IMG/VR virus record: IMGVR_UViG_3300037521_000114
Coordinates: 1 to 64,000 of that record
Length of the DNA stretch: 64,000 nt
Direction: 5' to 3' (one strand)
DNA from: a virus
The position numbers and the translations under genes were made by a program. Positions within the stretch are counted from its first letter, which is position 1, and the number at the start of each line of letters is the position of its first letter. The notes below the pieces were generated by a model. The model saw only the letters and a program-made list of their open reading frames with translations, was not told where the DNA came from and made no database searches. This document shows, in pieces, positions 1-64,000 of this stretch.

Positions 1-1
1 G

Positions 2-127
2 CGTTCTCATCCTATAAGTATTATTCCTGATCACATCAAAGTTCATGGTTTCATGAAGGAGATGTGCGGAATGAGTACTGTTGGATCATTACCTGAGACA
101 GATGTTGAATCCACAGTTGAAGGATAA
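2..127 (+). CDS. 3' end of a gene truncated by the window start (RSHPISIIPDHIKVHGF...EG*), hypothetical protein
   Basis: Open frame from position 2 to TAA at 125-127; it overlaps the likely ATG (102) of the next gene. Confidence 0.55.
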   Translation, partial: RSHPISIIPDHIKVHGFMKEMCGMSTVGSLPETDVESTVEG

Positions 128-803
128 ATTTTTGGAATTGTTGGGGAAGGAGTGGTTCAAAAGGATGGAGAGCTACTTGAACGGTGATGACTTTTCAAAA
201 TTATATCTTGAATTGTTTAAAGAAAGGAGGCAATATACTATCTACCCTGAAAAGGGTTCGGAATTGTTGTTCAAAGCCTTTCGTACCACTCCTATTTCCA
301 AAGTCAAAGTCGTGATACTTGGACAAGACCCATATCATGACGGTTCTTACGATGGTTTCGCCTTCTCAAATGATGAGAATCGGTTGAGACTATCTCCCTC
401 TTTAGTGAATATTTTTAAAGAAGTCGAATCAGACGTATTTGATGGCTTTCAACTTAATCCGGACCCACAGCTTATTCGATGGGCAGAACAAGGTGTATTG
501 CTCATTAACACGGCTCATACGGTACGTGCAGGAGAACCTGCTTCACATATCCTATTATGGATGGAGTTTACTCGTGTAGTTATACATCACCTATTAAATA
601 GATACAATCCTACAGTTTGGATGTTGTGGGGAGCAAAAGCAAAGAGACATCTTAGTGAAAAGAAAATTGGTTCTAAACACTTGGTACTCACTGCTGCTCA
701 TCCTTCACCCTTTTCAGCTAATGCTGGATTCTTTGGGTGTAAACATTTTTCGCAAGCAAATGAATTTCTATTAAATAATAATGTTGAACCTATAAATTGG
801 TAA
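102..803 (+). CDS. ung: Uracil-DNA glycosylase, family 1
   Basis: VKVVILGQDPYH catalytic motif, PSLVNIFKE, WAEQGVLLIN, LWGAKA and AHPSPFS motifs; ATG at 102 preferred over TTG at 81. Confidence 0.95.
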   Translation: MLNPQLKDKFLELLGKEWFKRMESYLNGDDFSKLYLELFKERRQYTIYPEKGSELLFKAFRTTPISKVKVVILGQDPYHDGSYDGFAFSNDENRLRLSPSLVNIFKEVESDVFDGFQLNPDPQLIRWAEQGVLLINTAHTVRAGEPASHILLWMEFTRVVIHHLLNRYNPTVWMLWGAKAKRHLSEKKIGSKHLVLTAAHPSPFSANAGFFGCKHFSQANEFLLNNNVEPINW

Positions 804-1225
804 AGATGAAAAAAAAGATGATTATGTTAGCAATGATGGTCGTTGCGATCTCAGCTATTATTTTAGCTCAGACCAATGACGTAACAACAGATGTTGATCT
901 TGCGGTAAAGCGTGTTGTAGTTGACGGTGAAGGACAGTACATATTTTCCTTTGTAGGAAATGATAAGTACGCTGATAAATACTCAGCATTTTCCTTCAAG
1001 TTGACTGATACAGAAATCGAACTCGTAAGAAATTATGTAGGACGATTTGCAAAGATTGTAAGCGTGACTGATGATCGTGTTTCCATTATGAAAAATGATT
1101 TGAAAGTCAATATCGTTTACGATGATCCTAATTCTCCTGATAAACCACTACTGTCAGAAACAGTTCTGAGAGAAGAGGCTATTAAAGCAGGAGTACCTGA
1201 GTTTGAAACCTATTATAAAAATTAA
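797..1225 (+). CDS. Hypothetical exported protein
   Basis: Basic N-terminus plus hydrophobic stretch (KKKMIMLAMMVVAISAIILAQ) resembling a signal peptide. Confidence 0.7.
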   Translation: MVKMKKKMIMLAMMVVAISAIILAQTNDVTTDVDLAVKRVVVDGEGQYIFSFVGNDKYADKYSAFSFKLTDTEIELVRNYVGRFAKIVSVTDDRVSIMKNDLKVNIVYDDPNSPDKPLLSETVLREEAIKAGVPEFETYYKN

Positions 1226-1228
1226 AAA

Positions 1229-1540
1229 ATGGCGACAGAGAAGAAGAACAAACTCGTATTATTTTGGGAAGCAAAAGCTGGTGATAAGATCAAAGCTGCA
1301 AGAGCTTCCAAGTCCCTTCAGCGACAGGCTGAAATTGATGTAGCGAAGGCTCAAGAAGATTTTGAACTCGCTAAAGATGCTTTTGACGAAGCAAAAATGA
1401 AAGCGAAAGATGATCCGAAGGAAGGGTTCAAAAACATCGTCAAAACTCATCGTGCAATGGTGGTCGAGAAGAAAGATTTTGAGAACTCGATTGAAATCTA
1501 CGAAGCTCTCTTTGAAGAGAAGCCGAGACTACTCACGTAG
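1229..1540 (+). CDS. Hypothetical helical/coiled-coil protein
   Basis: 103-aa ORF, A-rich leader, tightly packed with neighbours. Confidence 0.7.
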   Translation: MATEKKNKLVLFWEAKAGDKIKAARASKSLQRQAEIDVAKAQEDFELAKDAFDEAKMKAKDDPKEGFKNIVKTHRAMVVEKKDFENSIEIYEALFEEKPRLLT

Positions 1541-1542
1541 TC

Positions 1543-2127
1543 ATGATACGGTTTGTCGGTGGTACGGTAGGTGGTGTAGCAGTAACCACCTACCATGACG
1601 TTAGAGTTCATATACGTCACGAGTTAAAAGAAGGTTATATTCCTTCAGCAAATGGTGATATGATCAGAGAAGAAATACCACTGAGAGAATTTTTAGGACG
1701 TATTTTTAAGGAAGGACGTGAAGTAGAGAATGAATTGTATCGGATAAGTAAGTGTATGGCTGGTGGTTATGGTTATAACGATAACGAACTGGATAGAGTC
1801 ACTAATACCTACGATGTAATGTATTCTAATCTTATCAGAAGAGGTAAAATAGTCCTTGCTCAACATAAAATACGTACTGATAGCATGATCGGTGGTAGAG
1901 ACCCTTACGATTTAGAAAGACGACAACTTATGGCAAATCAAAGTGATGATTATCGAAGACAAGCAATGATGCAGCAGATGTCCACTCCACCACTACATTA
2001 TCAACCTCATGGACTTTTAGGTTTAGGTGGTAATACTCAAATAGAACAAGCTATTAAAGATGAGGCAGAGAGATCAGAAAAAGAAAAGAAAAAGCGAACA
2101 GATGATTTATTTTTCTTGACAACATGA
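1543..2127 (+). CDS. Hypothetical protein
   Basis: 194-aa ORF in operon-like packing; ATGA overlap with next gene. Confidence 0.7.
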   Translation: MIRFVGGTVGGVAVTTYHDVRVHIRHELKEGYIPSANGDMIREEIPLREFLGRIFKEGREVENELYRISKCMAGGYGYNDNELDRVTNTYDVMYSNLIRRGKIVLAQHKIRTDSMIGGRDPYDLERRQLMANQSDDYRRQAMMQQMSTPPLHYQPHGLLGLGGNTQIEQAIKDEAERSEKEKKKRTDDLFFLTT

Positions 2128-2369
2128 GGATAAAAGAAGCATGGGAAATCATCGGACGAATAAATTCTGGTGAGATCGACTTCGGGGAACTCTCCGAGAA
2201 TGAGAAGGAAGACTTGCTCAAAGCTGTCTTCAAGCTCACAAGACGATATATGGTTCTGTCCCGTATCTACATGATGAGAGATGTAATAAAAACTATTGCA
2301 CTGATTCTCATTGTGTTATTAGGGATAAATATAATCGTTGAGATAATTAACTTATTTAAAAACTCTTAA
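2124..2369 (+). CDS. Small membrane protein
   Basis: C-terminal hydrophobic helix TIALILIVLLGINIIVEII. Confidence 0.65.
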   Translation: MRIKEAWEIIGRINSGEIDFGELSENEKEDLLKAVFKLTRRYMVLSRIYMMRDVIKTIALILIVLLGINIIVEIINLFKNS

Positions 2370-2381
2370 AACCAAACAGTT

Positions 2382-2753
2382 ATGTTTGAAAATCAAGTCG
2401 AAACGTATATTGCAAAAGCTCTCTTTGAAGAGGCAAAAGGTGACAACGCATTCCTGAATGAAAGCGAACTTGCTTTCCGTGTGACAGGTATGATGTATGC
2501 TGATAAGATCAAGTCCGAAGGACCTGTATCTCTTCGCTCTGTCAAAGGTAAAATGAGCAGAGTGCGTACCCTTTGTGATGAAGCCTCCAAGATTCTTCTA
2601 CCACAGGTAGAGGTAATCGACGAAGTGAAGACCATTACAGGCTGGAAAATTGCTTCCGGAGCTGATTTGGAGTATATTGGTCAAGTTTTTCTTGGTATCA
2701 AACCAAGAGCAACTGCTGATGCTCCTGAAGCCGAAGCCGAAACTAAGAAATAA
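2382..2753 (+). CDS. Hypothetical protein
   Basis: 123-aa ORF; TAATG overlap with next gene. Confidence 0.7.
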   Translation: MFENQVETYIAKALFEEAKGDNAFLNESELAFRVTGMMYADKIKSEGPVSLRSVKGKMSRVRTLCDEASKILLPQVEVIDEVKTITGWKIASGADLEYIGQVFLGIKPRATADAPEAEAETKK

Positions 2754-3109
2754 TGGAAACTGATATTTTTTACTATCACGGAAAAACTACTGATGGTCAC
2801 AGATTCACTATCGCTGGTCGTTTTCAGACTCTTATAGAGAATGAAATCAATAGTGACGGTGCTGATGTACTCATGCTTGGTATTTCTCTGTGTGGTGAAC
2901 AGGATCAGTTTGCTAAAAGACTTGGCAGAATAAGATCAGCAGGAAGAATGAAATCCAAACGCATTTTGGGTAGAACATACTTCTCGCTGTATGAAGAAAC
3001 ACGACCCTTGAATTGGTTCGCAGAAAAGAAAGGTAAAGTCTTTGTTGAAGCAGCACAACTTAATAATGCGCTCAGCAGATCAAGTATAATGCGAAAATTC
3101 AATCTATAA
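2753..3109 (+). CDS. Hypothetical phage protein
   Basis: 118-aa ORF with a GISLCxxxDQFxKxLGR pattern I recall from small phage proteins; no function assigned. Confidence 0.7.
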   Translation: METDIFYYHGKTTDGHRFTIAGRFQTLIENEINSDGADVLMLGISLCGEQDQFAKRLGRIRSAGRMKSKRILGRTYFSLYEETRPLNWFAEKKGKVFVEAAQLNNALSRSSIMRKFNL

Positions 3110-3132
3110 CACTACTTTCGCTACAGTAGGAA

Positions 3133-3176
3133 GCCTGAGTGATAATTCTGACTTAATTGTTAGAACTCACTCAGGT
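3133..3176 (+). terminator. Long intergenic hairpin, possible terminator or processing signal
   Basis: GCCTGAGTGA/TCACTCAGGT outer stem and TTCTGAC/GTTAGAA inner stem, followed by ATTTTACTTT. Confidence 0.5.
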
Positions 3177-3218
3177 ATTTTACTTTAGCATCAATACGAA
3201 CCACAAACTAACATTAAC

Positions 3219-3626
3219 ATGGAAAAAGAATCACTCAAAATAAATCCCAATCCGGAAGAAGTCAAAGCTATCAAAAAAGAAGCGATTAAATTGATCACGG
3301 AACGTATTAACAGAGGAGATGAATTTCTCTACATCAGTGAAGGACACGCATCAGGTAACGGAGAAGCTGCTCTCATGATTGGAGGAAATACTAATAATCT
3401 TGCAAGAGTGTTGTCTCTCACAATGTCAAAAGTTCCTCAACTTCATGAGATTGTAACTACTGCTGTGGAAGCACATAATTATGCTAACAGTAGAGAAGGT
3501 ATCATGGGTACTCTTAAAGATATGCTGACCAATCTTAAAGATAGTCTGGACTGTAATAATTGTGACAAGAAAGATGAATGTAAGATTAAAAATGATAGTA
3601 TGGTAAAGTCACAAGGAGATTGTTAA
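3219..3626 (+). CDS. Hypothetical protein with C-terminal CxxC
   Basis: 135-aa ORF containing CNNCDKKDEC. Confidence 0.7.
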   Translation: MEKESLKINPNPEEVKAIKKEAIKLITERINRGDEFLYISEGHASGNGEAALMIGGNTNNLARVLSLTMSKVPQLHEIVTTAVEAHNYANSREGIMGTLKDMLTNLKDSLDCNNCDKKDECKIKNDSMVKSQGDC

Positions 3627-3645
3627 ACCCTTTAAAATTATAAAA

Positions 3646-3996
3646 ATGGTAACAGATGAAGTAGAAGTACAACAAGGAGCTTTTAAAGAGTCCTTGTACA
3701 GGAATAACAGTAAAATCCGTAAGGATCGTGCTGATTCCATTATCGAGGATGCAGAACTCATTTACAAACGTGAGATCGAAGACCTCGATGTTCAAAAGAA
3801 AAAGATGTTGAGAGATCAGGAAAATATGCTTGATCTGTCTCCTACCGATGCACTGAGTCTGACTCTTGCAAGTGACTTTGATTCCAAAGTCTATGTGGAT
3901 AAGGACATTGAGCTTGGAGTAAAAATCCGCAACGTAGAGATCAAACTCGAAATTGCACGTAAGCGTTATGCTTACTTATTTGGAGGGACCGAATAA
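3646..3996 (+). CDS. Hypothetical helical protein coupled to the vWA gene
   Basis: 116-aa ORF; TAATG overlap with vWA gene. Confidence 0.75.
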   Translation: MVTDEVEVQQGAFKESLYRNNSKIRKDRADSIIEDAELIYKREIEDLDVQKKKMLRDQENMLDLSPTDALSLTLASDFDSKVYVDKDIELGVKIRNVEIKLEIARKRYAYLFGGTE

Positions 3997-4868
3997 TGGG
4001 AGGAGGTGGTTATAGTTCACTCTCTCGTGGAGTGCGTCATGAAGTCAAAGGTACGTATGCAAAGTCCAGTGAGATGAATTTCATGCAACGGGAAGTCCAT
4101 CATGAAATGAAATCTGTTGGTCTTGATTTTCGTGAGTCCAGAGATTCTGAAGAACATCCTGCATCTGTTGCAATCATTGTAGCACTGGATGTTACAGCGT
4201 CAATGGGAGAAGTTCCCAATCATCTTATCAAACACGGTCTTCCGAATATGATGGATGAGATTATCAAAGCTGGTATTGCTGATCCACAGGTTCTATTTAT
4301 GGGAATTGGTGATCACGAATGTGATCGTTCTCCCTTACAGGTAGGACAGTTTGAGAGTTCTGATGAACTGCTTGACAAGTGGTTAGAAAGTACTTATCTC
4401 GAAGGTGGAGGTGGTGGTAACGCAGGTGAGAGTTATATGTTAGCATGGTATTTCGCTGCTAATCACACTCAAATCGACTGTCTTGAGAAGAGAAAAGAGA
4501 AAGGATTCCTCTTTACCATTGGTGACGAACCTGTGTTACTTTCTGTTCCCGGTCCTGCTTTGCAGAAGATTATGGGAAATGCTCAATATGGAACACTATA
4601 CAATTCTACAGAACTTCTGGCAGAAGCACAGAAAATGTATGAGGTGTATCATATCCATATCAGTGAAACCTACTCCGGAGGCAGAAAGCACGTTAAGGAT
4701 GGATGGAAACAGATGATGGGAGACCATTGTATCATTGTCCAGAGTAGTGACGAGGTAAGCTCTGTAATCGCTACAATCGTATCGAAGAAATCCGGTTCGA
4801 CTGAGGGTGTAGAGGATACCTCCGACAATGAAAGTGTTGATAAGCCAAAAGAGGAGGAAATGCTATAA
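3996..4868 (+). CDS. von Willebrand factor A (vWA) domain protein
   Basis: MIDAS-like IIVALDVTASM, GGGGNAGESY and FTIGDE motifs. Confidence 0.85.
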   Translation: MGGGGYSSLSRGVRHEVKGTYAKSSEMNFMQREVHHEMKSVGLDFRESRDSEEHPASVAIIVALDVTASMGEVPNHLIKHGLPNMMDEIIKAGIADPQVLFMGIGDHECDRSPLQVGQFESSDELLDKWLESTYLEGGGGGNAGESYMLAWYFAANHTQIDCLEKRKEKGFLFTIGDEPVLLSVPGPALQKIMGNAQYGTLYNSTELLAEAQKMYEVYHIHISETYSGGRKHVKDGWKQMMGDHCIIVQSSDEVSSVIATIVSKKSGSTEGVEDTSDNESVDKPKEEEML

Positions 4869-5071
4869 TGGGAACGCCACATAAAGAAGAAAAGCGACAT
4901 ACTCCCAAGCGTAGAACTGCGGAGATGAAGGAGCTTCTCGATGCAAGTCTTGATGCCTTTGATGATCTGAAAGATCAAGCACATTTTGCCAACCTGATTC
5001 ATGGATTAAGCATGGAAATGTTGGAAACAGTTGCAATCAGAGAAATGAAGCCTGTTGATGAAGGCTCGTGA
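4868..5071 (+). CDS. Small hypothetical protein
   Basis: 67-aa ORF; TAATG overlap upstream and short overlap downstream. Confidence 0.55.
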   Translation: MGTPHKEEKRHTPKRRTAEMKELLDASLDAFDDLKDQAHFANLIHGLSMEMLETVAIREMKPVDEGS

Positions 5072-6230
5072 AATGAGAACAGCAGTAATCGGACTTGGAT
5101 TTGGAGATGAGGGTAAAGGTATGGTGGTATCACACCTTTGCTCTCATTTCAACAATCCTTTAGTCGTCAGATATTCAGGTGGACACCAAGCAGGTCATAC
5201 CGTTGTACACAAAGACATCAAACATACGTTTGCAAACTTTGGGTCAGGTACACTGCAAGGATGTCCTACTTACTGGTCGAAATATTGTACAATTGAACCT
5301 GTCGGTTTACTCAAGGAGCTTACAATCCTTGTGGATAAGATGGGTACAAGTTTTGATGATGTGAAAATCTACATCCACGAAGAATGTCCTGTAACTACTC
5401 CTTTCGATATATTTCACAATCAGAAATTGGAGAAAGAGAAGATGTACGGAACTTGTGGAGTTGGGTTTGGTGATACTCTCGAAAGAGAAGAAGATCACTT
5501 CCATCTACATTTTTCAGACCTGTTTAACCCTACTATTTTGAAGATCAAATTGGAACAGATTCGTAAGTACTACGGTTTGTTCCATGTCCTTAAAGACATT
5601 GATGTAGGACCTTTTATGGAAGCTGTGGATATACTCAATGCGAAAAACGTATTTCCTCACGATGTCATTATTCCTGTAAAGAGTAATGAAATACCAGCAC
5701 ATCCAAATACCATTTATGAAGGCTCACAAGGTCTTTTACTTGATCAGGATATTGGATTCTTTCCCAACGTAACACGCTCTAATGTAGGACGTAAGCGTTT
5801 GGATGAGTTCATTTATGCTTATGATGAGGTATGGTATGTGACGAGAGCGTACCAAACTCGTCATGGTTATGGTCCGATGACTAATGAGGAGCATCCATTG
5901 AAGCTGATCAATAATAAAGGTGAGTCGAATCTCGATAACTTTTATCAAGGACAGTTTCGGAAGAGTATGCTTGACGTTGATCTTTTAAATTATGCTTTAG
6001 AGCAGGATTCTAAGAGTGTCAGAAACATCCAGACTAAATATCTGGTGATCACCTGTCTTGACCAAATGGTTAATTGGCGGTTCACTCAGGGCGGTCAGGT
6101 ATTTGATTCTGGAAATGAAGAGAAGTTCATTGCGAATGTAGTGAGTGCTTTGAATTTTAAAGGAATGGTGTACCTTAGCCGATCCGAAAATAATGAACTT
6201 GAACAATGGAAAGGAGGAAAGGATGTCTAA
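5055..6230 (+). CDS. Adenylosuccinate synthetase-like ligase (divergent PurA family)
   Basis: GLGFGDEGKG, GGHQAGHTV, GTCGVG, YEGSQGLLLD, FPNVTRS and TRAYQTRHG motifs; start may be at 5073. Confidence 0.85.
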   Translation: MMKAREMRTAVIGLGFGDEGKGMVVSHLCSHFNNPLVVRYSGGHQAGHTVVHKDIKHTFANFGSGTLQGCPTYWSKYCTIEPVGLLKELTILVDKMGTSFDDVKIYIHEECPVTTPFDIFHNQKLEKEKMYGTCGVGFGDTLEREEDHFHLHFSDLFNPTILKIKLEQIRKYYGLFHVLKDIDVGPFMEAVDILNAKNVFPHDVIIPVKSNEIPAHPNTIYEGSQGLLLDQDIGFFPNVTRSNVGRKRLDEFIYAYDEVWYVTRAYQTRHGYGPMTNEEHPLKLINNKGESNLDNFYQGQFRKSMLDVDLLNYALEQDSKSVRNIQTKYLVITCLDQMVNWRFTQGGQVFDSGNEEKFIANVVSALNFKGMVYLSRSENNELEQWKGGKDV

Positions 6231-6792
6231 AGTAATAAAATTTGAAGATTTTGACTTAACGCAAGTAGGTAACACTATGGAAATCGAAGGAGTTCTGTAT
6301 GGCGATACGCTTGTAATGCTTCCGGACACTAAGGGTTTTATGTACCTTGAAATCCTCATTCCAACTCTTGAAGAGTGGGGAAAGATTATCCGACAATCCG
6401 ACCTGAAAGAAATCGAAGGTATGTCAAAGGGTCAAAAAATTATCTTGCGGAAATCTACCCGACAGATCGAACAGAAGGTCTCTTGGGAGGTGTTCCGCAG
6501 AGACCATTATACCTGTCGGTATTGTGGTGCAGATGACCGACCCTTGACGGTAGACCATGTTGTAGTATGGGAAGAAATGGGTCCGAGTGTCCCAATGAAC
6601 CTCATTTCGAGTTGTAAGAAATGCAACAACAAACGAGGCACAATGAGATACGAGGCTTGGCTTGAAAGTCCCTACTATCTGTCAAACGTTCCAGCATTAA
6701 CTGTAGATGTAATCGCAAATAATGTAAGAGCCATAGCAGATATACCCTACATCAAGGAACACCTCTTACGCAACGTGAAGCGTAGCCGATGA
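6223..6792 (+). CDS. HNH endonuclease-domain protein
   Basis: RRDHYTCRYC...LTVDHV...NLISSCKKCNNKRG; ATG at 6223 overlaps the previous stop. Confidence 0.85.
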   Translation: MSKVIKFEDFDLTQVGNTMEIEGVLYGDTLVMLPDTKGFMYLEILIPTLEEWGKIIRQSDLKEIEGMSKGQKIILRKSTRQIEQKVSWEVFRRDHYTCRYCGADDRPLTVDHVVVWEEMGPSVPMNLISSCKKCNNKRGTMRYEAWLESPYYLSNVPALTVDVIANNVRAIADIPYIKEHLLRNVKRSR

Positions 6793-6932
6793 AATGGCAA
6801 CCGAAATGTGGCAGTTGTGGTAGAATCATAGGAGCTTCTGAGTTTGACAGGGATGAAATAAAAGTTGATTTTATTCCTGATACAGAACGCACCGTTGAAT
6901 CTACCACGTATACACACAAACGTTGTCTTTAA
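6789..6932 (+). CDS. Small 47-aa putative zinc-finger protein, absent from the ORF track
   Basis: MKWQPKCGSCGRIIGASEFDRDEIKVDFIPDTERTVESTTYTHKRCL*; CxxC...HxxC; ATGA overlap with the HNH stop. Confidence 0.65.
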   Translation: MKWQPKCGSCGRIIGASEFDRDEIKVDFIPDTERTVESTTYTHKRCL

Positions 6933-6981
6933 TTCACGATTCTCTAATTATCTTAGTAGCAATCTTTTAAATCTTTTTCTC

Positions 6982-8634
6982 ATGGGAAAATTCAATGAGA
7001 AGAGTACGACCAAACACGTACCTTCTGAAACAAACGCAATGGGTTCCGCAGCGTATAAACTGGACCCTAAAGAAGAACTCGTATCTACTATACTGACTAC
7101 TTTTGTACAGAAGTCTTACTACGAAAAAGAGAAGGAAATCATGAAACGCTTCCGAAAGGCAGCAGAGAATTGTGATCCTTTGTTCGTAGCAAAGACAGCT
7201 CTGTATGCTCGTGGTCCTGCGAATATGAGAACGTCTTCACACGTCCTTGCAGCCGAACTTGCTCCACGAATTACTGGACTTGAATGGTCTTCAAGGTTTT
7301 ACAACAAGATCGTAAACCGGACTGATGATATGAGTGAGATTCTATCTTACTATGAAGGTATCATGAAGGGTAAGGGAGTTCCTAACGCTATGCGTAAGGG
7401 ATTCAAGAAGTATCTTGAGGGTATGGACCCTTATCTGATTGATAAGTACAAAATGCCCGGAAGAGAGATTTCTCTTATCGACCTTGTGAATCGTATGCAC
7501 CCTGTTCCAACTCAGTCTAACGCAGAAGCATTTAAGCTGCTCATGACCAAAGGTGGAAAAGGAATAGATAAACTCTATGGCTCGAAGATTCTTGAGAAAG
7601 AAATGTCCAAAGCTGGTACAGCTCCTAAAACAGCTCAAAAAACTGTTGCTGAAGCGAAAGAAGAAGCTATCAAGGACGTGCTGAGCAATGTTAAAGGTAT
7701 GCCTATTTTTAACCTGTTGAGGAACCTGAGGAATATCATCCTCTACTCTCCAACAAGTGTTAATGCTGCTTGTAATCAACTCGTTATTCCTGAGAAGATT
7801 TACAAGTCAAGGCTCCTACCTTTCCGGTTCCTGTCTGCTCATCTTGAAATTACCAAGATGAAATATGACCTTAAAGAAGGAACATCCGGTAAAATTGTCT
7901 TTGAAGATGAAATTGAAGGTCGTGTTGCAACTCGTGAAGAGTTCACCAAGCTCAAAGCTCAGGTTCTCGCTCATCTTGAAAAGGCTGTTGAGCTGTCTTG
8001 TCATAATATCCCTGAATTGGAAGGTCGTGTAGCAATACTGATTGACCACTCAGGGTCAATGAGAGGAGATGGTGGAGGTAGTTCACTTGTCTCAGCACTG
8101 TCACGTACTACCAGTTCTGATATTGCAAACATCTTCGCTGCTATGCTTCTGAGTAAGCAACCAAGCGTATATGTTGGTCTCTTCGGAGATACTCTACTTC
8201 AGTATAAAGTAGATCGTGAGAAGGGAATCCTTGCAATGTCAAGGGATATGCACCGTAAAGGTAGTAGCTGTGGAGGTGGAACTGAACAAGGGGTTTACGT
8301 GTTCTTTGAGGAATTGATTAAGAGCCGTACTCCTGTGGACTTCATTATTGTGTTCTCTGACATGGTTATCGGTGAGAGAAACTCTTGGTATGGTGTATCA
8401 GGAGATCGTCGTCCCGGAAGGTTCCAAGACATCTTTAAGCAGTTCAGGAAACTGTATCCTACAACCAAAGTTGTGTCTGTTGATATTAGGCAGACATCTG
8501 GTACTACTGTGTTCAATAAGAACTTCGGTGTATCTCAGGTTGCTGGATGGTCAGAAAAGATTTTTGATGTAATCGCTGAAGGCGGTGCTGGTTATAAAGC
8601 CATCATCGAAGAAATCGAAAAGATCAAAATTTAA
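6982..8634 (+). CDS. TROVE-domain Ro60/Rsr-like RNA-binding protein with C-terminal vWA domain (550 aa)
   Basis: N-terminal N.MG..AY.L.P.EEL, DPLFVAKTALYAR..NMR, KYK...SLIDLVNRMHPVP, MPIFNLLRNLRNI, SRLLPFRFLSA, and vWA MIDAS ILIDHSGSM...VFSDM; ATG at 6982 preferred over TTG at 6865. Confidence 0.92.
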   Translation: MGKFNEKSTTKHVPSETNAMGSAAYKLDPKEELVSTILTTFVQKSYYEKEKEIMKRFRKAAENCDPLFVAKTALYARGPANMRTSSHVLAAELAPRITGLEWSSRFYNKIVNRTDDMSEILSYYEGIMKGKGVPNAMRKGFKKYLEGMDPYLIDKYKMPGREISLIDLVNRMHPVPTQSNAEAFKLLMTKGGKGIDKLYGSKILEKEMSKAGTAPKTAQKTVAEAKEEAIKDVLSNVKGMPIFNLLRNLRNIILYSPTSVNAACNQLVIPEKIYKSRLLPFRFLSAHLEITKMKYDLKEGTSGKIVFEDEIEGRVATREEFTKLKAQVLAHLEKAVELSCHNIPELEGRVAILIDHSGSMRGDGGGSSLVSALSRTTSSDIANIFAAMLLSKQPSVYVGLFGDTLLQYKVDREKGILAMSRDMHRKGSSCGGGTEQGVYVFFEELIKSRTPVDFIIVFSDMVIGERNSWYGVSGDRRPGRFQDIFKQFRKLYPTTKVVSVDIRQTSGTTVFNKNFGVSQVAGWSEKIFDVIAEGGAGYKAIIEEIEKIKI

Positions 8635-8658
8635 TTTTCAGCTATACAGAATTTTATA

Positions 8659-8666
8659 TATATTTG
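8659..8666 (+). promoter_or_regulatory. Bacteroidota-type -7 promoter element (TAnnTTTG) at the start of the RNA array
   Basis: TATATTTG at 8659-8666, abutting RNA unit 1; only a weak TTTT/TTTC match about 20 nt upstream. Confidence 0.55.
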
Positions 8667-8758
8667 CAAAGAGAGTGACAATTAGGAGGCTTACTTCGTT
8701 ACAAGTTCCATTATACTTTTACAGATAATCGTCTTCTTTGATTTTTCCTCTCTTTGCA
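8665..8758 (+). ncRNA. Y-RNA-like unit 1 (minimal cargo hairpin)
   Basis: TGCAAAGAGAG/CTCTCTTTGCA terminal stem, GGAGGC/GTCTTC inner stem, TTACTTCG at 8691-8698, ATTAT/ATAAT hairpin at 8710-8729, U-run after. Confidence 0.7.
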
Positions 8759-8764
8759 TTTTTA

Positions 8765-8773
8765 GTTCTTTGA
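8765..8773 (+). promoter_or_regulatory. boxA-like antitermination element
   Basis: GTTCTTTGA right after the U-run of unit 1; resembles rRNA-operon boxA. Confidence 0.4.
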
Positions 8774-8794
8774 TACAAAAACATTATAATACTT

Positions 8795-8890
8795 GGGGGA
8801 ATGTTGAAAAACACTCTCAGATACTTTCTCTGGAAGCAGTAGCCATTCAGAGAGTTACTTCGGACTTGGGTCTCAAAAACCCATTCCCCC
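8795..8890 (+). ncRNA. Y-RNA-like unit 2 (circularly permuted scaffold, Leu-CAA anticodon arm)
   Basis: GGGGGAA/TTCCCCC closing stem; CTCTC..TTTCT-CTG-gaag-CAG-TAGCCA..GAGAG-TTACTTCG; TGGGT-CTCAAAA-ACCCA anticodon-like hairpin at 8867-8883. Confidence 0.65.
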
Positions 8891-8894
8891 GCTA

Positions 8895-8973
8895 AACTAC
8901 AAGAATTGTGCTCAGTCCTCTGAGAGGCATTGAGGGGCTTAATGTTATCCCTTATTAACAGGTTCTTGTAGTT
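8895..8973 (+). ncRNA. Structured spacer RNA A (three-way junction)
   Basis: 11-bp AACTACAAGAA/TTCTTGTAGTT stem enclosing CTCAGT-CCTC/GAGG-ATTGAG and TGTTA/TAACA hairpins. Confidence 0.5.
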
Positions 8974-8975
8974 AC

Positions 8976-8984
8976 GTTCTTTAA
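8976..8984 (+). promoter_or_regulatory. Second boxA-like element
   Basis: GTTCTTTAA between spacer RNA A and unit 3. Confidence 0.4.
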
Positions 8985-8988
8985 AATT

Positions 8989-9165
8989 AAATTGTAGTAC
9001 CCAAGATGAGACTTACTTCGTAGCTCTTCGGAGCAATCGTAGGTTCGAATCCTGCTTTCCCCACGATACATTAACAATACAATGGGGAAATAGCCAAGTG
9101 GTCAAAGGCAACTAATTTTGGTTTAGTTAAACACTGATGCAGTCTTACTATTTCGTCTACAATTT
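8989..9165 (+). ncRNA. Y-RNA-like unit 3 (YrlA-like, circularly permuted tRNA-Gln(UUG) cargo)
   Basis: AAATTGTAG/CTACAATTT and TGAGACT/AGTCTTA stems; TTACTTCG at 9013-9020; order is T-arm (9039-9055), 3' acceptor strand TTTCCCC, linker, 5' acceptor strand GGGGAAA, D-arm, anticodon arm with TTG at 9118-9120. Confidence 0.8.
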
Positions 9166-9176
9166 TTTAACTTATT

Positions 9177-9245
9177 GGCAGCACCGTCTATTCTACGTCC
9201 GTTCCGGACAAAGGGTTGAATTTCCATGGCTGGATTGGTGCTGCC
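9177..9245 (+). ncRNA. Structured spacer RNA B
   Basis: Perfect 9-bp GGCAGCACC/GGTGCTGCC stem with internal GTCC/GGAC hairpin. Confidence 0.5.
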
Positions 9246-9252
9246 TCCCTTT

Positions 9253-9382
9253 TAAGGGTAGCAAGGAAGTCACTTACTTCGAAACGTAGCTCAGTTGGTA
9301 GAGCTTTTGATTGATAATCAGAATGTCGGTGGTTCAAATCCATCCATTTCGCACAATGACAGTGATCCCATTTCCTCCCTTA
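9253..9382 (+). ncRNA. Y-RNA-like unit 4 (embedded tRNA-Ile(GAU)-like cloverleaf)
   Basis: TAAGGG/CCCTTA and TCACT/AGTGA stems, GTAGCAAGGA loop, TTACTTCG at 9274-9281 overlapping the tRNA 5' end. Confidence 0.75.
9280..9352 (+). tRNA. tRNA-Ile(GAT)-like cloverleaf embedded in unit 4
   Basis: Acceptor CGAAACG/CATTTCG (one C-A mismatch), D-arm GCTC/GAGC, anticodon arm TTTGA-TTGATAA-TCAGA, T-arm GGTGG-TTCAAAT-CCATC; no CCA; C discriminator. Confidence 0.7.
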
Positions 9383-9396
9383 TCCTATTTAATGCT

Positions 9397-9528
9397 TAAA
9401 GAGTAGCAAGGATAACACTTACTTCGTAGCTCAGTTGGTTAGAGCACAAACCTGTAAAGTTTGATGTCTCAGGTTCAATTCCTGACGTACCCGAAAGGGT
9501 CCATAGTGTTACCAGTTTTCTCTCTTTA
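9397..9528 (+). ncRNA. Y-RNA-like unit 5 (acceptor-less tRNA body, GUA/Tyr anticodon)
   Basis: TAAAGAG/CTCTTTA and TAACACT/AGTGTTA stems; TTACTTCG at 9419-9426; D-arm, CAAAC-CTGTAAA-GTTTG, TCAGG-TTCAATT-CCTGA, only 2 bp of acceptor stem, then an ACCC-GAAA-GGGT hairpin. Confidence 0.75.
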
Positions 9529-9543
9529 TTTAATTTCAAAGCT

Positions 9544-9873
9544 ATGATCTACAAATTAGGATGGTTCTTGAATCTTATCCTACCTAAGTGGGTAGCAGGT
9601 ATAACCATAGCTCCTTTCGGCATCTATCTCAGAGAAGATGTCTTCAGCAATTATCGTATCAATAATCATGAGAATATCCACTGGACTCAACAGATGGAAA
9701 TGCTCATTGTATTTTTTTATCTTTGGTATCTATTTGAATGGTTAATCAAACTGTCCAAATATGGTAAAGAAGCCTATCGCAACCTTTCCTTTGAGAGAGA
9801 AGCAAAGCATGGAGAAATGCTTGACTACTATGAAATTGAAAGAAAACCTTACGCATGGATACACTACCTATAG
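9544..9873 (+). CDS. Small membrane-associated HExxH (zincin-like) protein
   Basis: GITIAPFGIY...NHENIHWTQQ.E...AYRNLSFEREA with a hydrophobic segment. Confidence 0.75.
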   Translation: MIYKLGWFLNLILPKWVAGITIAPFGIYLREDVFSNYRINNHENIHWTQQMEMLIVFFYLWYLFEWLIKLSKYGKEAYRNLSFEREAKHGEMLDYYEIERKPYAWIHYL

Positions 9874-10802
9874 GACCGTATAAGCCTGACGCTACTGAAC
9901 ACGAAGCCTTCAATCATGTCGATGAATTTGATATGTTTGCTACCCACTCTCCAAATAAAGGGAGAGGAGATTCTTTAGGTGGAGGGCAAGATATGTATTT
10001 CTGCTATGATGATACTCGATTTGTATTCTCAGCAGAAAAGTTGTGGTATTTCGACTCCTATGGAAAATATATAGGTCAGCGTCACCCTTTAGTACATCCT
10101 GACGATCATCCAATGAGCAGAGATCACTACATGAGTACCATGATAACTCTCAAGATGCACTATGACAGAACAGGGAGTACAGCAAGTATGGCAAAGATCA
10201 AGGAGATCACTGACAATACAGGCTACATCATCAGTAAGATGGCTCGTAGAGGACTTGGACTTGGTTGGTGGTCAAAAGCTATTCAAGGAAAGACATTCTA
10301 TCAGTTTCTCTATCACATGATGGGAATCGTAGAAGCTGTATTTGTTTACCTACCAATGCACATGATATTTGCTGAAGCATCATTTAGCGAAGAAGTCGAT
10401 CAATGGCAATATGTTCCTTATCCAGAAGGAAAGAGACTTCAAGAACTACCTAAATGGAAGCATTGGGTAAGCAAAGCCTGTTATCCTTCCTATGCTCTAC
10501 AAAATGCTGGATGGCAGCTATATGTAACTGATAAGAACAAACTTCCTCTTCTCAGGAGGATTCACGAAGCTGTCTATCGTCCTATGATAGGCAAGACAAA
10601 TTATGTACAGAAAATGCTCTTTGGAGTGAAAGGTATTCAAGAAGAGTATATTTCATTCTACAAAGCTATGATGGGTGGAAGATGGGGAGGTTATCTGAGC
10701 GAACGCAATGATCGTAATATGCACGTTCTTAACCCTCAACCTCACTACAACAACATAGATGTCGATGTCGCAAGAAAACTGTACAACGAAACTCAACTTT
10801 AA
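9855..10802 (+). CDS. Hypothetical protein (315 aa)
   Basis: Long ORF, aromatic-rich, no recognised motif. Confidence 0.75.
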   Translation: MDTLPIGPYKPDATEHEAFNHVDEFDMFATHSPNKGRGDSLGGGQDMYFCYDDTRFVFSAEKLWYFDSYGKYIGQRHPLVHPDDHPMSRDHYMSTMITLKMHYDRTGSTASMAKIKEITDNTGYIISKMARRGLGLGWWSKAIQGKTFYQFLYHMMGIVEAVFVYLPMHMIFAEASFSEEVDQWQYVPYPEGKRLQELPKWKHWVSKACYPSYALQNAGWQLYVTDKNKLPLLRRIHEAVYRPMIGKTNYVQKMLFGVKGIQEEYISFYKAMMGGRWGGYLSERNDRNMHVLNPQPHYNNIDVDVARKLYNETQL

Positions 10803-10809
10803 TATTTAT

Positions 10810-10882
10810 TGACCTCTGGTGTAACTGGTAACACGTTCCCCTTTGGAGGGAAAGAGTACAGGTTCAAGCCCTGTGAGGTCAT
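10810..10882 (+). tRNA. tRNA-Gln(TTG)
   Basis: TGACCTC/GAGGTCA acceptor (U1-A72), GTGT/ACAC D-stem, TTCCC-CTTTGGA-GGGAA anticodon arm, ACAGG-TTCAAGC-CCTGT T-arm; CCA not encoded. Confidence 0.9.
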
Positions 10883-10921
10883 CTAACGTTTAATATTTTT
10901 TATTAACTAAACCACAAACAA

Positions 10922-11485
10922 ATGAAAAAACTATTTATCGCTCTGATATTTTCGAGCTTAATTACAAGTTGTTGCTTGTCTCAACTTCCAACTCAGTATG
11001 CCTATATAGATGAGACTTGCAGTGCAATGTTACCTGACTTTACTGAGATGGTAATTGTGGGAGATAATTGTAGTGTGGTAAATATCACACAGGTTCCCAT
11101 GCCCGGAATAGTAATACAAGCTACAACTACGGTTCGTTTGGTAGCTACAGACGAAACAGGAAATCTAAAAGCTATGGATTTTGAGGTGGTAATAATGGAT
11201 ACTATTGCACCTACCATGATGCTCGATCCCGAATGGGTGAGTTATACCGATAAAGAAGTAGGTGAAATGTATAAAGTATTTTATGGTTGGGTACAGGAAC
11301 AGGGTGATTACTACAATGAAGTGTACGCTGGAACAATAGACACACTTGTTACACCGGACACCACCTTGATATATGTAAATGACACAATGAGATATTTCCG
11401 TGGTACAATACCTATTTTCGAATATAGGATGGATGAAGGTTATTGGGCAAATGAAACTCCTGATTTGACAGCTTGGTTCAGATGA
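10922..11485 (+). CDS. Putative lipoprotein with HYR/Ig-like domain
   Basis: Signal peptide with lipobox-like LITSC; LPDF...DNCS...Q.P.PG...V.LVATDETGN...V..DTIAPT pattern. Confidence 0.65.
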   Translation: MKKLFIALIFSSLITSCCLSQLPTQYAYIDETCSAMLPDFTEMVIVGDNCSVVNITQVPMPGIVIQATTTVRLVATDETGNLKAMDFEVVIMDTIAPTMMLDPEWVSYTDKEVGEMYKVFYGWVQEQGDYYNEVYAGTIDTLVTPDTTLIYVNDTMRYFRGTIPIFEYRMDEGYWANETPDLTAWFR

Positions 11486-12441
11486 GAAGGCTCTGGATAC
11501 TGCTGCTGATGGTTATGTCCATCAGTTGTTTAGCACAAATTCCAACTCAATTCTATCTTGCAAATGATTCATGCAACTTTGTTCTTCCTGATTATTCTCA
11601 GGCTGTACAGGTTCTTGATAACTGTTGTGTTGATAGCAACGGATTTTATCAGACTCCACATTCAGGAACACTGTTATTTCCCGGTTATGATATTACAGTC
11701 ACGCTTGTAGGACGAGATTGTGCTGGAAATTCAGTTCAAATGACATTTGATGTAGTAGTGATTGACGAGGTTCCACCTACATTTTTCTATGATTCCACCC
11801 AATTCCTACCTATGGGTATGTATCAGAACGAGGATAGGATTTTTAAGCTCTATATCACGCTTGACAGTAGTAATTTAGACAATAACGGTAATCCAGACTA
11901 TCTGACTTACTATCGTGATCCTAACCACGGACATCAACCTATTGCTGCAAATATCTATGACACCAACCCTGAGTTAGTGTCTTATCTGGATCATCCTGAT
12001 GATTGGAGAGGAACGATCTTTAGAGCAGAAGGAAATTTTGACTTGACAAATGTGAGATTAAAGCTATATCGGACAGGATATGATCCATATCAGGAGGTAA
12101 TAGTAGAAATCATGGAGGTTGTAGGAGATCAAAATCCAAGTATGATTCCTCTGAGTCAAGGTAGAAAACTGAGCAAAGAACTATTTACTGATTCAACAGG
12201 AGAAGGAGCATGGTACACTATTCCTATGCGGAAAATGACTCTCTATCACGGTCAGGAGTATGTAATTGTAACAAGGATCAATCGTGGTGACTTCGATAAT
12301 AAGATTCAATGGAGAATCAATACTGAGAGCTATTCCGGTGGATTCTTAGTATTCACTAATAATGGTTCAGGAGAAGAAGGTCTGTGGCAGAGAAATCACA
12401 ATAGAGACTATATGTTCGAAATTTGGGGACATAAAATATAG
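11482..12441 (+). CDS. Exported protein with HYR/Ig-like domain and C-terminal beta-rich domain
   Basis: Signal peptide; N-terminal domain parallels the previous gene (QIPTQF..C..LPDY..DNC..Q.P..G..D..GN..FDVVVID..PPT). Confidence 0.65.
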   Translation: MRRLWILLLMVMSISCLAQIPTQFYLANDSCNFVLPDYSQAVQVLDNCCVDSNGFYQTPHSGTLLFPGYDITVTLVGRDCAGNSVQMTFDVVVIDEVPPTFFYDSTQFLPMGMYQNEDRIFKLYITLDSSNLDNNGNPDYLTYYRDPNHGHQPIAANIYDTNPELVSYLDHPDDWRGTIFRAEGNFDLTNVRLKLYRTGYDPYQEVIVEIMEVVGDQNPSMIPLSQGRKLSKELFTDSTGEGAWYTIPMRKMTLYHGQEYVIVTRINRGDFDNKIQWRINTESYSGGFLVFTNNGSGEEGLWQRNHNRDYMFEIWGHKI

Positions 12442-12498
12442 GGATTGCAGTATCGTCAAAAATTCTTATATTGGTTGTGTGTACGAGACTTAGACATC

Positions 12499-12711
12499 AT
12501 GGCAGATAATCGTGGAGGATCAACAATAGCATATCATTCAAGCACCTGTAATTGCTGTGTATGTGGTAGTTCGAGAGGAGAACACAAGGGAGACAAGTCT
12601 TATCGCTACAAGAAGCGAGAGCAGCGATCCTGTGAATGTGGATGTGGTACGACCTTCATGTGTAAACATGATTCTAAAAAAAGATTTGTAATAGGTCACA
12701 ATATGAAATAA
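12499..12711 (+). CDS. Small Cys-rich protein
   Basis: CNCCVC and CECGCG...RFVIGHN; ATG at 12499 preferred over TTG at 12445. Confidence 0.55.
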   Translation: MADNRGGSTIAYHSSTCNCCVCGSSRGEHKGDKSYRYKKREQRSCECGCGTTFMCKHDSKKRFVIGHNMK

Positions 12712-12722
12712 AAAATTAAATC

Positions 12723-12926
12723 ATGGGAAGAAAACCTTTAACACAAGAAGAAGCACAACAAAGAGTAACTAGGAAAGCAAACTCTATGTATAGTAATGAG
12801 GAACAAGCATTTGGTACAGGAAAAAAATTAAAAGACCTAAAGGATAAAGGTGGTTGTAAGTCATGGATGTGGTTTCTTCTGCTACTCGCAGCAATAGCGG
12901 TGGTAATTATAACAGCAGGTGCTTAA
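12723..12926 (+). CDS. Small protein with C-terminal transmembrane helix
   Basis: WMWFLLLLAAIAVVIITAGA. Confidence 0.65.
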   Translation: MGRKPLTQEEAQQRVTRKANSMYSNEEQAFGTGKKLKDLKDKGGCKSWMWFLLLLAAIAVVIITAGA

Positions 12927-13074
12927 AAATCTACTCTGATACAAGCTCTTGACACAAATTCAGCGTCGCCATGCGGAGTGTGATTTAATCACAAGGAGCA
13001 GCAACAGAGAGACTTCTGTTAGGTAGGGACGGTGGTATCTGAGGACGGGGATGAGGCTTCAGCTAACAGATTTT
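12926..13074 (+). ncRNA. Candidate structured intergenic RNA
   Basis: Unusually GC-rich intergenic stretch closed by AAAATCT/AGATTTT, with TGTGA/TCACA and AACAGA/TCTGTT hairpins. Confidence 0.3.
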
Positions 13075-13096
13075 ATTAACTCCTAATATTTTTTAT

Positions 13097-13576
13097 ATGG
13101 ATACATTAAAAGAAGCCAAAGAGTTTCTGCGAAGAAACTGGCATAAAGGTGCGTACTGTCCTTGCTGTAGTCAAAAGGTTAAGTTATGGAAGTATCAGAT
13201 TCATAGTACAATGGCAACAGTATTGATAGAGCTGTATCACATGACACCTAACGAGTATCATCATCACGATGATCTGTGGAGGTTGGTAAAAAGTAAGTTC
13301 AATTTTCAAGCTGTTCATTGTGGAGATTTCTCCAAACTTGCCCTTTGGGAATTGATTGAACCGATGCCTAAGGATTACGATAGTAACAAAAAGGCTACAG
13401 GAAATTGGAGAATCACAGAAACAGGGAAACTGTTCGTTGAGAATAAGATAAAAGTTTCAAAAGTATTATTCGTATTCAATGGAAGGATATGGGGTAGAGA
13501 AGGAGAGGTCTCTATCATAGATACAGTAAGGAAAAAATTCAATTACGAGAAAATGATATTAGATCAACTGAAATAA
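13097..13576 (+). CDS. Hypothetical protein (CPCC motif, possible winged-helix DNA-binding fold)
   Basis: YCPCCSQ; GDFSKL..W.LIE...GNWRITETGK pattern. Confidence 0.7.
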   Translation: MDTLKEAKEFLRRNWHKGAYCPCCSQKVKLWKYQIHSTMATVLIELYHMTPNEYHHHDDLWRLVKSKFNFQAVHCGDFSKLALWELIEPMPKDYDSNKKATGNWRITETGKLFVENKIKVSKVLFVFNGRIWGREGEVSIIDTVRKKFNYEKMILDQLK

Positions 13577-13579
13577 AAA

Positions 13580-13948
13580 ATGGATAGATTACTGGTAGAG
13601 ACAAAAGAACTCAGACCAGAGTATCGTGAACGCAATCGCTTATGGGATAAATTCTATAAGCGTTTTTGTTTAACACTTGCTCTGATCTGGAAAAGCAGAC
13701 CTCTTATTCATTATCCTCTCACTATTGATATTGAACTTGGAACTATGAAGTATGACTATTTCAAATTTGGAATAGAGCATACTCTTCGTAGGATTTGGAG
13801 ATACAATGTCATTATGGGAGCGAGATTGGAAGGTAGGAATGTAGATTTAGACACTAAAGATTTTTATATCGAAACACTCTTAACTGATGAACAAGCTGTT
13901 GAAGATCAGCTAAATAAAGAACTTTTAGAACACTATCGAAATGGTTAA
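13580..13948 (+). CDS. Hypothetical protein
   Basis: 122-aa ORF in operon packing. Confidence 0.65.
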   Translation: MDRLLVETKELRPEYRERNRLWDKFYKRFCLTLALIWKSRPLIHYPLTIDIELGTMKYDYFKFGIEHTLRRIWRYNVIMGARLEGRNVDLDTKDFYIETLLTDEQAVEDQLNKELLEHYRNG

Positions 13949-14159
13949 ATTACTTGTTGTTGCTTTCGTTTTCTTAGCAGCTATCTATTATGTGGACATC
14001 ATAATACGGATAGTTAAAGATGAGAAAGCAGGTGTAGTACGGTATAATGGTCCGAAGTTGATCATACCGTTCGCTTATTGGTTGTTCCCCTACAAGGAGA
14101 AGAAACCAGCGAAAAGAAAAGTTAAACCCAAAAAATCAAAAGAAAATGAAGCGAAGTAG
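13941..14159 (+). CDS. Small membrane protein
   Basis: N-terminal TM helix, LIIPFAYW segment, basic tail; overlaps the SPFH start. Confidence 0.65.
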   Translation: MVKLLVVAFVFLAAIYYVDIIIRIVKDEKAGVVRYNGPKLIIPFAYWLFPYKEKKPAKRKVKPKKSKENEAK

Positions 14160-15312
14160 AAAATTGTTAATTTTAGTAGCCGTGATCGGTATCCTGTTTT
14201 TGATCTTTGCATCAAAACTATTTGTAACCAACGATCAGGGATATTATCAAGCGAAACAGGCTTTCATCACAGGTAAAATGAGTGTTCGGATGAGTCCGGG
14301 AACTTATGGTCAGAACTTTGGTACGATTACTACCTATAAAGCCAACGCTACAGTCGGTTTTGGTAGCCAAGAAGGAGACATCTCTGCGAACTTGGACTCT
14401 ATCCCTGTTGTATTTAATGAAGGCTCCTATGCGAAGATCGCAGGACTCATTAGAGTACAGCTTCCGAACACTGAAGAAGGGATAAAGAATCTTCTACAGG
14501 AATTTGCAGGTGGATATGATCACTTTATTGAAGCAGGTATTGTCCCTATTGTTGAGAACGCTGTTAAACTTGGAGCTAACCTCCGATCAGCCCAAGATGC
14601 TTACACCACACTTGCTCTCTTCCAGCAGTCCGTTCAGGACCAGCTTTCAAACGGAGTATATGTAACTCATTCAGAACGTAAAACGATTGTTAATGCTACA
14701 GGAGATACTGAAGTTCGTCAAGTGACTGTAATCAGTCTTGACAGAGACAGTATTCCAATGAGACAACCTAATCGTTTACAGGAACTTGGATGCAAGATTA
14801 CATCTTGTGTAATTGATGTTCCCGGATTTGATGCAACTGTCGTAGGTATGATTGCCAAGCGTAAAGAGGAAGCAATGAAGACTGAACTCGCTAAACAAGC
14901 GGCTCTTAGAGCACAGCAGGATGCGATTACAGCAGAGGAGCAGGGAAAAGCTGATGTAGCGAAAGCAAAGTATGTCAAAGAGGTTGAGCTTATTGAGGCT
15001 ACTACCAAAGCGAGAGAGAAATTTGAAGTTGCTGAGTTCAAAGCAAAGGAAGCTGCACAGGATAAGATAGCTAAGATTCTTGCTGCTGAAGCTGTGAAAC
15101 AGGAGCTACTGATTGCTGATGGATTATCCGCAGCAGCCAAGTATCAGATTGATGCTGATGTTAAAGAAGCTATCGGTGTTGCAGAACACATGAGTAAGTG
15201 GGTAGGACCACAGATCGTCATGGCTGGTGGAGAAGGTGGATCAGGTGGTTCAGGTGTTGAGAACGCTCTGATGATCAAGATGATGATGGAATTAGTTAAA
15301 TCTCCTAAATAA
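14146..15312 (+). CDS. SPFH/band-7 (prohibitin-like) membrane protein
   Basis: N-terminal TM helix, beta-rich SPFH-like core, long Ala/Glu/Lys coiled coil, PQIVMAGG tail. Confidence 0.8.
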   Translation: MKRSRKLLILVAVIGILFLIFASKLFVTNDQGYYQAKQAFITGKMSVRMSPGTYGQNFGTITTYKANATVGFGSQEGDISANLDSIPVVFNEGSYAKIAGLIRVQLPNTEEGIKNLLQEFAGGYDHFIEAGIVPIVENAVKLGANLRSAQDAYTTLALFQQSVQDQLSNGVYVTHSERKTIVNATGDTEVRQVTVISLDRDSIPMRQPNRLQELGCKITSCVIDVPGFDATVVGMIAKRKEEAMKTELAKQAALRAQQDAITAEEQGKADVAKAKYVKEVELIEATTKAREKFEVAEFKAKEAAQDKIAKILAAEAVKQELLIADGLSAAAKYQIDADVKEAIGVAEHMSKWVGPQIVMAGGEGGSGGSGVENALMIKMMMELVKSPK

Positions 15313-15539
15313 TGCGTAAGGTATTAACAGACTTATGGACGATAATAACAAACTCAGTAAGAGAAATGCACGATCCTCACCAAAAGGTCCTTTGGATGCT
15401 TGGGTTCGTTGTAGTTTCTTTCATCATCGTCCTGTCTCTAACCGCTTTAGTCTTTGGTTTCGTCGAAAATTTGATCGAGATTATTGGCAATACGATCACG
15501 CAAACCGTAATCGGAGAATTTCCTGAAGTAAATGAATAA
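15312..15539 (+). CDS. Small membrane protein
   Basis: Central hydrophobic helix; TAATG overlap with SPFH gene. Confidence 0.6.
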   Translation: MRKVLTDLWTIITNSVREMHDPHQKVLWMLGFVVVSFIIVLSLTALVFGFVENLIEIIGNTITQTVIGEFPEVNE

Positions 15540-15819
15540 CACTATCATAGAAGCATTAGGATTGAGGCATGACGAACTTCGAGAAGAGGTTGAAAACTAT
15601 ACTAACAATGTCGAAAATGCTCGTTATCAAATGAACCAGAGCAGAAGAGAGATAGCTGAGTACACGAAGTTTAAAGAGGAAGCAGAAGCCAAGCTGTCTG
15701 AAATTCGATTGGAGTTAGAAAAGATGGGAGAAATCTTCGACAATGAAGTTTGGAGAAATGTCGATAAGGTCTATGAGACACGTTGGGATTGCCGAACCGA
15801 GCAGCGTGAGGCTGCTTGA
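15532..15819 (+). CDS. Coiled-coil hypothetical protein
   Basis: Charged helical 95-aa ORF. Confidence 0.65.
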   Translation: MNNTIIEALGLRHDELREEVENYTNNVENARYQMNQSRREIAEYTKFKEEAEAKLSEIRLELEKMGEIFDNEVWRNVDKVYETRWDCRTEQREAA

Positions 15820-16064
15820 CGGAAATTCTGTACCTTTACTCTATGAGTTTAGAAGGAAAACGAGTAGGCTATGTCAAAGTGGTAGAGGCTACTGATAGTT
15901 ATGAAACATTTGTGACCAATGTCAATGCTGCAATTCAAGAAGCATTTGATTTAGGTATCGGAGTCTACGATATAAAATATGTCGTTGTAGAACTGAGAGC
16001 AGATGTTACTTACTCAGCACTACTGATGTTTGACGATCAGAGGAAGATAGACCCTCCTGATTAA
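15816..16064 (+). CDS. Hypothetical protein (start may be ATG at 15843)
   Basis: ORF fills the gap between neighbours. Confidence 0.55.
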   Translation: MTEILYLYSMSLEGKRVGYVKVVEATDSYETFVTNVNAAIQEAFDLGIGVYDIKYVVVELRADVTYSALLMFDDQRKIDPPD

Positions 16065-16077
16065 AAGTTGTATCTTT

Positions 16078-16542
16078 ATGACGTATATACATAAAAACTA
16101 TAGCGTTATGAAAACAACTCAAATTATGAAGGGAGTGCTGTTGTCACTTCTATTGCTATTGCCGTTTGGAATCTTGATCGCTCAGGCGATTGAGCCTCCT
16201 ACGGACGTAATTGATCTTGTGGTACGTTTTGACGTATTTATTGCGTCATTAGCTGGTTACGCAGCAGTTGCCATATTCCTTACCGGACTGATCAATGGTT
16301 GGTCTAAGATTACAAAGTCTTGGATGAAACAGGTTATCAGTTGGGTAGTTCCGGTTATCCTTGTAGTTGTCGTGAGCTTTTTACTTAAAGCTGGATTCCT
16401 TGCAGGAGAAAACTTTATTAAAGTCCTAATCTTTGGTCTTGGTGCAGGTCTGGTATCGAATGGTATATTCGATATATCCTTTGTCAATACATTCATAGGT
16501 TGGGTAGTTGAAAAAGTTGGAGGAGTAATTAAGAAAGAATAA
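16078..16542 (+). CDS. Multi-pass membrane protein (start may be 16108)
   Basis: Signal-like helix plus three or four hydrophobic segments; GLGAGLVSNGIFD motif. Confidence 0.7.
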   Translation: MTYIHKNYSVMKTTQIMKGVLLSLLLLLPFGILIAQAIEPPTDVIDLVVRFDVFIASLAGYAAVAIFLTGLINGWSKITKSWMKQVISWVVPVILVVVVSFLLKAGFLAGENFIKVLIFGLGAGLVSNGIFDISFVNTFIGWVVEKVGGVIKKE

Positions 16543-16563
16543 CACTAAGCCTAAAACTGAGAG

Positions 16564-16598
16564 AAGAGGGAGTCCGTAATGGATTCCCTCTTTTTTTT
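16564..16598. terminator. Intrinsic terminator at the convergence of the two gene blocks, probably bidirectional
   Basis: AAGAGGGAGTCC-gtaat-GGATTCCCTCTT followed by a T-run on +; CTTCTC follows the stem on -. Confidence 0.85.
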
Positions 16599-16626
16599 AC
16601 CCTGAAAAATTTTGACGACAGGGGAG

Positions 16627-19600
16627 TTATTTGCGGTAAACCTGTGAAGCAGCACTCTTGACCTTGTTATACTGATTAGGTCCAGGCACGAGTTTCAAAG
16701 CATCCCTTACTGCACGACTCTGATCCTTGTTAGGACCTGACTGAAGAATATCTTCTCCACCTGACAACAGTGTTCCAGCAGAATGTAGAGCTTCTACACC
16801 ATCAATAATAAGAGTGAAAGCAGGGATAGCATTTCTTGACAGACGTTCAAACTCCATCGGGTTAGTATAGAACCCAATGTCAGTCACAAGTCTTGAGAGC
16901 TGATTGATCAGGAAGTACCTTGCAGCACGAAGTTTTGGATCATCATCATCATCTAATCCTCTGAGAGCTAAGAAGGCTGCTGCGAGAGTCATGAGAATTA
17001 CAATCTCTGTCATGTTCTTACGCATATTCGCTGCATCTGTATCAGTAAACTTGTCAGAAATCAGACCGTCAAATCCAGTACTTCTCCATATCAATTTCTT
17101 GAGAATTTCAAGTGGTATGCTTGCAAGCCTTGCACCTTTCTCTCCAAGACTACCTGCATCTTCGAAGTAAGAAACATAACTTTGATAGCGTCCTTTACGA
17201 ATAAACTTCTTGCTTTCATCCTTTCGGTTAACAAGTTGATTGTCATCTACTACTCCACCGAAACGCTCCTGAAATCCCTGAAATGCCCATGTACGAAACT
17301 GACTAGCAGCACGACCAATAAACTTTCTCTTACCTGCGAGTGGAGTATCCGGATCATAGTTACCGTGATTCATCTTAACCACTTTGTCAATCCTCTGCTT
17401 CAACATGAACTGTTCATGATCAAGCTCCTCAGCTTTCTGCTTATCGGTAAGTTCCTTTCCTTCAAGACGTTTACTGACAAATTCCATTCCATCAGGAATA
17501 ATCAACTCGTTCTCCTCGATGCTAACTGCATCCCAAAAACTCATTTCTTTACCGTCAACAATAACCATAGTCTCAAGCATCATGGCAATCATTACAGGAG
17601 ATTGGTTCAGATATTCTGTACGAGACTGAATGTTGTACGGACCCATAAATTTTATTCTCTTACCTACTTTCTTAAACAGGGAAGCACTCTCACCCATTTT
17701 CCTGAGTTCATTCTTACTCTCCTTGAGTACATCGAAGTGATTCATCAGCACACGAACTTTCTTAGCTGTGTTGCTGATCTGATCCCAACCGTGGAAAGAG
17801 TTATTACGTGCAAGTGAATGGAGCGTGATAGCTGTTGCTCTACGGAAGTTCTTCATTGAGTAATTCCTACCGTCAGAACCTTCTATGACGTTGGAGATAA
17901 TACCGAAACCAATGTTGGAGAATCCTGCAAAGATGTTCCAACCCATTCCTTTCAGTTGAATGTATTGTAGAACTGCATCTCCATACTTGGACACTACTTT
18001 AACACCACCAAGAGCATCCTCCTGTTCTTTAATAGCAGCAGATCGAGCATCGTATTGAGCCTTAGTTATCAGATTGTTGTCCCTCATCTCTTCGAGCTGC
18101 TCTTTGCTACGATTGATAACAGCAAGTACCTCTTTTTCTTTGGAAGTAAAACTCTTCTTACTGGTTTTTCCTTCAGGTATATTGGAGGGATAACCCCAAT
18201 ATGCTACGTCAAGATAGTTCTCATACATTTCTTTAAGGAAACTCATGCCTTCCTTAGGACGAAGCAGGTCCTTAAACTTATTCAATAGAGGCTCATTAGC
18301 AACGTTTACCTGTTGTTCAAGGCTGTTGTTGATTACATCTGTTGCAAGTCGAATTTGGTCCTCTATTGCAGCTCTGTGGTGATAGGTGACTGCCATTGAA
18401 GCAAAGGCTTTCATGACACGTCCGAGATCAAAGGAACTTTCCAGTGCAATCTCATCAGTTATCTTCTCCCTCCACTGTCGTTTGAGTTCTTCAGGTGGAG
18501 CTTTCTTATTATTGAATATATAATTCTGAGACTCATGGAGAACATAGTTATCAATACGCTCCTTCTCATCACTGGTATATTTGAACTGATGTTCCTTACG
18601 TTGTTCTTCAGCACCAGTCTTTGATAAATCATCCATGCGGAGGTTCTTCTTCATCTGATCGTACACCTCAGTGAACCCTTCCTTTAAATTTCCACCTTCA
18701 AATATAGCTTCGATGATTTTCTTGTCGATAAGCGGAATACTGTTCATGTCCATAGCCTTTACCTTGTCATAAGGAAGGTAATTTCTCAAGTCCTTGAGCA
18801 TGTCCAGCATAAACTTGTGAAGCTCGTAATAGGATTCGTTATCATCTATCTGTTTGAAATTACTGTCGTAAGCATCATTTAATTTACCTGCACTATCTCT
18901 AAACTGAGCTTTCGGTACAACAGCTACGTACCGTCCGGTAGGAGTTGCACCAAGGGTATTTTCTGATCGCATAATAGTTGAGTAAGCAAAGGGAGAGTTG
19001 TTCAATTCCCACTGTACAATCTCATCTTCTGCACGACCCGGATCATTAGAGAGTCCTTCCCTAATAGATTGAGTTGTTGCTTCTCTGTCAATTTTATACT
19101 TCTCGACAAGTTTCTTGTTCAATTCGAGATAATCATTGAAACCTTTTTCACCAAGCAGAGCTTTCATCTTATCGGTTTCTCTCTTGATGTCATCCTGAGT
19201 AGGTGGATCAGCATCACTAAATCCTTCTTCCCAAAGAAGTACATGAGCATTAAAGAACTCAGTATTCTCCTGCATCCAATTGATATAGTCCCTGTTAGCT
19301 CTCTCTATAAAAAGCAGTTCCTTACTGGTCAAGTCTCGCTTTCTATTCATGTTGATGCTTGCTCGTCTTCGATCCTGCACATCTTTTTCTGTTTCCATGT
19401 AGTCGTAGGAAAAACGATGTACCAGATTCCCTGTATTCTTATCGCTATCGTTATTGAATTTTTGACGAAAGATGTTGAAGTTAGTCAGACCTGTTGCTTT
19501 GATTTTTGCATCAATCTCCTTACCCATTCCCTCAAGTTCAAGACGAGCAGCATTGTTAGCCTTCTTTACCCATGATGCAGTAGCCTGAAGGAGAATGTTA

Positions 19601-20730
19601 TTTATCTCAGAGATGTCAAGTAAATTCTTTGCAAAGAAATTCACATCCCTACGTGGAGCGTCAATATCAATATCCGTATCTTTCAAGTTCCGAAAAGTCC
19701 GTTGAGTTCTTTTAGTCAAAAGAATTTTACGTTGACGCACGAGTTCATTCTCGAACTCTATGGCTCTATCCCTCCACTGAACAAACTCATCAGTCATTTT
19801 CTTTAGAGTTTCATTGCGAACTTTATATTCACCTTCATCATAGAATATGTGCTCACCTGCTCCACCCTCAAAGTCACCTGCTTTCTTCCATGTATTGATC
19901 ATACGCTGTGCAAGATCAAGGTCTGCGGCAGAAGCAAGTAACCTCTGACCTTGTTTATTTCTGTTGAAAAGGATGCTCTCAATTTGAGTCAGGTCGTCCT
20001 CAGCATACACACCGATTGACGCAAGTTCTTTGAGTGTAGAAATATCTTTAATGTCCTGTTCAACATCATCAATCGCTAAACTAATATCACGGAGATGTTT
20101 AGAGTTTGCTATCTTAACCTTAGGGTCGGTCTCTGTTTCATTTGCTTTGATGAACTGACCTTTGTTTTTATATAAAGAGTTCAACTTCAGTCGCTTCTGT
20201 TGAATAAGAGGCTCAAATTTAGGACGACTTGTAAGTTCAGCTTCCTCTTTGGTTTGCTCCTCCATCACTTCCTGATCCACATCATTTGCATCAGGATACC
20301 TCGAAAGGTGATCGGTATCATCACTTGGATCATACACCTCTTCGTAGGTTTCCCCCTCAGGGAGACTTCGAGTGGTATCATGAGATTGCTTCCTGTCACG
20401 TTGCATTTTTGCCTGAGGACTCTTAGGTAAATAACTCACGTCGAGCTTAGCAGTATAGGTATTGTTAACACCAATGCGTTTGAACGTGACAAGGTGTGAA
20501 GTTCCATTTGCAAGATTGAAACGCTCAACGTTCTCTATGATAGTCATTATATCCGCAGGAATATAAGGAGATTTACCCATTCCAATCTGCTTCTTCAGAG
20601 TTTCCTGAGAGATAGCATTGGGAATAGTATAGTTATGAGCTATGTACGCACGATACGCTTCACGTTCTCCAACGTGAGCGATCATGGTTTTCCATTCCTT
20701 TATACTCTTATTCGGACATAATACTGCCAT
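16627..20730 (-). CDS. Large virion/ejection (cargo) protein downstream of the virion RNAP
   Basis: 1367 aa, helical; N-terminal CPNKSIKEWK; position after the vRNAP as in crAss-like phages. Confidence 0.7.
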   Translation of the reverse strand: MAVLCPNKSIKEWKTMIAHVGEREAYRAYIAHNYTIPNAISQETLKKQIGMGKSPYIPADIMTIIENVERFNLANGTSHLVTFKRIGVNNTYTAKLDVSYLPKSPQAKMQRDRKQSHDTTRSLPEGETYEEVYDPSDDTDHLSRYPDANDVDQEVMEEQTKEEAELTSRPKFEPLIQQKRLKLNSLYKNKGQFIKANETETDPKVKIANSKHLRDISLAIDDVEQDIKDISTLKELASIGVYAEDDLTQIESILFNRNKQGQRLLASAADLDLAQRMINTWKKAGDFEGGAGEHIFYDEGEYKVRNETLKKMTDEFVQWRDRAIEFENELVRQRKILLTKRTQRTFRNLKDTDIDIDAPRRDVNFFAKNLLDISEINNILLQATASWVKKANNAARLELEGMGKEIDAKIKATGLTNFNIFRQKFNNDSDKNTGNLVHRFSYDYMETEKDVQDRRRASINMNRKRDLTSKELLFIERANRDYINWMQENTEFFNAHVLLWEEGFSDADPPTQDDIKRETDKMKALLGEKGFNDYLELNKKLVEKYKIDREATTQSIREGLSNDPGRAEDEIVQWELNNSPFAYSTIMRSENTLGATPTGRYVAVVPKAQFRDSAGKLNDAYDSNFKQIDDNESYYELHKFMLDMLKDLRNYLPYDKVKAMDMNSIPLIDKKIIEAIFEGGNLKEGFTEVYDQMKKNLRMDDLSKTGAEEQRKEHQFKYTSDEKERIDNYVLHESQNYIFNNKKAPPEELKRQWREKITDEIALESSFDLGRVMKAFASMAVTYHHRAAIEDQIRLATDVINNSLEQQVNVANEPLLNKFKDLLRPKEGMSFLKEMYENYLDVAYWGYPSNIPEGKTSKKSFTSKEKEVLAVINRSKEQLEEMRDNNLITKAQYDARSAAIKEQEDALGGVKVVSKYGDAVLQYIQLKGMGWNIFAGFSNIGFGIISNVIEGSDGRNYSMKNFRRATAITLHSLARNNSFHGWDQISNTAKKVRVLMNHFDVLKESKNELRKMGESASLFKKVGKRIKFMGPYNIQSRTEYLNQSPVMIAMMLETMVIVDGKEMSFWDAVSIEENELIIPDGMEFVSKRLEGKELTDKQKAEELDHEQFMLKQRIDKVVKMNHGNYDPDTPLAGKRKFIGRAASQFRTWAFQGFQERFGGVVDDNQLVNRKDESKKFIRKGRYQSYVSYFEDAGSLGEKGARLASIPLEILKKLIWRSTGFDGLISDKFTDTDAANMRKNMTEIVILMTLAAAFLALRGLDDDDDPKLRAARYFLINQLSRLVTDIGFYTNPMEFERLSRNAIPAFTLIIDGVEALHSAGTLLSGGEDILQSGPNKDQSRAVRDALKLVPGPNQYNKVKSAASQVYRK

Positions 20731-20731
20731 A

Positions 20732-23700
20732 TCAACCTCCTTTACATTTCCTTATAAATGTATCAAGTTCTTTGTCAGATACAAAATCTTGTGGTACGAA
20801 CATCTCAGATTGTGAATCACTTTTCTTAATGTCTCCGAAGTTCACAGTCGCTACATCATCTACCATACTTGTTGCAGCATCTATACCCGGATCGTTTTCA
20901 GACTGATCAACCTGTGAAGCTGCAACACCTGCTACGTCATCTGTAGCATTAGGTTCAGCAGGAGCTTTCTTCAGCTCTTTCTTTTCCTCAGGTGTAACCT
21001 TATTCTCAGGTGGAGGTACGGGTACTGGTTTGTCTACGAAAGAGTTACCACCCTCAACGTCTTTTCGTGTATGGATAGTAAGAGTCTTCTTAGCAGCTAC
21101 CGCAATAGAGTATTTGTACTGGTTACGAAGGATGTTTGTCTTCAGTTTGAGAGCATCCTCAGTAGCATACACATTGTCAAACTTCATTCCACGAGACTTG
21201 TACACAGGTAATGCGTAACCATAACCAAGTTCAGCACTCGCTTCACCGTCACCTATCTTTACATCGACAGGAAGTATATTCTTTTTCTGGAAATCGTAGA
21301 ACTTGACGTATGCAATAGCTGTAGCTCTACCCTGAGCAGCCTTACCAATGTCAGAGAATAACTTTTGTCGTTGAGCAACATACTTGTCAAGATTTGCTTT
21401 ATCACGATTGATGATAAAAACTTCCTTACTTCTCAAGGCTCCACCTATCTCATATTGAACGGTGATAGTCTTACCCATGATCCCTGAGTTGTTTTCCACC
21501 TCAGGTTTAATACGCTTGATAGTATAGAAAACTCCTTCCTCTACGACAGTATCAGTAAGACCTTCCTGAAGTGTTTGGAGTCCTATCAGCTTCTCACCTA
21601 CAACAAAATCATTCTCAGCTCCGTCACCGTGGATCAGAGTCCTCATGTGATTATTAAGTTTCTCTGCATTTGCAGCAGAGGCAGCAAGTATAACAGTTGA
21701 GGTAAGCTCGTCAGACATGTCCATCGCTGCTTCCTGAAAGAAGGAATCCTCATCCTCCATATATATTACACCTTCCCCTTGATCATTCATAGCGTTCACA
21801 TACTTGAGTCCACCGGAAGACTTATTGAGGTTGGTACGAAGCGTCTTAGCAAAAGCTGCTATCGGATGAATCATCTCGTTACTCTTGCTCAGAGTGTAGG
21901 TATTTTCTACCTCGAACACCTTACTCCGAAACTCTTTGAACGGAGAAACCTGAGCAGGATCACCAATGAATAATACCTTGGTATTGGACTCCTTTGCTTT
22001 CTTTACAACGTGGTCATACACAGCCTTGTTGATAATCTGAGCTTGATCAACAACAACGACATCGTAGTTTCCTAATGATCCCTTTTTTGTAGCAGCTTTA
22101 CCTAATCTGTAAGCACTAATTGATCTGAGACCTTCATTTCTACGTAATCCGAATAGGTTATGGAAACTCTCACCTTGAACACCTGTGTCCTCTTCAAACT
22201 CTTGTGTAGAAGAGTCAAGCAGAGAGCTTACTGCTATATTGTCAGCACCGTATTCCTCTGCAAGTTTCTTAACAATTCCTACTCTCCCTGTGTCAGCAAA
22301 TGTACCAAGAGTAAAGATATTCTCTTCAGTCTTCATCCAATTACGGATAGCATTTACAGCACCAAGTTGATCTTCGGTAAAGGTAATTATCTTACCACCT
22401 TCGAGATGTACTTGATTCTCAGGAGTATGAATCTCACCCTGTAATGGTGTCCCTTTCTTGACACGGTCATAAGAACTGTAGTAGTGTCGTCCATCAATAT
22501 CAATCCAATCAGTAAGGTTTCCTACTGATTTCCTAGCTCTCAGGATTGCATTGTCTTCATTACGTAGAGTAAAGTTGTAGTTGGTCACAATCCCATCTGA
22601 CTCTTCTTGATAAGTCTCATTTCTCTCACCTGCTTTAGCAGTTTCTTCTGGTGAATTTTTAGGTGTAGTTGCCTCTGGTGCACTCGGAATCTCAGCGTTG
22701 TCACCGATAAGAGCGAACTGAATACTTGCAACTCTCGTCTTACCAAGCAGATACTCAGTGTTGTTCACGAACTGCTGCTTACCTGTTGCTCTACCTTCAC
22801 GAACGAAATAAGCATCACCCTCTGCACGTTCATGAATTTCAGAGATATTTACAGGTTCAATCTTGGTGATTCTTGCCATCACAGTACGACCTTGTTCATC
22901 AGCGATATATATCACCTCTCCCTCAGTATAGTAAGGCTTCTTGGTCTTCTTATTGTAGGTAAGTTCCCGTGTAGTCTGAGTCTTCTCACCTGAGAGAACC
23001 TTATCAAACTGTCCAGCAAATTTCATTGTCATTACCTTACCATCATTGTCATTACTGACAATCAGATCAAGAGTAGCGTTGATTGATTTCTCAAGAATAC
23101 TTCCTTTCACAATATCAAATCCCATAGCGTCGAGGAGCTGTTGTAACTTCTCTTTCAGGACTGCCCAAAAGGTTCTTACATCATCACCTGCTGGAATCTC
23201 ATTCAGAAGTTGCTGGAACTCAGGGTTAGTCAGAGCCATTGAAATGAACTCCTTGACATCATCCAGACCATAGTAAGTATCAATCTCAGCCTTGCTGAAT
23301 TTCTGAGCAGAAGGTTTGTCTGAACGTCCTTCTCTGTTTTTCTTTTTAAGCTCATCCAGTTTCTTAGTAAAGAGATCATACTTTGCTTTATGAACAGGGT
23401 CTTTAAGAATAGCTGTCCTTGCTCTACCCATCAGGATATTAAGAGACTGCATAGCAGCGAGTTCGCTTCGTGGTCCACCTACAATCCAAGTGAAATCAGG
23501 ATTCTTTTTTGTAATCTCATCATACGTTGCTCTCCCTGATTCAGTCTTACTATTACGGTGCTTGTAAACCAGAGCTTTATATCCAGTAAGACCATGAATC
23601 AATTCGTGCATGAATACACGCTCCATCTTATCTCTTGAAAGATTCTCAATCTTTTTCATAAAGAGCGTCATGGTATGAGGATCATCTGGTTGACCTTTCT

Positions 23701-26700
23701 CTTCAAGATACCTCCATGTACCTGCTGCCTCGGATTCTCCATTAGAGAGCTTCATAACTGTCTTCGGTGGAAGCTGATCCACATTTTCAAGCAAGGTAGA
23801 TGCAAGAACCCTGTTGTAAGGGTTGTTCGTTTTCAGAACAATATCATTCAGAATAGCTTTTGCCTTCTCACGACCAGCAGTAAAAGTCTCAGCAGGTTGT
23901 GTCTTAGCAATAATACTTGATAAGGTATCTTCCTGATCAACCTTTGGTGGTTTAGTACCAAAAGTGTCAAGCTCATGGTTAAGTTGAGCGACAGGAATGT
24001 CATCATTTGCAACAACATCTGTCCCATCTTCTACTGAGACATCAGTGATACCACTTGTGGGAGTAACTCCTGCTGGTTCTACCTCTGGTGGTGAATCTGT
24101 CTCTGCTGGTTCAGGTTTGACAGGAGCAACTGGAACTTTGTTCAGCTTGATCTGACTCCCTTGTGTCTGACCGAGGTCCATAGCAATATTATACTCTGCT
24201 ACACCGAGTACTCCAAGAACATCTATCTGCTCATAGATAGCATCGACAGCATTGAACTTGAATAACATAGAGTTTTTCTTGTTCGCCTTTGAGTACATTC
24301 TCAGGTACGGAGGTGGATCTTTTTTCTCCTTGTTTTGGATACCAAGTCTCTTTAATCCTATGGCGTTCAGCTTGAAAGTACGAGTCTTCTTGTTTACTTT
24401 ACCACCTTGTATATCATTAGAGTTTGCACTCCTTACTTCTTTCGGATGATGCTGGAAGTATTGCTCGACAAAGGGAGAGTTAGCATATATATCATCTCTG
24501 GAACCTTGGAAATAAGCAGGATTCATGGTCTCAAGATTCATCGAAGTAGTCCTGTACCTACTGAGTGTCTTTGCGAAAGGCATTGTTGCGAGATATGCAG
24601 CAGGGATATACTTCACGAACTGTACTGCTTCCTGAATACCACCTGTGACATAGGAGTAGGTTACAAGGTCTTGAGCAAGTTCCCTTAGCGTGTAGTCTTC
24701 ACCTTTAAATTTACCGATGATAGGAGACTTACCTTTACGTTTACCACTCCTTACAGTTTGCTTGATTGCATTGACAAAAGCATTGTAGATATAGGTTTCA
24801 TCCTGACGATCAGCAGTAGATGCCCTGTACTCAATAGTAGAAGGCTCACCGTTGGTCTTGTACTTGATGTCAAGTAGTTGTATCAGAGCATTGGTTCTAC
24901 CAATCTTTGATTCCTTGATTTTACCAAGTGCAGTAGCAAGAGATTCCTGATTGAGAACAGGTCGTCTGATTTCAATACGCTTACCTTTATCATCAAATGC
25001 AATCTCCTTCTCAAACTTATCGTACAGGAGCCTGTCACGCTGTTCCTGAATAGTACCTTCATACAGTCCGAGAGTAGTATCACTATACATGAAAGACTTT
25101 AATTGTCTCCATATCTGACTTCTCCGGTCTGCTTTTGCAGTAGCACCAAACTCATCTGATCTGTCAGTGGACATACCCTCGACACGATCTATCAGAGATT
25201 TGATTGCATCATCTTGATAAGGGAAGTACTTACTCCACAGCTCATTATTAGTAAACAATCCGTATGTTGTAGCGAAACCGTTGATAGTCTTAGGTTTAAC
25301 CTTGTACCATTGGTTCCCAAATTTACGAGCAAACCATCCATCTTTTCTGAGTCCTTCAATAGTCTCACCTTGCTCAACCTTGTCGATCTCTCCGATTAAC
25401 GAGAACGCACGTTTTATAGGAGACTCCATCAGTTCGAAGACAGCTTCTTCTTTCATCTGAGATTCCATGACAGTTTTACCAACACCTTTACTGTCAGTAT
25501 TGATAGCAGACTGAACACTTTGGAGACTTCTTCCGTATCCGTCAAGCTCAATGAACTTGTCAAGTATATCGTTCTGAGCAACCTTGTAGTTAGGCTCAAG
25601 AGGTCCTCTTGCAATCCATCCACTCATGTTATCAACATCAAGCGAGTCACCACCATATACATAGGTAGATGAGTCTCGTTCTTCCTTAGTTGTCTTGTAC
25701 TGAGGCTTGTTCATTACTATCCTGTAGGCTTCTAACTCACGATTACCATAGAAGTCACTGGTCATACTGCTGAGCTTTTCAAGCTCCCTGATATAATCAA
25801 TGATGATGTCTTGAGATAGGAAGTAGGGTACTTCATCTGAGAAACCAAGCTGATTCAGAATCTTTGTAACCTTAAAGGTTCTGCTATTCACATGAATCTT
25901 ATCAAGAATCTGTTCCTTCTCGTTGTCAACAGAAGCAGACTGATAACCAGAAATAACTTCTGATAGATAATATTTTTGATCAATGGTACGTTCTTCTGAG
26001 AGTAAACCATTCGATTCCAATCCTCCGAAGTTGACATAGATAGGTTCATCTTCAACGGTCAGAACAAGGTCTTTCCCTTGAGCCACAGCGTTAAACATAC
26101 TATCCTGAGAGAAAGCTCCTGTACCTGCAAGACCTGCGGTAGCATTTTTAAACTTCCTACGTTGATAAGTGTCTGATAACCCTGTGAATAACGTGTTCCT
26201 TGCCGGTTGAATAACGTCTAAACGTGGTGCTATTCCTGAATGATACACAGTAAATGTTGCACCAATGTATTGCAGGAACTCTATGAACTGAGTATCCACA
26301 TTAGGCATATCACCTACGACAAAGGTTGCTCCTTTTTCATGAGCTTCTTGTATCGTTTTGATTGTTAGATCACTAAGACCTGTCCTATTAGTCTCACCAT
26401 TTCGAGCAAGCATTACTATATCACCCTTTTGAATGTCATCTACATTCGAGAGCATCACACTGTTACCTGCCATATCCTCCTCACCGGGAACTTCTATTGC
26501 AGGTTTAGTTTTTGTTTTGTTTGCAATCTGCTTTCCTGAGGTGAAGGTGGAAGAATCATAATTTCCGGGAGATAATTCACCGACAAAGACAGTAGCTACT
26601 TTACGCATTGCTCTGTCTTTCATGTCACCTTTAGGAGTTCCTCGTCCGGTTGCATCATGACCACCATCAAAGCTGATAACAGGTTCAGTTACTCTGGTCA

Positions 26701-29700
26701 ACTTCTCTCTCTGTTCCCTCAAACCCTCGATGTCACCACCGATACTATCGAGCTTCCAGACTCCAAGAGGTTCTACAATCTGAGCCTGAACAACCTTATT
26801 TGGATTCTTGTGAACACCAATATGAATATCAAGAACTTTGTTCTGCAAAATCCTGAGTTCATCTTCAAGTTTTTTCTCCCCTTCAAGTCCTTGTTGTGGC
26901 TTACGGTGGACTCTCATAGCTCCTATCTTATCGACAAAAGTAGAGTACATATAGGTGTAAATCTTGTCCACGTCAAAGTCAGAACCCATCTGAGCAACAT
27001 AGTCCTTTGTACCAATGAATAGGTCTCCGGAAGATTCCGGTAAGAAACCTACAATTTCGATCCATGACTGAGAGTTTGGTCCCTGATTAGGAATCCTCAT
27101 ACCGAATAACTGAAGGACTTCATTTGGAACTTTGTCAGTATCAAGAATTGTTACACCGTTTACGACTTTAGTAAAGTCTGCCATCTTCAAGGTTTTACCA
27201 TCTGCCGTTTTGAATCTCCAAGGAACGATAGCCTGTGCAGGTTTTACTACACCATTTTCTGTTCGCATACCATGTAGCTTCCCTCTCCAAGCAGAGGTAA
27301 ATGTAATTCCTGTCATCTTATTGATAGCAGCAGTAGCTTCTTCACTTGAAAGCTGTTTGGAAACTGCATCTGTTTCGATCCCTTGTTCTGCACCAAGTAT
27401 GTAAGACAAACCAAAAGTCTTCATCTTGATAATATTGTTGGTAACGATTGAGTTCAATAAGGATTCGTACTTGTTAGCAGAAGGAGAGGCATAAAGAAAT
27501 GTAAGGTCTTTGTCGATAACAAGTAATTCCCTGTCAGAGATAGGATAGTTCCGTTTCTTTGCTTCTTTGAGTAGAAGATTTCGGAGTAACATCGGATCAA
27601 TTTCTCCGGTCTTTTCATCAACAATTTCATTCATTAACATATCATACTGAATGGCATGAAGACGATCAAAGATTTTATGGTACTCTTCCTGTAATTGTTC
27701 TCCTGTATAACCCTTTTTAATATGCTCTTGATATTCTTCTTCTGAAGCGAACCATTCTTTTGGCATCTTGAATCCATCAATCTTTAACATGTTGATAAAC
27801 AAGTTCTTCGAAGCCTGAGTTACCTTGTTAATAGTAATCTTAGTCTCATCATAAGGAACTGTTTGCTGAATCCTGAATCCTTTACGATTCAAATTCATGG
27901 TAGCATTTGCAAAAGATATGTCAGCAGCAGGCATGATCTCACCGTCCACGAATATATTTGCTGGATTACTTACATTACCTACCTTGACTGCTGTGGAATA
28001 TGCTACACGAGAGACTCCGTCCCGTTGCATAGCAATACGAATGTTGTCAAGTGGTGTACCTCTGGTTAATTCCGGAAGCAGTGGAAATGAGGATGATTTA
28101 ATATATAATCTACGTTCAAATCCTGCTTTGGTATCCATGATATTGTCAACGAATACAGGCTTCATCGGCTGCATCACCTTACCAAGCAATGCTTTAGGAA
28201 GATTTTTTCCAGCCGTAAGAAGTTTTGATGCCTTCTTAAAATCTTCATCAGTGATTTCACCTGATTGTTGCATGACATACAGATGCTCTTCCCAAGTGGT
28301 ATATTCCTGAGCATCAGCTTCTTTAATATTATAATAAGCTCTACTCTTTAGAAACTTTTTGGTCTTCTTTTCGTAAGTCTCAAGCTCATCGAATAGTTCA
28401 TCCTGAGTAATCTCGTTAGCTTCAAACTTTTTCACAATAGGCTTTAGAGCTTCATACGCCTCTTTTCCATCCAGAAGGATGGTGTTGTGTAATGCAGCAG
28501 TAGATACAGCTATATTATCTGCTAAGAATCCCTGTACATAGGTGTTCTTTGCATTGTCCTCAGATTGTGCAAGCTCAGTTCCCGGAGCGATGTCAGCAGC
28601 AAGACGTTTACCCATATTGATATAGGTAGCCTTTGCATCTGCTGTAAAATCATAATTAGGATTTACACTACCGTCACTAAGATGTCTTTCTATACGATCT
28701 CCATTTTCATTCCTGTTCACACCTGCAACAGTAAAATAAAGAGCAGGATCACCTGTAAACATCTTTGCTACTTCTGCGTTACCGATTAAATATTGGAATA
28801 CCATATCAGTAGCAGCAGCTCTCGAACGGTTGTTTCCTTTATCAGTTACTTCAGCGAGAGGATTTTTAGTTCCATTTCCAGCCATGTACTCAGTATCAAG
28901 AAACTTCTTATTGGTTCCTCCTAATCCGAAATCATTCCAATCGGAGAGCTTCTCTGTAACAAGAGAGTCAACATATCTACGTGCCTGTTCCCGAAGGAAC
29001 GGACGTAGGTCAGCATCTTCTATGATAGCAGGATTTAAGTCTCCATTATCAAGCCACATCTCAGCTACATTATTCAACTCAGGGAAAAAGATAAACTGTT
29101 CTGCTCCATCTGCATATTCCTTACTATCAGGAGTAAAGGTCTCCTCGGCAGTATTCCGTTTCTTCTGCTTCTGATACTCCACGATCCTTTGAGCCTCAGG
29201 CATAATAACGTACTTGACCAGAGCATCCATACTCTCGTCACTCATGTATCCCTCATCATCGAGTATCAAATCATGAGCAACAATCCGTAGTCCCATCACA
29301 GTTGTCTTATCTGAGGTAGTAGGATAAAGAATTTGAATCACGCGATTCTCTCCACCAGATTGATCAGCTTTGAATGACTGTAACATTCCAATTCGTGCAA
29401 GTTCAAGGTCAGCTTCACCCATCTTGTGCATCTCACGATTCTCACGAGAGGCATCTCCTTTTCTTTTCAATGGTTCAAGAGATGCAACCCAATATGAGAG
29501 ATTTTCTTTTAGAGCATTAGGCTGATCTTCAGTAGCTTTTTGCTTCAGGAGATCAAGCCAAAAAGATGTCTTGTTAAACTTCAGCTTAGATAGATTTTCT
29601 ATCAGCTCGTTCTCATCAAGATTTCGTGTTAGTTCCCTTGCACGTTGAACGATAAACTTGTTCTGGTTATAGGAGTACACTTTACGATTACCTGTACGGT

Positions 29701-32700
29701 GAGAGGTACTGAAGGAGAACATTCTGTTCTCGGCTTCTTGTCTTGCAAGATTTGCAATTACAGTATCATCAAGCACTCTTGATTCAAGTAGTGCAGTAGC
29801 TCCCGGAGTGAGAACCCTATCATGGAGTACTTTGAGTAAGCCTCCCTTTACTTTTATCATTTGAGGAAGGCTCTGCTTACGACCTCTGTGTATAAACTTC
29901 CCTTTCATTATATTATCGAGAGTCTTGTCATGCAGGTCGATACCAAATATTTCAAGGTAACGCTCAATCTTAGCTTTGGTAAAACCTTTTCCACTTGTCC
30001 ATTGGTTCCAGATAGCGTTAGCTTCATTCTTGGCTTCCATTGTCAAGACGAGCTTCTGATCCTCACCCTCTTCTTGCTTCTCTCCTAAAGTATAAGCTAC
30101 CTCGTTAGACTGAATGAGATTTTTCCACCAACTATTCTGAACAACTCGTGCATGTGCATTTACATCTGACTCATGCTCAACGAGTTTATATCCACTACTG
30201 GTTTCCTCAAGCATTATGAAACGCATATTGGAATAGTGATTGGTAAGTCCTACCACGAACTGATTCTTAAGTTGCGTAGAAGAATTATCCATTCTATTTA
30301 CTACATCTTCGAGAAATGGAAAGGCTTCATAATTCGTTGAGATTTCTGCAATCAGCTTCTTGAAGTTCGGCTCCATCCCTGTGGTGATACGCTGTAGAGT
30401 CTCATACACAACCTGAAATTCCATGATCATAGGTGCACCAATGTTCAGGTCAATTATGTCAATGTAATTACCATCTGCATCCTTCTGCTTCTCACGGATT
30501 CCGGAAAGCAGTTGCTTAATCTTAGCTGAGACACCATCGGCAGGATTTCTTGTCAGAGCAGTAATGTCACTCCAATTTGCATTTTCATTCTCCTGCTCCT
30601 CCTGTTCCTCAGTGTTTCCCTCGTCAGTCAGAACAGTTTTAATTGATCCAATGGTTTTGAGATTGTCTATGGTAAGAGCCTTGAGCTTATCCCAATTGTT
30701 TCCAATAGCCTTGTAATGAGCAAGTTCCTTTTCCAACTGTGCAATAATATCATCACGTCCAGCTTTCTGTGCCCTTCTCATGTCGATTCCGACACTCTTG
30801 ATATTATCATCTACAAGCTCTTTCTTCAGTGCAGCATAATAAGGATCAACTTCAATACGATCTTCACCTATTCCTGCATCCTGATTCTCCTCTCCTACAA
30901 ATAATGCTTCAATGACTCTTGATCGCATATAGCGAATCATACTGTCCTGAACACCTGTACCTAATTCACTTATAATAACACCTGAGAGTTCCTTGGTTTC
31001 AGGATGAATCCTCACCTCACTCAATTCCTGCATCCTCGCAAGATCATCTTCATCCATAGGAGTACTTGCAGGAAGGAGAGCACTTACTGCATCATCATCA
31101 AGTTCTTCACGCAGTCCAAGATTCATTCCGCTACGTCCAACGCTTACAAACTCCTCTTGTTTAGGAGCAACAGCAGGATCAACAGCAGTATCTCCAATTT
31201 CATCAAGTTCAGCAGGAGTAATATTTTTTGGATTATCAATCGCTACCTGTATGATAGTATTAGCAATATCCTGCTTGACCTTATCGTTTGTAGTTTCACG
31301 GAAGTTTACAAGATGTTGCTTGATTTCCTTACGAGCTTTCTTCCTACCATCAGGCTTTTCTACGGTTTCAATAAGGTCTCTCTTTTTCTTGTCAGTCTTA
31401 GCTCTCTTTTCTGCGTATGTAATCTTACCGCCTGTGATAACTTTGATACTTTCTGCAAACTCAACTGCTTCATCTTCAGTATCAAACTCTTGAGTTACAA
31501 CTCCCTCACCTAATTGTGAAACCACCCATTTATCACCTACTTGTGCTATGGAAAGACCTTCTTCTTCTTCAACAGGAGCGTTAGGATCAGGTACATTCTC
31601 ATTCTCCTTTTCGGTGACTCCGAGGATTGAGGAGAAATCCATCTCAATGACAGGTTGAACGGTATAGACATAATTCGGGTCTGCCTCAGTTCCTATATTG
31701 TGAGAAAGGAATGGAAGCTGAGTCATATTTCGGATATAATCATTATAAGACTCAGGTGTAACTTCACCATCGTCACTGATGTAAGCTACCTTTTGCTTAC
31801 TGTTAATACCGTCAATACTCGTGTGACCGTACATCTTCATAAGATCAGCAGTAACGTCATCAAAGAGTTCATTCCTACGCTCAATTGATAGCTTGGACAA
31901 AGACTGCCTACTCATATATGTGTATGTAGTCTTCCTTCCTGTACCAATGGTAAAGTTCATATCATCCTCACCATTCTTATTTTGCCACGGGTGAATGTGA
32001 GCAAACGCATCTGTAGTACGTTCTGCTGGAATCTCATCGTCAGTAGATATTTCACGACCAAGATATTCTCCAAGGTTCTCATAGTTATCTGTACCGTATG
32101 CGAAGTTGTTGATATACAAACGAATAAATTTCTTGATACCTATTCCTGTACGGATATTTATACCAGTTTCTTTCTGAACAGCATTAGCAGTAACCTCATG
32201 CTGAGGATTCTCTCTCCAATAGTAGAATACTTTGAGAGCATTGGTAATAGTATCTGCCACCTTCTGATTCTCAGAGAGTTTCATGTTCTTGAGTGGAATA
32301 GCAATTCTACTTTTATGCTCTCCTACAGGGACAAGAACGTAAGCAATACCTTCTTTAATCTTATCTTTTGAATTGATGACATCACCACCTTGCCAATTCT
32401 TCTCTCTTGTCTCAGCGTAGGTCATATTCCTACCAATAACAATCGGAGGATTACCTTTCATAGCATCAGCTAAAGTGTGCATACCCTCGACACTCTCGAA
32501 CAGAACACCATTTGACCTGCTACTGATTTTTGTTTTGAAACCTTTTCTACCTTGAGCAATGATGTGATCTCTGATCTTTCTGCTACGTGCTCTATCGACA
32601 TCTACGTCACCGGAAACACTGATAGGGTCTATCCAAGTAGTTTCATGCAGGTATCCTATTTTTTTACCTTTAGCGTACACTGCAATAGGAACCTGATCAC

Positions 32701-35700
32701 GGAATCGCATTGTTTGTTCTTCCTTACTACGATCTTTCCATGAGAGTTTTTTATCTCCCCACAGGATAGGATCGTCGATAGCTTTATTTTCAGAATAAAC
32801 CTCAGTAGTTGCATCGTCTTCAACCACGAGTTCAATTTCAGTTCCAACAGGATACTTATCTGCATCGAGAATTTCCTTCTCAAGCATACCCTTGTTCAAC
32901 TGGTTAGAACTATCCCTTCGGGCAAAGATATTCCCGAATCTAATTTTTTCGTATGACCTTGATAAGTAGGCAATTATAGATGCACCAGCAGTTGCCTTTC
33001 TCGTATCAACTTTTTCAATTCCCTCTTCCTGCTCCTCTTCGGAGTGCTGATTCTCGTGCATTTTTTCAGCAAGCTCCTTCTGCTCCGCATCTACCTCTTC
33101 ATCAGTGCTATTGGTATATTGACCCTGATAATTGATTCTCTCACTCTCCTGAGCCTCTTTACGTGCTTCACGTTGATCTGAGGAAAGAGCTGTGTATTCA
33201 CTGAAGCTCATATTGGAAACGGTATGGTCTTCATTTGCCATAGCGTATATCAATTCAATAGTACGGAACACTGAATCAAAGTTTTCAGCACTATCATGCT
33301 TCATGAGATAAGTCATAAACTCATCAAAACCTGCATTTGGATTGTCCGTAAACCCTCTGACCTGTTCCATCATTTTCCGAACAGTCTGTATTTGTTGAAG
33401 TAGTCTTGCATCTTCATCTACCTCTTCATCAGCCGCAAGTGCAGCACTGGTAGCATCAGGAGGAGGTTTTTTCCTTCCGTGAAGATCATCAAGAAAATTC
33501 GATGCTGTTTGATCAAAATCATCTTTCAGCTTGAGCTGATCATCATTCATTTTTGCACGATCAACCTCATCAGGTGTGATCTGATCAACCGAAGGTCCTT
33601 TCTCTTCTTCAGGTGTGACTTTCCTACCTGCAAATCCGGTAACAGTTGGTCCTTCTTCTTCTTCCTCAAGATTAGCGAACTCTTCAGTAGAGATATCAGC
33701 TTCCGTACGTTCACCAACATCAGTAACCTCAGTAGCAGCCGGTTCTTTTGCATTTTTCTCGTCAGGTGTTACACCTGCTTTAGGCTCTTTAGCATCGGGA
33801 GCATCTTCAGTAGCAGCATCTTTCTCAGCAGCAGCAGTATCTTTTGCATCGTTAGCCTTATTCTTATTCTTACTATTCTTCTTGGTCTTGTCAGACTTTG
33901 TTTTTGCTCTTGAGTTCCGTGCTTCATTACGGAGTTCTCTACGCTGCTCCTTTTGAGATTTCCTATATTCCTTCTGAAACTCAGAACCAGTCATGTGAGT
34001 GTACATCTTATCATTGTCAGAGATAGCCTCGTTGACCGTAGTAAGACTACGTTCCAAGAAATCTTTCAATTGCTGATCAGCAGGGTCCTTGTCAGTTTCC
34101 AGACGAGCATTTACAGAAGCAAGTGTATTTTCAATTTTTTTCTTGTCGTCACCTAACAGTTTCCGATTCTCAGCGAGTCTTGTAATTTCACCAGACTCAC
34201 CGTATTGAGAGTGCCTGAGAAAATTTGTTTCCATCTCACCTAACAGTTCAAGCTGTTGTTGAGCTTCCTGTTGATAATTATCTCCCCAATTCTTTTCAGC
34301 TTTTTCCTCGTCAGTTACACCTTCCGCTATACGCTTGAGTTCACGCTCTAATTTCTCAGTAGTACCGAGAGAGAAATTACGTGTAGCAATATTGATGAAC
34401 TCTAATTTCTTCATATACTCATCGAGATTATCTTCACCTCTCGAAATTGCTTCTTGTCTAAGTTTCTGACCTTCAGCGAAGCTACCAAGACTTGAACTCA
34501 GGAAATCAATAGTATCCTGAATACTTTTCTGTTGTTCATCAAACCGTTTATTGTGTTCATTTTTTGCACCTCTCTTGAGATTACCACTCAAGGCTTCAGT
34601 GAATATACGCTGAGGTCCACCACCAAAGAATCCCATACCACCTTCGAGAAGTGCCTGATCAGAAAGACCATACTTATAAACCCTGTCTGAAAAGTTAGCA
34701 GGGTCTTCACTTTCAAGACCTGCTTTGATAAGACTCTGGTATTCTCCTTCCATTTGAATGATGTTCTGACCAATCTCTTCAGCAGCCTCTTTAGTACCTT
34801 GCAGAAGAACATTTTCAGAAGTAGGCTTCACGAATCGTCTTGCCCAAGTACTCATATCCTTTCGCTTCAGAAGTTCACGAGTAAATCCTTTGCTTTTGTA
34901 GATTCCATGCAGACCAATCATATCACTTATCATGAAGGCTTTGTTCTTCCACATGAAATTATTAGCCTCCTTACCAGCAATGGTTTCATACCTTTTCAGT
35001 TTCTCCCCACCGTTTTTATTGAGTTGATCGGTGGTAAGTTCCTTGGCTTTTGCATCTAACATCTCAGGAGCCATGTTAGGGTTTTGTTCCTTTAGAGCCT
35101 GATAATTTTCAATCTCCAAACGTTCAACCATAGAATCAATAGAATTGTCAAACTGTTCAAGAGCCATCATCTTACTTTCACCAAAGTTGGTGATGTAAGC
35201 TGAACCGACAGTATTCATCATCCTCTGCGCTCTTGGAGAGTTGTTGATCATCCTCATGTAAGCATCCATCCTCTTCCCTGTCTGACCCATCTTTGCAGTC
35301 AGCTTAGCGAGTTTCGTACCCATTCTCGCTGCTCTCTGGATACCACCTACAAGTTTAGTAGCTGCCATACCGGGAATAGCGAAACCTACGGCTGAATCAA
35401 GGACTCCACGTAATGACGACCAGTAGAATCCGGGATCAGTAAAATCCAATACCTCATCAGACATGCGATGAATAGGCATGGCTGTGTTGAGTTTTTCTTT
35501 TGCGTTCTGAGCAAATTGAGACAAAGCATTTGTTTCTACCTGTTCAAGACCTGACATTCTTGCAATGTTATTCTTGAGGTCAACAGTATATCCTATATCT
35601 TCGATTGCAGTCAAGACACCAGATGCGATACCACCTACAAGACCATTGAAGGCTTGACCTGTCCACGGTTGGTTTATAGCTCTCTGACGCTCAATGTTAT

Positions 35701-35902
35701 CGAGATCACTGAAAGTAATACCTTCATCGAACTTGCTTAACTCTCCACCGGGAAGGTAATCACCTACATACCGTCCGGGTTTTTGCGAAAGCATACCAGT
35801 GAGTATATCAACACTTGGGTCGTATCCTTCGGCAGCTTTGATAGGTTCTCTCTTCTTACTACCGCCTGTCAGTCCTGTTAAGGGATCAATTCCATTTGCC
35901 AT
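20732..35902 (-). CDS. Virion-packaged DNA-dependent RNA polymerase polyprotein (5056 aa)
   Basis: MRIPNQG and catalytic GSDFDVDK (26963-26986); extra HELIH zincin motif, ASCH-like domain and degenerate SF1B helicase; follows the cargo genes as in crAss-like phages. Confidence 0.9.
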   Translation of the reverse strand: MANGIDPLTGLTGGSKKREPIKAAEGYDPSVDILTGMLSQKPGRYVGDYLPGGELSKFDEGITFSDLDNIERQRAINQPWTGQAFNGLVGGIASGVLTAIEDIGYTVDLKNNIARMSGLEQVETNALSQFAQNAKEKLNTAMPIHRMSDEVLDFTDPGFYWSSLRGVLDSAVGFAIPGMAATKLVGGIQRAARMGTKLAKLTAKMGQTGKRMDAYMRMINNSPRAQRMMNTVGSAYITNFGESKMMALEQFDNSIDSMVERLEIENYQALKEQNPNMAPEMLDAKAKELTTDQLNKNGGEKLKRYETIAGKEANNFMWKNKAFMISDMIGLHGIYKSKGFTRELLKRKDMSTWARRFVKPTSENVLLQGTKEAAEEIGQNIIQMEGEYQSLIKAGLESEDPANFSDRVYKYGLSDQALLEGGMGFFGGGPQRIFTEALSGNLKRGAKNEHNKRFDEQQKSIQDTIDFLSSSLGSFAEGQKLRQEAISRGEDNLDEYMKKLEFINIATRNFSLGTTEKLERELKRIAEGVTDEEKAEKNWGDNYQQEAQQQLELLGEMETNFLRHSQYGESGEITRLAENRKLLGDDKKKIENTLASVNARLETDKDPADQQLKDFLERSLTTVNEAISDNDKMYTHMTGSEFQKEYRKSQKEQRRELRNEARNSRAKTKSDKTKKNSKNKNKANDAKDTAAAEKDAATEDAPDAKEPKAGVTPDEKNAKEPAATEVTDVGERTEADISTEEFANLEEEEEGPTVTGFAGRKVTPEEEKGPSVDQITPDEVDRAKMNDDQLKLKDDFDQTASNFLDDLHGRKKPPPDATSAALAADEEVDEDARLLQQIQTVRKMMEQVRGFTDNPNAGFDEFMTYLMKHDSAENFDSVFRTIELIYAMANEDHTVSNMSFSEYTALSSDQREARKEAQESERINYQGQYTNSTDEEVDAEQKELAEKMHENQHSEEEQEEGIEKVDTRKATAGASIIAYLSRSYEKIRFGNIFARRDSSNQLNKGMLEKEILDADKYPVGTEIELVVEDDATTEVYSENKAIDDPILWGDKKLSWKDRSKEEQTMRFRDQVPIAVYAKGKKIGYLHETTWIDPISVSGDVDVDRARSRKIRDHIIAQGRKGFKTKISSRSNGVLFESVEGMHTLADAMKGNPPIVIGRNMTYAETREKNWQGGDVINSKDKIKEGIAYVLVPVGEHKSRIAIPLKNMKLSENQKVADTITNALKVFYYWRENPQHEVTANAVQKETGINIRTGIGIKKFIRLYINNFAYGTDNYENLGEYLGREISTDDEIPAERTTDAFAHIHPWQNKNGEDDMNFTIGTGRKTTYTYMSRQSLSKLSIERRNELFDDVTADLMKMYGHTSIDGINSKQKVAYISDDGEVTPESYNDYIRNMTQLPFLSHNIGTEADPNYVYTVQPVIEMDFSSILGVTEKENENVPDPNAPVEEEEGLSIAQVGDKWVVSQLGEGVVTQEFDTEDEAVEFAESIKVITGGKITYAEKRAKTDKKKRDLIETVEKPDGRKKARKEIKQHLVNFRETTNDKVKQDIANTIIQVAIDNPKNITPAELDEIGDTAVDPAVAPKQEEFVSVGRSGMNLGLREELDDDAVSALLPASTPMDEDDLARMQELSEVRIHPETKELSGVIISELGTGVQDSMIRYMRSRVIEALFVGEENQDAGIGEDRIEVDPYYAALKKELVDDNIKSVGIDMRRAQKAGRDDIIAQLEKELAHYKAIGNNWDKLKALTIDNLKTIGSIKTVLTDEGNTEEQEEQENENANWSDITALTRNPADGVSAKIKQLLSGIREKQKDADGNYIDIIDLNIGAPMIMEFQVVYETLQRITTGMEPNFKKLIAEISTNYEAFPFLEDVVNRMDNSSTQLKNQFVVGLTNHYSNMRFIMLEETSSGYKLVEHESDVNAHARVVQNSWWKNLIQSNEVAYTLGEKQEEGEDQKLVLTMEAKNEANAIWNQWTSGKGFTKAKIERYLEIFGIDLHDKTLDNIMKGKFIHRGRKQSLPQMIKVKGGLLKVLHDRVLTPGATALLESRVLDDTVIANLARQEAENRMFSFSTSHRTGNRKVYSYNQNKFIVQRARELTRNLDENELIENLSKLKFNKTSFWLDLLKQKATEDQPNALKENLSYWVASLEPLKRKGDASRENREMHKMGEADLELARIGMLQSFKADQSGGENRVIQILYPTTSDKTTVMGLRIVAHDLILDDEGYMSDESMDALVKYVIMPEAQRIVEYQKQKKRNTAEETFTPDSKEYADGAEQFIFFPELNNVAEMWLDNGDLNPAIIEDADLRPFLREQARRYVDSLVTEKLSDWNDFGLGGTNKKFLDTEYMAGNGTKNPLAEVTDKGNNRSRAAATDMVFQYLIGNAEVAKMFTGDPALYFTVAGVNRNENGDRIERHLSDGSVNPNYDFTADAKATYINMGKRLAADIAPGTELAQSEDNAKNTYVQGFLADNIAVSTAALHNTILLDGKEAYEALKPIVKKFEANEITQDELFDELETYEKKTKKFLKSRAYYNIKEADAQEYTTWEEHLYVMQQSGEITDEDFKKASKLLTAGKNLPKALLGKVMQPMKPVFVDNIMDTKAGFERRLYIKSSSFPLLPELTRGTPLDNIRIAMQRDGVSRVAYSTAVKVGNVSNPANIFVDGEIMPAADISFANATMNLNRKGFRIQQTVPYDETKITINKVTQASKNLFINMLKIDGFKMPKEWFASEEEYQEHIKKGYTGEQLQEEYHKIFDRLHAIQYDMLMNEIVDEKTGEIDPMLLRNLLLKEAKKRNYPISDRELLVIDKDLTFLYASPSANKYESLLNSIVTNNIIKMKTFGLSYILGAEQGIETDAVSKQLSSEEATAAINKMTGITFTSAWRGKLHGMRTENGVVKPAQAIVPWRFKTADGKTLKMADFTKVVNGVTILDTDKVPNEVLQLFGMRIPNQGPNSQSWIEIVGFLPESSGDLFIGTKDYVAQMGSDFDVDKIYTYMYSTFVDKIGAMRVHRKPQQGLEGEKKLEDELRILQNKVLDIHIGVHKNPNKVVQAQIVEPLGVWKLDSIGGDIEGLREQREKLTRVTEPVISFDGGHDATGRGTPKGDMKDRAMRKVATVFVGELSPGNYDSSTFTSGKQIANKTKTKPAIEVPGEEDMAGNSVMLSNVDDIQKGDIVMLARNGETNRTGLSDLTIKTIQEAHEKGATFVVGDMPNVDTQFIEFLQYIGATFTVYHSGIAPRLDVIQPARNTLFTGLSDTYQRRKFKNATAGLAGTGAFSQDSMFNAVAQGKDLVLTVEDEPIYVNFGGLESNGLLSEERTIDQKYYLSEVISGYQSASVDNEKEQILDKIHVNSRTFKVTKILNQLGFSDEVPYFLSQDIIIDYIRELEKLSSMTSDFYGNRELEAYRIVMNKPQYKTTKEERDSSTYVYGGDSLDVDNMSGWIARGPLEPNYKVAQNDILDKFIELDGYGRSLQSVQSAINTDSKGVGKTVMESQMKEEAVFELMESPIKRAFSLIGEIDKVEQGETIEGLRKDGWFARKFGNQWYKVKPKTINGFATTYGLFTNNELWSKYFPYQDDAIKSLIDRVEGMSTDRSDEFGATAKADRRSQIWRQLKSFMYSDTTLGLYEGTIQEQRDRLLYDKFEKEIAFDDKGKRIEIRRPVLNQESLATALGKIKESKIGRTNALIQLLDIKYKTNGEPSTIEYRASTADRQDETYIYNAFVNAIKQTVRSGKRKGKSPIIGKFKGEDYTLRELAQDLVTYSYVTGGIQEAVQFVKYIPAAYLATMPFAKTLSRYRTTSMNLETMNPAYFQGSRDDIYANSPFVEQYFQHHPKEVRSANSNDIQGGKVNKKTRTFKLNAIGLKRLGIQNKEKKDPPPYLRMYSKANKKNSMLFKFNAVDAIYEQIDVLGVLGVAEYNIAMDLGQTQGSQIKLNKVPVAPVKPEPAETDSPPEVEPAGVTPTSGITDVSVEDGTDVVANDDIPVAQLNHELDTFGTKPPKVDQEDTLSSIIAKTQPAETFTAGREKAKAILNDIVLKTNNPYNRVLASTLLENVDQLPPKTVMKLSNGESEAAGTWRYLEEKGQPDDPHTMTLFMKKIENLSRDKMERVFMHELIHGLTGYKALVYKHRNSKTESGRATYDEITKKNPDFTWIVGGPRSELAAMQSLNILMGRARTAILKDPVHKAKYDLFTKKLDELKKKNREGRSDKPSAQKFSKAEIDTYYGLDDVKEFISMALTNPEFQQLLNEIPAGDDVRTFWAVLKEKLQQLLDAMGFDIVKGSILEKSINATLDLIVSNDNDGKVMTMKFAGQFDKVLSGEKTQTTRELTYNKKTKKPYYTEGEVIYIADEQGRTVMARITKIEPVNISEIHERAEGDAYFVREGRATGKQQFVNNTEYLLGKTRVASIQFALIGDNAEIPSAPEATTPKNSPEETAKAGERNETYQEESDGIVTNYNFTLRNEDNAILRARKSVGNLTDWIDIDGRHYYSSYDRVKKGTPLQGEIHTPENQVHLEGGKIITFTEDQLGAVNAIRNWMKTEENIFTLGTFADTGRVGIVKKLAEEYGADNIAVSSLLDSSTQEFEEDTGVQGESFHNLFGLRRNEGLRSISAYRLGKAATKKGSLGNYDVVVVDQAQIINKAVYDHVVKKAKESNTKVLFIGDPAQVSPFKEFRSKVFEVENTYTLSKSNEMIHPIAAFAKTLRTNLNKSSGGLKYVNAMNDQGEGVIYMEDEDSFFQEAAMDMSDELTSTVILAASAANAEKLNNHMRTLIHGDGAENDFVVGEKLIGLQTLQEGLTDTVVEEGVFYTIKRIKPEVENNSGIMGKTITVQYEIGGALRSKEVFIINRDKANLDKYVAQRQKLFSDIGKAAQGRATAIAYVKFYDFQKKNILPVDVKIGDGEASAELGYGYALPVYKSRGMKFDNVYATEDALKLKTNILRNQYKYSIAVAAKKTLTIHTRKDVEGGNSFVDKPVPVPPPENKVTPEEKKELKKAPAEPNATDDVAGVAASQVDQSENDPGIDAATSMVDDVATVNFGDIKKSDSQSEMFVPQDFVSDKELDTFIRKCKGG

Positions 35903-37875
35903 TAAAATTCAGTTTTAACATAACTACGAAGAGTCTGTTCTTGGAAATTTGAGATCATACCTTTCACTTCGTCAAGTGTTTTATGAGATGTACGTGGAGT
36001 AACACCATCAGGCATCATGTGTATAGTCTGATTTCCAGCAGCATCTATTTCATAAACAGTAATCTCTATATTACTATCACGCATTGGGTCTTCACCAATA
36101 GGTCTTTGACCTCCTTTTCCAGCATAGGACATCTCCATCATTAGCTCGTTACCATTTTCGCTTTCACCCATAGGTACTCTCTTGTTGTAATCGTTACCTT
36201 TTACAAGACTCTCCTCAAGATCACGAATACCTGCTGACAGAATTTTTGTATCATCATCGGGAGCGAAATAAAGTTTTTTAAATCCAGTAGCAGTTTGTTT
36301 AGGATCATACACTTGCTGCATGTTTTTATATGTTGGAACTTCAACATAGAACATTCCTTTATCGTAATTGTAACCATATTCAACATCTTCATCCTTGAGG
36401 TATTCTCTGATACCTTGAGGAGACATGTTGAATTTTTCAGATACACCTCTCTTACCTGTAAGGTCTATGACACCATCTGATCGACCTTCAACCATATATT
36501 CGATTCCTGACTGAAGATGATTTGAGAGATGTTGCGTCAGTCCATCAGTTACATCCTGATTAACAATAGGCTTGAGCTTATCAAAAGTGAGCTTAAACTT
36601 ATCCATATCAGTATAGTAAGCCTCCATCAGCTCCTTGTCAGTAAAACCATCATATCCGGGATTACTCTTACGGAGATTCTGCATTGTTTCATACATGGTA
36701 TCATAAGCGTTTTCTACTCTCTCTATACGATTTTGATTAGCTATACCTGAATACCTACCTGTTTGATCATCTTTCCGCCTTTGAACCTGCTCATTTGAAG
36801 CCCACTGTTCAGGAGTTAGCATATTTCCTGTACCTCTACCATCAACTTGACTTTCAAAATAGTTGAACTGACGATTTCTCCTACGGGCATTGGGAAGATT
36901 CAAGTCTTGACCTTCTGCAACATTGGTAAGATCACGACTAAAGATTTGAGCATTTTGTACTTGAGCAGCAGCAGTCTTACGTCTGACAGCCATTGAATCT
37001 TGTATATATTTGAGATCAGTTTTACTGTGGACTCTTGTAAGACCTGCTCCAAGGAGTTGTTCTTCAGCAAATTGTTCAGCAGTCTTCCCAAAGACTCCTT
37101 GCTGTTTTTGTTGCTCCTCACTCAACTCATCTATTCTTCCAAGTTCACCATGTCGTCCAAGGAATAACTGTTGTATTGCAGGATTAGCTGCAAGTTTTCT
37201 AATCTTATCTTCACTAATTCCTGAACGATCTCCTGTTCGAAGAAAATGATCAAGTCCTTCAACATCAACTGGTTGCAATCCAAAGGCTTGAGCATCAGCT
37301 TCAACCATCTTCATAATATCTGTTGCAGTCTTAGCATAGTCACCTCTTGCAGCCATGTCAACCTCGAAAGCACTTGATGCTCTTACATTACCTTGTTCAT
37401 CAAGAGTACTCAGATTTGAAGGATCATTGAAAATGAAAGCATTAGGATTTTTGATTTTAAATTCTCGTGCTGCTTCTCTACGCTTCTCAACTTCTTTCTG
37501 AGCGTTCCAAAACTTGTGTCCTCTAATTGCGGTAACTTGACCTGCAACTGCTTTTGCGGCACGTCCCCAATCTCCACCATACTGATCCTGAACAAGCGTA
37601 TCAATACCTTGCATCCCTTCTTTAATAATACGATTCTTACTTTCCAAGTCATCTAAACCAACTTGTTGTTGAGTAAGTGCATCCTTCTGTGCAAGAGCAC
37701 CTGCATAACCTACATCGAAAGCAGTTTGCCTACGATCAAGCTCTGCTGTCATCGTGTCAATAGGAATAGGATTAAAGAAAGATTGAGATTGGATATTAGT
37801 AGGTCCTTGGTAAGCAGATACTCCGCTTCCTCCAAATCTTCTACCACCATATCCTCCTGTATATTGATTAGGCAT
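35902..37875 (-). CDS. Putative internal virion (cargo) protein
   Basis: 657 aa; between the GG-motif cargo genes and the vRNAP; start/stop overlap with the vRNAP gene. Confidence 0.65.
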   Translation of the reverse strand: MPNQYTGGYGGRRFGGSGVSAYQGPTNIQSQSFFNPIPIDTMTAELDRRQTAFDVGYAGALAQKDALTQQQVGLDDLESKNRIIKEGMQGIDTLVQDQYGGDWGRAAKAVAGQVTAIRGHKFWNAQKEVEKRREAAREFKIKNPNAFIFNDPSNLSTLDEQGNVRASSAFEVDMAARGDYAKTATDIMKMVEADAQAFGLQPVDVEGLDHFLRTGDRSGISEDKIRKLAANPAIQQLFLGRHGELGRIDELSEEQQKQQGVFGKTAEQFAEEQLLGAGLTRVHSKTDLKYIQDSMAVRRKTAAAQVQNAQIFSRDLTNVAEGQDLNLPNARRRNRQFNYFESQVDGRGTGNMLTPEQWASNEQVQRRKDDQTGRYSGIANQNRIERVENAYDTMYETMQNLRKSNPGYDGFTDKELMEAYYTDMDKFKLTFDKLKPIVNQDVTDGLTQHLSNHLQSGIEYMVEGRSDGVIDLTGKRGVSEKFNMSPQGIREYLKDEDVEYGYNYDKGMFYVEVPTYKNMQQVYDPKQTATGFKKLYFAPDDDTKILSAGIRDLEESLVKGNDYNKRVPMGESENGNELMMEMSYAGKGGQRPIGEDPMRDSNIEITVYEIDAAGNQTIHMMPDGVTPRTSHKTLDEVKGMISNFQEQTLRSYVKTEF

Positions 37876-37892
37876 GATTTTGCGTTTTAAGA

Positions 37893-39611
37893 TTATCCAC
37901 TTACTCGTAGATTCGGATTGTTAAACTGGATACGTGCAGGATCAGTTACTCCGAAGAATCTCCGACCAAACGTTGGGTCGTCTTGTTGAAATCCAAAGTC
38001 CTTATCTGCCATTCTCATGTTAATCAGTTGATCATACTGACCAGAAGCTATACGATCCTGACCGTACTGAGTAATTGCACCTGCTACACCTGAGATTTGC
38101 TGACCACGACGACCAGCGTTAATCAGTTGGTTCTCACGTTCAAGCTGTTCTCTCATCATAGCACTACGCAGGTTCGTCTGATCTGCTTGTGATCTCTGCT
38201 GTGCATTAAACATATTGGTAGCCTGTTTGATCTGAGCGTTCTTGTTAGCTTGAGCTTCCTGACTTGCAGTAAACTGTTGTCCTGCAATTCCTTGAGTAGC
38301 TGTAGCACCTGCAATAGTAGTCTGAGTAAGACCTTGTTGAGTTCCACGACTTCTTGCAACAGAACGTATCTGAGCTTGTGATCTGTCACGCTCACGTTGA
38401 ATCTGTTCACGAGAACGAGAATAGTCCACCAATCGAGGAGCGATCTGCTGTGCAGTTACATCTTCAATATTTTCACCGGCAGGAAGATCAAGTTGTCTGT
38501 TAGCAAGAATGTTTCCAAGTCCTGTTGCTGCTGCTCCCCACCAAGGAACTCTTGATTGAAACATATCAAAGCCTTGCTGTTGACCTGCTGCTCCTGCACC
38601 TGTCTGAGCTACTGCTCCTGCACGAGTTTGAGGAAGTGAATCAGGAGTAAATCCAAGACCTGCATCTTGTCCTAACTGATTGTTCCTAAAAATATCTCCT
38701 GTATTGATACTTCCAGCTCCGACAGAAGCAGCAGCTTGAGCAGGTTTACCTGAAGGAGAAGTTTTAGAACCACGATACGTAAGACCGAGTTTATCAGTAG
38801 CAGTTAGTCCATCATATCCTCCTAGTCCACCATCAAAACCTAAAGGTTCATCTCCTTGAACTTGAGGGAAATTAAGATTAGCTCCTTGGAAGTTTCCTAA
38901 ACTACCATCTGGTTGACCTTGAGCCTGACCTTGACCTTGACCGAGACCAAGACTTGCACGACCCGGACGAGTTTCATCAATACCTAAACTCGCACGACCA
39001 GGACGAGTGTTATCAACAAATCGACCAGCTTGAGCTTGTGCTCCTCTCTGAAGAGGATCAAGTGGACTACGACCTTGAATCAGATCATAAGGACTTACGT
39101 TAAGTTGAGGATTACTAAAGTCTCCTGCCTGATACGCTCCGGTAGGTGCATTGAAAGGTGTACCTTGAAAAGCTCCAAGATAATCTTGCGTCTTATCTCC
39201 AAAGTACTGAGAATATGGATAAGCAGGTTGTCCATAAGGAATCTGATTGAATCCACCACCTTGATACTTAGGAAGTTTACCACCTTTAGCAAATAGAGAC
39301 TGACCAGCAATCTGTGGACCTTGTTGATTACCCTGAGGTTGACTCGGAGGAGTGAGGAGACTTGAGACTGATTGAGTCTGTCTCTTGGTCAACTTACCAC
39401 CGTCAACAAATGTCTGAACCGCTTCCTGTTGGAATTGCTGATCCTTCTGTTGCTTGACAGCTCGTGCTTGTTCCTGTTCCTCTTGCAGTCCAGTAAGCTC
39501 TTGATTCATAGCTTCCATAGCAAGTACATCTCCCTTGTCGAAATTCTCTCCAAGACGAGGCTTGTACTTATTCATAATGCTCTTTGCTCTACTTGCGTAT
39601 GTCTGTGCCAT
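37893..39611 (-). CDS. Putative internal virion (cargo) protein, Gln/Gly/Ala-rich
   Basis: FVDGGKL, FAKGGKL and YQGGGF motifs; low complexity; synteny. Confidence 0.65.
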   Translation of the reverse strand: MAQTYASRAKSIMNKYKPRLGENFDKGDVLAMEAMNQELTGLQEEQEQARAVKQQKDQQFQQEAVQTFVDGGKLTKRQTQSVSSLLTPPSQPQGNQQGPQIAGQSLFAKGGKLPKYQGGGFNQIPYGQPAYPYSQYFGDKTQDYLGAFQGTPFNAPTGAYQAGDFSNPQLNVSPYDLIQGRSPLDPLQRGAQAQAGRFVDNTRPGRASLGIDETRPGRASLGLGQGQGQAQGQPDGSLGNFQGANLNFPQVQGDEPLGFDGGLGGYDGLTATDKLGLTYRGSKTSPSGKPAQAAASVGAGSINTGDIFRNNQLGQDAGLGFTPDSLPQTRAGAVAQTGAGAAGQQQGFDMFQSRVPWWGAAATGLGNILANRQLDLPAGENIEDVTAQQIAPRLVDYSRSREQIQRERDRSQAQIRSVARSRGTQQGLTQTTIAGATATQGIAGQQFTASQEAQANKNAQIKQATNMFNAQQRSQADQTNLRSAMMREQLERENQLINAGRRGQQISGVAGAITQYGQDRIASGQYDQLINMRMADKDFGFQQDDPTFGRRFFGVTDPARIQFNNPNLRVSG

Positions 39612-39615
39612 GATG

Positions 39616-42600
39616 TTATGCTGTTAGATCATCGTTATCACTAAATATATATCCGTTCCATGCTACTTCACCTATCTCAGTCAAGCCTACAGCAGACTGT
39701 TTGCTTGTCCCAACAGGATTACCTTTTGCATCGACAGGGATTCCTCCTTGAGGACCATTGTGAGATTGTCCATTACTGTAATCCACAATCATAGGATTCA
39801 TAGCATTACCTTGTCCTTGATCCATCAGACCACCTCCAAATTGATATGTCTCAAAGGTAGCACCGTAATCAATATTTTCTTGTGGATCAAACTGAGCAGC
39901 TAAAGCAGAAGCCGTTTCACGTTTCTGAGCAGATGCTTCTTCACGACCCTGAGCTTCTACAAGTTCATCCTCTGCTCTATTTTTACGAACAGCACCTACA
40001 ATAGCATCTGTAGCATATCCTGCACCAATAAGAATAGGTCCAACTATTGTTCCAATAGGAGGAATTACACTGATGACACCACCGACTGATTTCAGAATCT
40101 TACCTGCATTATCTCCAAGCCAACTTCCAAAGGAAAGTTCGGGTAGATAACCAAGTAATTGTCCTCCGTCTTGATAGACAGGATAAGAACCTTCTGTTTG
40201 TTCTTGAGAAAGGTTTCCTATAAAACCATCATATTGTTCTTGAGAAAGTTGTCCACCATTTTCAAATCTTGGTCCACTCTGAGGTGCATATATAGGAGAA
40301 GTAAACGCATTATTAGATTGACCTTGTTGAGCTTGTAAAGCACCGGGAATCCCTCCTAATGGTTGTCCTGATGGTTGTCCTGATCCTGCTCGTTGACCTT
40401 GTAACTGCTGTGCTTGTAGTAATTGGCTCTGTCCCATCTGATTCAGAGTAGCATCTGTAGCAGCGTTAGCAGCACCTTGACCATCATCTCGTCTTGAATT
40501 GAGATACTGATTAAGATTCATACCACCTTGTTGCTGTTGCATATACTGACCAATTCCTAATCCACCCATAGCAGCCATATCAAATCCACCATACTGACCA
40601 CCAACAACATTAGCACCTGCAAGACTTCCAGAACTTGCTCCCATCATAGCACTACCAATACCTGAAATATCAGAAGGATTGATGTTACTTAAAAAACCTG
40701 AAGCACCTTCTCCAATAGCTCCACCAAAGGTTCCACCTGCTCCACCGTATGCACTCAGAGCAGCACCACCGATATTCATTGCAAGTGCTCCCCAATCTGG
40801 ATCAGGGAGATCGAGATACTTTAGATTTTCAAGGTCTTCATGTCGTCCTGCAAGTTGTCCAGTATTAAGGGTTCTTGCGAACTGATCTTTTCCAAATGTT
40901 TCTCCACCCCACTGATATTGAGGAAGTTTACCACCGTTTGCTTTCTTTTCAATACCTTCTTGATAGCCTCTCCACGCTTCAGTATTCTTATAATTCTTTG
41001 CAAAGAATTTTGCTCTTTCAGAAGAAGACATTTTAATTGCATTTCCAGCACCTATAACCTGATCACCTACTTGGTTCTGAGGAACCTCTCTCATTGTAGA
41101 GTCCTGATTCATAATTACTCGTGGAGCAACGTAATTACCATAGCTTCCCAGCAAGTGACTTTGAGAGCCTCCGGGAATCGGTATTTGAAGGTTTGGATCA
41201 GGGTTGTAAATTCTATCAACGAAAGGAACATTCCTGTTAGCGTTGAATGTAGAATCCATTTGTGCAGAAGTTAGTTCACCACCATCCTGAAAGGTGTGTG
41301 CTGCATGTTGCTCTCTGGTGTGACCCATAGCTTTAGCAGCAGCATCAAACTTCTTCTTCTCTGGTGCTGAGAGGTCTAAGTATCCACCATCCTGATGTCG
41401 TACAAGTTTACCTCCACAACCTAAAGCAGGAAGTGGAAGTTCTGGATTCCTTCCCAAAGGAGTACTGTCTCCTGCGAGATAACCACCATGCTTCTGCTGC
41501 GGTAGATTCTGTGCAAGTTGCTCCTGTTGTTGTTGTGCTGCTCGATTTTGATTCTGCTTATGGTGCATACCATCAGGAGGTAATAGTGGGAGTGTAGCTA
41601 TTTGTTCCTCTGTCAGGAACCTTTTTCCTTTACCAATATTTAACTCAAGAGGTATAGTAGTCTTAACTTGCTCACCAAATGCGTGTAACCTATTCCATTT
41701 TCCTCCTTCTTTTCCTTTCTGAGATTGAATATAACCACTGTTATTCCAGATGTCTCTCATCTCACTTACTGTCGCACCTTCTTTTAATCCTGCTTTATTC
41801 TGAGAAGGATTGAAATCATAATCATCTGATATTACAATTTCACCTTTTTCATTTCTGTAAACTTGAACATTACCTGTAAACTGAGATAGTGAGAGTTCAG
41901 TATTTTTCAATATCTCCTTCATCCCTCTACCCTTAATTTCCTGTAAAGCAGCATCAGAACTTACTGCCTGATTGATCAGTTCATCATCAGAATAATCTCT
42001 GTAATCAAGTGAACCACCTTTACCACTGAGAAGATTCCTTGCTATGACATCCCTGTAAGTCATCTTCTCTTTCCGAGTGATGAACTTTTCAGTGATAGGT
42101 CTTGCTGAATTTTCGTCTTGGATTCCATGTCCAACAGCAGCAACGTGAGCCATATATCTTGGATAACCTCTGACAGCAGCAGGGAGTCTCAATGCTCCTA
42201 TATTTGATCTACTTTCCGCTTCTGTAGCTTCTCTCTGTTCTGCTTCTGTTACAGCAGTTCCTAATGGAGTCATTTCTCCCTCAACCATTTTCTCTACTTC
42301 AACAGGTTTCATTACTTCCTGTAATTCAGTAGGTACATCTTCCACAATTTGATCCGTAATCCTTTCATTCATGAAACTACTATACTCCTTCAAAGCAACT
42401 TTACTTGTAACACGCTTTGGTTCAGCATCCGGTGAGGACTTGAACATTAAGTTTCCACTATCATCTTTGAAGTAATCGTAGTCCTTGTAAGCCTTGTTAC
42501 TTCTGAAGTCTGATCCTTTTACAGCAGGTGATATTCTTTCAAAATCGAGAATATCATTTGTCTCTACACGAGTAGCATCTATAGCAGTAGTCTCAGGAGT

Positions 42601-42927
42601 AAATTCTGGACGTTGAGGAATAGATCGTTGTCCACCTACAAGAGGTCCTTGAGTAGGAGCTTGTGGATCAACTCTTGGATCAAACTGAGGAGTATAGGTA
42701 GCAGGGTTACTTGGATCAAGAGGACTATTAAATCGTCGTTGTTGTTGTTGAGTAGGTACACCACCAGCGAGAGGTCCTAATGTAGGATCATCAGGTTGAG
42801 CTGTTCGATGAAACTCAGGAATATACTGGTCAGCAAGATTACCACCATCTTGAAATATATGTGCAGCGTGTTGTTCAATAGTATGACCCATAGCTGCTGC
42901 GTCTTGTGCAAATCGTGACTTTGGCAT
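39616..42927 (-). CDS. Putative cargo protein with repeated xxxGGxL motifs and a hydrophobic segment
   Basis: About 10 GG motifs, TM-like VGGVISVIPPIGTIVGPILIGAGY, C-terminal G.SH.GPQGGIP...E.GEV; directly after the muzzle gene. Confidence 0.7.
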   Translation of the reverse strand: MPKSRFAQDAAAMGHTIEQHAAHIFQDGGNLADQYIPEFHRTAQPDDPTLGPLAGGVPTQQQQRRFNSPLDPSNPATYTPQFDPRVDPQAPTQGPLVGGQRSIPQRPEFTPETTAIDATRVETNDILDFERISPAVKGSDFRSNKAYKDYDYFKDDSGNLMFKSSPDAEPKRVTSKVALKEYSSFMNERITDQIVEDVPTELQEVMKPVEVEKMVEGEMTPLGTAVTEAEQREATEAESRSNIGALRLPAAVRGYPRYMAHVAAVGHGIQDENSARPITEKFITRKEKMTYRDVIARNLLSGKGGSLDYRDYSDDELINQAVSSDAALQEIKGRGMKEILKNTELSLSQFTGNVQVYRNEKGEIVISDDYDFNPSQNKAGLKEGATVSEMRDIWNNSGYIQSQKGKEGGKWNRLHAFGEQVKTTIPLELNIGKGKRFLTEEQIATLPLLPPDGMHHKQNQNRAAQQQQEQLAQNLPQQKHGGYLAGDSTPLGRNPELPLPALGCGGKLVRHQDGGYLDLSAPEKKKFDAAAKAMGHTREQHAAHTFQDGGELTSAQMDSTFNANRNVPFVDRIYNPDPNLQIPIPGGSQSHLLGSYGNYVAPRVIMNQDSTMREVPQNQVGDQVIGAGNAIKMSSSERAKFFAKNYKNTEAWRGYQEGIEKKANGGKLPQYQWGGETFGKDQFARTLNTGQLAGRHEDLENLKYLDLPDPDWGALAMNIGGAALSAYGGAGGTFGGAIGEGASGFLSNINPSDISGIGSAMMGASSGSLAGANVVGGQYGGFDMAAMGGLGIGQYMQQQQGGMNLNQYLNSRRDDGQGAANAATDATLNQMGQSQLLQAQQLQGQRAGSGQPSGQPLGGIPGALQAQQGQSNNAFTSPIYAPQSGPRFENGGQLSQEQYDGFIGNLSQEQTEGSYPVYQDGGQLLGYLPELSFGSWLGDNAGKILKSVGGVISVIPPIGTIVGPILIGAGYATDAIVGAVRKNRAEDELVEAQGREEASAQKRETASALAAQFDPQENIDYGATFETYQFGGGLMDQGQGNAMNPMIVDYSNGQSHNGPQGGIPVDAKGNPVGTSKQSAVGLTEIGEVAWNGYIFSDNDDLTA

Positions 42928-43017
42928 AATATTTTTTATTAGGTCCTAAGTACCAATAATGTAAAAATACTCCATAATCTAATACGCAACAATCAATCAA
43001 TCAAAAACTTTCTAATG

Positions 43018-46000
43018 TCAACTATTAGATATTGTAACGGAAGTTTGCATATCATGTATTACAAGTCGCTTGTCTGCATTGTCATTTAAGTAAGCGAACT
43101 TGGCGAATATATGAGTGTCACGCATACGTGAATAACGATTATCGAGAACTGGTCCTTGTACACCTTGATGAGACTCATACAGTGCTCTTGGAATAGTATA
43201 TCGCCATGTACGCATCCTACGCTTGATGTTCTGTCCAGATATGAGTTCAATCTCTCCTGTGTGCTGATAATCATTCCACATGGTAATGTGATCGAAAGTA
43301 TCACGAGTATCTACATTATCGACAAACGATTCTGTTAACCACTCAAAATTATTGAAGATGCCGATCTCAGTTACCGAAGGGTTAATAAGAAATGTTATGG
43401 AAATCTCTCTGTAATTTCCATAGATCATACCTCTTGCTCCTGCAAAATCATTATGCCTGTGAAACTGATGAAATGAACCACTGGTTCCGAGAACTTTCTC
43501 AAGATAGTTGATTACATAAAATGGTTGATTGTCTGTAAAGGTGACAAACGATTGAGTCATTTCATTGTATACGAGTCCAAAATGCTCAGTGTTATCCACG
43601 ATATAAACTTCCCTGTATTCAGGATCATAGTATAAGTGCATAGCTCCATCAATAGTAATGGTCATGTCCTTAGCTTCCACGATATTCTCTCTAAACCAAG
43701 CACTCATACCTCTCATCATGGAAATCTCTTCCGGACCTTTGGTGTGTTGGAACATGGACTGATTGATCACATCAACCCAATAGAGAGCGTTAGGTGTCTG
43801 AAGTAAATGTCTCCAATGGGAACATCCCATGTTAGTCTTACCGTAGTCATATCGGTCTAAGATACCAGTTGAACCAAGAACTATTTGAGCACCTGTATCT
43901 GTTGATGAAACCAATGCTCTCTCGTTTACACTCAGTAAACCAAATGCTTTCGGTTGAAAGAATAAAAGTTGATTACCCATTGTTTCCAATACAGTCAAGG
44001 GACCAAATTGAGGATCAACTTCTATAAAGGAATCTGTACGGAACCTGAGCCAACTGTCAGAAGCCTCACCATTGATCTTCTTGTCGGAGGCATACACTCG
44101 TGTATCAATATCTGAGAGTGGTCTCCAATCAAAGGGTCTTGGAATGAATATGATAGTATCATTCTCTTTCGAGTAAACAGTATTATATCTGTAAAGGTCT
44201 TCGAATTGGAAGAGTATATTAGTATAAAGACCTTCTGATATTTCTCCGTCAGCCCATATCCCTGCTTCATCATGCAGGAAGATTGCTTCGTATTGACCAC
44301 TCTGTTCAGTGTAAGGCTCGTCAACTCTTAGACCAGCATTTATACTTGATTCACATGGAAATGAAATAACATCCGGTAATACACCACTGGTTAATGCTTC
44401 TTCATTCTGACGAGCGTTCCACATATATTCGAACGCTACCAGATAAGTATCACCACCTCTGGCTTCAGCAACTACATCAAATATACCATTTTCATCATGA
44501 ACATCACTACAAGAAATATACTGACTTACACTTCTTGCATTGTAATCAGTTCCTCCATATTGAGTAGTAAATACATTACGCCTGTAATTTAGAATAGGGA
44601 TTCCAGTATTGTAATCGTCCTCTTTCTCGTAGTAAAACCCACTGGTAAATAGAAAACATATTCCCTTGTCAGTGAAATTGGTAAGATTATTTATAGAGTA
44701 ACTGTTACCTGAACCAAAATTCTTAGCAATATCTGACTGAAGAATCATTTGACCTTCAAGAACATCTGCGAAACTATCACTATGAAATTCATTTCCTGAC
44801 ACAGCACTTCCAGCAGGTGTTTGTTGAGCTGATAAACCAGAGGGATCATCGTACTTGTAGTACTTGAGGCGATCATCAGGAGTCGTATCCTGATACAGAC
44901 TTCCGAGTACTGTACCTATAACCTGAATAAAATCAGTTCCTTTTGTTGAAAGGTTTTTATTGAATGAAATCTCAGGAGAGTGAAACTGTACTGTAGAATT
45001 AGTACTATTTGCTGCTCCCCATTCCTGATGAAAGAAACTACCACTTGCACCAGTAACAGGCATACCTATACCTTGAGCAAGAATACTTCTATCATTACCA
45101 CTACGTTTAACTCTTACAATTTCAAAACTCTCTGCCCCATCAGGTATATTCTTGATAGTAAACTCAACATATAAAGGATATGCAAGTAATTCAGGTATGT
45201 CATTAGTAAACGCATAGTATGGAGAAGCAGGAGTTTGATCCGTACTCATGGAAGGCATCCGGATGTCAGCTATCCATTTAACAAAAGATGCACGTCCTTT
45301 CAAATCAAAGAATACAATCCCAAAGCGATAGGTTTCATCCCTTTGAAAACTCACTCTTTCACCAGCGTTCCATGTAGATTTATAACTATTAAAACGTCGT
45401 TGATCACCTACAAGTATTCCACCACCGTAATTATTATAATTACCACCATTGGTAATGTCAACACTCAATGCACTTGCATACGCCTCTCTGCGAATCCTGT
45501 ACTCTACGTTAGGACCCTCTCCACCAACAGTTTCACCATCAGATTGATACATGAATCGCCAAGTATGATCTCCATCATTATCGAGATCATTGAACTGGTT
45601 GATAGCATCGAACTCTTCATCAATAAGGTCCCATGTAGCAACAACAGGAACACCGGAAGCTGTTACATTTCCACTATCGTCTATCTCATAATAACTTACA
45701 AGATCACTATCGTAGATTCTTGCTACCTGCGAACCTTGAGTAGCAGCACCGTAAATAGCGTTATAGTTAAAAGTAAGTGAGTCGTCTTCCCATCCAGAAT
45801 ACCGATAGGCTCTTGCATCGTAGTCAACATCAAAATCTTCAACGATTACATTTCCTGCAAACAAAATGTTATCTTTTGTTTCGATAACCTCTGCGGAGAA
45901 CAAAGTAGTTTGCAGCAATCTAAGTTCATTAAGAGTATAACTTCCAAAGGATTCTCCGGTATCAATAAACTGATATGTTCCTGCACCGGGAATACTTTCT

Positions 46001-46908
46001 TCTTTAACAATACGAAGCTCAGGTTCAAGATTGAGTGCACTATAATGTATGGCTACAACACGAATCCTTGTGTAGTGGTCCGATTCAACTACAATTTCAT
46101 TGACAGTTGATTTGCCTGTATTTACATCAATTTCCGAACCCTTGTAGTCTCTATCAATAAATCCAAAATCACTACTCTCACTGAGGTTAATAAGATTACT
46201 TACAGGAGAAAATACAGTTTCACCACCGTTAAGAGTATAAAGCTGGTAAGCATACTGGACTCTTCCAGACTTGAGATTTCCCGAACCCATATCAATGAGT
46301 GTAGGTTTAGTAATTTCAACATCACCGAGAACTTCAAGTCGATCCGTAGGAATACTTGTAAGATCATTGGTGTCTTCATCATAAACTATATTTATATACC
46401 GAAGTCGATTATATCCATCTACCCAATAGACTTTCTGAACGTACTGATTCTCATATCTTCCAACACATTGAATAGGATATTCTGTAGAAAAACTGAGTGC
46501 GTTTCTGTATATCCAACTTCCTCCGTTTATTTCATAATCAGGAAGAGGACTCAGTACCATAGTTCCTGTAAGAGCTTCAAGGTCTGCGATAGGAACTTTA
46601 ATAATAAAATCATTGTTTGCAGCAGGATCAGGTGGACCTGAAACATTCTCTGTGATAAATAATATGATGTTGTCTCTGAGAATACAGTATCCTACAATCG
46701 TAACAGGAATACTTCCTCCGGTTCCATTGACGTTGGATATATCAAGACGTTCGATAGTTCCTGCCATGTCTTCAAGAGCACCACTACTCACACCGTCCTG
46801 AGTCAGGATACGAACATTATTCGCTCCATAGTAATGACGGTTGTCATACTTGTTCTTGGATGAATCCCTGTCCATCCCTGCTGAAAATTCATTACTAAGT
46901 ACTGCCAT
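43018..46908 (-). CDS. Tail stabilisation/muzzle protein (P22 gp10-like, crAss-type)
   Basis: N-terminal NEFSAGMDRD..Y..A.N.R, QRDETYRFGIVF, C-terminal RRMRTWRY.IPR...RMRD; position after a ring protein. Confidence 0.8.
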   Translation of the reverse strand: MAVLSNEFSAGMDRDSSKNKYDNRHYYGANNVRILTQDGVSSGALEDMAGTIERLDISNVNGTGGSIPVTIVGYCILRDNIILFITENVSGPPDPAANNDFIIKVPIADLEALTGTMVLSPLPDYEINGGSWIYRNALSFSTEYPIQCVGRYENQYVQKVYWVDGYNRLRYINIVYDEDTNDLTSIPTDRLEVLGDVEITKPTLIDMGSGNLKSGRVQYAYQLYTLNGGETVFSPVSNLINLSESSDFGFIDRDYKGSEIDVNTGKSTVNEIVVESDHYTRIRVVAIHYSALNLEPELRIVKEESIPGAGTYQFIDTGESFGSYTLNELRLLQTTLFSAEVIETKDNILFAGNVIVEDFDVDYDARAYRYSGWEDDSLTFNYNAIYGAATQGSQVARIYDSDLVSYYEIDDSGNVTASGVPVVATWDLIDEEFDAINQFNDLDNDGDHTWRFMYQSDGETVGGEGPNVEYRIRREAYASALSVDITNGGNYNNYGGGILVGDQRRFNSYKSTWNAGERVSFQRDETYRFGIVFFDLKGRASFVKWIADIRMPSMSTDQTPASPYYAFTNDIPELLAYPLYVEFTIKNIPDGAESFEIVRVKRSGNDRSILAQGIGMPVTGASGSFFHQEWGAANSTNSTVQFHSPEISFNKNLSTKGTDFIQVIGTVLGSLYQDTTPDDRLKYYKYDDPSGLSAQQTPAGSAVSGNEFHSDSFADVLEGQMILQSDIAKNFGSGNSYSINNLTNFTDKGICFLFTSGFYYEKEDDYNTGIPILNYRRNVFTTQYGGTDYNARSVSQYISCSDVHDENGIFDVVAEARGGDTYLVAFEYMWNARQNEEALTSGVLPDVISFPCESSINAGLRVDEPYTEQSGQYEAIFLHDEAGIWADGEISEGLYTNILFQFEDLYRYNTVYSKENDTIIFIPRPFDWRPLSDIDTRVYASDKKINGEASDSWLRFRTDSFIEVDPQFGPLTVLETMGNQLLFFQPKAFGLLSVNERALVSSTDTGAQIVLGSTGILDRYDYGKTNMGCSHWRHLLQTPNALYWVDVINQSMFQHTKGPEEISMMRGMSAWFRENIVEAKDMTITIDGAMHLYYDPEYREVYIVDNTEHFGLVYNEMTQSFVTFTDNQPFYVINYLEKVLGTSGSFHQFHRHNDFAGARGMIYGNYREISITFLINPSVTEIGIFNNFEWLTESFVDNVDTRDTFDHITMWNDYQHTGEIELISGQNIKRRMRTWRYTIPRALYESHQGVQGPVLDNRYSRMRDTHIFAKFAYLNDNADKRLVIHDMQTSVTISNS

Positions 46909-47645
46909 TATCTACCGCTATTATTGTGTAAGATAAGTCTCTCGCTATCAGAAGAATAAATGAATGAAGAATCATGAAAGTCCGTGTGAGTTTTAAGTCT
47001 TAGGAACCTGTTCTTAATGCTCTCCATTTCATCAATAGAGGGAATTTGTGCCTTCGTACCAGCAGCACCGATATACCATCCTCGATCTTGCTCAAGTTTC
47101 TGGTACTTTTGTCCACTGAGATGATCTTGGAAATAAAGTCTAAATCCTATTCTCTCAGCAACGTATGCCTGTACAGCCATGACGAACTTAATGTCATCAG
47201 GAATCATAGGCATACCTAATGAGTTTGTAGGAAATGCTTTGTAATGCAATTCTACCTGTCCTTCTTTAAAGGATGTGAAGATGTAGTTATTATTAAGCGT
47301 GTACGAGTATTGAGATTCTCTTACAAATGTCTGGTCCATGTCTCTTAAAAAGGAACTTGACTTACAGATCATTGGCATCTTTGTATCGTAATCTCTTGCG
47401 AGATATACACTGAAAAGATCATTTGGAAGCTCTCCTCTGTAATTGGTGACTTCGATAGGGTTTGGCATAGTGTCACTTCCATCGGAAATCTTATCAACGA
47501 ATTGTTGAGGAGCACCGATAAGAGCCATCACATCCCATATCCATTCGATCACTTCATCGTATTTGACTTCCAAATCAAATCCGTAATCTCGATAGACACG
47601 CTCGATAATATAAGCTACATCAACATATTTGCCATTTAAGCTCAT
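46908..47645 (-). CDS. Tail ring / tail tubular protein
   Basis: 245 aa; IEVTNYRGELP, Y.L.NNYI.TSFKEG.V.L.Y.AFP...G.PMIPD; immediately upstream of the muzzle gene. Confidence 0.75.
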   Translation of the reverse strand: MSLNGKYVDVAYIIERVYRDYGFDLEVKYDEVIEWIWDVMALIGAPQQFVDKISDGSDTMPNPIEVTNYRGELPNDLFSVYLARDYDTKMPMICKSSSFLRDMDQTFVRESQYSYTLNNNYIFTSFKEGQVELHYKAFPTNSLGMPMIPDDIKFVMAVQAYVAERIGFRLYFQDHLSGQKYQKLEQDRGWYIGAAGTKAQIPSIDEMESIKNRFLRLKTHTDFHDSSFIYSSDSERLILHNNSGR

Positions 47646-47657
47646 CGTTGACTGTTT

Positions 47658-47948
47658 TTACATTAGTGGTGTATCGACAAAGGCGAACATTTTCTGATCA
47701 TCCTCAGTCGGTTTAACTTCATCGAAAGGATTCTCAGTAGTGACGTATTCCTTGTGTTCGTCAATATACTCAGCATCCTCTTCATCAGCAGGTTTCCCGT
47801 ACTTGGTTTCGGTAACGATATAACCACCTTCGACCTTACGGACTTCCTTGCTGTGGCTTAAACCGTTCTTTTCCCAAGACTTACGAAAACTGACAGTTGT
47901 TTTACCGTCTTTTCCGGTTTCTTTGGTCATGTTAATTCTTTCGCTCAT
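47658..47948 (-). CDS. Hypothetical protein
   Basis: ATG at 47948 (MSERIN) gives only a short overlap with the IHF-like gene. Confidence 0.6.
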   Translation of the reverse strand: MSERINMTKETGKDGKTTVSFRKSWEKNGLSHSKEVRKVEGGYIVTETKYGKPADEEDAEYIDEHKEYVTTENPFDEVKPTEDDQKMFAFVDTPLM

Positions 47949-48447
47949 AGCGTCTGACTTTAGGGTTCTGTTCGTAATAATCGACTTCATTGTCATCATT
48001 CTTAATAACCTCGGCAAGAAGTCGTTTGTTCGCTCTGGTCATTGTTAATGAGTATGCAGTATTGTTGATAGTTAAACAAGTTGACTTATCCCAAAACCAC
48101 TTCACATTGAATCCATTAAAGTGTTTATTCAAGTGGAATACAAGTTGTTTACGCTTCTTAGCTTCATCATCTCGTGCCCACAACTCCTTCGTTGATTTCC
48201 AATCAGGTCTTAAATATCGCTTATCAATGTCACCTTCAGGAGTCATTGCTACAACAACCTTCTGTTTTCTTATCCCTACATCACCCAACGAGGGCATGTG
48301 GAAGTCTTTTCCCTCTAACATGATACTTTGTATCACTTGATCAGCAAAGTTCTCCCATACACGCTTAAATTGTGTGTAAGGAACAGGTTTAGTAACACTA
48401 TGTTTATAGAACCTGTAAATATCTCTAAGCCCTTGCTTCTCCTGCAT
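47932..48447 (-). CDS. IHF/HU-like protein of the crAss structural module
   Basis: GKDFHMPSLGDVGIRK HU-like arm, RPDWKSTKELW, HLNKHFNG; synteny. Confidence 0.7.
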   Translation of the reverse strand: MQEKQGLRDIYRFYKHSVTKPVPYTQFKRVWENFADQVIQSIMLEGKDFHMPSLGDVGIRKQKVVVAMTPEGDIDKRYLRPDWKSTKELWARDDEAKKRKQLVFHLNKHFNGFNVKWFWDKSTCLTINNTAYSLTMTRANKRLLAEVIKNDDNEVDYYEQNPKVRRYERKN

Positions 48448-49138
48448 CTAATGTATCGGTTGAATCATTAACTACGTCACTCGGCACAGCAGACTGCGGA
48501 GCCATGCGACCTTTGACAATCATTTCTTCAAGCATATTTCTCATTGCCATGCTAATAGGATATCTTCCATTGTCAGAATAAAGACTATCTCCATTCTGAT
48601 CTTTGAACATCGCCACTTGAGTAGGGTTCTGGAATACTCCGATAGCATCAATGAATTGAATAGGTTTATGATAGATACTATTACTGATCAGGTAAATCTT
48701 GCTATCCAATATGAAAGCGTATATTTCATTTTTATTGAAACGTCCGTTCCCTGAATAGATAGCACGATCATAGCTGACAAGGTTGAACTTGTGAGACTTT
48801 CTCTCAGCAGGTCCAATCCTTGTAAACGTACCTTCATAGTTCCTGCGATCTACTGTCTCAGGAATTTCGAGGAGTGTTCTAAGCAGATATTTCTCAGACA
48901 GAATATCAGGATGTATCGACGAATCCACTTGTTCAGTTTCGAGTGCTCCGAGTGACTGAGTGAATACATCATCTATCACTCTAAGATTCTTATCGAACTT
49001 CTGCTTCAACAGCATAGCTCTGGTACTATGTATCAGAGACTTAATCTGATCCATCGAGATATTATCGTCATCACCAATCTTACCCCTGATAGACTCGAAG
49101 ATGCTGTATGCTATATCATTTAGTGTTACGTGGTACAT
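48425..49138 (-). CDS. Tail ring protein (crAss-type)
   Basis: 237 aa; TLNDIAY.I...DD..I...I...R..L, GVFQNP, YPI; synteny. Confidence 0.7.
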   Translation of the reverse strand: MYHVTLNDIAYSIFESIRGKIGDDDNISMDQIKSLIHSTRAMLLKQKFDKNLRVIDDVFTQSLGALETEQVDSSIHPDILSEKYLLRTLLEIPETVDRRNYEGTFTRIGPAERKSHKFNLVSYDRAIYSGNGRFNKNEIYAFILDSKIYLISNSIYHKPIQFIDAIGVFQNPTQVAMFKDQNGDSLYSDNGRYPISMAMRNMLEEMIVKGRMAPQSAVPSDVVNDSTDTLDAGEARA

Positions 49139-49149
49139 CGTTTTATAAT

Positions 49150-49431
49150 TTAAAAATCAATCATAAATTCCGTATGACAGATATTATTTATCTGTTGAGC
49201 TACATCCCTTGCCTCTTCGGTAGTGAAGAAGTTCACGTTCTCATAATCATCAGAATCAAAGTAGTCAACTAAAATTCGGACAAGATACCTGAGAACTCTA
49301 AACTTCATCATTGGACAGTCAAGTTCATCTGTCCCTAACCGTTGAGCGTGAGCAAGACCACTTCCGTACTCTACATAGGCGTTCCTAATATTGTAGAGAT
49401 AACCGTTTATTTCATCTGCCGTTGCTGCCAT
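49150..49431 (-). CDS. Small structural protein, possible tail-hub subunit
   Basis: 93 aa, helical, INNIC C-terminus; position upstream of the ring gene. Confidence 0.5.
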   Translation of the reverse strand: MAATADEINGYLYNIRNAYVEYGSGLAHAQRLGTDELDCPMMKFRVLRYLVRILVDYFDSDDYENVNFFTTEEARDVAQQINNICHTEFMIDF

Positions 49432-49437
49432 TAGGTT

Positions 49438-49869
49438 TTAAGTGTTTAGGTCGTCCTTAACCTCTTCAGCTTCTTCAATTTTCAAAGGAGCTTTTTCAGT
49501 TGCAGGTTTTCCGTTTGAAATAATTCCGAGAGCTTTCCAGCTTCTCATTTCTTTTACTGATACTTTCAAACCTTTCAGCTTGTTAAGTGCGAACGCTGGA
49601 AATACAATATCTACCTCAACGTCCAAGAGTTTCCGCATTTCTTTTGAAAATGCTTCAGGGTCAGCAATCTGGAAACGCTCAGGATTGTCCTCGGAAGGTT
49701 TTCCGTTCTCCTTTACGTACTCATCACGCATCTTTTGAAACTTGGTAATAGCCTTCTCAACTTCGTCAAATGTCTCAGCTAAATCCCATGCGAGTTGTGC
49801 ATCGTCAAACTTAGTTTCGACAAGGGTTTTCAGTGCTTCTTCATTAGCCACTAATACTTCTAATTTCAT
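49438..49869 (-). CDS. Hypothetical helical protein downstream of the tail fibre
   Basis: 143-aa ORF. Confidence 0.65.
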   Translation of the reverse strand: MKLEVLVANEEALKTLVETKFDDAQLAWDLAETFDEVEKAITKFQKMRDEYVKENGKPSEDNPERFQIADPEAFSKEMRKLLDVEVDIVFPAFALNKLKGLKVSVKEMRSWKALGIISNGKPATEKAPLKIEEAEEVKDDLNT

Positions 49870-49893
49870 AATACTTTTTGTTTTTTGTTAATA

Positions 49894-52800
49894 CTAATTG
49901 TTATTTAATTGTGCTCTAAGATCGTCAATTTCCGCTTTTAATTGCTGGATCGCACGATGATAATATGGAAGAATATTAAATTCATCCATACCATAACGAT
50001 CAATCTTTTCGATAAACGGGAACATATCCGGAATCACTTCCATACCTTCCTGTGCAATCCATCCAATAGCCTTTTTATTATCTGCTTTCCATGTAAAACT
50101 TTTCGGGTCGAACCTCATCAACGCATCCAGAGCATCTACCTCGAACGGTTTAATGTCTTTTTTATTCCGTATATCAGAGGTAGTATAAGAAACCTGACCT
50201 GATGTTGTATTGTACCTCATGTAATATGTACCTGTTGCACTCGCAAGAGTTCCCATGTAAATATCCCCGGTAGATGTAATCGAGAAGTCACCTGATGCTA
50301 AGGTAGTGAAAGATGAACTGGTGTGAATCTGGAATATACTTAGTCCAGCATCCCATCCCACTACAACATTGGTACTACCATTGTACCTGAAGTGTATCCT
50401 TGAGTCCTGACTTGAAGCAGACTGTAGATAAATGAGAGCAGTAGATGTAAGAGCATCAAGAGTAAAAGTTGCTGATGTACTACCCCACATAGTAAATATA
50501 TTGGTATCAAACTGATAATAAGGAGCTGTTCCAAGAGTACCGCCTGTACCAATATCTACAACAAAGGCTGATGTACTGTCATCCCATCCATAAGTACAGA
50601 CAATACCTCCTGCTTGTTGAGCAAGACGAATCCTTATATCCTCAGCAGTTCCTTCAGAACGCATATAGAATATTCCATCCGACTGTGCTGCAAATGCTTC
50701 GTAATAGGTTCCGGTATTATTTGCTCTTAGTCCAACAGTAAATACTGAATCGTGACTTGCAGTAGTAAGCTGACGACAACTAAGCTGTACAATAGGTAGC
50801 CATGATGTTGCGGCATTATAAACTCTTAATTGAAGTTGAGCAAAGTTGGTTGTTACATTACTCACAGAAGTATTATAGATATATAAGTTAGCAGTATTTA
50901 CAGCCGTTGCACTGTAAGCAGTATTATCATTGGTCTCAAAAAACACTTTACCTGCATTGGTCATCTTGAACCTACTTGCTGATAGAGTTCTTCCTACTCC
51001 TGTTGGATAAGCACCACCAGCAGCAAGAATAAAAGCGTCTAAAGCATCATCAAATCCAAAGATGTATTTTGTAGTACCTGCTTCACGAAGCATTAAACTA
51101 AGGTCTCCTCCATTGTTTCTGAACCAGTATGTTGAATCGTAATCTATAGATAGAACATTTTCGTAATCAGTTGTGCCTCCACCTCTGAGCATAATATTAA
51201 ATCGAGCCTGTTGTGTAGTTGCACTGGTTCCCTGTACTGCTAAAACGCAATAGTTATTCTTACCAACTCCGGCAGTACATTGTAGAGATATAGCTGTGTA
51301 ATCATTTAATCCTTCGTTACCGGGAGTTCTTGAAATAACAAGTGTTCTATTTGGTAATGATGTTGGATAATCTACCCATGCTGAATATGCGTAATTATTG
51401 AACATTGCAATAGCTACATCACCAGCATCAGGTTGTACATAAAATTTTACAGTTGCATTGGAAGCTAAACCTACACCTATATTACCTGCATAGGTAATTC
51501 CATTGGCATCAGTTGTCCACTGAGTTGCAACGGCTCCAATAGCAGCAAAAATTGCACTTGATGCTGCAATATGATCAGCATCGTTAGTAAGAGTTGTCTC
51601 GATGGTATCAACACCTGTTCCTGCTGAGAGAGATAATGTATTAACTTCTAACTCTGTTCCATCAAACTCCATGTTAGCATTGGTCGTAAGCTGACCTGAA
51701 GCTGCTGTATAAATAACTCGACCACTTGTTGATAGTCCGGAAACCTTTAGAGTAGGAACAGTAAATGCTCCTGAAAAATATCCTACTGCTGCGGTATAAA
51801 GGAAGTCTGTACCACCACCGTTCATATATGGAACCTCACCACTGAGTCCAAGAGCAAGAGTCTGAGTTGAAAATGACAGATTCGCTTGCATATATGTCTC
51901 AATCTGAGTAACAGTAGCCTCTGTCAGGATTCCTGAACTTTGTCTGAGCCACGTATCTGTACCTGAGATTGCACCACCGGGAGTTTGACTTGTAATGATT
52001 GATGCCTGAGCTACTTGACCACCATCACCTGTACTTGTTACCTGTCCTGTATGGTTCGGGTGAGTGTAATCATTAAAGTTCAGATTTGCATTTAAGTAAT
52101 TATCAAGTTGTCCAAGAGCAATTTCATACAAAGTTCCACTATCCTCCATCAATAAATTCTCAGACCCAACTACTGAAGCCTTTGGACCCTGAGCAGTGAT
52201 TGCAGTAGAGTTAAGTGACTGTGCCCCATCACCAACTGAATCTACTTGACCACTGTGATTCGGGTGAGTATATGCTTGAGCAGCTACATAATCAACAACT
52301 GCTCCGGATGTCGGTAAAGCACTATCGAGGTCTGTTATTGTAGTTTGGATAGCATCAATAATAGCTGCACTTGATGAAAGTTTTAACGATCCTAATATTG
52401 CATCTACGGTTACAGTTAAATCTCCTGTTACAGTAAGTAAACTTCCACTAAATGTAAGGTTTCCACTCGTAGCTAAAGCACCTGTTGCTACAGCAGAGGT
52501 AACAACTTCTGGTTGTGTGGCAGCAGCCAATGCTGGAATAGTCACATTTGCAGCATACAAGACTCCCATTTCATACCTAAGAGCTGATACATAATCAAAG
52601 TCATCAGTTGTCGAGTTCACGTATGGTATCTGATACTGTGCTCCAAATGATATTCCCGGAGGTAATGCAGCGAGAGCATCAAATACGGCTCCGGACGTTG
52701 GTAAGTGCGTGTCATCATTTGTCAGGGAAAGTTCGATTGTATCAACTTGCTGACCACCTGTAAACTTGAATGATCCGGTGGTAGTGAGTGCTGATACTGT

Positions 52801-55800
52801 AACTCCTCCTGTCACACTAAGTAGAGTTCCACTGAAAGTAAAGTTTATACTTGTTGCAAAAGCTCCTGTAGCTACTGTTGAAAGGATTGGTTGAGCAGTA
52901 GAAGCTGCTGCGAGAGATGAAACAGTTATTCCACCTACAACGTTCAGGACTCCTGTAGTATAATGGAGAGAAGAACTGTAATCAAAGTCGGTTCCACCCG
53001 CATTTACATAAGGAATCTGACCTACTGTACCTACAGTAAGGCTGCTTATCAGAGAAGAAAGGAGAACTGATCCGTTTACTGTGTCAGTAAATTGAAGTTC
53101 ACTTGCACTTTCATCAATATATGTGTTGGTATCATTGAAATATAGAGTGGCAACAGTCGGAGAATCAGTAAATTCAAGTGCTGTTACTCCTGCATTTACT
53201 TGAGGAATCTGTAACGCTGCTCCTATATATGATGCAGGAGTATCTGTAAGAGCTAAGAATGTAGTTACACCTGTACCTCCTGCTCCACCACCTGCACTTG
53301 TATTTGGAAGTTTGCCTCTAAGGTCTTCAGTATCATAAAGTACCCAAAGATCATTCTTATATGTGAAGGTAAACCTTGCAATCAGGAATCCTACTCCTTG
53401 AAATATTGATGGAATAGTATATACTGCATAATTTGCAGGGTCTTGAACTGCTGTATCAGGAGTATTAAACGAATAAGTATCTACAGGCAAGTTCATCATC
53501 AACTGAGATGGTTCTCCTGCTGAGTTTACTACACCCCAAACTACAAATGAGAATGAAGTATTATTCATACTGACTCCAAGTGCAGTGTCAAGCTGTGTAT
53601 TTAGATTACTTATAGCTACATAAGGTGTTGTATCATGATTTACTACATGAATATGACCTGATACTTCAAGATCAAATGCGTCAAATGGTTGAGGGTGCAT
53701 CTGAAAGATTGATCCACTTGTCACTGTCAGCCACACATCATCAGGAGTAGGACCAGTATCAACAGTTACCACACCTTCTGTACCAGTATCCCATTGAGAA
53801 TCAAAGCGTCTTAATTTAGCTCCGATGTGAGCCAAGTGACCTTGACCAGCAGTGTCCTGAAGGTGATCATTAAAGTTCTGATTCCTTAAAGGTCCATCGG
53901 TTCCTGTTGTAGTTGCTGATTGAAGAACAATCTGAGCAACTTTAATATGCTCTACTATTGGAAATCCAACTGTACTGAGTGTTAGAGCCTTAGTAGATTC
54001 AAGAATATAAACATAATTGGTTATAGGATCATCATCATCTCCGGCAGTAAGGATTATATCAATAGTTGAACTGGTATCCACCAGATGAAAACCATCTTCA
54101 AATAGATAAGTCAGCCAATCATTTCCCTCTTGGTCATCAAGATGTCCTGTTATAACTCCTCCTGCTTCTGTTACTACGAACGAAAATGACTCCCTGATTG
54201 TACCGTTATGGAAATTATCGAAGGTATCATTGAAACTTCGTGTAAGTGATACAAATACTTCACCGTCAGGAGCAGTACTATTATCAACAACACCACCGAC
54301 AGATATGTTATACGATGGGAACTCAGGTCTTACATTGGTCAATTCTCCGGGAGTTTCAGATACATATAATTGATCTCCAAGAAGCCATGTTTCACCAACT
54401 GAACCACCACTACCATCACCACCTCTTGCACGTCCAAATCTGGTAGCAAGACCGACCTCACCATCAGGAATATCCATAGTGGCTACCATAATGGTTCCCT
54501 CTACGCCTATCCATACAGATGCGTCTGTTTTCTGTACTGTAGGTAATATGAGACTACCTACCAAGAAACCTGCTTTAGGTCTTAAAACAGTGAGATTATC
54601 AAGTTGTCCTCCTGTGTCATTGTAGATAAGAAGGAATATTTCTTGTCCAACCTGCAATACTGGACCTAATCCGGTGTCAATATTGAGGGTATATTCGTTA
54701 TCATTCCACCAAACGAGACCTTCCAGAACGCCTACAATAGCAGAACCTTGTTTAAATAGAAGTGATTCTACTGCACCTTTCTTACCTGTACCAATATCTA
54801 AGGTTGTACCATCCCAAGTGAGATCAGTACTTGTTCCTAACGCACCTGTAGCAACTGCGGTTGTAACGAGTTGTGCTATTGAAGATGCTGCAATAGCTGA
54901 GACATTGATATTTGGAGCATTAAATACTCCGGTTGTATAATGAAGTGAAGGAGAGTAGCTAAAATCAGTTCCCCCTGCGTTCATATAAGGCATTTGTCCA
55001 ACAGTCCCAAGACTGAGTAGTTGAGACAGTTCAGCAAGTGTTTTTGTGCCTGTTACTCCATCTGTAAATTCAAGATTATTCGACCCATCTTTGATAATGG
55101 TAGTGCTTCCGTCGATTACGAGTCCACCTGTGGCATTTATAGAGCCTGTGGTTATGATGTTTGTTCCATTGAAAAGGAAAGCTGCACTGTACAGGAAGTC
55201 ATCTCCACCAGGATTCATATAAGGAACCTGTGTGGTAGTTCCGTAAGAAGCAAGTCCTAAAGATGCTACGCTTCGTTTGGTAAGTAATCCTGTACTATCG
55301 TCAATACCAAGAAAATGATCTTCGGTATCATCTGAACCAAGTGTGGGTGCAAAAATTTGACCTGTTTGATTAAATTCCAACATAGTACCTGCACCATTTA
55401 CATACATCTGTAATGTAGCATTTGCAGGTGTTGCATTATATGCCCAAATCAATCCTCCATAAGTACCGTTTGATTGTCCAAATAGGAATCTGGACTGTCC
55501 GGTTAAATGACCAACTGTTAAATCTGTCCTTGATGTCCCTGTAGCATAGTTGAAAGCTGTTCCAACCTGAAGAGAATTTCCTACAAATAGATCATGATCA
55601 GTAGTAACAGGACGAGAGTTTGCTCCTACATCTAATGTCAATGAAAATTCTCCATGAGCACTAAATGTCTTTTCTCCTGTAACAGTCTGATTTGTTGTAA
55701 CAGTCACATAATCTGTAATAACAGAAGCAGCGATTGCAGCAGTTATTACATCATCGTTTACTAAGGCATCGGCTGCACCTGTGAGTGCAGTATCCTCAAT

Positions 55801-58362
55801 ATGAACGACTTTTGCTCCTGTTGCTAAGAACAGTTGCATGATCTGAGCCGATGTATTAGCTATAAATGTATCAGTATCTACATCAGAAGCATCAATATTA
55901 CTAACAGTTAAAAGACCACCTACCCAAGTGAAACCTGATGTGTAGAAAAAGTTGTTTGGACCTGAGTTCATGATCGGTATCTCTCCTGCTAATCCGAAAA
56001 GGACTTGTGTAGGTAAAGCGTCAAACACTGCTCCGGAAGTTGGCAAATGAGTGTCGTCATCTGTTAGAGTGGTTTCAATAGTATCAACAGTAGCTCCTGT
56101 GGTGAGTTGTAATGAGCCTCCTGTAAAGGTTCCTGCTGAAATATCAAGTGTTACTACGAGATTAGAGTTCAATGCAGTCAGTGTAGTACCATCGTAATAC
56201 AGTTTGTTATCCTTTATCAACTGTCCGGTCACTAAATCACTGAGTACCAGTAGAGGTGTAGTAGGTGCGATCAGTGCTGCAACGTAGATATTCGATACCT
56301 TGAGTATGCTTGAGTCATATATCAACCCTGTTGAATATGAGAAATTTGATGCTCCATCAGAAAATGGAATCTTACCAATGCTTCCTATACTGATTACACT
56401 GTTAGGTCCGGGAACCCATTCTCCTCCATTCCACGTCAATACTTCAGATAGATTCGGTGCAACAGTGCTTGTATCAACATCAGAATGAGTGTCGATTGAT
56501 CCGTCAGCAGAAATTTTAAGGGTGTTTAAATCTACTGCAACATCAACTTCATCAATAGCATCTTGGACATTTGTTGCTGCAAGACCTGAACCTGAGTTAT
56601 CATAGCTTACATCAGCAGCAATAGCACCTCCGGGAGCAGCTTCCCAATAAGTACCGTTGAACGTAAGAACGTCATTGAGAGAAAGAGAGGTAATGTTTAC
56701 ATCAGCATTATCATTTAATACTTTTATAGGAGGAACTCGTACAAATGTATTGTGAAGATTTCCAACATATACATCAAACGTTTTTGCTGGTCCTTCTGTA
56801 CCTAATTTTGTACAAAGAATGTGAGCACGGAATCTGGTAGTAGCTGGTATTATTATCTCTTCTCTTAGAGTACCAGATACATTGATATTGTATCTCTGAA
56901 CAGAACTCATGTTTCTAATATCACTCTTCAATACAGCAAGAGGACGTACACCGAGATCACCAACTGGTTCTGATAGTATTCCGGAATCAGTAACTACACC
57001 TGCTGAATCAGCAAGATAAATTTCTACAGTAATTATCTCATTTGCTCTACCATCATCTACCTCTACCTCAACTCTTCCGTTATAAGTACCTGCAAAAAAT
57101 CTTTGAGGAAGTGGAAACGCATCACTGAGAAAGTCACTTGGAAGAGGAAGAGTCTGATTATCATCGACTATTACACTGAGTTGAACACTTCCGACAGTAC
57201 CTTTATCTTCTAATTTTACTGCATAAAAGGTTGCAGCACCCGATGCTGCATCTCCTGTAAACCATTGATTCTGATGTACGATACCAGCAAGATTCAGTTC
57301 ACTTACACCAATAGGATAGATCGTGGAAACGAATATAACTCCGTCAGAATTACCCTCTACTGCAACGATACCTATTGCAAATGGATTATCAACAGGTTCA
57401 ACATTGGTCATCTCTCCGAAACTAACAGGATCGACCCACAAAAGGTCTCCAACTGTCCACGCTGAAGTATCTACACTTTTGACATATCCGTATGTAACGA
57501 GCTTGAATTTCCCTGTGACACCACTGACAGCAGTAGTATTCAGTCCAAATGGAATACCTTTACGTAGGTCTCCTGCTCTCGGTCTGCTTACTTTCAGGAA
57601 ATCAGGATCGGGAATATGTGTCCCAACAACCATATAAACCTTTGGAGTTGACGCTGGTACAGGTGTTAATGTCTCATCAATGACGTTTATAAATACCTCT
57701 TGTCCAAGATTTTGAACCTGTCCGTCGGTAGTTGGAGGTAAATAATAGGTATCAGTACCCGGATCGTAGTTTACTGTTGCAACAAATGTAAATTCTAATC
57801 CGGTTTCTCCACCGTTTACAGTAGCATATCTACCTGCTTGACCAGTATAATCACTTGGAGTATCGTCCAGTTCAAGAAAACTCTTAGCGTAAGTCAATGC
57901 AACTTCATCTATAGCGTCCTGAACATTGGTAGAAATCATTGGAAAAGATGGAGCAAATGTAACAAGTGCAGCAGCATAATCTGCATATTCACCTACCACA
58001 TCTCCTATACGACCAAAGACTGAATCTACAGGAAAATCTATAAGAGCGTGTATATCTCCGTGATAATACTTCTGTGTGTTTGAATCATAGTGGAGAACGT
58101 CATTATTCCCTCTAACCTTATCAACATCAATGAGTTCAATGAGTCTATTTACTCCGGAATAATTAGGAGTAGAAGGAGTTTCCAATAGAATTATACCGTC
58201 AGTAGGAACTTGTTCTGGAAGAGGTATTGGATCACTTACCTGAACGATCCCATCTGTCCCAACAAGAACTCCGGGAGAAGGTGTTACTTCCGGAAGCACA
58301 ATCAAAGGCGTTGATCCTACAGGTGGAGTTCCTGCTCCACCACCGAGTTCTATGATAGCCAT
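49894..58362 (-). CDS. Giant tail fibre/spike (about 2820 aa) with C-terminal peptidase-S74 intramolecular chaperone
   Basis: Gly/Thr/Ser-rich repeats; C-terminal TSDIRNKKDI...F.WK...GWIAQE...AIQQLKAEID; ATG at 58362 (MAIIELGG). Confidence 0.85.
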   Translation of the reverse strand: MAIIELGGGAGTPPVGSTPLIVLPEVTPSPGVLVGTDGIVQVSDPIPLPEQVPTDGIILLETPSTPNYSGVNRLIELIDVDKVRGNNDVLHYDSNTQKYYHGDIHALIDFPVDSVFGRIGDVVGEYADYAAALVTFAPSFPMISTNVQDAIDEVALTYAKSFLELDDTPSDYTGQAGRYATVNGGETGLEFTFVATVNYDPGTDTYYLPPTTDGQVQNLGQEVFINVIDETLTPVPASTPKVYMVVGTHIPDPDFLKVSRPRAGDLRKGIPFGLNTTAVSGVTGKFKLVTYGYVKSVDTSAWTVGDLLWVDPVSFGEMTNVEPVDNPFAIGIVAVEGNSDGVIFVSTIYPIGVSELNLAGIVHQNQWFTGDAASGAATFYAVKLEDKGTVGSVQLSVIVDDNQTLPLPSDFLSDAFPLPQRFFAGTYNGRVEVEVDDGRANEIITVEIYLADSAGVVTDSGILSEPVGDLGVRPLAVLKSDIRNMSSVQRYNINVSGTLREEIIIPATTRFRAHILCTKLGTEGPAKTFDVYVGNLHNTFVRVPPIKVLNDNADVNITSLSLNDVLTFNGTYWEAAPGGAIAADVSYDNSGSGLAATNVQDAIDEVDVAVDLNTLKISADGSIDTHSDVDTSTVAPNLSEVLTWNGGEWVPGPNSVISIGSIGKIPFSDGASNFSYSTGLIYDSSILKVSNIYVAALIAPTTPLLVLSDLVTGQLIKDNKLYYDGTTLTALNSNLVVTLDISAGTFTGGSLQLTTGATVDTIETTLTDDDTHLPTSGAVFDALPTQVLFGLAGEIPIMNSGPNNFFYTSGFTWVGGLLTVSNIDASDVDTDTFIANTSAQIMQLFLATGAKVVHIEDTALTGAADALVNDDVITAAIAASVITDYVTVTTNQTVTGEKTFSAHGEFSLTLDVGANSRPVTTDHDLFVGNSLQVGTAFNYATGTSRTDLTVGHLTGQSRFLFGQSNGTYGGLIWAYNATPANATLQMYVNGAGTMLEFNQTGQIFAPTLGSDDTEDHFLGIDDSTGLLTKRSVASLGLASYGTTTQVPYMNPGGDDFLYSAAFLFNGTNIITTGSINATGGLVIDGSTTIIKDGSNNLEFTDGVTGTKTLAELSQLLSLGTVGQMPYMNAGGTDFSYSPSLHYTTGVFNAPNINVSAIAASSIAQLVTTAVATGALGTSTDLTWDGTTLDIGTGKKGAVESLLFKQGSAIVGVLEGLVWWNDNEYTLNIDTGLGPVLQVGQEIFLLIYNDTGGQLDNLTVLRPKAGFLVGSLILPTVQKTDASVWIGVEGTIMVATMDIPDGEVGLATRFGRARGGDGSGGSVGETWLLGDQLYVSETPGELTNVRPEFPSYNISVGGVVDNSTAPDGEVFVSLTRSFNDTFDNFHNGTIRESFSFVVTEAGGVITGHLDDQEGNDWLTYLFEDGFHLVDTSSTIDIILTAGDDDDPITNYVYILESTKALTLSTVGFPIVEHIKVAQIVLQSATTTGTDGPLRNQNFNDHLQDTAGQGHLAHIGAKLRRFDSQWDTGTEGVVTVDTGPTPDDVWLTVTSGSIFQMHPQPFDAFDLEVSGHIHVVNHDTTPYVAISNLNTQLDTALGVSMNNTSFSFVVWGVVNSAGEPSQLMMNLPVDTYSFNTPDTAVQDPANYAVYTIPSIFQGVGFLIARFTFTYKNDLWVLYDTEDLRGKLPNTSAGGGAGGTGVTTFLALTDTPASYIGAALQIPQVNAGVTALEFTDSPTVATLYFNDTNTYIDESASELQFTDTVNGSVLLSSLISSLTVGTVGQIPYVNAGGTDFDYSSSLHYTTGVLNVVGGITVSSLAAASTAQPILSTVATGAFATSINFTFSGTLLSVTGGVTVSALTTTGSFKFTGGQQVDTIELSLTNDDTHLPTSGAVFDALAALPPGISFGAQYQIPYVNSTTDDFDYVSALRYEMGVLYAANVTIPALAAATQPEVVTSAVATGALATSGNLTFSGSLLTVTGDLTVTVDAILGSLKLSSSAAIIDAIQTTITDLDSALPTSGAVVDYVAAQAYTHPNHSGQVDSVGDGAQSLNSTAITAQGPKASVVGSENLLMEDSGTLYEIALGQLDNYLNANLNFNDYTHPNHTGQVTSTGDGGQVAQASIITSQTPGGAISGTDTWLRQSSGILTEATVTQIETYMQANLSFSTQTLALGLSGEVPYMNGGGTDFLYTAAVGYFSGAFTVPTLKVSGLSTSGRVIYTAASGQLTTNANMEFDGTELEVNTLSLSAGTGVDTIETTLTNDADHIAASSAIFAAIGAVATQWTTDANGITYAGNIGVGLASNATVKFYVQPDAGDVAIAMFNNYAYSAWVDYPTSLPNRTLVISRTPGNEGLNDYTAISLQCTAGVGKNNYCVLAVQGTSATTQQARFNIMLRGGGTTDYENVLSIDYDSTYWFRNNGGDLSLMLREAGTTKYIFGFDDALDAFILAAGGAYPTGVGRTLSASRFKMTNAGKVFFETNDNTAYSATAVNTANLYIYNTSVSNVTTNFAQLQLRVYNAATSWLPIVQLSCRQLTTASHDSVFTVGLRANNTGTYYEAFAAQSDGIFYMRSEGTAEDIRIRLAQQAGGIVCTYGWDDSTSAFVVDIGTGGTLGTAPYYQFDTNIFTMWGSTSATFTLDALTSTALIYLQSASSQDSRIHFRYNGSTNVVVGWDAGLSIFQIHTSSSFTTLASGDFSITSTGDIYMGTLASATGTYYMRYNTTSGQVSYTTSDIRNKKDIKPFEVDALDALMRFDPKSFTWKADNKKAIGWIAQEGMEVIPDMFPFIEKIDRYGMDEFNILPYYHRAIQQLKAEIDDLRAQLNNN
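51500..56400 (-). repeat. Internal protein repeats of the tail fibre
   Basis: About 7 copies of G..G(Q/E)(I/V/M)PY.N.GG.DF.Y, about 4 of VDTIE.TLT.D..HLPTSGAVF.A, and 2 of YTHPNH.GQV.S.GDG. Confidence 0.75.
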
Positions 58363-58363
58363 A

Positions 58364-59143
58364 TTAGTAGTAAAGTTTACTACCATTCTTAACCATGTCG
58401 TCAAGAACGATAAGCATATTTATAAGTTCTTCGGTCTTGGCTATAAAAGCAGAGGTTTCGATTGCTGTCAGATACGCTCCCATGAGATCAGTTTCCATGA
58501 TTTTCCACAGAGCATCACTGTCCTGACAGTCGCACCATGCTGGAATTTGTCGATATTTATCGTACACAGCGACTTTCACCTGACCATAAACGAGAATGGT
58601 GACTTCGAGAAGTTGAGTTACTTCAGTAGCACCAAGCTGATCTTCACCAGTATAAGTGACATTGTACTCAAGCGCATACAGACCATCTTCAAGCAACTCA
58701 TCAGCTCCATCACCAAGTAAATCTGATGTAATGGTAAAAACCAGTTCAGATTGATCTGTAAACGGTCCAGTATTCAGAGCATATAAATCAACTTGATCTT
58801 TAACCTGTGCTGTATTTGAAACTCCTGTAACAGTTGTGTCAAGTGTGATAGCAGTAATCTCAGTCACTTTTGCAGTAACTTGTTGGAGTTCCATTGTTCC
58901 ACTGAGAGCAGCAGCCGATGTAGCTATAAATCGTTCACCAACTAAACCATTTGCAGCACCTATACCAATAAAAAAAGCAGTATTTCCATTGTTATTTACA
59001 ATCTGATATAGAGTGTTTGTTACAGTAGGAGCAGTTGCTACAAGATTTGGAACAATCGAATAGTCGTAGTTGCTGGTATCTGTCAGAACAATAGCTTTGT
59101 TATCGTTCTGCTCTTGATATCCTAAAGACATTGTAAGGTCCAT
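58364..59143 (-). CDS. Structural protein, possible tail-hub subunit
   Basis: 259 aa; DGLY.LEY and C.C near a helical C-terminus; upstream of the tail fibre. Confidence 0.55.
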   Translation of the reverse strand: MDLTMSLGYQEQNDNKAIVLTDTSNYDYSIVPNLVATAPTVTNTLYQIVNNNGNTAFFIGIGAANGLVGERFIATSAAALSGTMELQQVTAKVTEITAITLDTTVTGVSNTAQVKDQVDLYALNTGPFTDQSELVFTITSDLLGDGADELLEDGLYALEYNVTYTGEDQLGATEVTQLLEVTILVYGQVKVAVYDKYRQIPAWCDCQDSDALWKIMETDLMGAYLTAIETSAFIAKTEELINMLIVLDDMVKNGSKLYY

Positions 59144-59155
59144 CTTATTTAAGTT

Positions 59156-59806
59156 TTAACGATTAAAATTAAATAACGTACTAAGATTGATACCTATCTT
59201 CACAGCATAGACATTCTGATCACCCTGTCGTCTGTACTGAAAGCCGTAAATTCGGTTATATTTCACCAAATCATAGTCTATTCCAAAGGTAAAGAATTTA
59301 TCATTACCACCTGCTATTGCAGATAGATAGTGTCCGGTGACATATTTAGGTACTTTTATCGTCGTTATAATAGGCTTATACACAGGCTTTTCCGTAACCG
59401 TTTCGATTGTCCGGATCACGGTGCGATAATCCCACTCAATTTTTAGGTCTTCAATGGCTCCCTTTACCATAATATCAACCCACACATTGATCTCCTTTTC
59501 CCTGACAAGCGAATCCCTGTAATGGGTGATCGTAGTATCTCTCTCGTCTATTTCGGCTGTCGGGGTACTGGTAGTACTTTCGATCTTAGTAATGTAAACT
59601 GTGTCAGTTTTGGTTACAACAGGCTCCATTGGAAGATTTTCAATGGAATCAACGAAAGTGATAAAAGCATTTAAAGAGTCTACAACAGTTTGATTGACAA
59701 TGACTTTTCCTTCAGGGAGAGGTTTAAATTTGTACACAATCCATCCTCCTACTAACATACCGATAAGTAGAAAAAAGAAAAGTCCTATTGCACTACTCCT
59801 TCTCAT
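59156..59806 (-). CDS. Membrane-anchored protein of the lysis cassette, possibly spanin-like
   Basis: N-terminal TM helix, DTVY/T-rich stalk, beta-rich C-terminus; follows the endolysin and a small TM gene. Confidence 0.5.
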   Translation of the reverse strand: MRRSSAIGLFFFLLIGMLVGGWIVYKFKPLPEGKVIVNQTVVDSLNAFITFVDSIENLPMEPVVTKTDTVYITKIESTTSTPTAEIDERDTTITHYRDSLVREKEINVWVDIMVKGAIEDLKIEWDYRTVIRTIETVTEKPVYKPIITTIKVPKYVTGHYLSAIAGGNDKFFTFGIDYDLVKYNRIYGFQYRRQGDQNVYAVKIGINLSTLFNFNR

Positions 59807-60038
59807 TCACCTCGATCTCTTTTTGTTTCGTTTTATTCCATCCTGAGCCTGTAAGTAGAGCAGCAAGACCACCTACGAATATTCCTATTCCGGACCACTC
59901 TACCGTTTCACCTTTAAATGTCTGTATAACTACATGAACCATAATGCCTATAATTGCGAGAGCGACTGAAATTGAAATTATAGTTAAACTAAATCTCATC
60001 GCTGATCCTTTGACTATCGCTTTAGGTTTTGTTCTCAT
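59793..60038 (-). CDS. Putative holin (2 TM)
   Basis: 81 aa, two TM helices, charged tail, SAMRF motif, adjacent to endolysin. Confidence 0.6.
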   Translation of the reverse strand: MRTKPKAIVKGSAMRFSLTIISISVALAIIGIMVHVVIQTFKGETVEWSGIGIFVGGLAALLTGSGWNKTKQKEIEVNEKE

Positions 60039-60532
60039 GGTACATATAGTTCAACGTGTGGACGGTCATAAAAGTTGTTATCTGCAAGATCACCATCCTT
60101 ATCCCAATTCCCTCCCCACCGGACTTTATGAGTAATAACTCCTTGCAGAAACAAGAAGTCACCAGCCATGACCAGAGATGCTGCAATATATGTGAGATGT
60201 GGTATATCCCAAATGAGTTCAGGTTTATCTGGTACATACACGCAGAAATCTACTGCAAGAGATGGGTTGTGATTATGCTTTCCTACGATAGCGTAACCAT
60301 CAATATTGGTCTTCTTCAGTTTAGGTTTAGTCAGTTTCCACCGTCCATCAATAAATTCTCTACCTGATTTGTAGAGTTCATGTTGTCTCTCAACAGGTCG
60401 GTATCCCTCTGTGAGGGTAAAATCTACGAGACAATACTTTAATACCCAGTCTATAACTGTTTGTAGATCAGTATGTAAAGTGTCGAATTGTATCTTCGAT
60501 CTGTTGCCTAAACTATGTGGTAGTAAGCTCAT
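60035..60532 (-). CDS. Endolysin, peptidase M15 (L-Ala-D-Glu peptidase-like)
   Basis: EGYR..ERQ..L, KHN..PSLAVD, RWGGNWD, DRPHVEL. Confidence 0.9.
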   Translation of the reverse strand: MSLLPHSLGNRSKIQFDTLHTDLQTVIDWVLKYCLVDFTLTEGYRPVERQHELYKSGREFIDGRWKLTKPKLKKTNIDGYAIVGKHNHNPSLAVDFCVYVPDKPELIWDIPHLTYIAASLVMAGDFLFLQGVITHKVRWGGNWDKDGDLADNNFYDRPHVELYVP

Positions 60533-60846
60533 GGTTTCTGACGATTAACTTGTGCAATATACTGCTTCACCTCATCAAGCATATCCTTGATCTCAGCTCT
60601 TGTCACATAGGTTTCCTTGATGTCCCGAATATCATGGGTATTGGCATTTATAACCAATACCTTATCGTTCGCAAAATCAATGTGATTATCGAATTTTACA
60701 GCTACGATTGCCAGTTCAATTTGCAAGACTTCTGTATTATCGTTCAGCTCCTTTACTCGTCCTAATGCTACAGTCATAATCGACAACAATACCGACAGCA
60801 ATACCGTATTGACCCATCGTGAGATGTTTTCTTTTTTCACATTCAT
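60529..60846 (-). CDS. Single-TM coiled-coil protein (holin/antiholin-like)
   Basis: ATG at 60846 (MNVKKEN), TM WVNTVLLSVLLSIMTVAL, YVTRAE; the longer start lies inside a terminator. Confidence 0.55.
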   Translation of the reverse strand: MNVKKENISRWVNTVLLSVLLSIMTVALGRVKELNDNTEVLQIELAIVAVKFDNHIDFANDKVLVINANTHDIRDIKETYVTRAEIKDMLDEVKQYIAQVNRQKP

Positions 60847-60868
60847 GGTAGTGTAAAATTGAATATAG

Positions 60869-60903
60869 AAAAAAAGGGAACATGGGATTTCCATGCTCCC
60901 TTT
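60869..60903 (-). terminator. Intrinsic terminator after the 432-aa structural gene
   Basis: Minus strand AAAGGGAGCATGG-aaatc-CCATGTTCCCTTTTTTT. Confidence 0.85.
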
Positions 60904-60927
60904 ATTATGAAAGGTTGTCGCCTACTA

Positions 60928-62226
60928 TTAGGTTACGTTCCCAACTTGAGCAGAACCGATTCCCCACAGGGTTACGATGATCTGGTCAAGAGCCAAAAGA
61001 CCGAGACTGTCGGCTTCCGCAGTATTGGATACCAGTGTTCCATCTCCGTTCACGTCCACGTCCCATGCAACCATGATAGTCTTGGGAGACTCGGTTGGAG
61101 TTCCCTGAGCAGCCTTGAGGTTATGCTCATGCTCGATAACGAGCGTATCGTACCATGTAGTACCAATTCCATCAGTACGATTCACAACACCTGCTTCAGG
61201 GAAGCCTCTGTAAATGAACTCGTCAGACTGAAGTTCTCCTTCAAGATTGGCAATATACTGTCCTGTTCCGACTCCGGGAAAAGCTGCGGTGGTAGTGATG
61301 ATCGAAGGACCAGCGTTGGCAAAGTCAATCTGAGTGCTCCAAAAGCAAACATTTGACCAGTAGTAACCTGCTTTGAACTCACGATCTACACCGAGAAGTT
61401 TCACACCATAACCAGCAGCTAAGGCAGTAGCAGTAGCTACGATAGCCACAGCAGCCTCGGCAGCAACAATAGTGTCACCCTGAAATGCTTGGGAAAGAAC
61501 TGCGGTTTCACTTGCAGCGTCGATTGACACGACCTTATACAGAACTGCTGTAAGAACAGTGTCGTCCGGACCAACGAGATCGCCAACTGAAAGAACAGCG
61601 TCGATGGCAGTTGCAGCAAGAATTACCTTACTCCCCTTTGTAAAGGTAACTGTACCTGTACCAGTTGCAGCAGTCCTTGCTCCACCGTTGGTCATTCCAA
61701 AAGTGATATCCTGTTCAGTTTCACGAGAGTAGTTAGCAATCAGACTTGCAACAAGTCCAAGAGCAATAGCCTCCTGAGTATAACTTGCAGCCAGAGAGTT
61801 CGACTTATAAAAGCCTTCCTTGATTTTTTGCTGCATGAAACCAGCAGTGGTCTTGTCAAGGATGTTCAACCTGATGGTGTAGATGTTGGTAGCGGCTCCA
61901 TCAATCGAACCGGAAACACCGTTCCATCCAACATAATCAAGTTGTTGAGTCTCCTTTGCAGTGGGAGTCAGATTGTAATGCTTCACCATGTAAGGAAGAA
62001 TGATATCGGAATGAATGAGCTTGGTCCCACTCCTTTGAATGAACTTGAATCCTAATGCTGCTTCAGCAGCAGTAGTTGCGTTGTTAAGAACAACGTTTCC
62101 GGGAGTTGTAATGACAACTTCACCATCTGCAAGTTGAGTGTAGACGTTGATTAACTCATCTACGACAGCACCCCTTGAAGGGTCTTTTCCGATAAAAAGT
62201 TGAGTTACGTTTCTAATTGTGTCCAT
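60928..62226 (-). CDS. Structural protein, probable auxiliary capsid protein (crAss gene-73-like)
   Basis: NVTQLFIG N-terminus, G.GTG..IA.LE...YR, YDTLVIEH; followed by a strong terminator; synteny. Confidence 0.65.
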   Translation of the reverse strand: MDTIRNVTQLFIGKDPSRGAVVDELINVYTQLADGEVVITTPGNVVLNNATTAAEAALGFKFIQRSGTKLIHSDIILPYMVKHYNLTPTAKETQQLDYVGWNGVSGSIDGAATNIYTIRLNILDKTTAGFMQQKIKEGFYKSNSLAASYTQEAIALGLVASLIANYSRETEQDITFGMTNGGARTAATGTGTVTFTKGSKVILAATAIDAVLSVGDLVGPDDTVLTAVLYKVVSIDAASETAVLSQAFQGDTIVAAEAAVAIVATATALAAGYGVKLLGVDREFKAGYYWSNVCFWSTQIDFANAGPSIITTTAAFPGVGTGQYIANLEGELQSDEFIYRGFPEAGVVNRTDGIGTTWYDTLVIEHEHNLKAAQGTPTESPKTIMVAWDVDVNGDGTLVSNTAEADSLGLLALDQIIVTLWGIGSAQVGNVT

Positions 62227-62260
62227 TGTATATGAGTATTAAGTTAAACTAAAAATATTT

Positions 62261-63256
62261 TTATTCCTGTTGTTCTTGTATAGTACTGATCTGAAATCCT
62301 TTCTCATCCTGAAGTGCAGCGTAGGCAAGTTTAACAGCCTTATCTACAATTGCACGATGTATAATCGGATCAAGTTCACAATTAAGTCCTGTGTGATAAT
62401 CTACAAACCAAATTCCATCTATAGTATCGTCTGTACCAGCATATACCACATCACTTGTCTCAGGAACAATGATCGCTCTTGGTTTCCGATCAATGTGCAG
62501 ATGTATAGTCGTGAGGGTAAATGTCCCATCAGTTATATACTCATGTTCTTTTGAGGATTCGTCTGCACTGTCGATCCTCCAAATCTTTCTGATGTTTGGC
62601 TTCTTGTAAGGATTGTCCTTATTTATACTGTAGAAGTCATCATCTATTGGGTCTACTTCAATATCAGTAATCGCATTTCCTGCAATTTTATCAAAGTAGA
62701 AATTACCTGCTATCAAAGCAATGTCTGCTCTTTCATTACGGACCTTGAGAACAGGATCAGCAACAATGAGTGTTCCAGCTACTCCTGCTTCACTTGTATC
62801 TACAGGAGTTTGAGATGATACTGTAAGACTACCCGTTGCAACCTTTTTAACAACATATTCTATATTATTAGCAGTAGTTGTAGCACCTGTAACAGTTATC
62901 ACATCTCCTTCACGAAATCCAGCAGTTACGAATCCGTTTGCACTATCTTGAATAACATTGGGTCCTGATACAAAACTGAGAGTAGCACCCCCTATAGAAA
63001 CCTGTAGGGGGGTACTAAACCCGTTTGGATAGTTACCAGCAGTAAATGTCGAAAGGGGAATGACCTGCCTCAGACGAGACATAGCTTTCTTATTCTTCTC
63101 ATCATAAGCACTGGACTCAAGTATGTCATAGACAAGCTGTTCCTGTGATCTGGTAAGAAATGTAGAAATCTCTTTCGGTACATATCCCGGAGCATCAAAG
63201 TTGGTTATGCGATCATATCCAACGTCAAACTCATATTTCATTTGTTCTGCGGTCAT
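62261..63256 (-). CDS. Tail ring protein (crAss gene-74-like) with an inserted beta-domain
   Basis: M...EFD..YD......PGY...EIS.FLT.SQ N-terminus, NPYKKP, CELDPIIH.AIVD.AV.LA C-terminus. Confidence 0.75.
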   Translation of the reverse strand: MTAEQMKYEFDVGYDRITNFDAPGYVPKEISTFLTRSQEQLVYDILESSAYDEKNKKAMSRLRQVIPLSTFTAGNYPNGFSTPLQVSIGGATLSFVSGPNVIQDSANGFVTAGFREGDVITVTGATTTANNIEYVVKKVATGSLTVSSQTPVDTSEAGVAGTLIVADPVLKVRNERADIALIAGNFYFDKIAGNAITDIEVDPIDDDFYSINKDNPYKKPNIRKIWRIDSADESSKEHEYITDGTFTLTTIHLHIDRKPRAIIVPETSDVVYAGTDDTIDGIWFVDYHTGLNCELDPIIHRAIVDKAVKLAYAALQDEKGFQISTIQEQQE

Positions 63257-63262
63257 GCTATT

Positions 63263-64000
63263 TTATTTAGCAAGGTCAATCTGATTCTTTATGCGTAAAT
63301 ACTCATCTTGATGTTTGTCATCCTTGAGCCACTGAATACACTGATGAAGACTCTTTCCGAGAGGAACACCATCGACAGTTTCGATGTTAGTTCCTACCAT
63401 CCTGAGTGATCCTGTTTTCAGACCTCTGTGTACCAGAAGTTTGAAGTCATAATTACCAGCATCCTCAATTACCTCAACAACTCCTGCAAGATCATTGTCG
63501 ATCAAATCCTGAATATCAGAATAGTAAGTATCCTTATTAGAGTTTTCACTCGGACGCTTACTCTTGGCGTTCTCAAGATAATAGACTGTGAGGAAGTCAA
63601 ACATTGTGTCTCCTGAAGAATCAATCTTCGAGAGGTACTTGTAAGCCTTCTTCATCAAGTCAGCCTTCCTGATCTTATCAGTAAATTGCTGTCCTTCATG
63701 CTGTAAGGCAATCCGGTAAGTACCACTTGCAAGTCTCTTATCCCACTCAGGAGCTACAATACCTCCATCAGGTTGTGAGTTTAACATCAGTACTTTATAC
63801 TGCAAATACTGTATCGGATCACTTAGGTCAAGAGTCATCAAGATCGTTTTATCAGTTACGATATCATCGGTCTTTCTGACGATTACCCTGAAATCGTGCC
63901 AGAAGTTGTCCTTCTTACGGTACGGATTCAGGTCTCCTCCTTCGAGATCAAGATCAGAATTATTTTCAAAGAACTCTCTTTCTTCAACTGTCAAGGGATT
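63263..64000 (-). CDS. Conserved crAss-like protein (gene-75-like), 5' end outside the window
   Basis: Frame is open to the window edge; NFW, LDLSDP.QYLQYKVL; synteny upstream of the gene-74-like ORF. Confidence 0.65.
   Translation of the reverse strand, partial: NPLTVEEREFFENNSDLDLEGGDLNPYRKKDNFWHDFRVIVRKTDDIVTDKTILMTLDLSDPIQYLQYKVLMLNSQPDGGIVAPEWDKRLASGTYRIALQHEGQQFTDKIRKADLMKKAYKYLSKIDSSGDTMFDFLTVYYLENAKSKRPSENSNKDTYYSDIQDLIDNDLAGVVEVIEDAGNYDFKLLVHRGLKTGSLRMVGTNIETVDGVPLGKSLHQCIQWLKDDKHQDEYLRIKNQIDLAK

What the first reader, a model, noticed from the sequence alone, without database searches (positions are those of the whole stretch)
6982..9528. Phage Ro60 (TROVE) gene followed by five same-scaffold Y-like RNAs, each displaying a different tRNA-derived cargo
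Seen: TTACTTCG occurs five times in about 740 bp after the TROVE stop (8691, 8855, 9013, 9274, 9419). Each copy sits just 3' of a short stem. That stem is separated from a terminal stem by an internal loop with GTAGCAA/GTAGCCA/GTACCCA/GTGACAA on one side and TTTC(N)TC on the other. Stem sequences differ completely between units while pairing is kept, so structure rather than sequence is conserved. The cargo varies: a possible UUU loop, a CAA anticodon arm, a permuted UUG tRNA, a GAU tRNA and an acceptor-less GUA body. Established: bacterial Ro60 orthologues (Rsr) are encoded next to Y RNAs, YrlA-type Y RNAs mimic tRNA, and several anti-phage systems act through anticodon nucleases (PrrC, PARIS, retron PtuAB). 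Inference: a modular Ro60-scaffolded library of tRNA mimics, possibly decoys that soak up host anticodon nucleases or tRNA-sensing defences, or protected tRNA reserves. I am not aware of a described multi-unit, variable-cargo array of this kind, but could not search the literature.
Basis: partly seen in the sequence, partly recalled or inferred. Interest (0 to 1): 0.95.

Follow-up and report, generated by a model that had tools for sequence, protein, structure and literature searches.

The report
Phage Ro60 gene with Y-RNA array
A marine crAss-like phage encodes the ring-shaped RNA-binding protein Ro60 followed by five small RNAs that share one conserved docking stem and carry different tRNA-shaped bodies; they belong to a widespread but uncatalogued branch of the known Ro60 partner RNAs (Y RNAs), and their job is still untested.

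Summary
TTACTTCG occurs five times on the + strand within 736 nt after the TROVE/Ro60 gene, each time at the same place in a two-helix "handle". I defined the handle on 69 distinct sequences: terminal stem, invariant bulged U, two pairs, a Y.U mismatch, R-U, A, an 8-bp second stem, then (U/A)UACUUCG. All 18 pairs covary. The handle lies beside, and on the same strand as, TROVE genes in crAss-like and unrelated phages, including cultured crAss001, and in Alphaproteobacteria and Acidobacteriota. In 81 genomes of one bacterial family, handle and TROVE co-occur in 12, with one genome each having only one (Fisher 2e-12). Its 5' strand (consensus GGYGAAG...UUAC) corresponds to the published Ro60-contact motifs of YrlA (GNCGAAN0-1G, YUAY). 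Rfam's YrlA model does not reach it. These are therefore Y RNAs of a YrlA-related, uncatalogued branch. Arrays of up to about five CM-scored units are common next to bacterial rsr, so the array itself is not new. What is unusual here is a whole tRNA-Ile and a sealed tRNA body mounted in normal tRNA order with anticodon arms, a permuted tRNA-Gln, and a circularly permuted handle. The decoy idea is untested. This scan met the same handle earlier in at least 10 other genomes.

The parts
6982..8634 (+). Ro60/TROVE-vWA protein gene (550 aa), with MIDAS-type DHSGS at residue 355
   Evidence: Pfam TROVE 5.1e-15. PHROG 850 'RNA-binding protein' 1.6e-30 over residues 2-534. Best solved relative is Thermus phage phiLo Ro60, 9KOP/9L5Y, at 6e-12. 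DxSxS motif found.
8665..8758 (+). Unit 1, a minimal Y RNA. Terminal stem 8665-8675/8748-8758; bulged U 8676; GACAA 8677-8681; stem 2 8682-8690/8731-8738; UUACUUCG 8691-8698; 32-nt unstructured cargo; 3' loop 8739-8747; U-run 8759-8763.
   Evidence: CM R1 scores 59.2 bits, but this unit is in the seed. Orthologues in L002 and L004 keep the stems with one-sided changes.
8795..8891 (+). Unit 2, with a circularly permuted handle inside a cloverleaf. Acceptor-like GGGGGAA 8795-8801 / UUCCCCC 8884-8890; mini hairpin 8802-8813; stem-2 3' strand 8814-8821; UACUUUCU 8822-8829; cap CUG-GAAG-CAG 8830-8839; bulged U 8840; AGCCA 8841-8845; stem-2 5' strand 8846-8854; UUACUUCG 8855-8862; hairpin 8867-8883 with loop CUCAAAA (CAA).
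   Evidence: The same design is in L002 and L004, and independently in L188. A sediment variant keeps loop CUCAAAC on a different stem.
8990..9164 (+). Unit 3, a handle with a permuted tRNA-Gln(UUG)-like cargo. Terminal stem 8990-8997/9157-9164; U 8998; ACCCA 8999-9003; stem 2 9004-9012/9142-9149; UUACUUCG 9013-9020; GCUC-UUCG-GAGC hairpin 9023-9034; T arm 9039-9055; 3' acceptor 9056-9062 plus A; linker; 5' acceptor 9084-9090; D arm 9093-9109; anticodon arm 9111-9127.
   Evidence: (tRNA model 21.6 bits for 9084-9150). CM R1 gives only 10 bits, E 0.24, with a 119-nt insert. The second loop pair is C-G here against G-C elsewhere, a compensatory change.
9177..9245 (+). Conserved long hairpin without a handle, between units 3 and 4 (GGCAGCACC...GGUGCUGCC, inner GUCCG-UUC-CGGAC, conserved GGGUUGAAUUUCCAUGG). 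Identity unknown.
   Evidence: Present with a covarying outer stem in L002 and L004. No Rfam match.
9251..9384 (+). Unit 4, a handle holding a complete tRNA-Ile(GAU) by its acceptor end. Closing G 9258; U 9259; AGCAA 9260-9264; stem 2 9265-9273/9362-9369; UUACUUCG 9274-9281, whose CG is tRNA positions 1-2; tRNA 9280-9352; 3' loop 9370-9376; terminal 3' strand 9377-9382.
   Evidence: ARAGORN and Rfam tRNA 62.6 bits. CM R1 29.2 bits, E 2.9e-6 on 5 kb.
9396..9529 (+). Unit 5, a handle holding a tRNA body (D, anticodon GUA and T arms) with a sealed acceptor. Closing G 9403; U 9404; AGCAA 9405-9409; stem 2 9410-9418/9506-9513; UUACUUCG 9419-9426; cap hairpin ACCC-GAAA-GGGU after the T arm; 3' loop 9514-9521; terminal 3' strand 9522-9527.
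   Evidence: Rfam tRNA 52.5 bits, model positions 6-65 only. CM R1 33.9 bits, E 1.7e-7. The L004 orthologue has the same handle, D arm and T arm but anticodon GAU, with a compensatory stem change.

Best explanation
The 8.66-9.53 kb stretch encodes five co-oriented small RNAs of the Y RNA class, the partner RNAs of the phage's own Ro60 (TROVE-vWA) protein. Each carries a conserved handle: a terminal stem, an invariant bulged U, a short helix with a fixed pyrimidine-U mismatch, a second 8-bp stem and the junction sequence UUACUUCG. The 5' strand of the handle is the counterpart of the published Ro60-contact motif (GNCGAAN0-1G) and of the YUAY element of YrlA. By inference, the handle docks the Ro60 ring. 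The variable cargo is tRNA-shaped in four of the five units and would act as the effector module, presenting a tRNA-like surface to tRNA-recognising proteins of host or phage and so tethering Ro60 to them, as proposed for YrlA. Shown: a real, covarying RNA family; its strict linkage to TROVE genes; the tRNA-derived cargo of units 2-5. Inferred: Ro60 binding, discrete transcripts and the effector role. Cargo probably arose by recombination of handles with neighbouring tRNA genes, and it changes quickly between close relatives.
For: Handle structure. 34 non-redundant scaffolds show 3-6 pair types per stem column. The two loop pairs were not used to pick the scaffolds and are paired in 33/34 and 34/34, with G-C/A-U covariation. 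The bulged U is invariant. In the CM-based alignment of 69 distinct sequences, 89.7% of cells are paired against 62.3% when shuffled, 18/18 pairs change on both sides, and the covariation score is 0.698 against 0.209 shuffled and at most 0.19 when slid. Linkage to TROVE. Most of the 80 viral TROVE loci carry TTACTTCG near the gene, and every copy is on the gene's strand. Five of five further records with handles have TROVE within about 1.5 kb on the same strand. In whole 4-10 Mb bacterial genomes the model hits almost only the rsr locus. In 81 genomes of one family, 13 have the handle, 13 have TROVE and 12 have both, on the same contig and strand (Fisher 2.4e-12). crAss001 has a single hit, about 95 nt downstream of its TROVE gene gp96. 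Link to known Y RNAs. The bacterial consensus GGYGAAG and UUAC match the GNCGAAN0-1G and YUAY of PMC4201824. Cargo of bacterial units and one L010 unit matches the tRNA-like core of Rfam YrlA at 28-40 bits. Protein. TROVE, MIDAS motif and similarity to phage phiLo Ro60, which binds Y-like RNAs (PMC12135203).
Against: There is no evidence of transcription or of binding for this phage. Rfam YrlA (gathering score 69 bits) does not hit any window unit. The window's own 5' motifs (AGCAAGG, ACCCAAG, GACAAUU, AGCCAUU) have drifted from GGYGAAG, so the match to the published Ro60 motif holds for the family and is weak for these five units. The model R1 does not significantly hit the loci of phiLo or Vibrio phage Va1, so no biochemically tested Ro60-RNA pair carries this handle. 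Units 2 and 3 are not detected by the CM; they rest on manual parsing and on conservation in L002, L004 and L188. The covariation alignment was fitted to the model, which biases it towards the structure.
Confidence: 0.75

Rival explanations
1. Decoy or sensor library. Ro60-held tRNA mimics display anticodon arms (CAA, UUG, GAU, GUA) to soak up, or report, host anticodon nucleases and other tRNA-targeting defences.
For: Anticodon-arm-like hairpins (5 bp, 7-nt loop YU-NNN-R-N) occur in 12 of 43 phage unit clusters, against 1.5 expected from shuffles, but in only 1 of 43 bacterial clusters (Fisher 0.0016). Close relatives keep the handle, D arm and T arm yet change the anticodon: GUA, GAU and UCU at the last unit. 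The loop CUCAAAN is kept on three different stems. L002 and L004 display a GAU loop in a different frame at the place where the window has tRNA-Ile(GAU). A Ro60-like phage protein, Bas63 gp130, counters a defence system (PMC11482910).
Against: Nothing links these RNAs to any nuclease. The displayed anticodons are diverse, with no enrichment for known nuclease targets. Six of the 12 phage cases come from one lineage (the window, L002 and L004). Rapid anticodon change fits relaxed constraint as well as it fits an arms race. Bacterial arrays of the same handle lack anticodon arms, so the handle system as such is not a decoy device.
Confidence: 0.2
2. Caged or reserve tRNAs. Units 4 and 2 (and perhaps 3 after processing) are working tRNA genes. 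The handle is a flanking stem that protects them or times their release by RNase P and RNase Z.
For: Unit 4 is a high-scoring, complete tRNA-Ile at 62.6 bits. The whole 101-kb genome has only three ARAGORN tRNAs, and two of them sit in handles. M. smegmatis YrlA is cleaved by RNase P and receives CCA (PMC4201824).
Against: Many units of the family have no tRNA-like cargo at all, only 11-36 nt of cargo. Unit 5 has no free acceptor end and unit 3 is permuted. Unit 4 has a C6.A67 mismatch, a C discriminator and no CCA. Handle sequences are conserved far beyond what a processing stem would need.
Confidence: 0.1
3. The handle is not a Ro60 site. It would be a terminator, a processing or repeat element, or the site of another protein, and lie near TROVE only by synteny.
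For: Several units end in a U-run after the terminal stem. No binding data exist.
Against: TROVE is the only gene seen next to the handle in every kind of locus examined, from crAss-like phages, large phages (contigs up to about 208 kb), Alphaproteobacteria and Acidobacteriota. The fixed loop nucleotides, bulged U and Y.U mismatch, and a circularly permuted version that still keeps them, point to a recognised three-dimensional module. The sigma-70 promoter and terminator scan found no more than chance.
Confidence: 0.04

Closest known systems
YrlA / YrlB Y RNAs with bacterial and mycobacteriophage Rsr (Ro60). Sources: Chen et al. 2014, PMC4201824; structure preprint 10.1101/312249; Rfam RF02553.
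   Same: Encoded within a few kb of a TROVE gene and on its strand. A long stem is formed by the 5' and 3' ends. The 5'-strand motif (family consensus GGYGAAG against GNCGAAN0-1G) is followed by YUAY (UUAC). The design is modular, a Ro60 module plus a tRNA-like effector module. Unit 3, and most bacterial members of this handle family, have the YrlA order of T arm, closed acceptor, D arm. Several such RNAs can lie near one rsr gene.
   Different: The Rfam model does not reach these RNAs: no hit in the window or the genome, and only the tRNA core at 28-40 bits in relatives. The handle has an extra lower stem, an invariant bulged U, U-rich 3' strand pairing (Y.U, G.U) and an invariant UUACUUCG junction. 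Units 4 and 5 carry the tRNA in normal order with an anticodon arm, which YrlA lacks. Unit 2 has a permuted handle and free acceptor ends.
Thermus phage phiLo Ro60 with Yrl1 and Yrl2 (PMC12135203; PDB 9KOP, 9L5Y)
   Same: A phage-encoded Ro60 with neighbouring Y-like RNAs. It is the best solved relative of the window's protein (6e-12).
   Different: Yrl1 and Yrl2 lie upstream of the gene and were picked by a CGAA motif. My handle model does not hit them; there is only a weak look-alike downstream of the gene, E 0.34.
Bas63 gp130, a Ro60-like protein upstream of a phage tRNA array (PhageMaP preprint, PMC11482910)
   Same: A Ro60-like gene beside a tRNA cluster. The authors guess that some annotated tRNAs are Y RNAs. 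In the window, two of the three called tRNAs are exactly that.
   Different: No RNA scaffold is described there, and the phenotype (countering the ppl defence) is for another phage. I did not examine Bas63.
Circularly permuted tRNA genes of red algae and some archaea (from my own knowledge, not checked here)
   Same: Unit 3 has the 3' half (T arm and 3' acceptor strand) ahead of the 5' half.
   Different: Those are matured through a circular intermediate by the splicing endonuclease. Here the permuted tRNA is closed into a Y RNA stem at the variable-loop position, with no sign of such processing.

Membership tests
Y RNA (Ro60 partner RNA; criteria of PMC4201824) | Encoded within about 4 kb of a TROVE/Ro60 gene, on the same strand | tested here: met
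   The units start 31 nt after the TROVE stop, on the + strand. The same holds across phages and bacteria.
Y RNA (Ro60 partner RNA; criteria of PMC4201824) | Stem formed by pairing of the 5' and 3' ends that carries the Ro60 site | tested here: met
   Units 1, 3, 4 and 5 meet it. Unit 2 has the same module as a capped internal hairpin.
Y RNA (Ro60 partner RNA; criteria of PMC4201824) | 5'-strand motif GNCGAAN0-1G, and YUAY further 3' | tested here: inconclusive
   The family consensus GGYGAAG, exactly GGCGAAG in several bacterial and phage units, and UUAC fit the motifs. The five window units read GACAAUU, AGCCAUU, ACCCAAG, AGCAAGG and AGCAAGG, which have drifted. UUAC is present in all five.
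Y RNA (Ro60 partner RNA; criteria of PMC4201824) | Bound by Ro60 in vivo or in vitro | not testable with these tools
   No RNA-protein prediction or data are available.
Rfam RF02553 YrlA | Score at or above the gathering threshold of 69 bits | tested here: not met
   No hit in the window even at E up to 10, and none in the whole genome. Relatives reach 28.5-40.3 bits, mostly for the tRNA-like core.
YrlA-type tRNA mimic | T arm, then a closed acceptor-like stem, then D arm; no anticodon loop; no free CCA end | tested here: inconclusive
   Unit 3 has the T-acceptor-D order but keeps an anticodon arm. Units 4 and 5 have the normal D-anticodon-T order. Unit 5 has a sealed acceptor. Unit 2 has free ends.
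tRNA (RF00005) | Full cloverleaf above the gathering score of 29 bits, with a free acceptor end | tested here: inconclusive
   Unit 4 scores 62.6 bits over the full model, but both ends run on into the handle and no CCA is encoded. Unit 5 scores 52.5 bits for positions 6-65 only. Unit 3's 5' half scores 21.6 bits.
Ro60 / TROVE protein | TROVE (HEAT-repeat ring) domain plus a vWA domain with a MIDAS motif | tested here: met
   Pfam TROVE 56 bits against a cut-off of 23. phiLo Ro60 at 6e-12. DHSGS at residue 355. The fold itself was not modelled.

The most novel reading that the evidence does not exclude
Phages have turned the ordinary Ro60/Y-RNA pair into a display system. The constant handle parks Ro60, and perhaps a bound exonuclease, on interchangeable complete anticodon arms or whole tRNAs. 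These would serve as baits, decoys or damage sensors against tRNA-targeting host immunity, with the displayed anticodon evolving under an arms race.
Probability: 0.2. Interest if true: 0.85.

Novelty: new variant of a known kind. Interest (0 to 1): 0.55.

Why it matters
Ro60 and Y RNAs are a conserved but poorly understood RNA-surveillance pair. This work defines, with a covariance model and strong covariation, a handle that marks Ro60 partner RNAs in many phages and soil bacteria and that Rfam's YrlA model misses. It shows that genome annotation miscalls such RNAs as tRNAs: two of this phage's three 'tRNAs' are handle cargo. It shows that phage versions, unlike bacterial ones, often mount whole anticodon arms or whole tRNAs. 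The same RNAs lie next to the early-expressed TROVE gene of cultured crAss001, so the function of phage Ro60 can be tested directly in a gut-phage model.

Tried and rejected
- **Rfam scans.** Rfam 15 scans of the window, 12 phage loci and 13 bacterial loci found only tRNA, tmRNA and C4 matches and no Y RNA family.
- **Expression.** No RNA holder was listed among public runs. All 24 holders are DNA runs by record, nearly all from marine sediment. Laying four of them gave only strain variants.
- **Handle model R1 on other phages.** With filters off, R1 gave no significant hit on Thermus phage phiLo or Vibrio phage Va1. I therefore could not tie the handle to the only phage Ro60 with tested RNAs.
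- **Klebsiella and Cronobacter phage matches.** Their DNA matches to unit 4 are plain tRNA similarity, not handles.
- **Promoters and terminators.** The sigma-70 promoter and terminator scan found no more than chance.
- **Chance matches of the 5' pattern.** About half of the exact matches in viral and genome collections lack the 3' half and lack TROVE. I set them aside as chance.
- **Self-regulation idea.** A handle-like half-site (GUAGCAA...UUUUCUC) abuts the TROVE start codon. It is conserved only in the window and L002 and scores 4.8 bits, E 5, so it is not supported.
- **Unit 1 'UUU loop'.** No conserved hairpin was found.
- **Literature gaps.** The supplement of Chen 2014 and two Wolin reviews are not held, so I could not check whether Bradyrhizobium or acidobacterial arrays are listed there.
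- **Pairing score alone.** My first pairing score was a weak discriminator: 13 of 14 pairs is common in shuffles. I added the loop pairs, the 3' motif and the covariance model.

Full report
**The locus.** The window is part of a complete 101,194-bp virus record. Its nearest public relative is the crAss-like phage cr111_1 of the Steigviridae. Near-identical DNA is found in marine-sediment metagenomes.

The ORF at 6982-8634 (+) is a Ro60 homologue. It matches Pfam TROVE at 5e-15 and PHROG 850 'RNA-binding protein' at 1.6e-30 along its whole length. Its best solved relative is the Ro60 of Thermus phage phiLo, 9KOP, at 6e-12. It carries a MIDAS-type DHSGS motif at residue 355. An adenylosuccinate-synthetase gene and an HNH endonuclease gene lie upstream.

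**The observation.** TTACTTCG occurs at 8691, 8855, 9013, 9274 and 9419, all on the + strand. The rest of the 64-kb window has one copy, on the other strand, and shuffles give a mean of 1.78 per window. ARAGORN and Rfam call tRNA-Ile(GAU) at 9280-9352 and a tRNA body with GUA at 9421-9492; the latter matches only model positions 6-65. No Y RNA family of Rfam 15 matches, even at E up to 10. RF02553 (YrlA) has no match in the whole genome.

**Anatomy of the handle.** Hand parsing and scripts give one architecture for units 1, 3, 4 and 5, listed 5' to 3':
- a terminal stem of at least 6 bp, closed by G-C
- a bulged U
- an R-Y pair and an S-S pair
- a pyrimidine-U/C mismatch
- an R-U pair
- an A
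- a 9-nt strand that forms an 8-bp second stem
- UUACUUCG
- the cargo
- the return strand of stem 2
- 2-4 extra nucleotides
- (U)UUCY
- the terminal stem's return strand

In 34 non-redundant scaffolds the bulged U is invariant. The two loop pairs played no part in picking the scaffolds, and they are paired in 33/34 and 34/34 cases, with G-C/A-U covariation. The mismatch is never a standard pair. Every stem column shows 2-6 pair types.

**Unit 2 is permuted.** It holds the same module in circularly permuted form. The terminal stem is capped (CUG-GAAG-CAG), and the RNA ends lie in an acceptor-like helix, GGGGGAA/UUCCCCC. The same design is in L002 and L004 and, with a different cap, in the unrelated contig L188. 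I also see it by eye in crAss001. A module that survives permutation looks like a recognised three-dimensional unit and not like a processing stem or a terminator.

**A covariance model.** I built model R1 (76 positions, 18 pairs) from 11 minimal units.
- In the window it scores 59.2 bits for unit 1 (a seed member), 33.9 bits for unit 5 and 29.2 bits for unit 4, and nothing else in 64 kb at E up to 1.
- With filters off, unit 3 reaches only 10 bits because of its 119-nt insert, and unit 2 is missed, as expected for a permuted form.
- On the model's alignment of 69 distinct sequences, 89.7% of cells pair against 62.3% when shuffled.
- All 18 pairs change on both sides.
- The covariation score is 0.698 against 0.209 shuffled (0 of 500 shuffles reach it) and at most 0.19 when partners are slid.
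- That alignment is fitted to the model, which inflates pairing somewhat. The script-based counts agree.

**Linkage to TROVE in viral contigs.** Most of 80 viral contigs that encode a relative of the protein (46-78% identity) carry TTACTTCG close to the gene, and every copy in those loci is on the gene's strand. There are four copies downstream in the two closest relatives and two or three copies 200-500 nt upstream in most others.

An exact-pattern scan of viral contigs found two kinds of hit. One kind was chance matches without a 3' half. The other was full handles beside very distant TROVE genes (25-31% identity), with 3-6 units per locus. All five records whose short locus lacked TROVE turned out to have it within about 1.5 kb on the same strand.

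**Linkage to TROVE in cellular genomes.** The same handle lies upstream of rsr in Bradyrhizobium, Hyphomonadaceae, Micropepsaceae, Edaphobacter and other Acidobacteriota. It occurs in rows of up to about five CM-scored units, or 6-7 by eye. In whole 4-10 Mb genomes, R1 hits almost only that locus. In 81 genomes of one bacterial family, 13 have the handle, 13 have TROVE and 12 have both, on the same contig and strand. Fisher's test gives 2.4e-12.

**Relation to known Y RNAs.** Chen et al. 2014 define YrlA by several features: closeness to rsr, a 5' motif GNCGAAN0-1G thought to contact Ro60, a YUAY element, and a tRNA-like domain in the order T arm, closed acceptor stem, D arm. They found such RNAs in 254 bacteria and 22 phages, sometimes several per locus.

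The bacterial consensus of my handle reads G-U-G-G-Y-G-A-A-G...(U/A)UACUUCG. GGCGAAG is an exact instance of their motif, and UUAC is an instance of YUAY.

The cargo of the Bradyrhizobium units matches positions 24-84 of Rfam YrlA, the tRNA-like core, at 36-40 bits, while the handle does not align. One crAss-like unit (L010 3506-3610) gets a full-length but sub-threshold YrlA match of 28.5 bits against a gathering score of 69.

I conclude that this is a branch of the YrlA/YrlB kind of Y RNA with a differently built Ro60 module, one that Rfam's YrlA model does not reach. The window's own 5' motifs (AGCAAGG and similar) have drifted from the consensus, along with a diverged protein. The motif argument therefore holds for the family more than for these five units.

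**The cargo.** Across 86 clusters of units (heuristic classification):
- Bacterial cargo is mostly in YrlA order or has no T or D arm.
- Phage cargo is a mix: none or short A-rich (11-36 nt), YrlA order, T arm only, and normal tRNA order.
- Anticodon-arm-like hairpins occur in 12 of 43 phage clusters, against 1.5 expected from shuffles, and in 1 of 43 bacterial clusters (Fisher 0.0016). Half of the phage cases come from the window's own lineage, and a few parses span two units.

In the window:
- Unit 4 holds a complete tRNA-Ile by its acceptor end. The CG of the motif is tRNA positions 1-2. It has a C6.A67 mismatch, a C discriminator and no CCA.
- Unit 5 is a D-anticodon-T body whose acceptor is sealed by 2 bp plus an ACCC-GAAA-GGGU cap.
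- Unit 3 is a tRNA-Gln-like RNA opened at the variable loop, with T arm and 3' acceptor strand first.
- Unit 2 shows a CAA loop next to a free acceptor-like helix.
- Unit 1 has no structured cargo.

The genome has only three ARAGORN tRNAs, and two of them are handle cargo.

**Turnover between relatives.** The last unit has an almost identical handle, D arm and T arm in the window and in L004. The anticodon is GUA in one and GAU in the other, with a compensatory change in the anticodon stem and a covarying cap hairpin. L002 has UCU there. Unit 2's loop is CUCAAAA in the window and L004, CUCAAAC on an unrelated stem in a sediment variant, and UUCAUAG in L002. L002 and L004 carry, where the window has unit 4, a different RNA (GGGACA...UGUCCC) with a YUGAUCA loop on covarying stems. 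This fits selection on what is displayed, but relaxed constraint is not excluded.

**Function.** Nothing here shows transcription or binding. No RNA run is listed for this phage.

The best-supported mechanism rests on analogy with Rsr-YrlA and on the linkage data: Ro60 docks on the handle, and the tRNA-shaped cargo engages tRNA-recognising proteins. I put 0.75 on 'Ro60 partner RNAs of a YrlA-related branch'. Within that reading I put about 0.2 on the decoy or sensor idea and about 0.1 on releasable tRNAs.

Published context is consistent with this but indirect:
- The TROVE gene of crAss001 is an early gene (PMC8375218 and PMC10136315).
- Bas63's Ro60-like gp130 counters a defence, and its authors suspect that some neighbouring 'tRNAs' are Y RNAs.
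- phiLo Ro60 binds Y-like RNAs and host PNPase.

**A test bed.** In cultured crAss001, R1 has a single hit in the genome, 96,689-96,774 (-), about 95 nt downstream of TROVE gene gp96. It lies in a 900-nt unannotated gap that holds four copies of the variant junction UUACUUCA. One of them sits in a tRNA-like RNA with a permuted handle.

**Novelty.** I found no paper in the searched library that describes this handle, tRNAs mounted in normal order on a Y RNA stem, or TROVE-linked RNAs in crAss-like phages. Two reviews and the supplement of Chen 2014 were not available.

Earlier notes of this scan report the same TTACTTCG handle in at least 10 other genomes and reach the same reading. I re-derived it independently here.

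Verdict: a real feature, and a new variant of a known kind. The array organisation is ordinary for this family. The phage-specific cargo types and the permuted handle are the interesting parts.

Noticed in passing
window 9177-9245: A conserved hairpin of about 70 nt without a handle lies between units 3 and 4. It has a GGCAGCACC/GGUGCUGCC outer stem, an inner GUCCG-UUC-CGGAC and the conserved block GGGUUGAAUUUCCAUGG. L002 and L004 have it with a covarying, longer outer stem. There is no Rfam match.
   Followed up: partly
window 6955-6984: Directly before the TROVE start codon the sequence reads G-UAGCAA, about 12 nt, UUUUCU-C-AUG, which is the two loop halves of the handle as a small hairpin. 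It is conserved in L002 but absent from more distant relatives, and the CM gives only 4.8 bits. This is a weak hint of self-regulation.
   Followed up: partly
L004 1644-1722 and L002 about 6247-6325: Where the window has unit 4, the two closest relatives carry a different RNA, closed by GGGACA/UGUCCC, with a D-arm-like segment and a hairpin. The hairpin's 7-nt loop reads YUGAUCA (GAU) on covarying stems.
   Followed up: partly
window 8765-8773 and 8976-8984: The motif GUUCUUUGA / GUUCUUUAA recurs 10-25 nt ahead of units 2 and 3 and ahead of the matching units in L002 and L004. It could be a unit promoter or a processing signal. The sigma-70 scan did not pick it up.
   Followed up: no
L337 (crAss001, MH675552 95,965-96,870, - strand): The unannotated gap after TROVE gene gp96 holds four UUACUUCA junctions. 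One lies in a tRNA-like RNA (GGAGGGA...UCCCUCC-A) with a permuted handle inserted. None is annotated.
   Followed up: partly
L332 4521-4588 (Thermus phage phiLo): Downstream of the phiLo Ro60 gene lies a handle look-alike: CUGGGC/GCCCAG, GGUUUUGG/CCAAAACC, GUACUUC and a 3' loop ending UUUCC. It scores only E 0.34, overlaps the start of annotated ORF phiLo_25, and is not one of the published Yrl1 or Yrl2.
   Followed up: no
window 5055-6792; L333 (Vibrio phage Va1): An adenylosuccinate-synthetase gene lies just upstream of the TROVE gene both here and in the unrelated Vibrio phage Va1. The window has an HNH endonuclease gene between the two.
   Followed up: no
window 8862-8988 and 8897-8973 (sediment variants): Public marine-sediment assemblies hold strain variants. 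One replaces unit 2's cargo (same CAA loop on a new stem), one lacks the 77-nt spacer 8897-8973, and one has a unit-3 handle with a different stem 2 and no GCUC-UUCG-GAGC hairpin.
   Followed up: partly
window 10810-10883: The only free tRNA of the genome is tRNA-Gln(UUG), the same anticodon as the permuted cargo of unit 3. The two sequences are unrelated. By eye and from memory, not checked, unit 3's D arm resembles bacterial tRNA-Gln.
   Followed up: no

What the first reader, a model, noticed from the sequence alone, without database searches (positions are those of the whole stretch)
8989..9165. Circularly permuted tRNA-Gln(UUG) that keeps its anticodon arm
Seen: the T-arm GTAGG-TTCGAAT-CCTGC and 3' acceptor strand TTTCCCC come first. 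A roughly 20-nt AT-rich linker follows, then GGGGAAA (perfect 7-bp acceptor), the D-arm GCC-AAGTGGTCAAA-GGC and the anticodon arm ACTAA-TTTTGGT-TTAGT. The tRNA is therefore opened at the variable loop, with a GCTC-TTCG-GAGC hairpin before the T-arm. Established: YrlA RNAs have this T-acceptor-D order, but there the Ro-binding stem stands in for the anticodon arm. Inference: this unit adds a full anticodon arm. Cutting the acceptor linker (RNase P plus 3' trimming) would give a two-piece tRNA-like molecule with real ends held by the scaffold, analogous to two-piece tmRNA.
Basis: partly seen in the sequence, partly recalled or inferred. Interest (0 to 1): 0.85.

Follow-up and report, generated by a model that had tools for sequence, protein, structure and literature searches.

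The report
Phage Y RNA with full tRNA mimic
Just after the Ro60 (Rsr) gene of a crAss-like gut phage lies a small RNA gene of the known YrlA "tRNA-mimic Y RNA" kind that, unlike published YrlAs, also keeps a complete anticodon stem-loop; the same design recurs in at least 19 phage and metagenome sequences.

Summary
At 8989-9168 (+) the order is T arm, 3' acceptor strand, 21-nt linker, 5' acceptor strand, D arm, then a 5-bp/7-nt anticodon-like hairpin. A bulged stem formed by the two ends encloses all of this.

The element starts 355 nt after the stop of a TROVE/Ro60 (rsr) gene in a complete 101-kb crAss-like phage. It is a divergent YrlA-type Y RNA:
- It shares the invariant CUUACUUCG motif.
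- Its covariance model aligns end to end with bacterial YrlAs that Rfam RF02553 recognises, below that family's cut-off.
- In those alignments the bacterial RNAs simply lack the 17-nt hairpin.

Nineteen homologues support every helix by covariation; all five hairpin pairs show compensatory changes. Their loops keep U33 (16/17) and a purine at 37 (17/17), but the "anticodon" differs in nearly every one. So it is not a tRNA-Gln gene.

The hairpin form occurs in 9/21 viral and 10/41 metagenome units, and in 0/40 bacterial units.

The two-piece idea has a published precedent (M. smegmatis YrlA) but is untested here. Most relatives close the acceptor stem with only 3-9 nt.

This scan has reported other tRNA/Y-RNA chimeras beside phage Ro60 genes. 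The notes I saw did not include this form. Verdict: a new variant of a known kind.

The parts
6865..8634 (+). rsr: Ro60-like (TROVE plus vWA) protein gene, the presumed protein partner. Homologues align from about residue 40, so the true start may lie further downstream.
   Evidence: Pfam TROVE, E 6.5e-15. 47% identical to the 'Ro sixty-related protein' of phage csAssE-Sib and to cr111_1. 73-78% identical to L003 and L004.
8659..8666 (+). TATATTTG, which matches the Bacteroidota -7 promoter element. It is the only such site ahead of the RNA array, so unit 3 is probably cut out of a longer transcript (inference).
   Evidence: Sequence read directly. The site is conserved in L003 and L004. The sigma-70 scan found nothing above its shuffles.
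8990..9007 (+). 5' strand of the Y stem: outer helix AATTGTAG, a bulged U, AC, a CC bulge, then AAGAT. This is the position of the Ro-binding motif.
   Evidence: It pairs with 9150-9164. Thirteen of its 15 pairs show compensatory changes in 19 sequences. It is nearly the same string as in a Prevotellaceae YrlA: GUGCCGUAGAUGAGA there, GUACCCAAGAUGAGA here.
9008..9013 (+). 5' strand of the inner helix, GAGACT.
   Evidence: It pairs with 9141-9146. L003 has GAGTCT/AGACTC. Four of 6 pairs are compensatory.
9012..9020 (+). CUUACUUCG, the invariant YrlA-type motif, which contains the conserved UA.
   Evidence: Invariant in all 19 homologues. TTACTTCG occurs 5 times within 8691-9426 and only twice elsewhere on either strand of the 101-kb genome. 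It is present in bacterial units that match RF02553.
9023..9034 (+). GCTC-TTCG-GAGC hairpin in the variable region, found only in this window's lineage.
   Evidence: Absent from L003, L004 and the 16 other homologues. The string CTTACTTCGTAGCTC is identical to the start of unit 5 at 9418-9432. This suggests a shrunken D arm acquired from a paralogue (inference).
9039..9055 (+). T arm (GTAGG / TTCGAAT / CCTGC). C9038 lies at the position of nucleotide 48.
   Evidence: 100% of cells paired and 3 of 5 pairs compensatory. The Levitt pair covaries: G15:C48 here, A15:U48 in L003 and L004.
9056..9062 (+). 3' strand of the acceptor stem, TTTCCCC.
   Evidence: Seven of 7 pairs are compensatory and 98.5% of cells are paired.
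9063..9083 (+). Linker that closes the acceptor stem: discriminator A, then CGAUAC...AAUACAAU, with U at -1. This is the candidate site for RNase P cleavage and 3' trimming.
   Evidence: Twenty of 21 bases are identical to L003, and L004 has a 19-nt version. Relatives have 3-9 nt here. The M. smegmatis precedent is in PMC4201824.
9084..9090 (+). 5' strand of the acceptor stem, GGGGAAA, followed by U8 and A9 at 9091-9092.
9093..9109 (+). D arm, with A14, G15, G18, G19 and A21.
   Evidence: Three of 3 pairs are compensatory and 100% of cells are paired.
9111..9127 (+). Anticodon-type stem-loop: 5 bp and a 7-nt loop UUUUGGU, joined to the D stem by a single A at 9110. This is the feature that sets it apart from published YrlAs.
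   Evidence: Five of 5 pairs are compensatory and 98.9% of cells are paired. RNAalifold predicts it independently. Across the family the loops have U33 in 16/17, R37 in 17/17 and Y32 in 16/17. Bacterial YrlAs align with these 17 positions deleted.
9128..9140 (+). G-poor, A/C/U-rich connector of 12-14 nt from the hairpin to the Y stem.
   Evidence: Its length and composition are conserved but its sequence is not.
9141..9168 (+). 3' strand of the Y stem: AGTCTT, an ACT bulge, ATTTC, GT and CTACAATT, followed by a U run.
   Evidence: It pairs with 8990-9013.

Best explanation
This is a phage-encoded Y RNA of the YrlA class.

Shown here:
- Its two ends form a bulged stem of the kind that docks on Ro60/Rsr, and the rsr gene lies directly upstream.
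- The rest folds as a circularly permuted tRNA: T arm, loop-closed 7-bp acceptor stem and D arm, with all the elbow-forming nucleotides present.
- In published YrlAs the docking stem continues the anticodon stem and there is no anticodon loop. This RNA has a closed anticodon-type stem-loop, and the docking stem leaves through the variable region like a very long variable arm.
- The fold and the family relationship are shown by sequence and covariation.

Inferred:
- The Rsr ring holds the stem. The whole L-shaped tRNA look-alike, elbow and anticodon end included, stays free as bait or adaptor for a tRNA-recognising protein.
- Candidate partners are a host anticodon nuclease, a modification enzyme, or another tRNA-handling factor that is brought to Rsr and a host exoribonuclease such as PNPase.
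- In this lineage the long acceptor linker may be opened by RNase P.

As established for Y RNAs generally, Rsr binding and tethering to a second protein are the expected mode of action; neither was tested for this RNA.
For: Location and host:
- The rsr (TROVE) gene ends 355 nt upstream on the same strand.
- The genome is a crAss-like phage, 101 kb, estimated 100% complete.

Fold:
- Three close homologues, 19 homologues and RNAalifold all support it.
- The Levitt pair covaries.

Link to YrlA:
- The invariant CUUACUUCG motif is shared with bacterial units. In 59 of 60 cases these lie on the rsr strand, at a median distance of about 600 nt.
- Those units match Rfam RF02553 at E 5.5e-10, 1.4e-7 and 5.7e-4.
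- Model R1, built from this element, aligns end to end with the same bacterial intervals at E 1e-9 and 1e-8, with only the hairpin deleted.
- The 5' stem strand nearly equals that of a Prevotellaceae YrlA.

Rsr in carrier contigs:
- TROVE genes occur on the contigs of L142, L099, L122/L111, L087, L105, L108, L296, L309 and L404.

Anticodon-loop signature:
- U33 in 16/17 and R37 in 17/17, with varied triplets.

Distribution of the hairpin form:
- 9/21 viral, 10/41 metagenome and 0/40 bacterial units; Fisher p = 1.7e-5 for viral against bacterial.

Literature:
- YrlA architecture, its recognition by tRNA enzymes, and Y RNAs as tethers (PMC4201824; 10.1101/312249).
- Phage Ro60 binds phage Y-like RNAs and host PNPase (PMC12135203).
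Against: - There are no transcript, binding or processing data for this or any related phage RNA.
- RF02553 itself does not detect the unit, even at E up to 10.
- The published Ro-binding motif GNCGAA(N)G is degenerate here (ACCCAAG), so Rsr binding rests on architecture and adjacency.
- The partner of the tRNA-like head is unknown even for classical YrlAs.
- The phage encodes no RtcB and no CCA-adding enzyme. Any RNA-repair link would depend on host enzymes.
- The alignment used for the counts was fitted to a model derived from this structure, which favours it. The pairs are, however, plain in the raw sequences.
Confidence: 0.8

Rival explanations
1. Two-piece, chargeable tRNA. RNase P cuts at 9083/9084. 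The 3' side is trimmed to A-C and completed to CCA. The resulting split molecule, held together by the acceptor and Y stems, is aminoacylated and acts in or on translation while tethered to Rsr.
For: - The unit has a 7-bp acceptor stem, U at -1, and discriminator A followed by C.
- The linker is 95% identical between the window and L003, although the stems differ.
- M. smegmatis YrlA is cut by RNase P and gains CA in vivo (PMC4201824).
- Sixteen of about 55 YrlA-like units with linkers of 7 nt or more begin the linker with N-CCA and then a U-rich spacer, against about 1 expected. They include the anticodon-arm units L122, L309 and L345.
- The unit has a full anticodon loop with U33 and R37.
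Against: - The window's linker has ACGA, not ACCA.
- Most anticodon-arm relatives, including the near relative L369, close the stem with 3-9 nt without CCA. A free end is therefore not what the family conserves.
- The triplet is not conserved between orthologues (TTG against ATG).
- The phage already carries an ordinary tRNA-Gln(UUG) at 10810-10883.
- Sister units 4 and 5 have no free acceptor end at all.
- The phage has no CCA-adding enzyme of its own.
Confidence: 0.1
2. Ro-independent structured RNA. The terminal stem serves only as a processing or terminator stem for excising tRNA-like units from the array, or the RNA partners with a protein other than Rsr.
For: - The GNCGAA(N)G motif is degenerate here.
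- The stem ends in a U run.
Against: - Adjacency to rsr holds in phages and bacteria that were found by a pattern that does not mention rsr.
- The stem keeps the same bulge layout across five paralogous units and 19 homologues, while the paired bases change.
- The stem strand matches bacterial YrlA.
Confidence: 0.06
3. A true circularly permuted tRNA gene, as in Cyanidioschyzon and Thermofilum. It would mature into a normal tRNA-Gln by end-joining across the terminal stem followed by opening of the acceptor loop.
For: The 3' half precedes the 5' half, and a terminal stem joins the ends. Wang et al. raise this resemblance for YrlA.
Against: - The stem's bulges are 1, 2 and 3 nt and do not form a bulge-helix-bulge motif.
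- No splicing endonuclease is known in bacteria or phages (10.1101/312249).
- Joining the ends would leave tens of extra nucleotides in the variable region.
- The anticodon is not conserved.
- The Y stem and its motif are conserved as such.
Confidence: 0.02
4. A decaying relic of two tandem tRNA genes, with no function.
For: My parser also picks up adjacent tRNA genes of similar sequence as 'permuted' units. Sim and Wolin proposed that YrlA arose from dimeric tRNA transcripts (cited).
Against: Compensatory changes occur in every helix across 19 divergent sequences. The motif is invariant. The loop signature, spacer lengths and rsr linkage are all conserved.
Confidence: 0.02

Closest known systems
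YrlA (Y RNA-like A; Rfam RF02553; Chen et al. 2014, PMC4201824; crystal structure in Wang et al. 2018, 10.1101/312249)
   Same: - Encoded next to rsr on the same strand.
- A terminal bulged stem for Ro60.
- The conserved UA-containing motif (CUUACUUCG in many lineages).
- The order T arm, closed acceptor stem, D arm, with the tRNA elbow nucleotides and the Levitt pair.
- Occurrence in phages.
- A 7-bp acceptor variant that RNase P opens in M. smegmatis.
   Different: - In YrlA the 5' and 3' strands themselves form the anticodon stem and run on into the Ro module, so there is no anticodon loop. Here the anticodon stem-loop is closed (5 bp, 7 nt, U33, R37) and the Ro stem leaves from the variable region through connectors of about 12 nt.
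- The roughly 18-nt V region of classical units is usually reduced to 4-7 nt. This window is the exception and keeps 18 nt.
- RF02553 does not detect the unit.
- The form was seen only in viral and metagenome contigs.
D. radiodurans Yrn1
   Same: A Y RNA that Chen et al. modelled with a possible 'anticodon arm' having a 5-bp stem.
   Different: [quoted passage not shown] Its loop has 6 nt, its D arm is doubtful, and it has no acceptor stem. Here the acceptor stem and the anticodon arm are both present.
Two-piece (circularly permuted) tmRNA, Rfam RF04321
   Same: A permuted gene order in which the T arm and 3' acceptor strand come before the 5' acceptor strand. Processing in the intervening segment yields two base-paired pieces.
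   Different: The unit has no tag reading frame and no pseudoknots. RF04321 scores only 14 bits, E 2. tmRNA has no D stem or anticodon arm and partners with SmpB, not Ro60.
Circularly permuted tRNA genes of red and green algae and Thermofilum (Soma et al. 2007; cited in 10.1101/312249)
   Same: The 3' half lies upstream of the 5' half, the acceptor stem is first made as a closed loop, and the ends are paired.
   Different: Those genes mature by bulge-helix-bulge splicing and ligation into ordinary tRNAs with conserved anticodons. Here there is no such motif or enzyme, the anticodon is not conserved, and the terminal stem is a conserved Y-RNA module.

Membership tests
YrlA-type Y RNA (RF02553; Chen et al. 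2014) | Encoded within about 4 kb of a TROVE/Ro60 gene, on the same strand | tested here: met
   The rsr ORF ends at 8634 and the unit starts at 8989, both on the + strand. The same holds for relatives.
YrlA-type Y RNA (RF02553; Chen et al. 2014) | 5' and 3' ends pair into a bulged stem that carries the GNCGAA(N)G Ro-binding motif on the 5' strand | tested here: inconclusive
   A bulged, covarying stem is present. The motif reads ACCCAAG here, GCCGUAG in Prevotellaceae and Hymenobacter, and GGCGAAG in Streptomyces. It is recognisably the same position, but the G and CG are not kept.
YrlA-type Y RNA (RF02553; Chen et al. 2014) | tRNA-like domain in the order T arm, loop-closed acceptor stem, D arm, with the elbow nucleotides and a covarying 15:48 pair | tested here: met
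   T loop UUCGAAU; G18 and G19; U8 and A14; G15:C48 here against A15:U48 in L003 and L004.
YrlA-type Y RNA (RF02553; Chen et al. 2014) | Anticodon stem made by the 5' and 3' strands, with no anticodon loop | tested here: not met
   A closed 5-bp/7-nt hairpin follows the D arm after 1 nt, and the Y stem is attached through the variable region. This is the point of difference, so I file the unit as a variant.
YrlA-type Y RNA (RF02553; Chen et al. 2014) | Score against the Rfam covariance model at or above the gathering score of 69 bits | tested here: not met
   No RF02553 match to 8989-9168 at E up to 10. Bacterial relatives reach 33.8-54.6 bits, also below the cut-off. The link runs through model R1, which hits those same intervals.
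YrlA-type Y RNA (RF02553; Chen et al. 2014) | Bound by the Ro60/Rsr protein | not testable with these tools
   This needs co-immunoprecipitation or a gel shift.
Canonical tRNA | Contiguous cloverleaf recognised by tRNA detectors | tested here: not met
   ARAGORN finds nothing at 8989-9168. Rfam tRNA scores 21.6 bits over 9084-9150 only, below its 29-bit cut-off.
Circularly permuted tRNA gene (Soma et al. 2007) | Bulge-helix-bulge motif at the paired termini, and an anticodon conserved among orthologues | tested here: not met
   The bulges are 1, 2 and 3 nt and are not in a 3-4-3 arrangement. The triplets are TTG, TTG and ATG in the three closest orthologues and differ in most of the others.
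Two-piece tmRNA (RF04321) | tRNA-like domain together with a tag reading frame and pseudoknots; a match to the family model | tested here: not met
   RF04321 scores 14.1 bits, E 2, over 9039-9092 only. ARAGORN reports no tmRNA.

The most novel reading that the evidence does not exclude
In this crAss-like lineage the long, conserved acceptor linker is removed by host RNase P and 3' trimming, and CCA is added. The product would be a two-piece tRNA with real ends and a real anticodon loop, tethered to the phage Ro60 ring through its opened variable arm. It would be aminoacylated and would engage the ribosome or a host tRNA-targeting defence enzyme as a captive substrate. That would be a Ro60-bound functional or suicide tRNA.
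Probability: 0.1. Interest if true: 0.9.

Novelty: new variant of a known kind. Interest (0 to 1): 0.6.

Why it matters
YrlA RNAs are the best-studied bacterial Y RNAs, yet the partner of their tRNA-like head is still unknown.

- **A complete anticodon arm.** A subfamily seen here only in viral and metagenome contigs completes the mimic with an anticodon arm. It keeps the U33/R37 loop signature while varying the triplet. This suggests that in phages the anticodon end is also being presented to something. That points towards tRNA-directed host enzymes, such as anticodon nucleases or modification enzymes, as candidate partners, and it makes the question testable.
- **Origin of YrlA.** The layout is the 3' part of one tRNA, a spacer, then the 5' part of the next tRNA through its anticodon arm. 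This is what the proposed origin of YrlA from dimeric tRNA transcripts would predict for an intermediate.
- **Gut phages.** It adds an RNA gene family to crAss-like gut phages, where two of the three "tRNAs" called by standard tools are actually parts of Y-like RNAs.
- **Processing beyond M. smegmatis.** Many related units encode N-CCA after a 7-bp acceptor stem. The RNase P/CCA processing known from M. smegmatis may therefore be widespread.

Tried and rejected
- **Named relatives by blastn.** Searching the 909-nt spacer against named phages found only tRNA look-alikes. Three anticodon-arm units (L087, L142, L124) gave no match among named phages. No cultured phage carrying this form was identified.
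- **Model R1 on rsr flanks of named phages.** I tested Vibrio phiKT1024, Nitratidesulfovibrio SRB7757, Bacillus phage G, Rhizobium RHph_TM21B, a 635-kb uncultured phage and cr111_1. Only classical or unclear units turned up (Bacillus G 39 bits, Rhizobium 33 bits); none has the hairpin.
- **Rfam.** There was no family match to the unit at the gathering score or at E up to 10.
- **Reviews.** Two Sim and Wolin reviews are not held in the library, so I cannot exclude that they mention such variants. In the papers I could read, YrlA is described as lacking an anticodon loop.
- **RNA-repair genes.** RtcB and the CCA-adding enzyme are both absent from the phage.
- **Relaxed hairpin search in bacterial units.** A search allowing any 4-6-bp stem gave 10 hits against 8.7 expected, which is noise.
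- **Readings rejected.** A real tRNA-Gln gene, a splicing-type permuted tRNA, two-piece tmRNA, and a dead tandem-tRNA relic. The reasons are given under the rival explanations.
- **Minus-strand reading.** L004 scores 33 bits on the minus strand against 189 bits on the plus strand.

Full report
**What is there**

In order it contains:
- T arm, 9039-9055
- 3' acceptor strand, 9056-9062
- discriminator A and a 21-nt AT-rich linker, 9063-9083
- 5' acceptor strand, 9084-9090 (seven perfect pairs)
- U8 and A9
- D arm, 9093-9109
- a single A
- a 5-bp stem with the 7-nt loop UUUUGGU, 9111-9127

The two ends pair as AATTGTAG/CTACAATT. Next comes a helix with a bulged U, a CC bulge on the 5' strand and an ACU bulge on the 3' strand. 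Then GAGACT pairs with AGTCTT. The motif CUUACUUCG (9012-9020) follows the inner helix directly.

The minimum-energy fold recovers the frame, the T arm and the acceptor stem, with z = -2.5. ARAGORN and Rfam do not call the unit.

**Context**

The ORF ending at 8634 is a TROVE-domain (Ro60/Rsr) protein. It is 47% identical to the annotated Ro sixty-related protein of the crAss-like phages csAssE-Sib and cr111_1.

The window belongs to a 101,194-bp virus record estimated to be complete. The unit sits in a 909-nt non-coding stretch after rsr.

TTACTTCG occurs five times on the + strand in that stretch. It occurs only twice elsewhere on either strand of the genome.

Two of the phage's three ARAGORN tRNAs lie inside sister units of the array. 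One of them lacks an acceptor stem; Rfam aligns only model positions 6-65.

**Homologues and covariation**

IMG/VR relatives with 73-78% identical Rsr (L003, L004) carry the same unit. On these three sequences, 13 pairs change on both sides and 98% of cells pair.

I built a covariance model from them (R1). I also scanned three collections for CTTACTTCG followed by a T loop. Together these gave 19 distinct full-length relatives with the hairpin.

On that alignment:
- 35 of 41 pairs show compensatory change.
- 95% of cells pair, against 38-50% for slid partners.
- The hairpin has 5 of 5 compensatory pairs, the acceptor stem 7 of 7, and the D stem 3 of 3.

RNAalifold predicts the same helices unaided. 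The Levitt pair covaries: G15:C48 here, A15:U48 in L003 and L004.

The GCTC-TTCG-GAGC hairpin is absent from all the others. Its left half, together with the motif, is identical to the start of unit 5. I take it as a lineage-specific insertion.

**Which family**

Many of the pattern hits in bacterial genomes (Flavobacterium, Hymenobacter, Chryseobacterium, Prevotellaceae, Acidobacteriaceae, Streptomyces) lie next to a TROVE gene. In 38 of the 120 loci a TROVE gene was detected with the phage Rsr as query. In those loci the motif is on the same strand in 59 of 60 cases, at a median distance of about 600 nt.

These bacterial units match Rfam YrlA (RF02553) significantly, although below its 69-bit cut-off:
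- Streptomyces, 54.6 bits
- Hymenobacter, 46.2 bits
- Prevotellaceae, 33.8 bits

R1 hits the same intervals end to end at E 1e-9 and 1e-8. The alignment shows the 17 hairpin positions simply missing and a longer variable region.

The Prevotellaceae 5' strand and the motif are nearly the same string as here. RF02553 does not see the window unit directly. So the unit is a divergent YrlA relative, linked through intermediates.

**What is different**

Published YrlAs have an anticodon stem made by the 5' and 3' strands, which leads into the Ro module, and they "lack the anticodon loop" (10.1101/312249).

Here the helix order around the junction is acceptor, D, hairpin, Y stem, T. This maps onto a class II tRNA as acceptor, D, anticodon arm, variable arm, T. 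The chain is therefore opened in the variable region, and the Ro stem plays the part of a giant variable arm.

The hairpin is joined to the D stem by exactly one nucleotide in every case.

The loops keep the anticodon-loop signature: Y32 in 16/17, U33 in 16/17 and R37 in 17/17. The middle triplet varies: TTG, ATG, TGA, TAA, TTA, TGT, GTA, TGG, GTC, GAG, CAA, CAG, AAT. "tRNA-Gln" is therefore not a fitting name.

**Distribution**

With a strict test (1-nt spacer, 5 bp, 7-nt loop), the hairpin occurs as follows:

| Source | Units with hairpin | Expected by shuffling |
|---|---|---|
| Viral contigs | 9 of 21 | 0.2 |
| Metagenome contigs | 10 of 41 | 0.5 |
| Bacterial genomes | 0 of 40 | 0.5 |

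The viral-versus-bacterial difference gives Fisher p = 1.7e-5.

Hairpin units usually have a 4-7-nt variable segment after the motif, while classical units have about 18 nt. The window unit is unusual in having both the hairpin and an 18-nt segment.

TROVE genes are present on most carrier contigs that are long enough to judge.

**Processing**

M. smegmatis YrlA has a 7-bp acceptor stem, is cut by RNase P, and receives CA to complete CCA in vivo (PMC4201824).

Points in favour here:
- a 7-bp stem
- U at -1
- A followed by C after the stem
- a linker that is 20/21 identical to L003, although the stems differ

Sixteen of about 55 related units with linkers of 7 nt or more begin the linker with N-CCA followed by a U-rich spacer. 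About one would be expected by chance. Processing is therefore probably common in the wider family.

Points against it as a conserved property of this form: most hairpin units, including the near relative L369, close the stem with 3-9 nt and no CCA. I therefore rate processing in this lineage as possible but unshown.

**How it most likely works**

Three things are shown here: the fold, the family link and the rsr adjacency.

Two things are established for the family. Y RNAs bind Ro60 through the terminal stem and tether it to other proteins. YrlA heads are recognised by tRNA enzymes. A phage Ro60 binds phage Y-like RNAs and host PNPase.

My inference is that the phage Rsr holds the stem and the complete tRNA look-alike serves as bait or adaptor for a tRNA-recognising factor. 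The added anticodon end widens what can be recognised.

The array's other units also display anticodon arms on the same frame. That fits a role in the conflict over tRNAs between phage and host, but nothing here tests it. The phage has neither RtcB nor a CCA-adding enzyme.

**Verdict**

The unit is a new variant of a known kind (YrlA-type Y RNA).

Earlier notes of this scan describe other tRNA/Y-RNA chimeras next to phage Ro60 genes. None of the notes I saw describes this anticodon-arm-retaining permuted form.

Noticed in passing
window 8667-8759, 8795-8900, 9250-9388, 9395-9533: Four more units share the same bulged frame and the TTACTTCG motif.
- Model R1 hits three of them, at 17.5, 25.8 and 25.8 bits.
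- Unit 4 encloses a near-complete tRNA-Ile(GAU).
- Unit 5 encloses a tRNA body with a GUA anticodon and only 2 bp of acceptor stem.
- L003 and L004 keep the array, but their last unit carries UCU or GAU instead of GUA.
   Followed up: partly
window 9178-9250; L003 about 5162-5240; L004 about 1559-1640: A conserved, unassigned structured element: GCAGCACCG...GGUGCUGC enclosing an ACGUCCG-UUC-CGGAC hairpin and GGGUUGAAUUUCCAUGGC. It lies after the permuted unit in the window but before it in L003 and L004. It has no Rfam match.
   Followed up: no
L001 and L008-L082, about 2480-2920 (upstream of rsr): The csAssE-like crAss phages carry a classical YrlA-like unit without the hairpin (28-46 bits to R1) upstream of rsr. 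It is followed by tRNA-Tyr and tRNA-Lys. The tRNA-Lys region is itself hit weakly by R1 (about 17 bits), as if it were framed by a Y-like stem.
   Followed up: partly
L122, L134, L345, L309, L108/L310, L364, L368, L392, L412 (Bacillus phage G 2390-2554) and others: Many YrlA-like units encode N-CCA directly after a 7-bp acceptor stem, followed by a U-rich spacer before the 5' strand. This holds for 16 of about 55 units with linkers of 7 nt or more. It suggests that RNase P/CCA-type processing is widespread.
   Followed up: partly
L122 6356-6742 (-): A phage contig that carries two anticodon-arm Y RNAs (L111 and L122 come from the same contig) also encodes a tmRNA (RF00023, 71.5 bits), about 3 kb from one of them.
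   Followed up: no
window 5055-6230; L410 1575-2711: An adenylosuccinate-synthetase-like gene lies 0.6-2.3 kb upstream of the TROVE gene both here and in Vibrio phage phiKT1024. This may be a conserved linkage.
   Followed up: no
L003 4800-4992: In L003 a small ORF of about 63 codons is inserted between units 1 and 2 of the RNA array. It is absent from the window and from L004.
   Followed up: no
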